DNA of 36,119 nucleotides, from IMG/VR virus record IMGVR_UViG_3300032257_000061, positions 1 through 36,119 of that record; one strand, 5' to 3'. The notes under the pieces were generated by a model. That model saw only the letters and a list, made by a program, of their open reading frames with translations, was not told the origin of the DNA and did not search any database. The stretch comes from a virus (taxonomy: Duplodnaviria > Caudoviricetes). Below are positions 1 to 36,119 of the stretch, one piece after another. The stretch's first letter is position 1. The number at the start of each line of letters is the position of its first letter. The position numbers and the translations under genes were made by a program.

Positions 1-127
1 CATTGATTAGGTTTGCGAAGCCTGATTAAGCAGTAAGACAGATTAGAGATTTACGACTCAACCGCTCTATGAGCAACCAATGTAAGTATCTTATCTAAAT
101 TACCGTTTAATCACAAGTATTCCTAGT
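1..127. repeat. Terminal direct repeat, left copy (identical to 35993-36119)
   Basis: cattgattagg...tattcctagt occurs at both ends. 127 bp equals a common assembler k-mer, so this is most likely a circularisation overlap. Confidence 0.97.
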
Positions 128-154
128 CTTAATTTAATTTTAGGAGATACGACT

Positions 155-343
155 GTGGATTTAAGTAATTGCTGCGGCGCTCATGTCGATTCAGATATTC
201 TAATTTGCTCAAAATGTAAAGAGCATTGCGATATATGTAAAACAGAGGTTTGTTTTTCTTGTGATAAAGAGTTTGAAGCAGAGCCAGTAAATGACCGTGA
301 TGAAGGCTGGTTTTGTGACGAATGCCTAGTGAATGAACAATGA
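155..343 (+). CDS. Small Cys-rich, probable zinc-binding protein
   Basis: Several CxxC motifs (CSKC, CDIC, CFSC, CDEC); AGGAG RBS before the GTG start; ATGA overlap with the next gene. Confidence 0.7.
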   Translation: MDLSNCCGAHVDSDILICSKCKEHCDICKTEVCFSCDKEFEAEPVNDRDEGWFCDECLVNEQ

Positions 344-561
344 AATACGCTACAGAGCAAAGACTAAGGCTTATAGACTTTCTGCTTGCTAACTACGGCA
401 TGGTAAATAGAGTGGCAATTATTGATTATTTTGATATTAGCCCCGCTGCTGCAACAAGAGATTTCAGGAAATATGAAGAGCTTTGTAAATCAAATATGGC
501 TTATGACCCTACGTCTAGGTTCTATCTAAAAACCCCTAATTTCAATAGATTCTTCAAATAG
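340..561 (+). CDS. Stand-alone winged-helix domain resembling the N-terminus of CapW/BrxR-type WYL regulators
   Basis: EQRLRLIDFLL...VNRVAIIDYFDISPAAATRDFRKYEEL...NMAYDPTSRFY...F matches my recollection of the CapW-type wHTH; no WYL domain follows. Confidence 0.7.
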   Translation: MKYATEQRLRLIDFLLANYGMVNRVAIIDYFDISPAAATRDFRKYEELCKSNMAYDPTSRFYLKTPNFNRFFK

Positions 562-578
562 TCGAAAAGGACACAGCT

Positions 579-770
579 ATGAGTGAATATCATTGTAAAG
601 AGTCATGCAATAAATGTGCAGGAAAAAATAAGATAGAAATTGTTGATAACACAGATTCACATATAAACGAATGTAAAACGAGATGCATTGATTGTGGTCA
701 CGCTGATTATTGGGCTTACGGCTACTTTGAGTCAGGCACTGAAATGAAAAGCAATTGCAAGAAATGCTAA
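579..770 (+). CDS. Small Cys-rich hypothetical protein
   Basis: CNKC and CIDC pairs; AAGGA RBS. Confidence 0.65.
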   Translation: MSEYHCKESCNKCAGKNKIEIVDNTDSHINECKTRCIDCGHADYWAYGYFESGTEMKSNCKKC

Positions 771-794
771 CCAACCTTAACTAAGGAGATAGAC

Positions 795-995
795 ATGATA
801 GATGATAACAACGTAGAACTTAAATGGTTCGTAACGCATTACAAAGGTGGACAAAAATCTGAACCTGTATTGATGTGTAGATTTAGAAATGTGTACAGTG
901 ACAATTCTTATGTAGGAGAAGCAGTAAAACCACGTTGGGGTGAGTGGGAAGTTGTACAAACTGAAACTGTTCTTAGTGATGAGGAAATGCTATGA
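795..995 (+). CDS. Hypothetical protein
   Basis: AAGGAG RBS; ATGA overlap with the next ORF. Confidence 0.65.
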   Translation: MIDDNNVELKWFVTHYKGGQKSEPVLMCRFRNVYSDNSYVGEAVKPRWGEWEVVQTETVLSDEEML

Positions 996-1297
996 GTGAA
1001 TTTGTAAAGCATCCACAGCTTATAAAAGGAAATACGATGAATGAAGAAATACACGATTCGCCAGAAGAATATAGAGCGAGCTTCGATAAGAGCTTTGAGG
1101 AAGAGCTTGTATCATTAATAAACATTAAATGCAGAGAAGGTGAAAGCAATACGCCTGATTTTATATTGGCAGAGTATATGAGCGACTGTCTAAAAGCATT
1201 TAACAAGTCCGTGAATAAGCGGGAAGAATGGCACGGGAGAGTTGCCACAAATACTAGCAGATATGGTGTAAGCATACAGATCGAGGATGAGTCATGA
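992..1297 (+). CDS. Conserved phage hypothetical protein
   Basis: LIN...E.ESNTPDFILAEYM..CL.AF motif seen in phage hypotheticals; coupled to both neighbours. Confidence 0.7.
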   Translation: MSEFVKHPQLIKGNTMNEEIHDSPEEYRASFDKSFEEELVSLINIKCREGESNTPDFILAEYMSDCLKAFNKSVNKREEWHGRVATNTSRYGVSIQIEDES

Positions 1298-1584
1298 ATA
1301 ACATAGTTAAATTCCCAACATCAGAAGACGATAAATTTTCTTACTTTGAGACTGAGATAGGGTTAGGCATTCAAGACCGCTATGAGTCAGTGAAAATAAC
1401 CAGAGCTGGCTATATGCCAAACACGCCTCTGCCTAACTCTTTTGTTTTGCACCTAAGCAATCAAGACCACGTGCCACACAACAGAGATGATCTAGCGGCA
1501 TTCCTATGGGCTGCCGCGGCATTCCTTGACTCTGATGAGCGGTATAGACCTAACGTTGATCTAGTAGGCTTAGATTACGAGTAA
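1294..1584 (+). CDS. Hypothetical protein
   Basis: ATGA overlap with the upstream ORF; GAGGA upstream. Confidence 0.65.
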   Translation: MNNIVKFPTSEDDKFSYFETEIGLGIQDRYESVKITRAGYMPNTPLPNSFVLHLSNQDHVPHNRDDLAAFLWAAAAFLDSDERYRPNVDLVGLDYE

Positions 1585-1602
1585 CCAACCTAACAGGAGA
1601 AG

Positions 1603-1773
1603 ATGATGGATTTTACGTTTAAGATTATGGAAGGCTGGGATATTGCACAACTCAGAGAAGTACGAAAGCAGCTTAGAGACATCCTTGCTGCTGAGATTCA
1701 AATAAGAAACTCTATGAAGGCTGAAATTATGTACTTGCAGACTGAAGTAGCTAAATATAAAGAAGCCAGTTAA
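1603..1773 (+). CDS. Small coiled-coil-like hypothetical protein (56 aa, not in ORF track)
   Basis: AGGAG RBS; translates as MMDFTFKIMEGWDIAQLREVRKQLRDIL...KEAS*. Confidence 0.6.
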   Translation: MMDFTFKIMEGWDIAQLREVRKQLRDILAAEIQIRNSMKAEIMYLQTEVAKYKEAS

Positions 1774-1788
1774 CCCCAAGAGGAAATA

Positions 1789-1989
1789 ATGATGAAATAC
1801 GATTTTAAGAGCTTTATAGAAAAAGCAACTGAGATTACTTTTAGTGACATGATGGAATTTTCATCTAAATTCAAAAAACATTTAATTAGTGAAGGCTACG
1901 AAGCAATACCAATACACCAGATAGCAAAATGCTTGATATGTGCATCAGATGAGCTTATTGATGAAGAATCTAAAAAACCAAAAACCTAA
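1789..1989 (+). CDS. Hypothetical protein
   Basis: GAGGA RBS; operon context. Confidence 0.6.
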   Translation: MMKYDFKSFIEKATEITFSDMMEFSSKFKKHLISEGYEAIPIHQIAKCLICASDELIDEESKKPKT

Positions 1990-2172
1990 ATGAAATACAC
2001 AGTTAAACAACACGGCAAAAAGCACCAGATAGTCAGTAAAGACGGAATTGTAATAGATGAATATAGCCTAGACGATGAAGTCAATGCTAATAAGCGATGT
2101 GAAGCCATTAACGCTATTAATTTAAGTTGGGATAAGAAACGTGAAGAAAAGAATAAAGCCAAAGACTTGTAA
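1990..2172 (+). CDS. Hypothetical protein
   Basis: Abuts the upstream stop codon; operon context. Confidence 0.55.
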   Translation: MKYTVKQHGKKHQIVSKDGIVIDEYSLDDEVNANKRCEAINAINLSWDKKREEKNKAKDL

Positions 2173-2686
2173 GGTTTGCAAGGGGAAATACACCCCCTTT
2201 CAGACTACCCAGCAGGTATGCGGCCCAATATGCGCTATAAAGCATTCTCAGGCAGCTAAGGACAAGGCATTCAAGAAAGAGACTAAACGACTAAAGGATA
2301 AGGCTAAAACTCGCGCTAAGTGGCTGGAAGAAGCTCAAACGGCCTTTAATGCTTATATTCGCCAGCGTGATATTAACGAGCCTTGCATAAGCTGCGGAAC
2401 CACTAAGCAAAATATCCAATATTGTGCGGGTCATTACTTCACGCGGGGCGGTCATCCAGAGCTTAGATTTTCAGAATTAAATGTTCACAAACAATGCAAC
2501 AAGAATTGCAATCTCATGCTATCAGGCAATATAGCGGCCTACAGGGTTAATCTACTGGCTAAGATAGGCATCGAGGCGCTAACTTGGCTAGAAGGCCAAC
2601 ACAGGGCGCAGAAGTGGTCTATTGATGATATTAAAGAGATTAAACAATATTATAAAGATCAATTTAAGGAGTTAAGCAAGTGTTAA
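2141..2686 (+). CDS. ninG: NinG/Rap-family recombination endonuclease
   Basis: CKVC...CGPIC, AQTAFNAYIRQRD, PCISCG, AGHY, LRFSELNVHKQC..CN, GNIAAYR motifs. Confidence 0.92.
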   Translation: MKKRIKPKTCKVCKGKYTPFQTTQQVCGPICAIKHSQAAKDKAFKKETKRLKDKAKTRAKWLEEAQTAFNAYIRQRDINEPCISCGTTKQNIQYCAGHYFTRGGHPELRFSELNVHKQCNKNCNLMLSGNIAAYRVNLLAKIGIEALTWLEGQHRAQKWSIDDIKEIKQYYKDQFKELSKC

Positions 2687-2997
2687 ACCTTGACGAGCTT
2701 GAAATAACAGACCATTTTAAGGAAATGTTAATACAGCGAGCGCCATACCTAGTAAGAAACGTAAAAGGCGGCGGCTTTATTATTAATATGCTCAAGCTAG
2801 AAATAATGCTATCTCTAGCAAAAGAAATAGAAAGAAAAGACAGTATATTTAGAAAGATAAAGCACAGGGGCGAGGCTAGATTTTACGACAATAAAGTAAG
2901 CAAGAAAAAGAAAAGGCTTGTATTTGTAATAGCAAATAAAAAGCTAATAACGGTTTATCCATATTACGGAAGCTTTGCGGATAAAGGTATAAGCTAA
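2680..2997 (+). CDS. Basic hypothetical protein, possible DUF4258/BECR-like fold
   Basis: ITDHFKEMLIQR near the N-terminus and LVFVIANKKLITVY at the C-terminus; AAGGAG RBS. Confidence 0.45.
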   Translation: MLNLDELEITDHFKEMLIQRAPYLVRNVKGGGFIINMLKLEIMLSLAKEIERKDSIFRKIKHRGEARFYDNKVSKKKKRLVFVIANKKLITVYPYYGSFADKGIS

Positions 2998-3023
2998 TTT
3001 TATACACCCCCTAAAATAACTCA

Positions 3024-3053
3024 TTGGCCAAAGCTTAATAACTGGTAGAGAAT
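3024..3053 (+). promoter_or_regulatory. Putative sigma70 promoter for a possibly leaderless transcript
   Basis: TTGGCC-18 nt-GAGAAT, with the ATG at 3060 only 6 nt after the -10 and no SD. Confidence 0.35.
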
Positions 3054-3059
3054 TACACC

Positions 3060-3209
3060 ATGAATATAACAATTGAAAGACAAGACGTAGCAGAGGCAAC
3101 CAATCAATTGCTTGATACTGTATGTTGCAGCTTAACCGCTCAACAAGAGCTAGAGTATCTAGAATGGTTAATTCTTACTTTAAAAGAGCGACAGGAGAAT
3201 GTCGAATGA
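3060..3209 (+). CDS. Small hypothetical protein (49 aa, not in ORF track)
   Basis: MNITIERQDVAEATNQLL...KERQENVE*; ATGA overlap with the recT start at 3206. Confidence 0.6.
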   Translation: MNITIERQDVAEATNQLLDTVCCSLTAQQELEYLEWLILTLKERQENVE

Positions 3210-4174
3210 GCAATGAAGCACAACAACTAGAAAATAGACCGCCTTGGCAATTAGCCTTAGCTGGTTCTAAAGATAAGTTTTTAGAGATTAACAAGGTAAA
3301 TAATTTTGTTAATTATGATACAGAGGCAATGTTTGCACTACAGCTAATCACTAAGAATGATTATCTAATGAAGATAGCAAATAATAATCCCAAGTCTTTA
3401 CGCAATGCAGTTATTAATATTGCTGCAATTGGATTAAGCCTTAATCCTGCTACTAGATACGCTTATCTTGTACCGCGTGATAATCAAGCCTGCTTAGATA
3501 TTAGCTATATTGGTTTAATTAAACTAGCTACCGATACAGGCTCTATTTTATGGGCTAGGGCTGAGTTAATACATGAAAATGACGATTTTATTTACAGAGG
3601 AGCAACACAGAAGGCCGATTTTGAATGCACTAAACCATTTGATAGAGGCGCTATTCTAGGCGTTTACTGTGAAGCAAAGACAAAAGAAGGTGATTATCTA
3701 GCTGGCGTTATGTCATTAAAAGAAATAAACGAGATTAAAGATAAATCACAAGGCGCAAATTCAAGCTTTAGCCCTTGGAATACGTTTTTCGGAGAAATGG
3801 CTAAAAAGACCATAATTAAGCGTGAGTCTAAAACATGGCCTAAAACTGATAAATCAGAGCGATTTGATAATGCTATTGAAGTAATTAACGAGCATGACGG
3901 TATAGACTTTAACGAACACCCGATTGTAAGAGCCATAGAGAAGCACAAAGACACAATTGATGTAGTTGTTGAGGCTTTGGCAAATGAGCGATACGAGGAG
4001 GCAGCAGAGGCTTATTTCGAGCTAACAAACGATGAAATGATGAGTATTAATATTTCACCAACTAAGTGCAAAGAATTGGGTATTGATGCGCCATTCACAA
4101 CGGCAGAGAAAAAGCTTATTAAAGAGTCGCTATCTCAATACCATCCAGCAAGATTGGTTAGTGAAGATGGCTAA
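3206..4174 (+). CDS. recT: RecT-family single-strand annealing protein (start moved from 3122 to 3206)
   Basis: AAIGLSLNP...AYLVPR...LDISYIGL, SPW..FFGEMAKKTIIKR..KTWP; AGGAG RBS before ATG 3206. Confidence 0.92.
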   Translation: MSNEAQQLENRPPWQLALAGSKDKFLEINKVNNFVNYDTEAMFALQLITKNDYLMKIANNNPKSLRNAVINIAAIGLSLNPATRYAYLVPRDNQACLDISYIGLIKLATDTGSILWARAELIHENDDFIYRGATQKADFECTKPFDRGAILGVYCEAKTKEGDYLAGVMSLKEINEIKDKSQGANSSFSPWNTFFGEMAKKTIIKRESKTWPKTDKSERFDNAIEVINEHDGIDFNEHPIVRAIEKHKDTIDVVVEALANERYEEAAEAYFELTNDEMMSINISPTKCKELGIDAPFTTAEKKLIKESLSQYHPARLVSEDG

Positions 4175-4331
4175 ACGACCAGCAGACAGGAAAGGCGAAA
4201 ATGAAAGGAAGTGGCAAAAGGATTTTAGAGATAAAAAGCGGGCTGATGGCTATGTTCATTTACAAAAATGGGTGCATATCAGCAATAAAAAGAAGATCGT
4301 TCAGTTTATAGATGAAATTGAAAAGTCTTAA
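4167..4331 (+). CDS. Small basic protein, possible DNA-binding/DUF3018-like
   Basis: MAKRPAD...WQKDFRDKKRADGYVHLQKWVH; the start at 4167 overlaps the recT stop. Confidence 0.5.
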   Translation: MAKRPADRKGENERKWQKDFRDKKRADGYVHLQKWVHISNKKKIVQFIDEIEKS

Positions 4332-4440
4332 ACCAAGCCACATAGGGCCGTGCTAGGCCGTGGTTAACCCTGTTTGCCCTGCCGTTAGCATGTATGTGGT
4401 GTACCGAGCTGGTCGGTGGGGCGCTTAATAAGAGGAAAGA

Positions 4441-4710
4441 ATGATGAGCATACCGGAATTAAATAAGCATCCAGCCGTATTAGAAGTTATTGATGAGCGA
4501 GAGCGTCAGATTTCTAAATGGGGCGATGAGATTAACGATGATTTATGGACTCCGCTTGATTGGCATGAAATGATTTCAGATTACAATGGTTGGGCTAGAC
4601 GTATGGCAGCTATGGGAAGCAATGACAAAGCTCGTAAGCGATATATTCAAATAGCAACTCTAGCAATTGCAGCAGTTGAAAGCATCGATAGAAGGGCTAA
4701 CAAAACATAG
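4441..4710 (+). CDS. MazG-like all-alpha NTP pyrophosphohydrolase-family protein
   Basis: EVIDERERQISKWG...YIQIATLAIAAVESIDR pattern; GAGGA RBS. Confidence 0.55.
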   Translation: MMSIPELNKHPAVLEVIDERERQISKWGDEINDDLWTPLDWHEMISDYNGWARRMAAMGSNDKARKRYIQIATLAIAAVESIDRRANKT

Positions 4711-4724
4711 CCAAGGACAATATT

Positions 4725-4943
4725 ATGAATATAGTAAACTTAGTAAAGAAAGCAGACGCACCTAAATCACACGCTTCAATAGAGCCACTATGCAGCCTAC
4801 CAGAGACATTAAGCATGTATGAAGATGGTAGATACTACGCACCACTTGAGCCCAACAATAAAGCAGCTAATGAGCCTGCTAGGTTTGGCGATACTGTAGC
4901 TGTTTTGCGTAGTGATATTTTAAAGTATTACGATATAGCATAG
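4725..4943 (+). CDS. Hypothetical protein
   Basis: AAGGA RBS; operon context. Confidence 0.6.
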   Translation: MNIVNLVKKADAPKSHASIEPLCSLPETLSMYEDGRYYAPLEPNNKAANEPARFGDTVAVLRSDILKYYDIA

Positions 4944-4961
4944 GCATAGCCTGAAGGAAAT

Positions 4962-5327
4962 ATGATGAGCGATAAATCAATGCCAAGAACTATATATGCA
5001 GGGAAAATTTATCCTTCTAACACTAGTGGAAAATGGTTCGATAAAGCAATAGATCACCCAGCAATGCCGAAAACACCCTACATGAAAGCATCGGATGTTA
5101 TTGCTAATACAGATGAGCTGATGAGAGTATCTATTGCAAGAGAAAGAACACTAAAGAAAAAGCACAAAGCCGACCTACAGCGTGAGAAGCTTGCGTTGAT
5201 GGAGCATGAAATAAATGAAATAAGCGGAATCATGCAAGCTGGTGAGTTTAGTTACAATCAAGCTATTGTTGATGTATTAAAAATACTAAGGGATAAAAAA
5301 CGTAGCATACAGAGCGAGGTGGAGTGA
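4962..5327 (+). CDS. Hypothetical protein sharing an N-terminal motif with 5624-5968
   Basis: AAGGA RBS; K.MP...YA.K....N.SGKWF motif. Confidence 0.65.
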   Translation: MMSDKSMPRTIYAGKIYPSNTSGKWFDKAIDHPAMPKTPYMKASDVIANTDELMRVSIARERTLKKKHKADLQREKLALMEHEINEISGIMQAGEFSYNQAIVDVLKILRDKKRSIQSEVE

Positions 5328-5620
5328 TGAATACCAAACTAGATCATTTAATAGGCTGCGTTGGTGAGGAGTGTGGAGAAATACAACAGGTTATAGGTAA
5401 GATAATTCGCTTTGGTATCTTAGATACAAACCCGCATACGAAAAACACTAATTGGGTTGAGTTACGCAAAGAAGTTCACGATTTAGTTGCCGTGTATGAA
5501 ATGGTTTGTGACGAGTTTGATCGAGTGGAAACTTTAGATAGAAAACTTATCGACAAAAAGAAAAAGCGAGTTCTTAAATACATGGAGTACGCAAGAGAAA
5601 AAGGGCAACTTGAGGATTAA
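5324..5620 (+). CDS. MazG-like nucleotide pyrophosphohydrolase
   Basis: EECGE...K..RFG...EL..EVHDL (EExxE...ExxD metal-binding pattern). Confidence 0.7.
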   Translation: MMNTKLDHLIGCVGEECGEIQQVIGKIIRFGILDTNPHTKNTNWVELRKEVHDLVAVYEMVCDEFDRVETLDRKLIDKKKKRVLKYMEYAREKGQLED

Positions 5621-5623
5621 ACA

Positions 5624-5968
5624 ATGACCAATAAAGATACATTCAGAACAGGTACACCAGATGGCTCGCCATTGTTAAATAATAATCCATTGAACAATAA
5701 AGATATGCCAGATGTTTTCTATGCGCATAAATTTACAGGCGACAATTCGAGTGGCAAATGGTTCAGCGCAAAAGTTTATACAGCTAATTGGACTAAGTGT
5801 TACTCACAATCTCACATAGACGAGCTAACACAGCAGCATGAGGCAGAACTTAAGGCGCATTCGATAGCGTTCTTTTATTGGTGGCATAACCAATCAGGCA
5901 CTAATACTGAGCAAGGATATGAAAGCTATTTAGAACATCTAAACGCAAAGGTAAAAGACGATGAGTGA
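5624..5968 (+). CDS. Hypothetical protein
   Basis: GAGGA RBS; contains the shared SGKWF motif and a WWHNQSGTNTEQG segment. Confidence 0.65.
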   Translation: MTNKDTFRTGTPDGSPLLNNNPLNNKDMPDVFYAHKFTGDNSSGKWFSAKVYTANWTKCYSQSHIDELTQQHEAELKAHSIAFFYWWHNQSGTNTEQGYESYLEHLNAKVKDDE

Positions 5969-6287
5969 GTTAAAGCCGTGTCCGTTCTGTGGTGGTGAAG
6001 CTAAATTACACCATGTTGGTAACATGCACACTAAAAAGAGAGTTTCAGTTGTTGAATGCCAGACTTTCGGGTGTTTTGGCCTGGCTCGTGTTGGGGCGCT
6101 AAAACATGACTTTGAATGGATGGATGAAAAGGTAATAGATAAATGGAACACCAGAAACAACGAAGCATTTAAGCTTGAGCTTATAGAGGCTATTGAGGGT
6201 GCTGTTGACTCTACTATATGGGGATATGATGGCGATTGCAACGTAATGGATAACATAAAGGAAGCAATTGATGAGGTGATTAAATGA
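5961..6287 (+). CDS. Lar-like restriction alleviation protein (zinc ribbon)
   Basis: LKPCPFCGGEA...VEC...C...I.KWNTR. Confidence 0.75.
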   Translation: MSELKPCPFCGGEAKLHHVGNMHTKKRVSVVECQTFGCFGLARVGALKHDFEWMDEKVIDKWNTRNNEAFKLELIEAIEGAVDSTIWGYDGDCNVMDNIKEAIDEVIK

Positions 6288-6478
6288 GTAAAACACTAGC
6301 ATTAATATCCTTAATAGCGATATGGATTATTATTGGCATGGAGTTAGTCAAAGCCTGTGATGTTGATGATCTAACTGATTATTCAGCTCATCATTTACTT
6401 GTAGTTTGTACGCCTGTTACTGGTGGGTATGCAAAGAATCTGTATTATAAAGGTGATGAAAAATGTGGAGTAAATTAG
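6284..6478 (+). CDS. Small protein with an N-terminal hydrophobic helix
   Basis: LALISLIAIWIIIG; GAGGTG RBS; ATGA overlap. Confidence 0.55.
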   Translation: MSKTLALISLIAIWIIIGMELVKACDVDDLTDYSAHHLLVVCTPVTGGYAKNLYYKGDEKCGVN

Positions 6479-6721
6479 AATGAGATCGTTTTTATTCGCA
6501 TTATGGCTTAAGTATTGGGTAGCTGTACTGCCTTATATGAAGAATGAAAAATGCGTAAAAGCACATGATAAATTAATCAGAAGACTAAGAGCAAGACTAG
6601 GAAATTAAAATGAAAAATGAATCAAAACACGAAAGTAAACTACCAGCAATATTCCTTATGATAGCTGCATTGTTATTGTTCTATGCGGCATTTATGGCAG
6701 TTACTGAGGTTGTAGAGTTTG

Positions 6722-6949
6722 TTATTTCGCTGCTTTAGTTGATATAAGAATGCCTTCTAGCGTTTCTATCCGCTTATCACCTAATACAACTCTAATATAG
6801 GTATCATCGGCCACACAAGATAGCTCGGCCTCTGTGAATGATCTTAGGCTTGGCGGTATCTTTCCTGATAAATCAGCGGGCAAATATTCAATAGTAGTGC
6901 AGCTAGTCAGGCTTATTATAATGGCCGCGCTCAATAGGCTTGCTTTCAT
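6722..6949 (-). CDS. Putative o-spanin (lipoprotein)
   Basis: Lipobox LTSC after a short signal; overlaps the 3' end of the i-spanin candidate at the end of the late operon. Confidence 0.7.
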   Translation of the reverse strand: MKASLLSAAIIISLTSCTTIEYLPADLSGKIPPSLRSFTEAELSCVADDTYIRVVLGDKRIETLEGILISTKAAK

Positions 6950-7124
6950 TCTCTAATCCCTCCACTAGTGCATCTGTGGCTTTCTCTGATGATCGCTGCA
7001 ACGCCTTAGCTCGTTTCAGCTCTTCTTGCTTACGTTCTGCCTTTTCATTAGCCAGCGAGCCTCTAAGGAATAATACAGCAAACGCTAATACAGCACTTAA
7101 GCCGCCTAGTATTTTACTTAGCAC
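6903..7124 (-). CDS. Putative i-spanin (start probably GTG 7124)
   Basis: N-terminal TM helix followed by a charged coiled coil; lies between holin and lipoprotein candidates. Confidence 0.65.
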   Translation of the reverse strand: MLSKILGGLSAVLAFAVLFLRGSLANEKAERKQEELKRAKALQRSSEKATDALVEGLENESKPIERGHYNKPD

Positions 7125-7311
7125 CGACAGCACCAGTAGTTTTGTGCCTAAGAAATGCAACAACAACACTAACACCCATGAATACATAGCCATAGTTTCC
7201 AGCTAGTTTATCTTGCAGCATTGGTAAAGCCTGCAAAACAACAGCGGCCACAGCTAATAATGCTGCATAATCATAAGTTCGTGATTTTTTTATAATACCC
7301 TTGTATGTCAT
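7114..7311 (-). CDS. Putative holin (2 TM helices)
   Basis: 65 aa, KSRT before TM1, two hydrophobic helices, basic C-terminus LRHKTT; adjacent to spanins. Confidence 0.7.
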   Translation of the reverse strand: MTYKGIIKKSRTYDYAALLAVAAVVLQALPMLQDKLAGNYGYVFMGVSVVVAFLRHKTTGAVGAK

Positions 7312-7312
7312 T

Positions 7313-8575
7313 TTATTTCCTTTCTATTTCTAGTAAGTAACAATCTACTTCTAAGCCACTGTCCATATTTGAGTTAAATACGGCCTTAGTAAAATCTCTA
7401 TTAACGCTTGCATGAGGCTCTGACCAATAACCGGAACCTGTGTTATTTGTGTCAGCTAACTTAGTAATAACTGGGTTATCTTCTACAGTGCATGAAAATA
7501 TTGCGTCAGTCCACCATCTAACGCCATTTTTGCCGCCGTAAGTAGATATAAGAATTTTACCAGCTGAGTTAAACGCCTTGCCTGATATATGAAAAGCTGT
7601 ACTAGCTCCATTTTCATACAGTGAAAACAAGTTTATTCGCTCATGCGTATTTAGATTAAATGAGGTAACAAACCCAATGTCATAATCAGTATAAACAATG
7701 CAATCATCACCATCAGAATTAATACATATGTCTGAATGCGGCCCCTTTCTAGCTATACCATGACCAGAATTAAAGTCTCTCGAATAAACCATTAACCCGC
7801 ATGGACTGTCTTTAGTGCCTAGCTCTGTAGTGCTTTTACACTCATTAGGAACATGCCAAGATGGGACTATATATTCACCGCTAGGACTCATGCTTACATG
7901 GTCTGGTCTGCCTATTCCATGCTCTTTATAATCGAAGCTAGAAATTATGCCTTGATTAATATCAACAACAATTAAACCTAATGGCTTAAAATCGATTGTC
8001 TCTACCTGCAACCCCCAATATTTAAAATCACTTGATGGGCTTCCTTCGGATTTAGTCCAGCATCTAGCAGCTGTAGGCCATATATCTTTAACGCCAGATA
8101 AATCACAAACCTCAGCGACTTCATCAGTATGTACATTATGAGAAAGTATAGACAACCCGCCGTTATTAGGGAATTTGTAAAGCACATCGGGATTAGTTGG
8201 GTGCCATTGAGGTTCAACGCTGCCACCGCCTAAGCTTAATTTTCTATAATAAGTCCCGTCCAATTTATATAAATGCCAGTATCCGTTTTTGGCGTATATT
8301 AAAACTAAAGAATTATCAGAGTTAAACGCCTGTCTTCGTGAGTAATCATTCCTAGCAAAACCCACAGGTGGTTGATTGACGTAATCTGTAAGTCTAGTAA
8401 TGCTTTTAGTGGTGATTGGAGCGTCTACTGGAACTTTCTTAGGTGTATCTATAGGGGCTGTATTAGGCTCATCTGTAGGCTTATTCGACAATATCAATTC
8501 GTCTAGCTTGTTTTCTATCCTGTTTATTGCATCTACAAAATCATCAAGCTCTTCAATATTTAAAATCATTATCAT
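7313..8575 (-). CDS. Beta-propeller-like protein with a Pro/Thr linker
   Basis: Blade-like segments (QAFNSDN, PQWHPTNPD, SPSSDFKY, HVSMSPSGEY, EPHASVNRDFTK) after a coiled segment and PT-rich linker. Confidence 0.55.
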   Translation of the reverse strand: MIMILNIEELDDFVDAINRIENKLDELILSNKPTDEPNTAPIDTPKKVPVDAPITTKSITRLTDYVNQPPVGFARNDYSRRQAFNSDNSLVLIYAKNGYWHLYKLDGTYYRKLSLGGGSVEPQWHPTNPDVLYKFPNNGGLSILSHNVHTDEVAEVCDLSGVKDIWPTAARCWTKSEGSPSSDFKYWGLQVETIDFKPLGLIVVDINQGIISSFDYKEHGIGRPDHVSMSPSGEYIVPSWHVPNECKSTTELGTKDSPCGLMVYSRDFNSGHGIARKGPHSDICINSDGDDCIVYTDYDIGFVTSFNLNTHERINLFSLYENGASTAFHISGKAFNSAGKILISTYGGKNGVRWWTDAIFSCTVEDNPVITKLADTNNTGSGYWSEPHASVNRDFTKAVFNSNMDSGLEVDCYLLEIERK

Positions 8576-8661
8576 TAAATCCCTGATGTTTTAATATTTA
8601 TATCTACCGCATATGCGTTAAACGTAAATAGTAAAGCGATTAGTATTAGTGTGTTTTTCAT
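8575..8661 (-). CDS. 28-aa ORF that is almost entirely a Sec-type signal peptide (not in ORF track)
   Basis: MKNTLILIALLFTFNAYA-VDINIKTSGI*; abuts the 8662 stop and overlaps the next start (TAATG). Confidence 0.55.
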   Translation of the reverse strand: MKNTLILIALLFTFNAYAVDINIKTSGI

Positions 8662-8871
8662 TCAATCATCCTTGTTTTCGTGTTTTTCGTTGCATTTAAC
8701 TATAGAGTCTTCAACAACCGCAAGTCTATAAAGAACTAGTTGTTGCAGTACATTTATATCGTTTATCTTTTCGGTTACGTCTTGAGTCGGCTTCATAATA
8801 TTAAGCGCGCTATCAGATGCACCAACACCTAGAAGCAGCAATATAATAGCTATAACTCTTTTATCATCCAC
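8662..8871 (-). CDS. Small single-TM protein, lysis region
   Basis: N-terminal hydrophobic segment followed by a short coiled coil. Confidence 0.55.
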   Translation of the reverse strand: MDDKRVIAIILLLLGVGASDSALNIMKPTQDVTEKINDINVLQQLVLYRLAVVEDSIVKCNEKHENKDD

Positions 8872-9075
8872 TTATTTAACCGTGTGAAAATCTATAATAT
8901 GAGAATCAAGTTTTTCGTCAACCGCCTGCACTGATGATTCATTGTCATGTATTTTAATCTTAATCGAGTCTACTTGAGCTTTTATTAAATAAAATATTAT
9001 CGAAAATAATAAAAAAATGAATGCGCATAAAGCAGAAACTATAGCTATCAAAACATCATTAGGTATAGTTTCCAT
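8872..9075 (-). CDS. Small single-TM protein (holin/antiholin-like)
   Basis: One TM helix plus coiled coil ending KLDSHIIDFH. Confidence 0.55.
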   Translation of the reverse strand: METIPNDVLIAIVSALCAFIFLLFSIIFYLIKAQVDSIKIKIHDNESSVQAVDEKLDSHIIDFHTVK

Positions 9076-9093
9076 TATTTGCCTTTTGTTATC

Positions 9094-9603
9094 TCAGACA
9101 ACACGATAATAATTAGAATTATTCCCATCCCTGCCAGTATGAACCCTATGTCTAATCCTTGCAAAGCCATGATACGCGCCTCTACTTAGCCCTAATAACT
9201 GCAAGACACAGAACAAGGTCATTGCTTGTGTATATAACTCTAAAGGCACATCTGCACCATAAACGATATAAAACATTAAATGAGCAGCAGCAATAACAAA
9301 AGAAAGGGCCGCAAAATAAAACGACCCAGCAATTACAAATATAAGCACATAAGCAACATTGATTAAGGACATGACAGGGTCAAACCAAGCCCCCGCGTAT
9401 ATATCATATGACCTCATTAAAACGTCTACCGATATAAAAACACAAAATTCAGAAAGCAATAAAAACGCTATTGCAGATTGTCTTGTAAACTTAAAACTAA
9501 GCCAGCTTATAGGTGATTTAGTAAGCTTATCAGCATTTACTGATATTAGAAATACCATTAAGCAGAGGATGGAAAGGAACGCAATATCTAAGCCGTTAAT
9601 CAT
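9094..9603 (-). CDS. Multi-pass membrane protein
   Basis: About 5 hydrophobic segments and a basic C-terminal tail. Confidence 0.7.
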   Translation of the reverse strand: MINGLDIAFLSILCLMVFLISVNADKLTKSPISWLSFKFTRQSAIAFLLLSEFCVFISVDVLMRSYDIYAGAWFDPVMSLINVAYVLIFVIAGSFYFAALSFVIAAAHLMFYIVYGADVPLELYTQAMTLFCVLQLLGLSRGAYHGFARIRHRVHTGRDGNNSNYYRVV

Positions 9604-9665
9604 TTTTTAGTACGGCGCTTGCGTTTCTTCTTGTCTTTCCCTCTGCCTCTGCCTGTTGATGCCAT
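9600..9665 (-). CDS. 21-aa polybasic peptide (not in ORF track)
   Basis: MASTGRGRGKDKKKRKRRTKK*; AGGAG RBS; ATGA overlap with the membrane-protein start. Confidence 0.65.
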   Translation of the reverse strand: MASTGRGRGKDKKKRKRRTKK

Positions 9666-9676
9666 GTTATTCACTC

Positions 9677-10111
9677 CTAGTTTAATAGGTTAGTTTTCCA
9701 GTCATCCACTATGATTAATCTAAACTCATTAGTATCAGACATTAAATTCATAAATTCATTATAACCATGCTTAGAGTCGAGTATACCAGAATCATTACCT
9801 AGCATGCCAAACGACTCACCAACTAAGATACAGCCGCGTGAATCATCATCTAAATTGCCTTTATGGAATAATATGTGACTTCTGTTTGGTACGTTCATCA
9901 CTTCAAACGTATCATTAAAGCGAGGACTATCAACACGCTTACAGATATATTCACCAGCTAATATACATGCACCAGCAACGTCACCAACACTAGGCTTATT
10001 ATTATTCCATTCACGCTCAAGCGTTACAGCAAAAGGGTCGTTTTCAAATACTAATACGCCCTTAGTGCCTTTGTTGCTTGTGGTTACTCGTCTTATTAGT
10101 AGGGTTTTCAC
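9677..10111 (-). CDS. DUF5675-family protein, probable endolysin
   Basis: T.G.L...TLE..W..N...CI.AGEY...SPRF...VPNRSHILFHKGN...DSRGCILVG. Confidence 0.8.
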   Translation of the reverse strand: MKTLLIRRVTTSNKGTKGVLVFENDPFAVTLEREWNNNKPSVGDVAGACILAGEYICKRVDSPRFNDTFEVMNVPNRSHILFHKGNLDDDSRGCILVGESFGMLGNDSGILDSKHGYNEFMNLMSDTNEFRLIIVDDWKTNLLN

Positions 10112-11460
10112 GATAATAGCTTTTTAGCTTCGTTAGCAAATAAAATTCCCTGCTTCCACTGTCCAAATCCATTAGGGTGGAAATCGGCATTTTTAAACCA
10201 CTTTAATTGAGCGCCTTGTGGGTTATGCCCGCCAAAATAAGTGAATTGATCTACTATATGAACTCTATCAGTAAACCCATTTAATGCAGCCCATGTCGGT
10301 AATGCGTTTATATAACCATTAATAGTATCAACACGCGCTATTCTTGTGGCATCACCAGACCATGTACTTCCGTTTCTTATATCAACAGATGGAACCGTAC
10401 CTATAATTATATGATCTGATACTGCTAGTACAGATGTTATCTGCGCCTTCATATCTGTATCAGAATCAGCAAGCGTAAATGATAAGTCTATAGCGTCATT
10501 AGTCCAGCCACGATATAGAGCTATTTTAGGTCTTAAATCAGACACGCCCAGATTTGGCTTAGTAGCATCAGCCCCGCTTATTTGATCTTCGATAGCCGTT
10601 GTTCCTGTATTATTTACAGTAGACCCACCAACTCCCGCTTCTACAGACGCGCACTTTAAACCAATATTGTGGAAAACTGAATCAAAAGCCAGTGTGCAGC
10701 CTGCTCCATACATTTCTGACGCATCGCTATTATCAACAAAAGAGTCTCCGTACCAAACAATATTAGATAGCTTTGGATTAACTGCAAAGCTAACAGGCCG
10801 AGAAGCCATAACCACATTGCTCATTAATGCGCCTGTTGCTGGTAAAGCTTGATTAACTACTGCGCCTATCATTAAATGCTCAAATATGCCGCCTGTATAA
10901 GCCGCTCTAGCACCTGTTCCAGCAAGCTTGCCATTAAAATAAATCTCACCTTCTGAGCCATTCCATGACAGCGTTACAATGAATCTATTATTATTACCTG
11001 ACGCGATTGCTTCGTGTGATCTAAACCATGAGTTTATAGCCGGTGTGTCTGCTGTAGCAGAAATATAAGCAACTATCCTATTACTTGCATCTATGTGTAT
11101 GGAACCATAAGGAGTTGCGCCACTGATAGCTGAATGCCAATTAATAAAATAACCAGATGTTGCCCAGTCTTTGGCCGTTGAAAATTCAGCAACAAATGTA
11201 GCAAATGAGTAAGCATCTATCTCAAAACTAACCTGCCCTGTGTATTGCATCTGAGCTTTTATAACAGGATCAAGGCTGGACATATCAAATAATATACCGC
11301 CATTAGCGCCAATTGTTACACCTTCACTAGATACAACCGCGCCGGTCTGAACAACGCCAGATTTTGACGTAATATCATCAGTGTCTTTACATGAACACTG
11401 AATAAGGACTGTTTCATCATCTGAACCGAATGGAATAATTCCATTGTATACATTAGGCAT
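10108..11460 (-). CDS. LamG-like domain plus SGNH/GDSL esterase, probable tail appendage
   Basis: C-terminal WYGDSF, GVGGST, W.ND and DFHPN..G blocks; N-terminal beta-sandwich (LSWNGSEGEIYFNG). Confidence 0.75.
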   Translation of the reverse strand: MPNVYNGIIPFGSDDETVLIQCSCKDTDDITSKSGVVQTGAVVSSEGVTIGANGGILFDMSSLDPVIKAQMQYTGQVSFEIDAYSFATFVAEFSTAKDWATSGYFINWHSAISGATPYGSIHIDASNRIVAYISATADTPAINSWFRSHEAIASGNNNRFIVTLSWNGSEGEIYFNGKLAGTGARAAYTGGIFEHLMIGAVVNQALPATGALMSNVVMASRPVSFAVNPKLSNIVWYGDSFVDNSDASEMYGAGCTLAFDSVFHNIGLKCASVEAGVGGSTVNNTGTTAIEDQISGADATKPNLGVSDLRPKIALYRGWTNDAIDLSFTLADSDTDMKAQITSVLAVSDHIIIGTVPSVDIRNGSTWSGDATRIARVDTINGYINALPTWAALNGFTDRVHIVDQFTYFGGHNPQGAQLKWFKNADFHPNGFGQWKQGILFANEAKKLLS

Positions 11461-11461
11461 A

Positions 11462-11941
11462 TTAAGCTCCGTAAATTATCTGAGCATTAGTATTAGCAAC
11501 ACTACCCACGTTAAGAACTCGTATATTAGTAAATAACCCATTTACATCACGGGTTAATGTCCCTCTCTCGCCGAATGCTATCTGAGTGTCAGGGTCTACA
11601 ATAACCCCTGCTGTGGTGATTGTTTTAACAGTAGTTACGAACCATGTAACGCCATAATCAAGAGACATTTCAACATCAACAGTGCCTACTAAACAATGAA
11701 CTGTTACAGTCTTACACCATGATATATCAGGCGATGTATAGATAATTTCATTATTAGTATCTTTTGCAACGCCTAGAACACTCTCGGTTCTATCCTCTAT
11801 ATGTGCGCCGTAAGCATTTACTGAGCCTGCTTGCGTTTCTGTATGCTTTGCGCCGTTAGTGCTTTTGTCGTATAGAGGGTCGCCTGTTGCAGTGTCTTTT
11901 GACAGAGTTAAACTAGCGCCGTTATGTGGGTCGTTTGCCAT
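11462..11941 (-). CDS. Hypothetical, probably virion-associated protein
   Basis: Beta-rich (VDVEMSLDYGVTWF); tail-region position; GAGGA RBS. Confidence 0.55.
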   Translation of the reverse strand: MANDPHNGASLTLSKDTATGDPLYDKSTNGAKHTETQAGSVNAYGAHIEDRTESVLGVAKDTNNEIIYTSPDISWCKTVTVHCLVGTVDVEMSLDYGVTWFVTTVKTITTAGVIVDPDTQIAFGERGTLTRDVNGLFTNIRVLNVGSVANTNAQIIYGA

Positions 11942-11992
11942 TATCTATATCCTCTTAATTTAGTGTATTTTAAGCTATTAGGCTTGTTAATG

Positions 11993-12409
11993 CTATTTAA
12001 TCGCACAGTGGCCGAAATCCCACGGTTCTATAAGATATTCACACATTAATACGGCTATTTTTCCGCGCCATGAATAAGGCTCTGTGCGTAAATAATGCTT
12101 TAATCTTTCTGTAACTGTCTTGCGGTCACTGTCTGGAAGCTCTGCAAATACATAAGTCATGCAAGTGTAATTTACAATCACATCAGCAATAACAAATACA
12201 ACGCCCCATATATACGCAAGCCACAATCTAAGCCCCGTTAAAGGCCTTTCTCTGTGCCTTGTTAATATCAATCCAGTTGGAATAAACATAAGCCACAGCA
12301 GCACTATGCCGCCTATAACGTATAATTCTATGTTGTAGTAAAGAGCCGCGCCACCTGTCAAGGCATGCAAGGCGATAAAAAACATAAATCTTTTAGTTAA
12401 TATATTCAT
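11993..12409 (-). CDS. Membrane protein of unknown function
   Basis: About 3 TM helices, then DVIVN...TVTERL...C..L...DFGHC; ATGA-coupled. Confidence 0.6.
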   Translation of the reverse strand: MNILTKRFMFFIALHALTGGAALYYNIELYVIGGIVLLWLMFIPTGLILTRHRERPLTGLRLWLAYIWGVVFVIADVIVNYTCMTYVFAELPDSDRKTVTERLKHYLRTEPYSWRGKIAVLMCEYLIEPWDFGHCAIK

Positions 12410-12849
12410 ATGCCAAAAATACCATCAATTTGAGAATCTGATAAATTCAAAAGCGCCGAAACCTGCAATACCTCTGGATTATTTCTCTTAAATACCGTGG
12501 CATTAGCCCACATTATTTTAATTCGGCTAGACGTGTCAGGCAAGGCAACAAAATCCTCAACCGTTGATAACAATAGAGCATCATCCAAAGCGAGCATAAA
12601 GTCCATTCTGCTTAATGCGACTGTATTTCTTTTCTTTGATAAATCTACATCAGCCTTTCTTGTAGCATCCTCTGACAAAACACCGTCAATATAATTATAT
12701 ACAGAATGACCATATACAGAATGAGCTATTTCTTTTGATTGATCTTCTGTTAACTGAATTAAATCAACGCCTTCTTCATTATGAGTATCTAATATAGCGC
12801 CATTATTATCTATGCTTATAAACATGCTATGAAACCTCCCAAGCGCCAA
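12406..12849 (-). CDS. Tail-fibre-associated/assembly protein
   Basis: LSRMDFMLAL...W.NA..F.R..P......LNLSDSQIDGIF C-terminus, typical of genes after tail fibres. Confidence 0.55.
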   Translation of the reverse strand: MALGRFHSMFISIDNNGAILDTHNEEGVDLIQLTEDQSKEIAHSVYGHSVYNYIDGVLSEDATRKADVDLSKKRNTVALSRMDFMLALDDALLLSTVEDFVALPDTSSRIKIMWANATVFKRNNPEVLQVSALLNLSDSQIDGIFGI

Positions 12850-13378
12850 CTATGCCAACGCCATTAGTAACCCCTATCCACGGGTCTTTAATGTCATCGC
12901 CAGTCTGATAGCCGTTTGTGCTCCAATTGCCGTAAATCTGTATTAAATCGCCCTCGACTACAGATAAATCATACGTTTTAGCCCCAGCGCCCGTAAATTC
13001 CCCGCTAATTGCAACGCCATTTTTATAGACACGGCCATACATTGATGTATTAGGATTTTCCCACCCTACTCTCACAGTCCCAGTCTGCCCAGACCGACAT
13101 TGAAAAACTTTATTATATGAAGAATGAGCCACTGTTGTTGGTATTTGCCCGTGATAATAGGAAATAACTTCTGTACCAGCGGTCATATCATTAAGCTTAT
13201 CACCAGTTATCTCGCTGTCAGGAATCATTGCAGCAACAATATAATCATTAGCTAATACTGGTGCGCCTGAATCTTTAGCAAAAGCAGAGGCTACGTTATC
13301 ACGCAATGCTGTCATTAAGCCCGTTGTTATTGGGCTGTCCGCATCTACATCACTATTATTAATTACTGTCCAAGTCAT
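12827..13378 (-). CDS. Short tail fibre/tail-tip protein
   Basis: MTWT.I..SDVD.DSPIT..LM.ALRDN anchor-like N-terminus; follows the hub gene. Confidence 0.55.
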   Translation of the reverse strand: MTWTVINNSDVDADSPITTGLMTALRDNVASAFAKDSGAPVLANDYIVAAMIPDSEITGDKLNDMTAGTEVISYYHGQIPTTVAHSSYNKVFQCRSGQTGTVRVGWENPNTSMYGRVYKNGVAISGEFTGAGAKTYDLSVVEGDLIQIYGNWSTNGYQTGDDIKDPWIGVTNGVGIVGAWEVS

Positions 13379-13386
13379 AAAATCAC

Positions 13387-15168
13387 CTATGCTATTAAAT
13401 AGCCAGCATCACCGTTACTCATTAATCCAGTGTTTTCACAAATAAACCCGTATGCGGCTTTGTTATCGTCTGTTTCTGTTAAATAATCACCCATTGTATC
13501 AGGTGTTATAAAACCATAAGATAAAATTGAATAATCCCACGTTTGAGCCTCTATCTCTATCTGTTGCTTGTCGTGAATATCTGATACTTTTAAAATCTGT
13601 GCGCTTTGCGTTAAGCTTGAGCCGTCTATATCCTGAAAAGCAAATGTTTTGAGTATTATACTATCACCCGTCCAAACGCTTGCATCTTTTTTATCGACTT
13701 TAAACTTAGCCGTGCTTGGTGTGCCTGCGTACCTAGACAGCAATCGACCCGCTAACGTAACAATTAAGCCAGCATTAGCACTACCTAGCCAATCGGCATA
13801 GATAACACGAATAGACTTCTCATCGTAAGCGTTAACATTTTCAGAATCACTATCGACCTGAACATGCAGCTTTTTATAATTCTCTGCTTTGTCTAATCCG
13901 TCTGTTACATCTTCAATATCATAATATACCCATATTTGAGATACGCGGTCTTTCGCATTGTCTTTATTAGACATCGTATCAGCGACAATGCTTGAGGCAT
14001 CCGTAAGCGTTGGGGGTGTTTCATTCTTTAATGCAGGGGCAATAGCTCTTAATTTAATTTCTTGGTCGCGCTCATCAAACCATATGTATATTAAGTTTTG
14101 CTCACATAGTCTTTGCAATAACTTTGTTACGCCTGTTGGCTTAGTGATTATATAGGTTAAATCGTTACCACTTAACCAATCAGCTTTCTCTAAATCCCAC
14201 AAATCATCAGTACCAGTAGGCACAGCAAGGCCAGCATCATAAGGCAAGAATGACTCTGAAATACCTGCGTATGTGTTTAGCAATTCGTGAATAATATCAA
14301 CAACATTTTCAGCGGTATATTCTAAGCACTGTTGTACATCATCATCTATACTATGAGCTTTAGCCTCTGTGCCGTGTGCGCCTCTACCTAAGCCGTTTAG
14401 CGTGTCAGTTGTGATCGATGTATATGTTATTACTTCTTTGTCAATTCTAACGCTGCCAGACGCATCATAATCAGCTCCTTCGCCTGTCTGTAGCGTTAGC
14501 GTTGTTGCAACATCAGTAATAGCGGCCACAAGCGTGCCTGTACTAGCGGCAGGGGCTACGGCCTTTTTATCATCAGCAAGCTTTAAAATGTCCTTGCCTG
14601 TTATCTTAACCGCGCCCTTAGAGCTTAAATCTATGCTGTCAATTATATAATGACGGCTGTCAAAATCAGACCATGAGAAAGGGTCGTTTATATACCCTTG
14701 CCTAATTCTCATTGAGCGGCCTTTGTAATAAGGATTTCTAGCTTTTAACTTGCCAAAGAATGAGCCTTGAGACTCAGCATCATAAGCCCTAGTAGCAAAA
14801 TAAGGGTCAATGCCTATATCATCATCGGCAAAATCTTTAAGGTTTAAACTGGCTACGCCTCTACGTCCTAGAGTGCCTTTAGGGTCTATCTGTGTTGGGG
14901 TAAACCGTGGCTCGCCATCAATAGCAGGGTAGCCAATCTCGCCAATAGGAATATAGCTAACAGACTGATAAAACCTATAAGTCTTAGTGGTCTTTGCGTA
15001 GTTTGCCGTGTCTTGGCAAGTAAAGAACGTGTTGTAACATTCGTTTCCAGATGTAAGGCCAGCCGTACACGCTCCAACGCCATACGCTAACGAGCATGAA
15101 TCTAAATCAATTTCGCAGACCGTTAAAGGCGCTCTATTATCATCAATTCTGCTAGTGTCATACGTCAT
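13387..15168 (-). CDS. Tail tip/hub (central tail) protein
   Basis: Cys-rich N-terminus (CSL.YG..AC...ECYNT..TCQ), RID.EVI.Y...RG..GT.A..H; second gene after the tape measure. Confidence 0.7.
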   Translation of the reverse strand: MTYDTSRIDDNRAPLTVCEIDLDSCSLAYGVGACTAGLTSGNECYNTFFTCQDTANYAKTTKTYRFYQSVSYIPIGEIGYPAIDGEPRFTPTQIDPKGTLGRRGVASLNLKDFADDDIGIDPYFATRAYDAESQGSFFGKLKARNPYYKGRSMRIRQGYINDPFSWSDFDSRHYIIDSIDLSSKGAVKITGKDILKLADDKKAVAPAASTGTLVAAITDVATTLTLQTGEGADYDASGSVRIDKEVITYTSITTDTLNGLGRGAHGTEAKAHSIDDDVQQCLEYTAENVVDIIHELLNTYAGISESFLPYDAGLAVPTGTDDLWDLEKADWLSGNDLTYIITKPTGVTKLLQRLCEQNLIYIWFDERDQEIKLRAIAPALKNETPPTLTDASSIVADTMSNKDNAKDRVSQIWVYYDIEDVTDGLDKAENYKKLHVQVDSDSENVNAYDEKSIRVIYADWLGSANAGLIVTLAGRLLSRYAGTPSTAKFKVDKKDASVWTGDSIILKTFAFQDIDGSSLTQSAQILKVSDIHDKQQIEIEAQTWDYSILSYGFITPDTMGDYLTETDDNKAAYGFICENTGLMSNGDAGYLIA

Positions 15169-15919
15169 AAAGGGCCACGCAATTAAGACTGAAATCTAAA
15201 TAGATGCTATCACTATAAGCGGGGTATTTAATATTATTAGCCATACAATAAGCTGTTTCTAGCGGGTAGTTTTCCCAATCCCAAACAAAATAAAATGGAT
15301 ACAACTCAATACTGTTAGCAAGCGCATCCCAGTTAGCATCAATCCATGCTCTAGTAATCTTTGGTTGATTTATATCAACTTTTGAGCCTTTTCTAATTAA
15401 CGAGCGACCTAAATAATTACCGCTTTCTGACATATTATTATAAATCTTACGATCTCTATTTAAATTAGCCGGACTAAAACCCTCCGGTAGCCCTCGCTCA
15501 AGATAAAGAACAGTACCTAAGAATAGATTTGCTATATAAAATATCCCTGATGGGGCCGCCACGAAAAAACGCCAATATCTAGCGGAAATAGCCCCGCCAA
15601 CCACATAAATAACATTATTATTTGATGGGGTTAACGTAGGGCTAAAAGTTAACTGCTCGCCAGCCCAAGCCCCTGTTGCTGAATACTGGACATAAATATC
15701 TGCTGAAATATCAGACAGATTATGACCAGCTACACCCCATGAATTTATAGATACGCTTGAACCCATATCGACATAATATGAATATGAGCCTACTGCGCCA
15801 GCACTCCACCATGACGAAGTTTTCCAGCTTTGCGCGTTTTCTTTTTCGTATCCTGCCGTATCTGTAGCAGTCACCGTCCCGCTTTTAACTAAATTGTTAT
15901 AACCAATATATGAAGTCAT
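15158..15919 (-). CDS. Distal tail-like protein
   Basis: Directly after the tape measure; beta-rich, with ARYWR motif. Confidence 0.6.
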   Translation of the reverse strand: MTSYIGYNNLVKSGTVTATDTAGYEKENAQSWKTSSWWSAGAVGSYSYYVDMGSSVSINSWGVAGHNLSDISADIYVQYSATGAWAGEQLTFSPTLTPSNNNVIYVVGGAISARYWRFFVAAPSGIFYIANLFLGTVLYLERGLPEGFSPANLNRDRKIYNNMSESGNYLGRSLIRKGSKVDINQPKITRAWIDANWDALANSIELYPFYFVWDWENYPLETAYCMANNIKYPAYSDSIYLDFSLNCVALYDV

Positions 15920-17664
15920 TACACCGCCACCAATGTCGAGCCATCGCCCAATTCTTCGTTTATGCTATCAATTAAATCCCGTACATTCTCCCTAGAATAG
16001 CCAGAGCCGTTAAGGGTAATAGTCACCTCTCTAGGGGCTGTAGTGCCATCTGTTGGAACGGGAACAGGCACGTTAGGAGAGGGCAAACTAGGCACAGAAG
16101 CACCGCCACCAACAGAAGGAGCGCCACCACCCCCGCCACCAAAAGACTGAGAGCTTATAGAGCTAACCTGAGCCGCGCCCGCAACACCTTGAGCTATGGC
16201 AAGTGGTATATTCCACGGGTAAGGCGTTTTAGCCATTGTTAATGTAACAGCTTCATAGGTGTTAATTAACGCAGAAGCCATCGCCGCTTTTTTACCTATC
16301 TCGAATAACTTTTTAGAGCCTGAGCTTTGAAGGCTTGCCAATACACCTAATGTATTCTTTGTGGTATCCATTTTCATTTTAGAATGGGTACGCTCTGCCG
16401 CTTCTTCATTCAGTCTATGCAATGAGTTGGCTATAGCTATTTGCTCATTATTAGATTTTATTGCCTCTAATTCATTGAATCTATTTTCTGCCGCCGCGCC
16501 TGCCGAAATAGAGTCTGCTATTTGCTGATCTATCAATAATTGCTCATTAATCTCTTGCTGTCTTAATAATGCAAACTCGCTATCACCGCCGCCGCCTGCA
16601 TTTGTAACCGCTTCCGCTAGTGCCGTGCTAGTGCCTTCTATTTCGCCTTTTAGTTCAGATAATACTTTTTTAGACTCTTCTGCGCTTGATGTTAGCCAGC
16701 CCCATAAACCTTGAGCGCCGATTTCCTCTGCTGCTTCCATAGAGCCTTGTTTAACGCTAGAAAATAACCCGCCTATAACAGAAGTAGCCTGAATGCCATA
16801 AGTAACCACTTGAACCAAGCCAGTCCCCATATCTTGCAAGCCGTCTTTTATTGCTGGGTCTTGTAATATTTCTCTAAATTCATTTAATGCGCCGACTAAT
16901 TCCTTATCGTCCAGCGTGCCAAACGTCTGCAAGGCTACGTTTTCTATCTGTGTGAAGGCTTGAGACACTGTTTTTTCTGTTTGGTTGAATGAATCAGATA
17001 CAGCGCCCGCTTGTTTTTGCAATGCTGCAATTACCGCCTCTGCGTTTAACTCACCAGCCGCGCCCATTTCTCTTAGCTGGGCTATTCCTATGCCTAACCC
17101 TTCTGCAATAGCTCTAGCCAGTTCAGGAGTTTGCTCCATTACAGAATTAAGCTCTTCGCCTCGTAACGCGCCAGCCGACAAGCCTTGCCCTAACTGGAAT
17201 AGAGCCGCACTAGCACTAGCAGCACTCGCGCCAGACAAAGCAATAGCTTGGTTGATTGTTTCAGTAACGCCTAAAAGGTCTTGATTAGATAGATTTAAAT
17301 CTTTAGTAGATCGAGCCAAACGACTGTATAAGTCAATCGTACCTTCAAGGCTACCGCGAGACTCTTGAGCCACATCAAACAATTGAGTTTGAACGGCCGC
17401 CAAATCTTCTGCATCTTTTGTGACTAGCTTTAATTGATTAGATAGTGCTGAGTATTTATTTATTTGGCTTATTATTTGCTTGGTAGCAAATCCCAGTCCT
17501 ACACCAGCTATAGCAGATTTAAGGCCACCAAATGACTTGGATAACTTCTTTGTGGATTTCTCAGCGTCTTTCCCGCCTTTCTCTAATCGGTCAAGCTCAG
17601 AAACGGCTTTTTTAATATCCTTCGCTTCTATCTTAATGCCAAGCGTTGCTATATCAGTTGCCAT
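15919..17664 (-). CDS. Tail tape measure protein
   Basis: Tape-measure domain (LYSRLAR...AIALSGA....A..AL.QLGQ.LS.G.LRGEELNSVMEQ.P); Ala/Gly-rich. Confidence 0.93.
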   Translation of the reverse strand: MATDIATLGIKIEAKDIKKAVSELDRLEKGGKDAEKSTKKLSKSFGGLKSAIAGVGLGFATKQIISQINKYSALSNQLKLVTKDAEDLAAVQTQLFDVAQESRGSLEGTIDLYSRLARSTKDLNLSNQDLLGVTETINQAIALSGASAASASAALFQLGQGLSAGALRGEELNSVMEQTPELARAIAEGLGIGIAQLREMGAAGELNAEAVIAALQKQAGAVSDSFNQTEKTVSQAFTQIENVALQTFGTLDDKELVGALNEFREILQDPAIKDGLQDMGTGLVQVVTYGIQATSVIGGLFSSVKQGSMEAAEEIGAQGLWGWLTSSAEESKKVLSELKGEIEGTSTALAEAVTNAGGGGDSEFALLRQQEINEQLLIDQQIADSISAGAAAENRFNELEAIKSNNEQIAIANSLHRLNEEAAERTHSKMKMDTTKNTLGVLASLQSSGSKKLFEIGKKAAMASALINTYEAVTLTMAKTPYPWNIPLAIAQGVAGAAQVSSISSQSFGGGGGGAPSVGGGASVPSLPSPNVPVPVPTDGTTAPREVTITLNGSGYSRENVRDLIDSINEELGDGSTLVAV

Positions 17665-17989
17665 GCTGAACCCTTAAATTATCTATTTTAATCATTAATT
17701 CAACCTCGAAAGGGGTAACGCTGCCTATTAACGATTGATAGGCTAAAAGCTCTTGATAGGTTACTTTTTCACAGCCGTTTTTAATCTCAATATACAAAGA
17801 CCATAAATAGCCCGCATCTTCGTTTAGCTCTGGTTTATTCCTTAATCCATCTGGCTTTATGCCTGATGATTTTAAAACCTGATTCCATTGAGCCAACCTT
17901 GTTATTTTAGCGTCTTTATCGTAGCCGTAAGCATTGAAAGACCACTCAGCAAACGCTAATACTTCATCGGTTAGCTTTTGGTAAAATTT
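17654..17989 (-). CDS. Tail assembly chaperone -1 frameshift extension (gpGT-like)
   Basis: The -1 frame after AAATTTT is open (YQKLTDEVLAFAEWSF...) and continuous with the 17654-17896 ORF. Confidence 0.8.
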   Translation of the reverse strand, partial: KFYQKLTDEVLAFAEWSFNAYGYDKDAKITRLAQWNQVLKSSGIKPDGLRNKPELNEDAGYLWSLYIEIKNGCEKVTYQELLAYQSLIGSVTPFEVELMIKIDNLRVQHGN

Positions 17990-18318
17990 GCACGATTACC
18001 AATAAACCTATCTATCTGGTCTGCAATATATGGCGCAATTTCTAATAGATTAAGTATTGCTTCATAGCTAAACGGGATTTCTTTGCCTTCTGACTCAAGC
18101 CCTCTAAAGCTCAAGCAAACTTTAGCCAAAATCTCATTATCAGATAACTTGTCATCACCAGATTTTCGAGCATTGCCTTTAAGGGTTTCACGCCACAACT
18201 TAGAATCAACACCAACAACGGTAACATAAACATCAGTATCATTACCTAGCTGGTCTTTAATTTGAAGCTCTGAGCCTTCACCATGAATAGTGCAAGTATC
18301 TAGCTCGCTAATATCCAT
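17971..18318 (-). CDS. Tail assembly chaperone (gpG-like)
   Basis: Between tail tube and tape measure; ends in RANF at the slippery site. Confidence 0.8.
   Translation of the reverse strand: MDISELDTCTIHGEGSELQIKDQLGNDTDVYVTVVGVDSKLWRETLKGNARKSGDDKLSDNEILAKVCLSFRGLESEGKEIPFSYEAILNLLEIAPYIADQIDRFIGNRANFTKS
17983..17989 (-). other. -1 ribosomal slippery site A AAT TTT
   Basis: X XXY YYZ heptamer at the end of the chaperone gene (GCA AAT TTT ACC AAA AGC TAA). Confidence 0.8.
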
Positions 18319-19259
18319 TATACTGGGTTCCGTTCAATAACTACCTGAGAATCATCTGTAGCGTCATACAGCGCGATAAATGGCAATGAAATACTGATCT
18401 CACCCTCACCGTCTACGTCAGGTTGACCGCCGTTATATTTAACATTAGGCAATTCGATAGAGAATGAATTTCCAGCAGGGTCGAGCAATACTAGAATAAT
18501 TGAGCTTGCAGTTTCATTAATGAACTTTTCGAGCAATGTTTTAGACTGAAAATAAGTAGTCATTGTGCCAGTTAAGCGAGACTTGCCAATGCTAGGACGG
18601 TCTGTTGTGTCTGAACCAACAGCAAACAAAGGATTAAGGCCGTTTTCAAGGCTAAATTCAATACTTGTTACCGTACCAATAGCACCGCCACCCTCGGTAA
18701 TCGTACCGCTGAATGAGTCCATAGGCTCGACAGTAGTGGCCGCCGGATAAGTAGCCCCTGTAATAATGGCCGTACCGATTGATGTATCTTGACCGATAAC
18801 GCCAAACGTACCCGTAACAATTGCGTCAGGCGCAACAGATAAGCTAAACGTATTAATCTCGCAGCCTGTATAGCGATGCCATTCAGGTACGTCCAAGTCG
18901 CTAAAATAACGCTCTATAGAAAATGATCTGCGAGTAACGCCCGCTTTTAACTGGTCAATGCCCGCGCTAGGCACGCCAATATCCCAAGTGCCACCTAATG
19001 CCGCCTCAATTAATTGGTCAAACGAACCGTATGACATTTTAATTGAAATATCACCAGCAACCGATTTATTGCCGTGTCGAAAGCTTTGTATTTGTCTATC
19101 GTTTCTTAATTCGTCAGACTCAAAAGAAGACTTGCTTAAACCTAAGCTTGTCCCAGTGTGTCTAACGTCCACAAAGGTAGGTGTTGCCGGAGTAGTACCA
19201 TAGGTAACTTCCGCAATAGCACCCATGCTGTGACCTGAACCTGCTGCTGTTGTTGCCAT
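18318..19259 (-). CDS. Major tail (tube) protein
   Basis: E.TYGTTP...SDELR.DRQ...GDIS...RRSFSIE...YTGC; canonical position. Confidence 0.88.
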   Translation of the reverse strand: MATTAAGSGHSMGAIAEVTYGTTPATPTFVDVRHTGTSLGLSKSSFESDELRNDRQIQSFRHGNKSVAGDISIKMSYGSFDQLIEAALGGTWDIGVPSAGIDQLKAGVTRRSFSIERYFSDLDVPEWHRYTGCEINTFSLSVAPDAIVTGTFGVIGQDTSIGTAIITGATYPAATTVEPMDSFSGTITEGGGAIGTVTSIEFSLENGLNPLFAVGSDTTDRPSIGKSRLTGTMTTYFQSKTLLEKFINETASSIILVLLDPAGNSFSIELPNVKYNGGQPDVDGEGEISISLPFIALYDATDDSQVVIERNPV

Positions 19260-19262
19260 TTC

Positions 19263-19679
19263 TTACGCCCTCGCCTCTGTGAAGCTTCTATAAATTATTT
19301 CAACGGATAGCATAAACCAGCCGTCTGCATTTAGTGACCCGCCACGCTGGGCGCTTGTTACCGTTACTATGCGGCTATTATAACTTAATCTAGTGCCGCG
19401 TTTAAAATGATTTGCGATATTATCAGCCATTACTACGGCTGCATTTTTGCCCTTGCCAGCGGGCGCGAATATATCAACTTGATAAATCCCAATAGTTTCA
19501 TCGGTTCCGCTAGTGCCTAGACTAGATTGAACCGTTGCACCTTGTAGGTTAGTAGGCCGTAGATAAAGCGTACCAACGACAGGCTCGTAGGTTGTATTTT
19601 CCCAAGCTACAGGGGGGAGGCTTGCCATCGTGTTTAATTGACCGTCTAAAGCCGCGCTTATGTCAATAAATACGCTCAT
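19263..19679 (-). CDS. Tail terminator-like protein
   Basis: VAWEN...YLR...GIYQVDIFAP.GKG...AD.IA.HF.RG; immediately before the tail tube. Confidence 0.75.
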   Translation of the reverse strand: MSVFIDISAALDGQLNTMASLPPVAWENTTYEPVVGTLYLRPTNLQGATVQSSLGTSGTDETIGIYQVDIFAPAGKGKNAAVVMADNIANHFKRGTRLSYNSRIVTVTSAQRGGSLNADGWFMLSVEIIYRSFTEARA

Positions 19680-20065
19680 CGTTTAGCCTTCTTAGCGTTT
19701 CGCATAACAATATATTTAAACTCGGCTATGGTCACTCGAACCATTCCAGCGGGAGCCTGCTTAGAATGCCCGTTTTCTATCGAATCAGCATAAGGCAAGT
19801 TATTAACCATATAAATAGAATCTACTATTTCAGCTTTTCCAGTTACTCTATTAGCAGTAGACAAGGCTTTCTGTGCTGTGCCTTCTGTGTCACCGCTCGC
19901 CATAGTGTTTAATGTTGCTTGCCAGTTACCACGTAAGCGGCCTGTCCTAACTGGCGTGCGTCTTATTATGCTGCTGAATATCTCTAAGGCTGAACCACGA
20001 AAAACAGCCGTAGCCGCCTTCTGAGCCTTTTCAGTAAACCCTGCTATATCAGAACTAAAGCTCAT
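19676..20065 (-). CDS. HK97 gp10-like tail completion protein (start moved to 20065)
   Basis: TPVRTGRLRGNW...NNLPYA..IE.GHSKQAPAGMVR; ATGA overlap with the upstream gene at MSFSSD. Confidence 0.82.
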   Translation of the reverse strand: MSFSSDIAGFTEKAQKAATAVFRGSALEIFSSIIRRTPVRTGRLRGNWQATLNTMASGDTEGTAQKALSTANRVTGKAEIVDSIYMVNNLPYADSIENGHSKQAPAGMVRVTIAEFKYIVMRNAKKAKR

Positions 20066-20421
20066 TTTCTTAGCTGCAATGTGTAGATAACCACAGTACC
20101 AGCGGGTGAAGTTGTCATTACGTCCATAACTCGATAAGTGTCGGAATCTATTACACAAGTGTCATCTATCAATGGTGCTGTTGTAGTCGCCTCTAAGAGC
20201 AGCTTAATATCACCGCTTTCTATCAGACCATCTTTTAATTCAGCCTTCTTGTAATTGAATACAGCGCCGTTGCCTGTGTATGTAGTCGCAGTACCTAGCG
20301 TTTCTTGACCCAATACAGGGTCGAAGCTGGCTAACGTCTTGCGGGTAAAGGTTATTGATTGGCCTTTATCGGCTAACAGCTTTGATGCCGTAGAAGCCAA
20401 GCCCGTGTAGAACTTACCCAC
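20062..20421 (-). CDS. Head closure/head-tail adaptor
   Basis: Position; DG.I..GD.K.L...Y.LQLR pattern. Confidence 0.7.
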   Translation of the reverse strand: MGKFYTGLASTASKLLADKGQSITFTRKTLASFDPVLGQETLGTATTYTGNGAVFNYKKAELKDGLIESGDIKLLLEATTTAPLIDDTCVIDSDTYRVMDVMTTSPAGTVVIYTLQLRK

Positions 20422-20896
20422 GGATAACTCTTGCAGACATGCCGGATTGATTGCTTAGTAATTTATTTAGCTTTGATTCAGCAGCAGCGAGATAAGTAGC
20501 TATCCTAGAGCCAGCGGAATACTCCACCTCAATTTCTCCGACCTTTTCCCTAACTGTTTCACGGTCAACATTAGCCAGCGGATTAGTGCCGCCATCTATT
20601 CCTATACAGAACTCGCAAAGAGCGTCTATTAAAAGCTGTGGAATAGTGCTTGAAGTAACGCTATAGCTATCAATAACAACATTATCACGCGGCCACTGTA
20701 ATGGCTGTGCGTCTGTAGACTTATAGCCTTGATATAATTGAGACTCTATATAATCCATAGCCTGAATAAGCAATACAGCAGCCGTGCCAGCTAATGTAAC
20801 GCCTCTGTCTGTGGCATAGGTAGATAAATCAGCCTCAGATACATAGCTGTTCGCGCCTGTAACAATCGAGCCTGTTTCTACAACTATAGTTGCCAT
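20414..20896 (-). CDS. Head-tail connector (DnaT-like family)
   Basis: VETG....GANSYVS...L..A.DYIE...G......Q.L.WPR...IP..L..A...EKVGEIEVEY. Confidence 0.78.
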   Translation of the reverse strand: MATIVVETGSIVTGANSYVSEADLSTYATDRGVTLAGTAAVLLIQAMDYIESQLYQGYKSTDAQPLQWPRDNVVIDSYSVTSSTIPQLLIDALCEFCIGIDGGTNPLANVDRETVREKVGEIEVEYSAGSRIATYLAAAESKLNKLLSNQSGMSARVIRG

Positions 20897-21042
20897 TATT
20901 CAGCCTTTTTAGTTTTTGCTGCTTTAGGCTTATCGGCCTTTTCAACAAATAGCTTCTGTTCTTTATGATCGTCTTTATTGATGATAATAAAGCCTTGCTC
21001 ATTATCCGCTTGAATTTTAACTGTTTCACATGTCATCGTCAT
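20896..21042 (-). CDS. Small post-capsid protein (48 aa, not in ORF track)
   Basis: MTMTCETVKIQADNEQGFIIINKDDH...KKAE*; GAGGG RBS; TAATG overlap with the connector. Confidence 0.65.
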   Translation of the reverse strand: MTMTCETVKIQADNEQGFIIINKDDHKEQKLFVEKADKPKAAKTKKAE

Positions 21043-21071
21043 AATTTAACCCTCTGATTAATACCATTGAA

Positions 21072-21097
21072 GCTAACCCCTCGTGAGAAGGATTAGC
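21072..21097 (-). terminator. Hairpin after the major capsid gene (weak terminator or mRNA stabiliser)
   Basis: GCTAATCCTTCTCACGAGGGGTTAGC folds with G-U pairs on the - strand; only a short U tract follows. Confidence 0.4.
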
Positions 21098-21106
21098 GGC
21101 AAGATA

Positions 21107-22252
21107 CTAACCTAACAAAGTTGCAATGTTTTCAGACTTCCAAGCTTTTACGCCCCAAGCTGCCGAAACATTAACCATTGTCTTCTGGAAGCCTTTATAT
21201 ACCGAAATATCAAAGACCAAACCAGAACGGTCATCAACGATCATCATGCTATCAGAAGCAGCATCACCACCCTCAGGCATTGCAGGCGCTCGCATAGCAA
21301 TCTCGAACGCTGAACGCTCAAGAGCGATGTTGCCAGTGTAAGTATCACCGATAGTCATAGCTACAGCAGAAGCCGCAAGAGCTTGACGTAAACCAGTACC
21401 ACCTAAAACGATAGTGCCGGCAGCAGCTACGCCAGTCTCAACGATGTATTTATTAGTATCGCCTGCGAAGGTTACAGTGTCACCAGCTAGAACCGTACCT
21501 GAACCCGTGATAATTGGGATTGACTTAGTGCCGATAGCAAAACCAGTAGTAGCAGACGTGTAAGAAGTGCCCGTGCCCTTAGTATGAGTTGATACTTTAG
21601 CTGATTCGCGTACATTCAAATCAGACAATGGCAATAATATGCCTTGACGTAGAGTTGAATCAGTACCAGCCGCACTAGCATCAGTTAGGTTGGTAAGAGT
21701 ACGAAGATTAGCACCTGCTGTTGAGTTAATGATTAAACTCGCATCAGATACCGCACAGCCGTTATCTACTAAGATTTGGCGCACATGAGCAGGCCCAGCA
21801 AGAGTAGAAGCAAACGGAGTAGTACCAGCCGTACCATAAGCACGAGAAGAAGCTACATAAGCAGCCGCCCAAGCATCGTTTTCAATCTCATTCGTTAGTG
21901 TGCGCATTGCCTGAGCAATTTGATCACCATAGATTGTTTCAAATCCTGAACCGTTGTTAACGCTTAGGATATTTTCACCAGTCCACGGAATCTGTACACC
22001 ACGAGATTTAGTAATTGATAAAGTCTTGCTATCAACCGTTTGATCTGTACCCTGTGGGATAGTCATAGAAGCAGTATTATCTACCGCTGTTGCCGCGTTT
22101 GTGAAGTGCGAGCGAACCGTATCACCTACAGCAGCACGTTCAGAACCACCAGCATTTAAAGTTACAGAAGGAATCACACCTACCTGTTCACGTCCTACTA
22201 CGTCAGCCGCTTTATATAAATCAGCAGCAAGATTTGTTAATACATTAGCCAT
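21107..22252 (-). CDS. Major capsid protein (P22 coat-like)
   Basis: 381 aa after the scaffold; AAVGDTVR, QAMRTL.NEIE, AAWGVKAWK; strong GAGGA RBS. Confidence 0.88.
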   Translation of the reverse strand: MANVLTNLAADLYKAADVVGREQVGVIPSVTLNAGGSERAAVGDTVRSHFTNAATAVDNTASMTIPQGTDQTVDSKTLSITKSRGVQIPWTGENILSVNNGSGFETIYGDQIAQAMRTLTNEIENDAWAAAYVASSRAYGTAGTTPFASTLAGPAHVRQILVDNGCAVSDASLIINSTAGANLRTLTNLTDASAAGTDSTLRQGILLPLSDLNVRESAKVSTHTKGTGTSYTSATTGFAIGTKSIPIITGSGTVLAGDTVTFAGDTNKYIVETGVAAAGTIVLGGTGLRQALAASAVAMTIGDTYTGNIALERSAFEIAMRAPAMPEGGDAASDSMMIVDDRSGLVFDISVYKGFQKTMVNVSAAWGVKAWKSENIATLLG

Positions 22253-22268
22253 TTTTTAATCCTCAAGT

Positions 22269-22967
22269 TTAAATTACTTTTCCGCCATCTAAGGCGAATT
22301 TTTTACGTTCTGATTGCGACAAAGCATCAAAATCACTTCGCGCCATTTCTTTTGCAGCAGCACCGCTACTATTTTTGCCACCTGTAGCACCGCCACCAGA
22401 AGCTTGAGAACCACGAATAAGAGAGGCAAACTTTGCATCATTCTTAAACTCGGCTTTTAAATCATCTAAACTCGACACGGTTAAATCACCGCTTGAGTCT
22501 GTTACCTTTAGCCCATCGTCCGTATATTTAAGACGTTGCGCAATGAATGTAGCCATTATATCAATATTAGCGCCGTCTGCAATGTCTGCGGCTATTTTCA
22601 TGGCTGCGTTGTTTTTCTTCTCGTTAGCTACTTTCCCACTAAGCTCGTTATATTTAGTCTCCCACTCTGTATTTTTTTCAGTAGATGACTTGTATAACTG
22701 CTCATAATCTTTATCTTTTAAGGCTTTCTCATCAGATTTACGTTGTGCTTCTTCTTCTGCATGTCTGCGCTTTTCTGCTTCTGTTTTCTTTTCGCCTAGC
22801 AGCGTCTCGTTATGCTTGCGGAGCCTTTCTATTTCAGATGTTAAAGCTGTTAAGTCATCACCGCCACCGCCACCGCCTGAACCTTCGCCCTCTCCGCTAC
22901 CTTCACCCTCGCCTTCACCTTCTTTACGGTTCAATTTGTATTTTAAAAACTGATTTCTTTTTAACAT
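22269..22967 (-). CDS. Capsid scaffolding protein
   Basis: Coiled coil (LLGEKK), ASGGGATGG C-terminal linker, N-terminal Gly/Glu low-complexity run. Confidence 0.8.
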   Translation of the reverse strand: MLKRNQFLKYKLNRKEGEGEGEGSGEGEGSGGGGGGDDLTALTSEIERLRKHNETLLGEKKTEAEKRRHAEEEAQRKSDEKALKDKDYEQLYKSSTEKNTEWETKYNELSGKVANEKKNNAAMKIAADIADGANIDIMATFIAQRLKYTDDGLKVTDSSGDLTVSSLDDLKAEFKNDAKFASLIRGSQASGGGATGGKNSSGAAAKEMARSDFDALSQSERKKFALDGGKVI

Positions 22968-23003
22968 AGTTATTTACCCACTGGGTTGATGCGCTACTGC
23001 GCG

Positions 23004-24050
23004 TTATAAATTTGCTCTTTCAAACGCTTGAGGCTCTAACGCCCTCAATTCGTCCATATTATAAACTACAGCACGGTTATCTGTGAACTTATCCATAGAT
23101 AGCCCGCCGTTTCTAAATAGCTTGGCACGGTCTTTGCCGTCAGTAAATTGGCTAAAGTACTCATCTTGAAAGCCTTTAGGCTGATTTCTTAGCCATCCAC
23201 TGAAATTCCTATTGGTAACTGGGCCATCCATACTTGCCCTAGCGCCTGATAGCTTGGCAAGTGTGAAAGCAGGGTTAACGTCTGGAATCCTTACACTTCT
23301 ACAATTAAAATGAATTGGTGGATGCGGGCCTTGTCCTACATCGTAAGTCTTACCGTCAAGGCTGGCGCATTCCATAGTTGTATGGCCGTCTAGCGTTGCC
23401 GTGTATATCTCACCGTCTAAAACATCTGAGTTTTCTTTATATACCGCACTCCTAGCTACCGTAGAGGCGTGATTAGCTGCCGTTCTTATCAATGCCTCAG
23501 CTTGTGCTTTTGTGCGCGTGTTAGTCATTTGAGTAACTGTTTTAGCTATCTGGTTAGTCGTCTGTCCTTCCGCTATTCCGACCCTTACAGCGTTTCCAAC
23601 ATCACGAGCCGCTGTGCCTGCAAATTGCGTAAAGGCTTTATTTATTGTCATTGATGCCGTTGTTTTACCACTAGTCAGCGTCATAAGTGAGTCAGTAAGA
23701 CTTGCGGCCAATGCTTCTGCGTTTACCGTGGAGCTACCAGTAATCAGCATGTCATCTAGTAATCTATTGGTAAATCCAGCCTCATAATCAACCAAATCAA
23801 TAAGCTCATCATTTAACGCTGTATTAACATCACCTAATGCCGCACTAATAGCCTGACTAACATCAGCTTGCATAATGGTTAATCGGTTAAATTGAAACTC
23901 TGTTAAATCAGCCTGTAATATCTTAGCCGCTATATCATCTGCAATATCGTCAAGGATAGGCAGCATTCTATTGACTATGCCGCTAGAATATCGCTGCAAA
24001 TAGATTTGATGCCTCGTTAATGTATCGAGCGCGTAAGTATTAGCACTCAT
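23004..24050 (-). CDS. Minor head protein (SPP1 gp7/MuF family)
   Basis: ATLDGHTT.EC.SLDG...PPIHFNCRS. Confidence 0.88.
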   Translation of the reverse strand: MSANTYALDTLTRHQIYLQRYSSGIVNRMLPILDDIADDIAAKILQADLTEFQFNRLTIMQADVSQAISAALGDVNTALNDELIDLVDYEAGFTNRLLDDMLITGSSTVNAEALAASLTDSLMTLTSGKTTASMTINKAFTQFAGTAARDVGNAVRVGIAEGQTTNQIAKTVTQMTNTRTKAQAEALIRTAANHASTVARSAVYKENSDVLDGEIYTATLDGHTTMECASLDGKTYDVGQGPHPPIHFNCRSVRIPDVNPAFTLAKLSGARASMDGPVTNRNFSGWLRNQPKGFQDEYFSQFTDGKDRAKLFRNGGLSMDKFTDNRAVVYNMDELRALEPQAFERANL

Positions 24051-24397
24051 AACAATTGCATAATAAGGATAAGGGCAAGCGCATCATCTTTTTTAATTAT
24101 CTCAATTTCAAAGTCTAAATCTTCTATTTCTATTTCTAGCTCTGATATTCTTTGCTCTATAAAGCTGAAATCAGGCATAGCAATCGAATCAATAACGCTT
24201 ACCTGATTTATTTCTGGTAACTGTGAGTCTACTAATTCAGATAACCGTGCCCGCTCATCCTCTAAGTCTCTACGCCTTAATGCTTGCGCTATCTGTAATG
24301 ATATAACATCACGCTTTGGCTTTGCCGTTCCGCCTGTATCCTTTCTAGTCTTAAAGAATATGAAAAAAGCTGGGCCTTTAATAGTTGAGCTAATCAT
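24047..24397 (-). CDS. Hypothetical protein
   Basis: Coupled within the head operon; ends DDALALILIMQLL. Confidence 0.6.
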   Translation of the reverse strand: MISSTIKGPAFFIFFKTRKDTGGTAKPKRDVISLQIAQALRRRDLEDERARLSELVDSQLPEINQVSVIDSIAMPDFSFIEQRISELEIEIEDLDFEIEIIKKDDALALILIMQLL

Positions 24398-25669
24398 TTA
24401 AATTTCTTCACCCCATTCGATCACAGCATCGACCGTAGCATTGCCAGTATAAGAAACTATTAGAATATCTCCATGAGTTAGATAAAAATCTATCGTATCT
24501 CTTGACGGATTATCCACGAAAGACGATGCATTTGCCTCAACTTTAAATTTAGTAATAAGCACCGCATTTCCAGTAACCATAGCAGTGGCATCAGTATCGA
24601 CCTCAACAAATGAGCCATTGCCAATTGCCGCGAAAGACTCACCTGTGAGAGCGGATAAGTCCCTTGTTTTCCAAATACTAGCTGTAATTCGCGCGGTTGA
24701 ACTTACAGTCACCCTTGCTAGTCGTAAGTCCCTTGTATTCTCTTTAGCATTTATTGTAGGCGGGCAGTAAATTGACGCTATCGGATAGTCTACATTATTC
24801 CCTGTCTGAGTCCCTATAGCAGAGCCGTATTGCTCTCGCTCAAGGTCACCGCCTTCGCTTGATATATCAGCACAACCTACCAGCATAGTAACATTTTCAG
24901 CCGCTTTAACGCACTCAAACCCAATAGAAATAGATGGGTTAGCCATAGAAAGCCCAGTCAACGTGCCTAAGTAGTTAAACGTATGGACAAGCTTTAAATT
25001 TATATAGAACTTGTAGTTACCAACTCCACGCCATTGGAACTGTACATCATAAACATTGCCTTTTTCTACGTCAAAATCTGGAATATCCGATGTATTTATT
25101 AGCTCTTCATCTTCTACGCCATTATTAAGAATTACAGCGTAAAGCAGCCCATCAGATTTAAGTCTAAAAAACACACCGTTGTCTGATGTAAACAACCCCC
25201 ATCGCCTTGTTCCATCTAGCATCTTGTTAGGGCAAATGACAGCAGTTGCGAAGTGATGACCTCTGTTTGGCTGATACCTTGGGTGCCTTCTACTCTCCAC
25301 AGCCGCAGATGTTAGTCCCGCAGTATCAAGGACTAATGCCCCGTTAGTAGACACTGCACCTGTGCTTGTTGAATTAGGAATCTCTGCGCCGTCCTCATAC
25401 ACTAGCCACATGCTAGAAGGCACATCAAAAGTGAACATACCATGAAAAACACTGTGATCTTGGGAAAATTTAGGCGTTCCCCATGCGTCGATAGTTAAGT
25501 CACCAACGCCCTGAACAACAGGCAATGGATGCGCTTTGCTTACCTGAGTAGCAGAGCCAGCATCGCCGTACTCAACCTTGAATAATGGATGATGCTCATT
25601 ACTAATTACGTCAGTAGCAACATCAACCGCTTGTGGGTGTTCGTCAGGCTGTACTTTAATACTACTCAC
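24398..25669 (-). CDS. Beta-rich probable virion structural protein (LamG-like core)
   Basis: RYQP..G, RRWG.F...NG.FF, YDVQFQWRGVG...F; lies between portal and MuF genes. Confidence 0.55.
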   Translation of the reverse strand: MSSIKVQPDEHPQAVDVATDVISNEHHPLFKVEYGDAGSATQVSKAHPLPVVQGVGDLTIDAWGTPKFSQDHSVFHGMFTFDVPSSMWLVYEDGAEIPNSTSTGAVSTNGALVLDTAGLTSAAVESRRHPRYQPNRGHHFATAVICPNKMLDGTRRWGLFTSDNGVFFRLKSDGLLYAVILNNGVEDEELINTSDIPDFDVEKGNVYDVQFQWRGVGNYKFYINLKLVHTFNYLGTLTGLSMANPSISIGFECVKAAENVTMLVGCADISSEGGDLEREQYGSAIGTQTGNNVDYPIASIYCPPTINAKENTRDLRLARVTVSSTARITASIWKTRDLSALTGESFAAIGNGSFVEVDTDATAMVTGNAVLITKFKVEANASSFVDNPSRDTIDFYLTHGDILIVSYTGNATVDAVIEWGEEI

Positions 25670-27413
25670 TTTCAGCCCCTATAATATCACCATTCTCATC
25701 ACGCTGGATACTGATAGACTTACCGCCCTCTTGTATCGTTGTGCCTTCTACGGTGATCTGAGGCGCTTCTACGTTGATTTGCGCGGCCTCTACCGTAACA
25801 CTAGGTGGCGACACTTCTACATTTACCATGTTTTCAGGGAAAGCAATCAATCCCTCTGGAACCTGAATATTAAACACAGGGGCTTCAATCGTTATATTAG
25901 GCGCTATTGGTTCAGCGGTCATAAGCTCGCCTTGAACGGGTGCCGCTGTTAGCTTTTCTAATATAGATATTAATGCCTGACTTTCTACCGCCTGTCCTTG
26001 TGGCTGTAATGTAGCGTTATTAATAGGCTCTAAATTAAAGCCTCGTGTATCATCACCGCCTTCATCATCATCTTCATCAGTCCAGCCAGCACGGTTAAGC
26101 GCATTATTCAAAGCATCGCTTGAAATATCGCCTCGATCTGCTAATTGAATCAACGCCATGACCTGCTGCGCATCTAAAGTCTTATCATAGAACTCAGTGT
26201 TAATAGATATTGATACTTCGCCATCGCCGCCCATGAATCTAATCGCCCATTCACAAGCCTTTGTAAGCCCGTCTTTTACATTCATTACAATCAGACTAAG
26301 CTTTGAATTTTGACCGCCAAAACGAATACGGGCCGCTTCTGCTGTTTCGTTTCCGCTTGAGTCTTGAATGATTCGAGCGCCTGTTTTAATAAGCTGATCT
26401 TCTTTTAGCTCCATACCTTTTAGTGGCATTTGATTTGATTCGGCCTGCATCAACTTAGCGTCAGCATCAACAGGCAATAATAGAGCTTTAGTAGAGCCAA
26501 GCAATACACCGCCTTTTAATACTTCCTCTACCCAACTTTGACTTAATCCGCTAATTACTGGTGTAGGCTGTCCAACCATAAAGCTAGACTCCTCATAATC
26601 AGCACTATTCCGATAATGAGCTAGGTTTATCTCCGATATGTCATACAAGGGAGCTTTGTCTGTGGTTTCATCGTTGTTTTGTGCGCCAATGATAACGAAA
26701 GGAATCGCATCCCAAGTGCCACCACTGAAATCACGAGGCGAGTATTCTTCGCCCTTTGGCTTGCTATCTTCGTCATATAACTGCTGAGTGTAAACACCAT
26801 CAGTCAATCGAAGCACTCGGTATTGATCTACATCCTCCGAACCAAAGCCATCATCATCGACTTCTTCTACCATTTCATGCAATACGACTAATGAAAGCTT
26901 TTTAACGCCGTCTATAACCTCACAACGCCAATTAACAATAGACTCAAATGGGTAAGGTAATAAACTAGCCCTTAATCCACGAGCCGTAACCTCTGCTTGT
27001 GTAACACCTTCTTCTGCGTCTGGATAATCGACTAATATGCCATACTTAGCCGTCTCTAATTCATCGCCAACTATATCAACCGTTAACTGCTCAAGCGATA
27101 ACCCGCCGCCCGTTGCATTCTCTTCTAGGTACTTGATAGCGTCCGGCAGTTCATAGGCCATAGGCTTGCGGAATACCATCCCTAACATGCCTTCTTTAGT
27201 CTGTCCGGTGAAGTTAACGTAAGAAGCCCGCTTTTTATAAGCAGTGTATCTATCTTCGTTTTCTTGTGATAAGTCAGAGGCATTGGGCTTAGGCAGGTAC
27301 TTTTTGCCGCCGTCTCGTGTCTTTACTGCATCAGCGCCTTCTACGCAATCACGCACCTGTAAGACTCTAGGAAGGTATTTGATGTATTCTTTGTGCTGGT
27401 CTGAAACTGGCAT
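25662..27413 (-). CDS. Portal protein (DUF4055 family) with a C-terminal extension
   Basis: YLPKP...RY..Y..RA...N, GILVDYP, PLYDI..INLAHYRNSADYEE; follows TerL. Confidence 0.9.
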   Translation of the reverse strand: MPVSDQHKEYIKYLPRVLQVRDCVEGADAVKTRDGGKKYLPKPNASDLSQENEDRYTAYKKRASYVNFTGQTKEGMLGMVFRKPMAYELPDAIKYLEENATGGGLSLEQLTVDIVGDELETAKYGILVDYPDAEEGVTQAEVTARGLRASLLPYPFESIVNWRCEVIDGVKKLSLVVLHEMVEEVDDDGFGSEDVDQYRVLRLTDGVYTQQLYDEDSKPKGEEYSPRDFSGGTWDAIPFVIIGAQNNDETTDKAPLYDISEINLAHYRNSADYEESSFMVGQPTPVISGLSQSWVEEVLKGGVLLGSTKALLLPVDADAKLMQAESNQMPLKGMELKEDQLIKTGARIIQDSSGNETAEAARIRFGGQNSKLSLIVMNVKDGLTKACEWAIRFMGGDGEVSISINTEFYDKTLDAQQVMALIQLADRGDISSDALNNALNRAGWTDEDDDEGGDDTRGFNLEPINNATLQPQGQAVESQALISILEKLTAAPVQGELMTAEPIAPNITIEAPVFNIQVPEGLIAFPENMVNVEVSPPSVTVEAAQINVEAPQITVEGTTIQEGGKSISIQRDENGDIIGAESE

Positions 27414-27420
27414 ATTTTAT

Positions 27421-28671
27421 TTATCTCGCGAAGTTAACGGATAACTGAGCCACGGGCCTCTGTATCGGCATTTCAAACGCTATAGGATATGTCCCTGCGT
27501 CCGGTAAATGATCTAAATTGCTTTTCTTATCTGGTTCGCCGTTTTTGTCATAGGCTAATTGCTCAAGACATTTAGCAAACTCAGGGCATAAACTATCATT
27601 AATCAGCATTCTACCACTACTTAATGCCTTGTTGGTAGCTATGACGCGATCTTTAACTAGTGGGTTGCTAGGGTTCGCGTAAACCATAAAGCCTGCTTGT
27701 TCTAATAGAGTTATGTCAGATATTGAGGCATCTACTGTTTTTCTGCTTTTCCCGCTCGCATCTGGATATATTCTTATATTGTGTTCAGGCCATTTCTGCT
27801 TAACAACATCTATCATTGCTGGCGTGTCATATATTCCAGATAATTCACTTACGGCGTGCCAGTTATCATCACGCAAGACATAAATAACCGCGCTCATGTT
27901 TGTTACGTTAAAATCCATCCCTATGCGTAAAGGCTCTTTTTCTTGTATCGTCTCGCTCGATCTACATCTAACCCGATCATATGAATTAAACACCGTTCCA
28001 GATGTTAGGTTTACGAATTGGCCGTTTAGATAAGCCTCAATTAAGTTATCAGGATAAGTCTCTACAAGTGATTCTATGTAACCATTAGGTAAATTAGCGG
28101 CGTTATCATAGGTAGAGGCGTGAACTAAGCCATAGCTAGGCGTTGGATTTTCTTTAAACTGCTTATAAACAAATCTAAAGCCCTCTGGTGTTGTGGTTAC
28201 ATCAATACCATTAGCGCCTCTGTTATCACGCATCCTAGCTATGATTTTTCGCCACGAGCTTTCCGCCTTATCCATATTCAAAGTGTCAAGCTCATCGACA
28301 AGCGCATTACCTATCTTAAAACCAACTATTGATTCCGGTCTATCCATTGATCTACAAATACTTGTCCCTCTATACCTTGAGCCTGAATAAAAGCTAACTT
28401 CCTTATCAGATGTTTTAAATTGAGTCTTTAGCCCGAACCCGTGAGCCACTTCCTCGATAGTTGGGTAAAATATATCTCTGATCTGTGGGTATGTTGGCGC
28501 GAAATAGCCTTGATTTGATTTTGGGTGCTTTAGATAGTGGATACACTGCGACATACAGCCAACCCATGTTTTGCCAGTGCCATAACCTGCTACAAAAGCT
28601 CTGAACTTATGTGGCAAGCTAAGGAAATTGGCCTGCGGTATGTTTGATGATACCTCTAGGTTTTTAGGCAT
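27421..28671 (-). CDS. terL: Terminase large subunit
   Basis: Walker A AGYGTGKT, Walker B LVDE, TTTPEG, nuclease motifs IGMDFN and DHLPDA. Confidence 0.95.
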   Translation of the reverse strand: MPKNLEVSSNIPQANFLSLPHKFRAFVAGYGTGKTWVGCMSQCIHYLKHPKSNQGYFAPTYPQIRDIFYPTIEEVAHGFGLKTQFKTSDKEVSFYSGSRYRGTSICRSMDRPESIVGFKIGNALVDELDTLNMDKAESSWRKIIARMRDNRGANGIDVTTTPEGFRFVYKQFKENPTPSYGLVHASTYDNAANLPNGYIESLVETYPDNLIEAYLNGQFVNLTSGTVFNSYDRVRCRSSETIQEKEPLRIGMDFNVTNMSAVIYVLRDDNWHAVSELSGIYDTPAMIDVVKQKWPEHNIRIYPDASGKSRKTVDASISDITLLEQAGFMVYANPSNPLVKDRVIATNKALSSGRMLINDSLCPEFAKCLEQLAYDKNGEPDKKSNLDHLPDAGTYPIAFEMPIQRPVAQLSVNFAR

Positions 28672-29098
28672 CTACTGGCTTTGATGCGTCTTTAGCAATT
28701 ATTGATACGCTTATTGGGTCTGCTTCATCGTCACCAACTAAGGTTAAATTATCGCGCCATCCAAAGTTTTTAAGTGCGAATATAGGGGCTGCTGCGTTAG
28801 AGCCTCTATGCAATAATTTCTCGTATCCGTACTCAACTAACGACTTCGCTCTCTTTACAGAGTCAGAAAACCCGTCATATTTTTTATACTCGTCAATAGA
28901 TTGACGGCTTGAAAATCCGAGATATAAAGCAAGCCCTGTCCACGTTATAGGCTCACCTGTTGCTCTACAATGACGGTAATAGTTATCAACCATTTCATCA
29001 AATTCTTCGGGTGAGTCATATTTTCTTGGCCTTCCGCCTGTATTGGCTATTAATCCAATATCGCCCGCGTTTTCGTTTTCTTCTTCGTCTTGAGCCAC
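28664..29098 (-). CDS. terS: Terminase small subunit (P22 gp3-like)
   Basis: GRPRKY..PEE...Y...TWTGLALYLG...IFALKN.GW.D; immediately upstream of terL. Confidence 0.88.
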   Translation of the reverse strand: MAQDEEENENAGDIGLIANTGGRPRKYDSPEEFDEMVDNYYRHCRATGEPITWTGLALYLGFSSRQSIDEYKKYDGFSDSVKRAKSLVEYGYEKLLHRGSNAAAPIFALKNFGWRDNLTLVGDDEADPISVSIIAKDASKPVDA

Positions 29099-29146
29099 TA
29101 GCTCTAATCCAGCTACAAGCTGAACCCTCTTGATTATTTAGAGCTA

Positions 29147-29155
29147 ATTATACCA
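29147..29155 (-). promoter_or_regulatory. Extended -10 promoter upstream of the packaging/late operon
   Basis: TGGTATAAT (TGnTATAAT) about 50 nt upstream of the terS start. Confidence 0.55.
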
Positions 29156-29159
29156 TTAA

Positions 29160-29378
29160 TCAGTCCCGTGTTTCTAATTCGTTAAATATATCATCCATAT
29201 CAAGCTCTATTGTCTGCCCGTCAATGGTAACGGTTGGCGCTTTTATCATGCAAAGAGCTAATAGTGTTTGCGCGTCTATCAATTCACACGCCTTTTTACT
29301 ATCTAGCTTTACCTCTATGTCTAGCTTAAATCTAGGCTTTCTGTAGTCTGCTAGGTTAACGACATTTGACTCACTCAT
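29160..29378 (-). CDS. Hypothetical protein
   Basis: MSESNVVNLADYR start; ATGA-coupled. Confidence 0.6.
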   Translation of the reverse strand: MSESNVVNLADYRKPRFKLDIEVKLDSKKACELIDAQTLLALCMIKAPTVTIDGQTIELDMDDIFNELETRD

Positions 29379-29581
29379 AAATCACCCTTAAACGACAGAT
29401 TAAACGGTTGCCCTAAAACAATTGAAGCAGCCAAATACTTTCTATGCTTTCTTGTTGTTGCCTGCGCTAACGTCCAATAAATATGGCATTCAGTAATTAC
29501 CATTAATGGCGGTAGCTTGTATTGATCTATAACAACAGGCTTTAGCCAATCAGTAGGGATTTTAAACTTTTCTCTGCTCAT
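29375..29581 (-). CDS. Hypothetical protein
   Basis: ATGA-coupled on both sides. Confidence 0.6.
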   Translation of the reverse strand: MSREKFKIPTDWLKPVVIDQYKLPPLMVITECHIYWTLAQATTRKHRKYLAASIVLGQPFNLSFKGDL

Positions 29582-29934
29582 ATATCACCTAATAGCTCTT
29601 TATTTTCGTAAATGTTCCCGATTACTTCAAAGCTTTCATTATCTAGCATGCTCGTTTCTGTTTCAAATGCCGCATTATCAACGCTATAAAATACCGTTTC
29701 TATATTCTCGCCCCACTTAACAATATCCCCCTCACATATCTCCTTCCCGTTCTTATCCTTTAGTCCTGTGTATTGGCGCTTAGCTAATATACTATAATCC
29801 CTTAAAAGAGGACTGTCTGAAATCTCATCAAAATGATCGCCGCCTTCTATCTCTGCAAAAGTAAATGACTTAGTGAAATATGTTTCAGTCTCGCCATCTA
29901 TCCCATACACAAAATTGAATTTAATCTCTCTCAT
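29578..29934 (-). CDS. YopX-family protein
   Basis: MREIKF...QYTGLKDKNGKEI.EGDIV...EVIGNIYEN.ELL. Confidence 0.9.
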   Translation of the reverse strand: MREIKFNFVYGIDGETETYFTKSFTFAEIEGGDHFDEISDSPLLRDYSILAKRQYTGLKDKNGKEICEGDIVKWGENIETVFYSVDNAAFETETSMLDNESFEVIGNIYENKELLGDI

Positions 29935-30515
29935 TGCGACACCGCCAAAGTATTCTTAGCCATTGCCGACCGATCGTCCCTACCGTGTCGAATAAAGTTC
30001 GGCTTTCTGTAATTAAACAGGTTAAATGGGCAGCCCTTCTTTTTATCCGTTGCCCTTGCGTAGCCTTGCTGCTTAAATCCTGTTTTAGCGTCTATCATTT
30101 CAGTTTTAACGATATAGCCATCTTCTCTTAGCGTAACAAATATATTGCTAATCGTTGATTTGTTCTTATTGAAGTGATTGGCTATCTCCATTGCTGTAAA
30201 TTCGCCTTTATAATCCTGCAAGTAATTACTTACTCTGGTTGCTATGCTGCCCTCATCGGCTGGCTTATAGTCTGTTTTGCCGTTAGTCCATGTTTTAATC
30301 TGCCCGCCGCCTTGCCTTCTGCCTTTTCGATTAGTTATGCCTGATTGCTTTATATCGCCCTCCTTTTTCAATTGCGTTAGAGCCTTGCTAACGAGTAGCG
30401 TATTGCAATCAAACACCGTAGCGGCCAACTCAGGCGCGTTAAAATCGCCTTTTAGCGTCCTAACGTGGCGCTTTATCTGTACAACCATTGTTTCTTGTCT
30501 GTTAAATTTAAACAT
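29931..30515 (-). CDS. Protein with two tandem winged-helix-like repeats
   Basis: KGDFNAPELA...VSKALTQLKKEGDI and KGEFTAMEIA...ISNIFVTLREDGYI. Confidence 0.65.
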   Translation of the reverse strand: MFKFNRQETMVVQIKRHVRTLKGDFNAPELAATVFDCNTLLVSKALTQLKKEGDIKQSGITNRKGRRQGGGQIKTWTNGKTDYKPADEGSIATRVSNYLQDYKGEFTAMEIANHFNKNKSTISNIFVTLREDGYIVKTEMIDAKTGFKQQGYARATDKKKGCPFNLFNYRKPNFIRHGRDDRSAMAKNTLAVSQ

Positions 30516-31101
30516 TTTACTTTCCCTTTACTGCTTCTTTTATCTTGTCGTTTATTAGCGTAGTAACTTTTTCAAACTTATTCTTTTTGAATTTCTCAAC
30601 TGCCGTAATTGCCGCGCTTAAAGCGTCTGAGTCTTTAGCTCCCTTAGCTAACGCCGTCTTGTAAACCTGATTGTAAACATAATCTATTGCGTTCATTGCT
30701 TGTCCTTACTGTTGTTTATTGCCGATAGTTTTAATAGCATCAAATATCACCGCGCCAACTATAAAAATAGCAGCCTCTACGCTATCGCCGTTGTAAGTCG
30801 ATATAAACGCGCAAAAAACAAGCACCCAAAATCCAAACATTCTGCCTATTGGTTTAACCTTCATATCCATTCACCTATTAATTAACCTAAAAAGGGTTCC
30901 AACTTCCAAAATCTAGCTTTGTAATAATTGAAGCAGCCAATGTCAGCAAAGCCAAACTTATAGACCCAGCCATAAATACATTGACCTCATATCCCAGCAT
31001 TATAAAAAATGAAATTGGGCCACTTATCATTGTTGCTAAAAACATTTTCATATTCTCTATCTCCTAACCTATGTTTAGTATCAGCCTATAATCAAGCTAA
31101 A

Positions 31102-31269
31102 TTACCAGCGACCCATTTCTTCATCATATGCAGATTGAGCCGATTCATTAGCGCAACTTCTATATTCTCGCTGCAATTTCTGTATTTCTTTGTTGTATTC
31201 AGCCATTCCTATTTCGCCGCTTGATAACTGATCTTCAAGGTATTGTTCTTCTTGCTCAAAATCATCCAT
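31102..31269 (-). CDS. Small acidic hypothetical protein (55 aa, not in ORF track)
   Basis: MDDFEQEEQYLEDQL...EEMGRW*; AGGAG RBS. Confidence 0.6.
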   Translation of the reverse strand: MDDFEQEEQYLEDQLSSGEIGMAEYNKEIQKLQREYRSCANESAQSAYDEEMGRW

Positions 31270-31355
31270 ATCTATCTCCTATTTAATTTCTATTAACAAT
31301 AATCCTATAATCTAACTATGTATAATTGATTGTGCTTATGGGGTATTACTAGAAT

Positions 31356-32003
31356 CTATACCTGAAACATATCTATCTGTGCTGTTTCCCGCTCAAATCT
31401 ATCTAGCGCCGCTTTGTAATAATCGTAGTCTAATTCCATTCCCACAAAGTCAAAGCCGCCGTAATGTGCTGCTATTGCGCTTGAACCGCTTCCTAAGTGG
31501 GTATCTAGTATTCTATCGCCTTCTTTTGCGTAGTTGGACAATAACCAATCGTATAGCTTTACTGGCTTTTGAGTTGGGTGAATTAAATCTGCTAACGCTG
31601 CGGGTGATCTACTACCTCCATTTTTTGAATATCGGAATATTTTGGCTGCACGATTAAAGCTAGAATAAGCAAGCTCAAAATCTGAAAAATCACTGTTATC
31701 AAGTTTTTTATCCCAGCATATCCACCCCATTGAAGGCCGCATATTATATGAAAAATAATTAATGCCCCAAATTATCTGATTTTTACTAACTCTAATTAAT
31801 TCTCTGAAATACTCTTTAGTCGGTGTTTCATTATCCCATTCTTTACGCTTATGATTAGCTTCTTTTTTCCCCCTTGTTCTTGCAGCTCCACCACTTTCGC
31901 CTATACCATAAGGCGGGTCTACACAAGCAAGATCGAAATAATTATCAGGATAACGCGCCATCACGTCCATGCAATCCTCATTAAGCAATTCTATTTTTGA
32001 CAT
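31356..32003 (-). CDS. DNA methyltransferase (N6-A/N4-C, beta-class motif order)
   Basis: DPPY near the N-terminus; HPTQKP..LY; ILDTHLGSGS SAM-binding motif near the C-terminus. Confidence 0.93.
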   Translation of the reverse strand: MSKIELLNEDCMDVMARYPDNYFDLACVDPPYGIGESGGAARTRGKKEANHKRKEWDNETPTKEYFRELIRVSKNQIIWGINYFSYNMRPSMGWICWDKKLDNSDFSDFELAYSSFNRAAKIFRYSKNGGSRSPAALADLIHPTQKPVKLYDWLLSNYAKEGDRILDTHLGSGSSAIAAHYGGFDFVGMELDYDYYKAALDRFERETAQIDMFQV

Positions 32004-32452
32004 AACACCTTCTCAATATTCAAATCAGATAGATACTTCCCACGAACTAGCGTATTTATGACCTCATCCCTATAAGTTCCGCGCATACTTTCGACCCTAA
32101 AGAACATGGTTTGCTTAATGTCTGAGTTGCGCATATAGCCTATTATTTTTGCATCAAGAGCCACAAGAGCAAAAATGTCACAACTATCATCTGTATGAAA
32201 AGATTTATTTTTCTTCCCGCACCGCTTAATATTGAATGCGTAGGTATTGTTATTATTTACCCTTTGAGGCTTCTGTTTGTGGGTTCTAGTAGTTTTAACC
32301 TGAACCTTTAATAATCTATTGCCATCATCCATAACAACGTCATACGGCAATCCTTGCTCAGATGGATAGGCTATAAAACCCTTTGCTATTAAGTCTGCAC
32401 AGACAAGATATTCGCCTGCTTTGCCTATTTGCATATCACTAATTACTTCCAT
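31991..32452 (-). CDS. PD-(D/E)XK endonuclease, homing-endonuclease-like (PDDEXK_5/I-Ssp6803I type)
   Basis: G.AGEYLV.ADL...G......Q.LPYDVV.D....L.KVQVKT...DIFALV. Confidence 0.8.
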   Translation of the reverse strand: MEVISDMQIGKAGEYLVCADLIAKGFIAYPSEQGLPYDVVMDDGNRLLKVQVKTTRTHKQKPQRVNNNNTYAFNIKRCGKKNKSFHTDDSCDIFALVALDAKIIGYMRNSDIKQTMFFRVESMRGTYRDEVINTLVRGKYLSDLNIEKVLCQK

Positions 32453-32471
32453 ATCTCTATACTCGTAAGGA

Positions 32472-32570
32472 CTAAGCGCTTATTGTACCACCAACTATCG
32501 CCAGATCAAAGCTATTAGCTGGCTGGCCTTTCATGTACGCCATACAATCCATATTTAACAAATCATTCAT
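32472..32570 (-). pseudogene. Orphan 5' fragment of a DNA methyltransferase
   Basis: MNDLLNMDCMAYMKGQPANSFDLAIV|GGTISA* aligns without gaps to the MTase N-terminus (14/23 identical) and diverges exactly where DPPY should start; AAGGA RBS. Confidence 0.85.
32482..32509 (-). promoter_or_regulatory. Putative promoter for the endonuclease-MTase pair
   Basis: TTGATC-16 nt-TACAAT with TGn extension (TGGTACAAT). Confidence 0.55.
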
Positions 32571-32583
32571 TTCAATTTATCCT

Positions 32584-32973
32584 TTATCTCTTGCATTGCT
32601 TCTTTGTGTGTTTTATCGCTGGCTTTAACTGCTGAGTTAGCGCCTCTCGCTCTTCCTTAATGCCATTAACGTAACCAGCAACGCTTTTACCGTGCTTTGT
32701 TATATCGTCCCTGTAACATGAGCAGCAGCGGGTTATCCAAGATTTAAACTCAAACTGAGCATTCATAAATACCTCGTTCCCATTCTGGAAGCCGTAAGCT
32801 GGCTTTTTATCATGGCCGCTCATGCAGCCGACTTCATACTTCCCTGTTTTATTATTCAGTACGCACATAAATACTAGATCGGTATGATTTGTGCATCCAT
32901 TCTTTCCGCATACCTCGTTATATCGTGGTGCTGTCTTTGCATCAGGTCTGTTGCTTTTCTTCTTGTCATACAT
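32584..32973 (-). CDS. Hypothetical Cys-containing protein after the replication initiator
   Basis: In-frame ATG at 32973 overlaps the rep stop; several Cys pairs. Confidence 0.55.
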   Translation of the reverse strand: MYDKKKSNRPDAKTAPRYNEVCGKNGCTNHTDLVFMCVLNNKTGKYEVGCMSGHDKKPAYGFQNGNEVFMNAQFEFKSWITRCCSCYRDDITKHGKSVAGYVNGIKEEREALTQQLKPAIKHTKKQCKR

Positions 32974-33628
32974 GGTATTTGTCCTCTGCAATCTTTGTAA
33001 AATTAGTTTGATTGGTTAGCCATTCAATATCAGCTCTAAATGGGGCGCGTCCGTTAGTAGGCTGAACCCTACCCATTAAGAAATCAGATTGACTCACGTA
33101 ATCAAAGAAGTTTTCCCAGTTTGTAAGCTCTTTCATATCCTCAGTGTATCTTTGCCTTATCTGGCCTTTTCGCTTTGGTGTTAGTTTTGCAATAGTCGGT
33201 AATTCAGGAAGTGTTTTATGATATAAATCAATTATTTTCTGATACGGTACTGGGTCAGCCTTCGAAGAAGGTGACAATATCTTTTGCTCTTCATTATCAC
33301 TATCACTATCATTCTTACTATCACTATCGGCTTTTCTGGGTTCTTTAATAACCGACTGGGTTTTCTCGGTTTCACTGGCTTTAGGTCTACCACCCTTTAA
33401 CCCATTGTTTTTATTGCGATCGCAGATAGTTTTATACTTTTCGTTGTCTCGCTCAAACTGAGACTTGAAAGGAAAGAATACAAGCTTAATTACTTCGTCA
33501 GTAGTTAACTCATCATCAACTTGATAGGATTTGATTGCTTTAAATAACTTGCCAGCTTGTTCATCACTTAGGCTATCTAGTATCCCAAGTGAGTCAATAT
33601 GTAGAATAAACGACTTTCGTTTTGTCAC
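32966..33628 (-). CDS. Replication initiator-like protein (DUF6291-type N-terminus)
   Basis: KSFILH.D....L..LSDEQAG.LFKAI..Y...N..NG.KGGRP, S/D linker, C-terminal SDFLMG.....F.ADIEWL....NF.KI.E.KY. Confidence 0.8.
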   Translation of the reverse strand: MTKRKSFILHIDSLGILDSLSDEQAGKLFKAIKSYQVDDELTTDEVIKLVFFPFKSQFERDNEKYKTICDRNKNNGLKGGRPKASETEKTQSVIKEPRKADSDSKNDSDSDNEEQKILSPSSKADPVPYQKIIDLYHKTLPELPTIAKLTPKRKGQIRQRYTEDMKELTNWENFFDYVSQSDFLMGRVQPTNGRAPFRADIEWLTNQTNFTKIAEDKYHV

Positions 33629-33642
33629 TTTGTTTCTCGCAT

Positions 33643-33742
33643 AAAAAAAGCCTCTTTATTGATAGTGCTCGACCGAAGTTTTTACACTTCCACTATCATC
33701 AAAAAGGCTTTAAGTTTAATCGTCAGGGGTCGAGGCCATCCG
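33643..33742 (-). promoter_or_regulatory. Structured 5' leader of the replication gene (terminator-like stem plus pseudoknot)
   Basis: Paired segments 33647-53/33705-11, 33660-67/33691-98 and 33675-79/33686-90; 7-nt complement 33668-74/33728-34; U7 tract just upstream of the GTG. Confidence 0.6.
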
Positions 33743-33750
33743 ATAGGCTA

Positions 33751-33780
33751 ATTATACACTAAGCATCACTAAAATAGGAA
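33751..33780 (-). promoter_or_regulatory. Putative promoter for the rep leader
   Basis: TTCCTA-18 nt-TATAAT. Confidence 0.45.
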
Positions 33781-33831
33781 CACTTAGCCCGATTAAAAAA
33801 AGAGTTATTTGTGATTCGTATTTGTACATGG

Positions 33832-34059
33832 TTAGCCCCTAGCTTTAAGCATTGCGTCTGCGCATATATATGCCTGTTCAGCAGTTACGTCAAAGCCATA
33901 GACGCTCTTGCCTTTGCTTGCTAATAATCCCTGCAAAGCAGCCATAGCGAATTGATCTCTTGCCTCTAGTCTTAGATGCAGCAGCTCCATTTCTAGCTCG
34001 TTATTGACATTAAGACAATGGTTATAAGAATCTTCTAATTGTTTTTTATCCATCTTCAT
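33832..34059 (-). CDS. Conserved phage hypothetical protein
   Basis: RDQFAMAALQGLLA...A.QAY..ADAMLKAR. Confidence 0.75.
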   Translation of the reverse strand: MKMDKKQLEDSYNHCLNVNNELEMELLHLRLEARDQFAMAALQGLLASKGKSVYGFDVTAEQAYICADAMLKARG

Positions 34060-34067
34060 CCCCTTAG

Positions 34068-34271
34068 TTATTGGTTAGGCTCTTTCTGTTCTATCACTTC
34101 TGTTTTAACAGGGAAAATATTGCCTCCGCATCCAAACCCGTACTTTTCAAGCGATCTACATACGCTTTCTGCTTCTGCTCGTGAGCGATGCGTGTCTGTG
34201 CTTGAGCATTCTGTATTGCCTAAACTTAATCCTGCATCTTTAGGCCAGTATGCTTTTGATATGTATTTCAT
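34068..34271 (-). CDS. Hypothetical protein
   Basis: AGGAG RBS region; operon context. Confidence 0.6.
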   Translation of the reverse strand: MKYISKAYWPKDAGLSLGNTECSSTDTHRSRAEAESVCRSLEKYGFGCGGNIFPVKTEVIEQKEPNQ

Positions 34272-34423
34272 CCTATTCTCTCCTAGTGAGTGGCTAGCTA
34301 CGCATTAATATAATGCAAATATCATCTAATAGTTTCATTCTAAGCTCATTAGAGATAACGCCTAGCTGGTAGTAATTCTCGACTTCTTCATATTCCCATT
34401 CAGCTATACTCATATCCATTCCT

Positions 34424-34531
34424 CTATACCGCCTGCTCTAAAAAGTAATAACACTCACCCGCTAAGAAGCTGAAATAAGCCTCAAATTCTGACTGGGTTA
34501 GGTCGTCTGGTTGTAGTATTTCTAGTTTCAT
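34424..34531 (-). CDS. Small, possibly leaderless ORF (35 aa, not in ORF track)
   Basis: MKLEILQPDDLTQSEFEAYF...EQAV*; TATACT lies 7 nt before the ATG and there is no SD. Confidence 0.4.
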   Translation of the reverse strand: MKLEILQPDDLTQSEFEAYFSFLAGECYYFLEQAV

Positions 34532-34598
34532 GTTGTTTAGTATAGTTAAGCGTGATTATTTAGCTAATACCGATTACTTATGGGCTTATAAGGTGGCT

Positions 34599-34934
34599 TT
34601 ATGTACATATTGGAGCCAGTTTCGCCTCTGCTCTTCGCGTGCTTGCCTCGGTTCTTCTCGCATCAGCTAAAGCCTGCATTGATTTGTATATAACTTCCGC
34701 ATGTAAATAGGCTTTTCTAGCCTCTCCAAGGCCTTTTAAGTGTGCTTTGTAGTAACTATCAGCCTTTGCCATTTCAGTGCGCTCTGCCATGCTTTTAGCG
34801 TCTGTATTGACAATAACGTCGGCTAATACGGTTTTCGTCATATCGTCAAGCAGCATAAAGGCAGATTTCTTATCCGCCCAATCTGCGCCAGTTTCAATAA
34901 GCTTGTTATAAATAAGATTAGGGTCGTAACTCAT
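34599..34934 (-). CDS. Helical hypothetical protein
   Basis: GAGGGTG RBS; amphipathic helical sequence. Confidence 0.65.
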   Translation of the reverse strand: MSYDPNLIYNKLIETGADWADKKSAFMLLDDMTKTVLADVIVNTDAKSMAERTEMAKADSYYKAHLKGLGEARKAYLHAEVIYKSMQALADARRTEASTRRAEAKLAPICT

Positions 34935-35091
34935 TTTGATTCACCCTCTAGCTTTTTAACCATCCTTTCGACTTCATCAGCTTCATGCTGCTTTACTTGA
35001 TTATCAGCGTAAATTTCTGCCTCCCTTACAGATAGCTTCTTTTCCTTTCTAGCCCATCTGTAAGCTGAATCATAAATAACTGTTAAGTTAC

Positions 35092-35400
35092 TCATTTTGG
35101 CAATTCTCCTGTTTCTAATTCTACTGATTGAGCGGCAATATAAGCCTCTGTATCTTCAAATAGCTGATGACCTAGCTTATAAAATACAGCTAATTGGCTG
35201 CTTCTGTTTTTCTCGCACTTCTTAGCCGCTCTAAGCAACGCTAGAAGCTCATTAGATACATTCTCATAGATAGCCTTTCTGATCGTTTCGTCGCACAACC
35301 AGAGCGCTTTATCACATTCGTCTATTCTGTTTTTCAATTCTTCGGCTGCTGTCATTTCTATTACTGCCTTGCTAGTCATATTCTTATCCTTTTGGCTCAT
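35092..35400 (-). CDS. Hypothetical protein
   Basis: Operon context; true start may be the second Met (MTSK). Confidence 0.6.
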   Translation of the reverse strand: MSQKDKNMTSKAVIEMTAAEELKNRIDECDKALWLCDETIRKAIYENVSNELLALLRAAKKCEKNRSSQLAVFYKLGHQLFEDTEAYIAAQSVELETGELPK

Positions 35401-35572
35401 GTAATACTGATCTATTTGGTAATACCTGACTTTCTAATGCAGTTTTAAGCATCTTCAAATACTCGTCTTTAGACAATCCAGTAGGGAAGCAAATATCACC
35501 CTTTAAATAACCGTTATAAGCAATATCATCAGCTTCTTCTTTGCTTGGTGCTGGCTGGTTATATTCAAACAT
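35384..35572 (-). CDS. Hypothetical protein
   Basis: TAATG coupling with the upstream gene. Confidence 0.6.
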   Translation of the reverse strand: MFEYNQPAPSKEEADDIAYNGYLKGDICFPTGLSKDEYLKMLKTALESQVLPNRSVLHEPKG

Positions 35573-35823
35573 TATTTATTCCCCTTGCAAGTATTATAAA
35601 TCTCAATCAATTCATCTTCTAAAGCGTGTATTTCATTAAGCGCGTGAATACCATCTGTGTAGCAAGTCAAATCATCGAAATCTTCTGGCAAATCTTTGTT
35701 CTTGTACACGTTCACAGTAATGTTGCTAATTCCCGTGTCATATACAGCGTATATAACAAAGTCTTTTGAACTTAATGCGGCTATGGTTTCAAATAAACCA
35801 GCTATTGCTCTTTGTAATCTCAT
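35572..35823 (-). CDS. Hypothetical protein, first gene of the - strand early operon (start moved to 35823)
   Basis: GGAG RBS before ATG 35823 (MRLQRAI). Confidence 0.6.
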   Translation of the reverse strand: MRLQRAIAGLFETIAALSSKDFVIYAVYDTGISNITVNVYKNKDLPEDFDDLTCYTDGIHALNEIHALEDELIEIYNTCKGNK

Positions 35824-35849
35824 TGTCTGCGCTCCGTTTCGTTGAATAG

Positions 35850-35858
35850 ATATTAGCA
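35850..35858 (-). promoter_or_regulatory. Putative extended -10 promoter
   Basis: TGCTAATAT about 26 nt upstream of ATG 35823. Confidence 0.4.
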
Positions 35859-35920
35859 AAGGGAATAATAAAAGCGAGTCGAAATATTTTATAGGGTATA
35901 AGTGGAATTTATAGTCAGGC

Positions 35921-35949
35921 AAAAAGAAGGCCTAACCGAAGTTAAGCCT
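35921..35949 (-). terminator. Rho-independent terminator
   Basis: AGGCTTAAC-TTCG-GTTAGGCCT (9-bp stem, cUUCGg loop) followed by TCTTTTT. Confidence 0.85.
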
Positions 35950-35958
35950 AAATTATCC

Positions 35959-35987
35959 TTGAGTTGGGGAGCGTCAAGGTTTATTAT
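35959..35987 (+). promoter_or_regulatory. Putative promoter for the + strand early operon
   Basis: TTGAGT-17 nt-TATTAT; reads across the circular junction toward the gene at 155. Confidence 0.55.
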
Positions 35988-35992
35988 GTTTA

Positions 35993-36119
35993 CATTGATT
36001 AGGTTTGCGAAGCCTGATTAAGCAGTAAGACAGATTAGAGATTTACGACTCAACCGCTCTATGAGCAACCAATGTAAGTATCTTATCTAAATTACCGTTT
36101 AATCACAAGTATTCCTAGT
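35993..36119. repeat. Terminal direct repeat, right copy
   Basis: Identical to 1-127. Confidence 0.97.
36080..36108 (-). promoter_or_regulatory. Putative promoter for the candidate ncRNA (also at 88-116)
   Basis: TTGTGA-17 nt-TAAGAT. Confidence 0.55.

Follow-up and report, generated by a model that had tools for sequence, protein, structure and literature searches.

A free-standing endonuclease gene was found lodged at the A-[IV]-V-D-P-P codons of an orphan DNA methyltransferase (MTase) gene of a phage, and comparison of many such loci makes it likely that this cassette homes by gene-end replacement. The nuclease would cut unoccupied alleles of the MTase gene, and the recoded copy of the gene end that the cassette carries would escape cutting. 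Direct support was obtained for the anatomy of the locus, for the fold of the nuclease and the integrity of its catalytic residues, for the existence of an empty allele, for recent movement and for the loss of a codon pattern. The preliminary description of this DNA had proposed an element that sits at DPPY and restores the MTase by means of a diverged 5′ end, with no intron or intein; the anatomy, its recurrence and the empty allele argue for that proposal.

The window (the whole stretch of DNA that was analysed) is a complete phage record of 36,119 bp with direct terminal repeats. Its genes include those for terminase, portal, head and tail proteins, a replication initiator, a RecT-like annealase and a NinG/Rap junction nuclease. 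The last two are encoded on the plus strand (3122-4174 and 2141-2686, respectively) and are candidates for short-homology repair. Within the gene for the replication initiator, a tandem microrepeat that codes for Asp and Ser (33280-33345) attracts many unrelated contigs. The stub, nuclease and MTase belong to a run of small genes in the replication region, on the minus strand, with the following features.

32472..32570, minus strand: stub ORF, 32 aa, from the 5′ end of the resident N6/N4 MTase gene (phrog_67, E 7e-4)
32490..32495, minus strand: left junction, a V codon and then what is probably a mutated D codon; presumed midpoint of the target (from the sequence, the stub ends and locus L063)
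32482..32509, minus strand: predicted hybrid promoter (-35-like hexamer 32509-32504 in the stub, 16 nt, TG-extended -10 at 32487-32482 in the leader)
32453..32492, minus strand: 40-nt leader, common to the close cassettes L001 and L063
31991..32452, minus strand: PD-(D/E)XK endonuclease gene, I-Ssp6803I fold, 153 aa (PF11645; fold match 2OST)
31920..32003, minus strand: replacement MTase 5′ end, 28 codons ending in L-A-C-V; travels with the nuclease
31902..31919, minus strand: DPPYGI codons, catalytic motif IV; usual right boundary of cassette-shared sequence (per-codon identity in 13 close pairs)
31356..31901, minus strand: MTase body with the variable region and a C-terminal motif I, frame intact (PF01555, E 2.8e-15; phrog_67, E 2.6e-43)
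31348..31355, no strand: right edge of the variable locus in the phage population (alleles rejoin at 31348; unitigs break at 31319-31348)

The three ORFs lie where they were first placed on the minus strand (stub, 32570-32472; nuclease, 32452-31991; full downstream MTase, 32003-31356, 215 aa), in separate frames with stops. Codons 1-26 of the stub (32570-32493) correspond to an MTase N-terminus and end in L-A-I-V; six out-of-register codons and a stop follow. The ATG of the replacement end overlaps the final 13 nt of the nuclease gene. The equivalent Val codons of the stub and the replacement end, at 32493 and 31920, are 573 bp apart, in line with the original estimate of about 570 bp, and as was then noted this unit holds the leader, the nuclease and the second N-terminus only.

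The ungapped match of the stub to the N-terminus of the downstream MTase was recomputed with the same count as before, 14/23 residues (40/69 nt identical). Both segments match phrog_67, an MTase family, at the same profile positions. The stub is no chance resemblance: its score with a profile built from MTase N-termini is 62, and the highest score among 76 control regions is 24. Among relatives, the similarity to either N-terminal copy ranges from 8 to 20 of 23 residues. The value of 14/23 is therefore ordinary family-level similarity, and the two copies, though homologous, differ in origin and are not the product of a recent tandem duplication. In the close relative L063 the same leader is preceded by GTT GAT, where the window has GTT GGT; the codon of G27 in the window stub is therefore probably a mutated Asp codon. 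The claim that the stub breaks exactly at the DPPY codon thus stands to within about 3 nt of the Asp codon, as judged from these sequences, but the break is not provably inside that codon.

The region was compared with four sequencing runs. One contig of 353 nt (run X2, depth 5.8) matches 32494-32826, the end of the upstream gene and the stub, with 14 differences and one 7-nt gap; past the stub it continues as V-D-P-P-Y-G-I-D-A, with neither leader nor nuclease. The stub is therefore the start of the resident gene. The same run also holds pieces of the cassette at 99+% identity. The contig reaches 27 nt past the junction, and each allele is represented by one short contig. Over the DPPYGI codons 15/18 nt are identical between this empty allele and the window, and of the next 8 nt only 2 are. 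The empty allele therefore has another MTase body, and the 3′ body of the window may have come with the cassette rather than being resident. Half of an expectation about nuclease-free relatives was thus borne out, in that a stub-type N-terminus runs into DPPY; the other half was not, the sequence past DPPYGI being unlike that of the window (2/8 nt). In a third allele (X3), 32566 is joined to 31348 through 190 other letters. Related phage DNA thus carries three alleles of 31349-32565: the cassette, a plain MTase and the 190-nt replacement. A single contig of X1 spans the cassette with no differences; X1 is not independent and may be the source of the window.

Of 119 relatives of the window body, 26 were dropped as too short or lacking the motif; among the 93 that could be scored, the N-terminus was nearer the stub in 58 and nearer the replacement in 24, with 11 ties. 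An exact search of viral contigs for the stub end running into D-P gave 0 matches, and a search for sister phages by the upstream gene gave one weak match only. For the other direct cassettes, empty alleles were sought among 80 free MTase loci; two 167-nt body matches (84%) were obtained, none with the left flank.

For recurrence, 155 nuclease loci were fetched, the metagenome part being the best 80 of 280. The locus identical to the window was dropped, the window was added and the set was collapsed at 97%, giving 119 clusters, of which 105 had enough flank. These counts are not phylogenetically independent. With the profile of MTase N-termini, the 105 distinct loci divided into 43 with both stub and replacement (one of which, L069, lacks a downstream DPPY), 13 with a stub only, ten with a downstream MTase only and 39 with neither, six of the last being distant outliers; none of 76 control regions passed the test for stub and replacement. 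A model-free test, which asks whether a peptide that precedes the nuclease recurs after it, was positive in 64 of the 99 loci that were left once outliers had been taken out, and in 0 of 64 controls. One positive, L085, reflects a neighbouring MTase and not a duplication, and in 35/99 loci no duplication was detected. Of 62 stubs, 55 end at position -2, -1 or 0 as counted from the Asp. On these comparisons, the arrangement of stub, nuclease and replacement, whose recurrence the preliminary description had made a test of its proposal, is well supported as real and recurrent in phage and metagenome sequences. The same layout occurs in other MTase subfamilies (L032, L035, L038, L053, L104, L120 and L146), with the break at or before their DPPY.

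Several variant architectures were found. At ten loci (L026, L085, L093, L094, L100, L110, L116, L118, L122 and L123) the cassette is inverted, with the nuclease opposite to the MTase; the break is the same, L-A-I-[VI], and the recoded replacement start lies on the other strand. The rebuilt MTase is internally deleted in three of them (L085, L093 and L094). At seven loci (L028, L029, L039, L043, L068, L119 and L128) there is no repair: the nuclease takes the place of the middle of the MTase, and the stub, the nuclease and the last 20-40 MTase codons are retained. From these tail-only and deleted forms it follows that some lineages can do without the MTase, and that repair is common and not obligatory. 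MTase N-terminal sequence is carried by 30 of 119 nuclease homologues, in 19 of which it is joined directly at L-A-[IV]-V-D. In-frame fusions of stub and nuclease with no leader occur at L068, L078 and L088 and in proteins P0013, P0026, P0036, P0051 and others.

In ParB-MTase fusions (11 loci, one clade) it is the C-terminus that is replaced. The mirror-image form (L016, L017, L019-L021, L024, L086, L087 and L097) has, in this order, a shared replacement C-terminus, the nuclease, near 3000-3580 in most of these loci, and the displaced tail of the host gene. Nuclease-free L240-L244, L246 and L262 match the body of L019 at 88-92% and then its displaced tail at 87-94%. By this alignment the strict empty-allele test passes in the ParB form, the body being resident and only the end replaced. 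Recoding of the ParB form at D-x-F-G-G was considered and rejected: D-C-F-G-G is present in 14 nuclease-free alleles, and the change begins after I-A-C-E-Q. D-A-P-Y was found in seven nuclease-free alleles.

Movement of the cassette was followed in 13 pairs of loci with nucleases at least 84% identical. Per-codon identity is 0.72-1.0 through the replacement end and DPPYGI, and then falls at once to 0.18-0.51. In the pair L013/L014 the nuclease and leader are 100% identical, the replacement 93%, the stub 77%, the body 67% and the upstream DNA 55%; by these identities, one cassette has moved recently between different MTase genes. Between replacement ends, codon positions 1 and 2 are 96% identical and position 3 is 63% identical, and judged from its codons the replacement 5′ end is under purifying selection. 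Among 52 downstream MTases, the start is ATG in 51, overlap with the nuclease stop is found in 41, and 49 are full length or run off the contig end. Over 37 loci from across the family, Mantel-type distance correlations are weak and give no means of telling the parts apart (nuclease-replacement, rho 0.25; nuclease-body, 0.19; nuclease-stub, 0.16; replacement-stub, 0.31), and between stub and body correlation is absent (rho 0.08, p 0.12).

These data bear on an alternative that we consider improbable, namely classical free-standing homing with co-conversion, in which the mobile unit would be the nuclease together with a whole resistant MTase allele, the stub would be the left homology arm and the intactness of the MTase would be incidental. 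The window body is unlike that of the empty allele, the third allele lacks the MTase region, the tail-only and deleted forms point to a dispensable MTase, and stub and body are uncorrelated, all as co-conversion would have it. Against this, identity in the close pairs ends right past DPPYGI while the replacement is shared, which argues that the usual unit is the nuclease plus a 5′ end; the replacement, moreover, is under purifying selection and coupled in frame, and the ParB loci combine a resident body with a replaced end. Co-conversion overlaps gene-end replacement and differs from it mainly in emphasis.

Recoding of the replacement end before DPPY, a point of the original proposal, was systematic in the set. 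Among 63 distinct MTase genes that lack the nuclease, 59 have the pattern GCN RTN GTN GAY CC, as does one of 56 replacement ends (nominal Fisher p 7e-28; the genes are not independent); the nuclease-free set was found with the window's own MTase and is biased toward the replacement type. The first six bases of the pattern are present in 58/58 stubs. Nowhere in the window does the full pattern occur. The pattern is broken in no fewer than five ways: replacement ends read LACV, LAIC, LSCV, LALV, LCIV, LAIT or something else, for the most part according to the clade of the nuclease. Conservation in replacements is 0.86-1.0 at the D-C-M, D, L and DPPY positions. Replacements also diverge at F and D, positions -6 and -5 (0.39 and 0.48), so the limits of the inferred site are not fixed. 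The exception is L063, with a nuclease 91% identical to that of the window, in which the replacement keeps A-I-V-D-P-P and then has YL, not YG. Two nuclease-free MTases (L156:640-1040 and L161:2680-3080) share a GC-rich, repeat-like leader, which is followed by a start of the replacement type, L-A-C-V-DPPY; they may be resistant alleles from which the nuclease has gone or in which it was never present, or their context may be integron-cassette-like.

The nuclease had been assigned to PDDEXK_5, and PF11645 matches it above the Pfam cut-off (35.3 bits; cut-off 26.1; E 1.4e-8). A sequence search of the PDB returned 2OST (I-Ssp6803I) as sole match (E 0.0043). A structure model computed from 37 sequences has a pLDDT of 85.6, and in a fold search with this model the top four matches are all 2OST (best E 1.1e-7, TM 0.56-0.60). 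The candidate catalytic residues E14, D38 and Q51-x-K53, whose role we take to be as in the rest of the family, are invariant or nearly so in the family alignment; the E is kept in 117/119 and D..QxK in 118/119 homologues. The protein is thus, by sequence and model, a PD-(D/E)XK enzyme of the I-Ssp6803I fold with intact putative catalytic residues. NCBIfam gave no match over cut-off. Nuclease homologues form 1449 clusters among 1463 candidates. In 50,697 records of cultured phages there was one distant match, Klebsiella phage KO-TP1 (34%), adjacent to an MTase and with no stub, and a search of plasmids gave two weak matches. In L057, L058 and L238 (Klebsiella phage KO-TP1), a distant nuclease (34-37%) immediately precedes an MT-A70-like MTase that has D-P-A-W or D-P-P-W. 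In L055 and L148 the nuclease domain starts a 666-codon ORF, and in L092 and L095 a second nuclease ORF, GIY-YIG-looking by eye, lies between the PD-(D/E)XK gene and the displaced tail.

A nuclease beside an MTase could also be read as a type II restriction-modification pair that entered a related MTase gene through long target duplication, which would leave a stub; this we regard as very unlikely. Identical nucleases pair with different MTase bodies and persist where the MTase is deleted, so that the phage nuclease is not co-inherited with one cognate MTase specificity as in type II systems. The PADLOC defence models do not match the nuclease, and its nearest fold, 2OST, is that of a homing enzyme. 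The duplicated ends within one locus are about 54% identical and not near-identical repeats, which sets the cassette apart from long target duplication as treated in the available part of PMC2853133, and such a pair gives no reason for loss of the same codon pattern in 55/56 cases.

That a self-splicing intron or intein removes the nuclease, or that the layout is a neutral tandem duplication or an assembly chimera, is barely credible: I-Ssp6803I is itself intron-encoded (PMC3384342), but here the non-coding leader of only 40 nt has no room for a ribozyme, Rfam gave no match at E<=1 within 30800-33200, a Pfam scan found no intein domain, splicing would make the second N-terminus unnecessary, and for an artefact there is too much agreement between the intact X1 contig, the pieces in a second run and the layout in many independent assemblies.

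Promoters were predicted at the left junction. A sigma-70-like promoter scoring at least 10/12 is present in 54 of 110 leaders, against 3.7 expected from base shuffles. In 16/42 direct cassettes the -35 box lies over the target V-D or I-D codons, and 12/42 contain TAnnTTTG, a Bacteroidota promoter motif. The candidate of the window (9/12, with an extended -10) is not above chance when taken alone (six sites against 5.2 expected). A 10/12 promoter-like site over the MTase start (32016-31988) was not used, there being six such sites against 5.2 expected. A conserved leader hairpin or operator was likewise set aside as too weak, the mean inverted-repeat arm being 5.6 in 42 leaders and 4.8 in shuffles.

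Homing by gene-end replacement might then proceed as follows. In a co-infection or with a prophage, the nuclease would meet and cut an allele with GCN RTN GTN GAY CC. The break would be repaired from the cassette. On the left, crossing over would fall within the final stub codons; on the right it would fall within DPPYG or at a more distal point, in some cases past the whole MTase. The RecT-like annealase plausibly helps, a guess from its presence. Insertion would split the site, leaving its left half in the stub, followed by the leader, while in the rebuilt gene C, T, L or S substitutions would alter the left half, so that neither copy would be a target. The left-junction promoter, its -35 often taken from the target V-D codons, would transcribe nuclease and MTase, with the MTase start coupled to the nuclease stop. 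Gene-end replacement would thus take the place of splicing. From the patterns described above we infer that the V/D codons are cut, that the recoded end is immune, that recombinational repair uses short homology and that promoter and MTase are active.

A wider claim, which we judge about as likely as not, is that these loci represent a widespread, undescribed class of splice-free homing by gene-end replacement in phages. One PD-(D/E)XK family would hop between MTase genes in the phages of different bacterial phyla, with only the catalytic-motif codons as homology and a promoter made partly from target codons. Resistant ends would have re-evolved many times, the orientation would have flipped, and in ParB-MTases there would have been a switch to C-terminal replacement, the whole reshuffling MTase N-termini and specificity regions.

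I-Ssp6803I, the best sequence and structure match, is hosted by a cyanobacterial group I intron in a tRNA-fMet location. It has the same fold and size class as the window nuclease, which has no intron, is hosted by a phage MTase gene and is about 16% identical on structural alignment. As in homing enzymes of that type, a single conserved site was found here both occupied and empty, together with lateral movement; unlike enzymes encoded by group I introns, and unlike inteins, the window nuclease lies in no self-splicing RNA or protein element. I-Ssp6803I is a tetramer that recognises a 23-bp pseudo-palindrome (PMC3384342).

Close parallels in organization are fungal mitochondrial insertions. 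In Allomyces macrogynus atp6, Ophiostoma rps3 and Phlebia atp6 and cox2, a nuclease is inserted together with a duplicated, diverged gene end that is in frame and displaces the resident end (PMC4019555, PMC6279837). Both systems combine a nuclease with a diverged copy of the displaced gene end. The fungal insertions involve LAGLIDADG or GIY-YIG enzymes, organelles and C-terminal ends, whereas the phage cassette has a PD-(D/E)XK enzyme, is mostly N-terminal, has its own start and a predicted promoter, and is accompanied by population-level recoding at the site. The SXT (prfC) and dusA islands insert in the 5′ end of a gene and supply a new promoter and a diverged N-terminus, which in the dusA island is 61% identical over 35 aa (PMC8409611). 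A diverged N-terminus restores the target frame in both cases, the phage promoter being a prediction; the islands have an integrase and att sites and span tens of kilobases, and the phage cassette is 0.57 kb with a nuclease only.

Intronless homing is also known from T4-type seg and mob enzymes, which are intergenic and cut hundreds to thousands of base pairs away, and from Aeh1 mobE in nrdA, where the host protein is split into two polypeptides that reassemble (PMC2988022). All of these do without an intron or intein, and some insert in critical regions of the host gene. Unlike the T4-type enzymes, the window nuclease lies inside the MTase gene at its inferred site and is not intergenic with a distant cut, and duplication and replacement of a gene end is not described for the T4-type and Aeh1 systems in the available part of PMC2988022. 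A splice-free homing nuclease within an actinophage DNA methylase, the ShiLan HNH, has been reported (PMC11855218, PMC9957025). There, according to the parts of those articles available, an in-frame loop holds an HNH enzyme in another frame, from another nuclease family, with no stub and no replacement end. The available text of PMC10448857 and of PMC3384342 does not describe the phage cassette, and in the open-access literature no description of such a cassette was found at the level of titles and abstracts; subscription papers or supplements could mention one.

Gene-end replacement would be a further way for a homing nuclease to occupy its own target inside a gene, beside introns, inteins, intergenic sites and genes-in-pieces. 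The sequences predict both the target (the codons before DPPY) and natural substitutions that would give immunity, and the model is therefore directly testable. It would add over a thousand small I-Ssp6803I-like enzymes (1449 clusters) with inferable targets to a group for which one structure exists. It would also account for the presence in phage genomes of MTase stubs, short and without annotation, and of proteins in which MTase and nuclease are fused; a nuclease-MTase pair of this kind should not be classed as a restriction-modification system.
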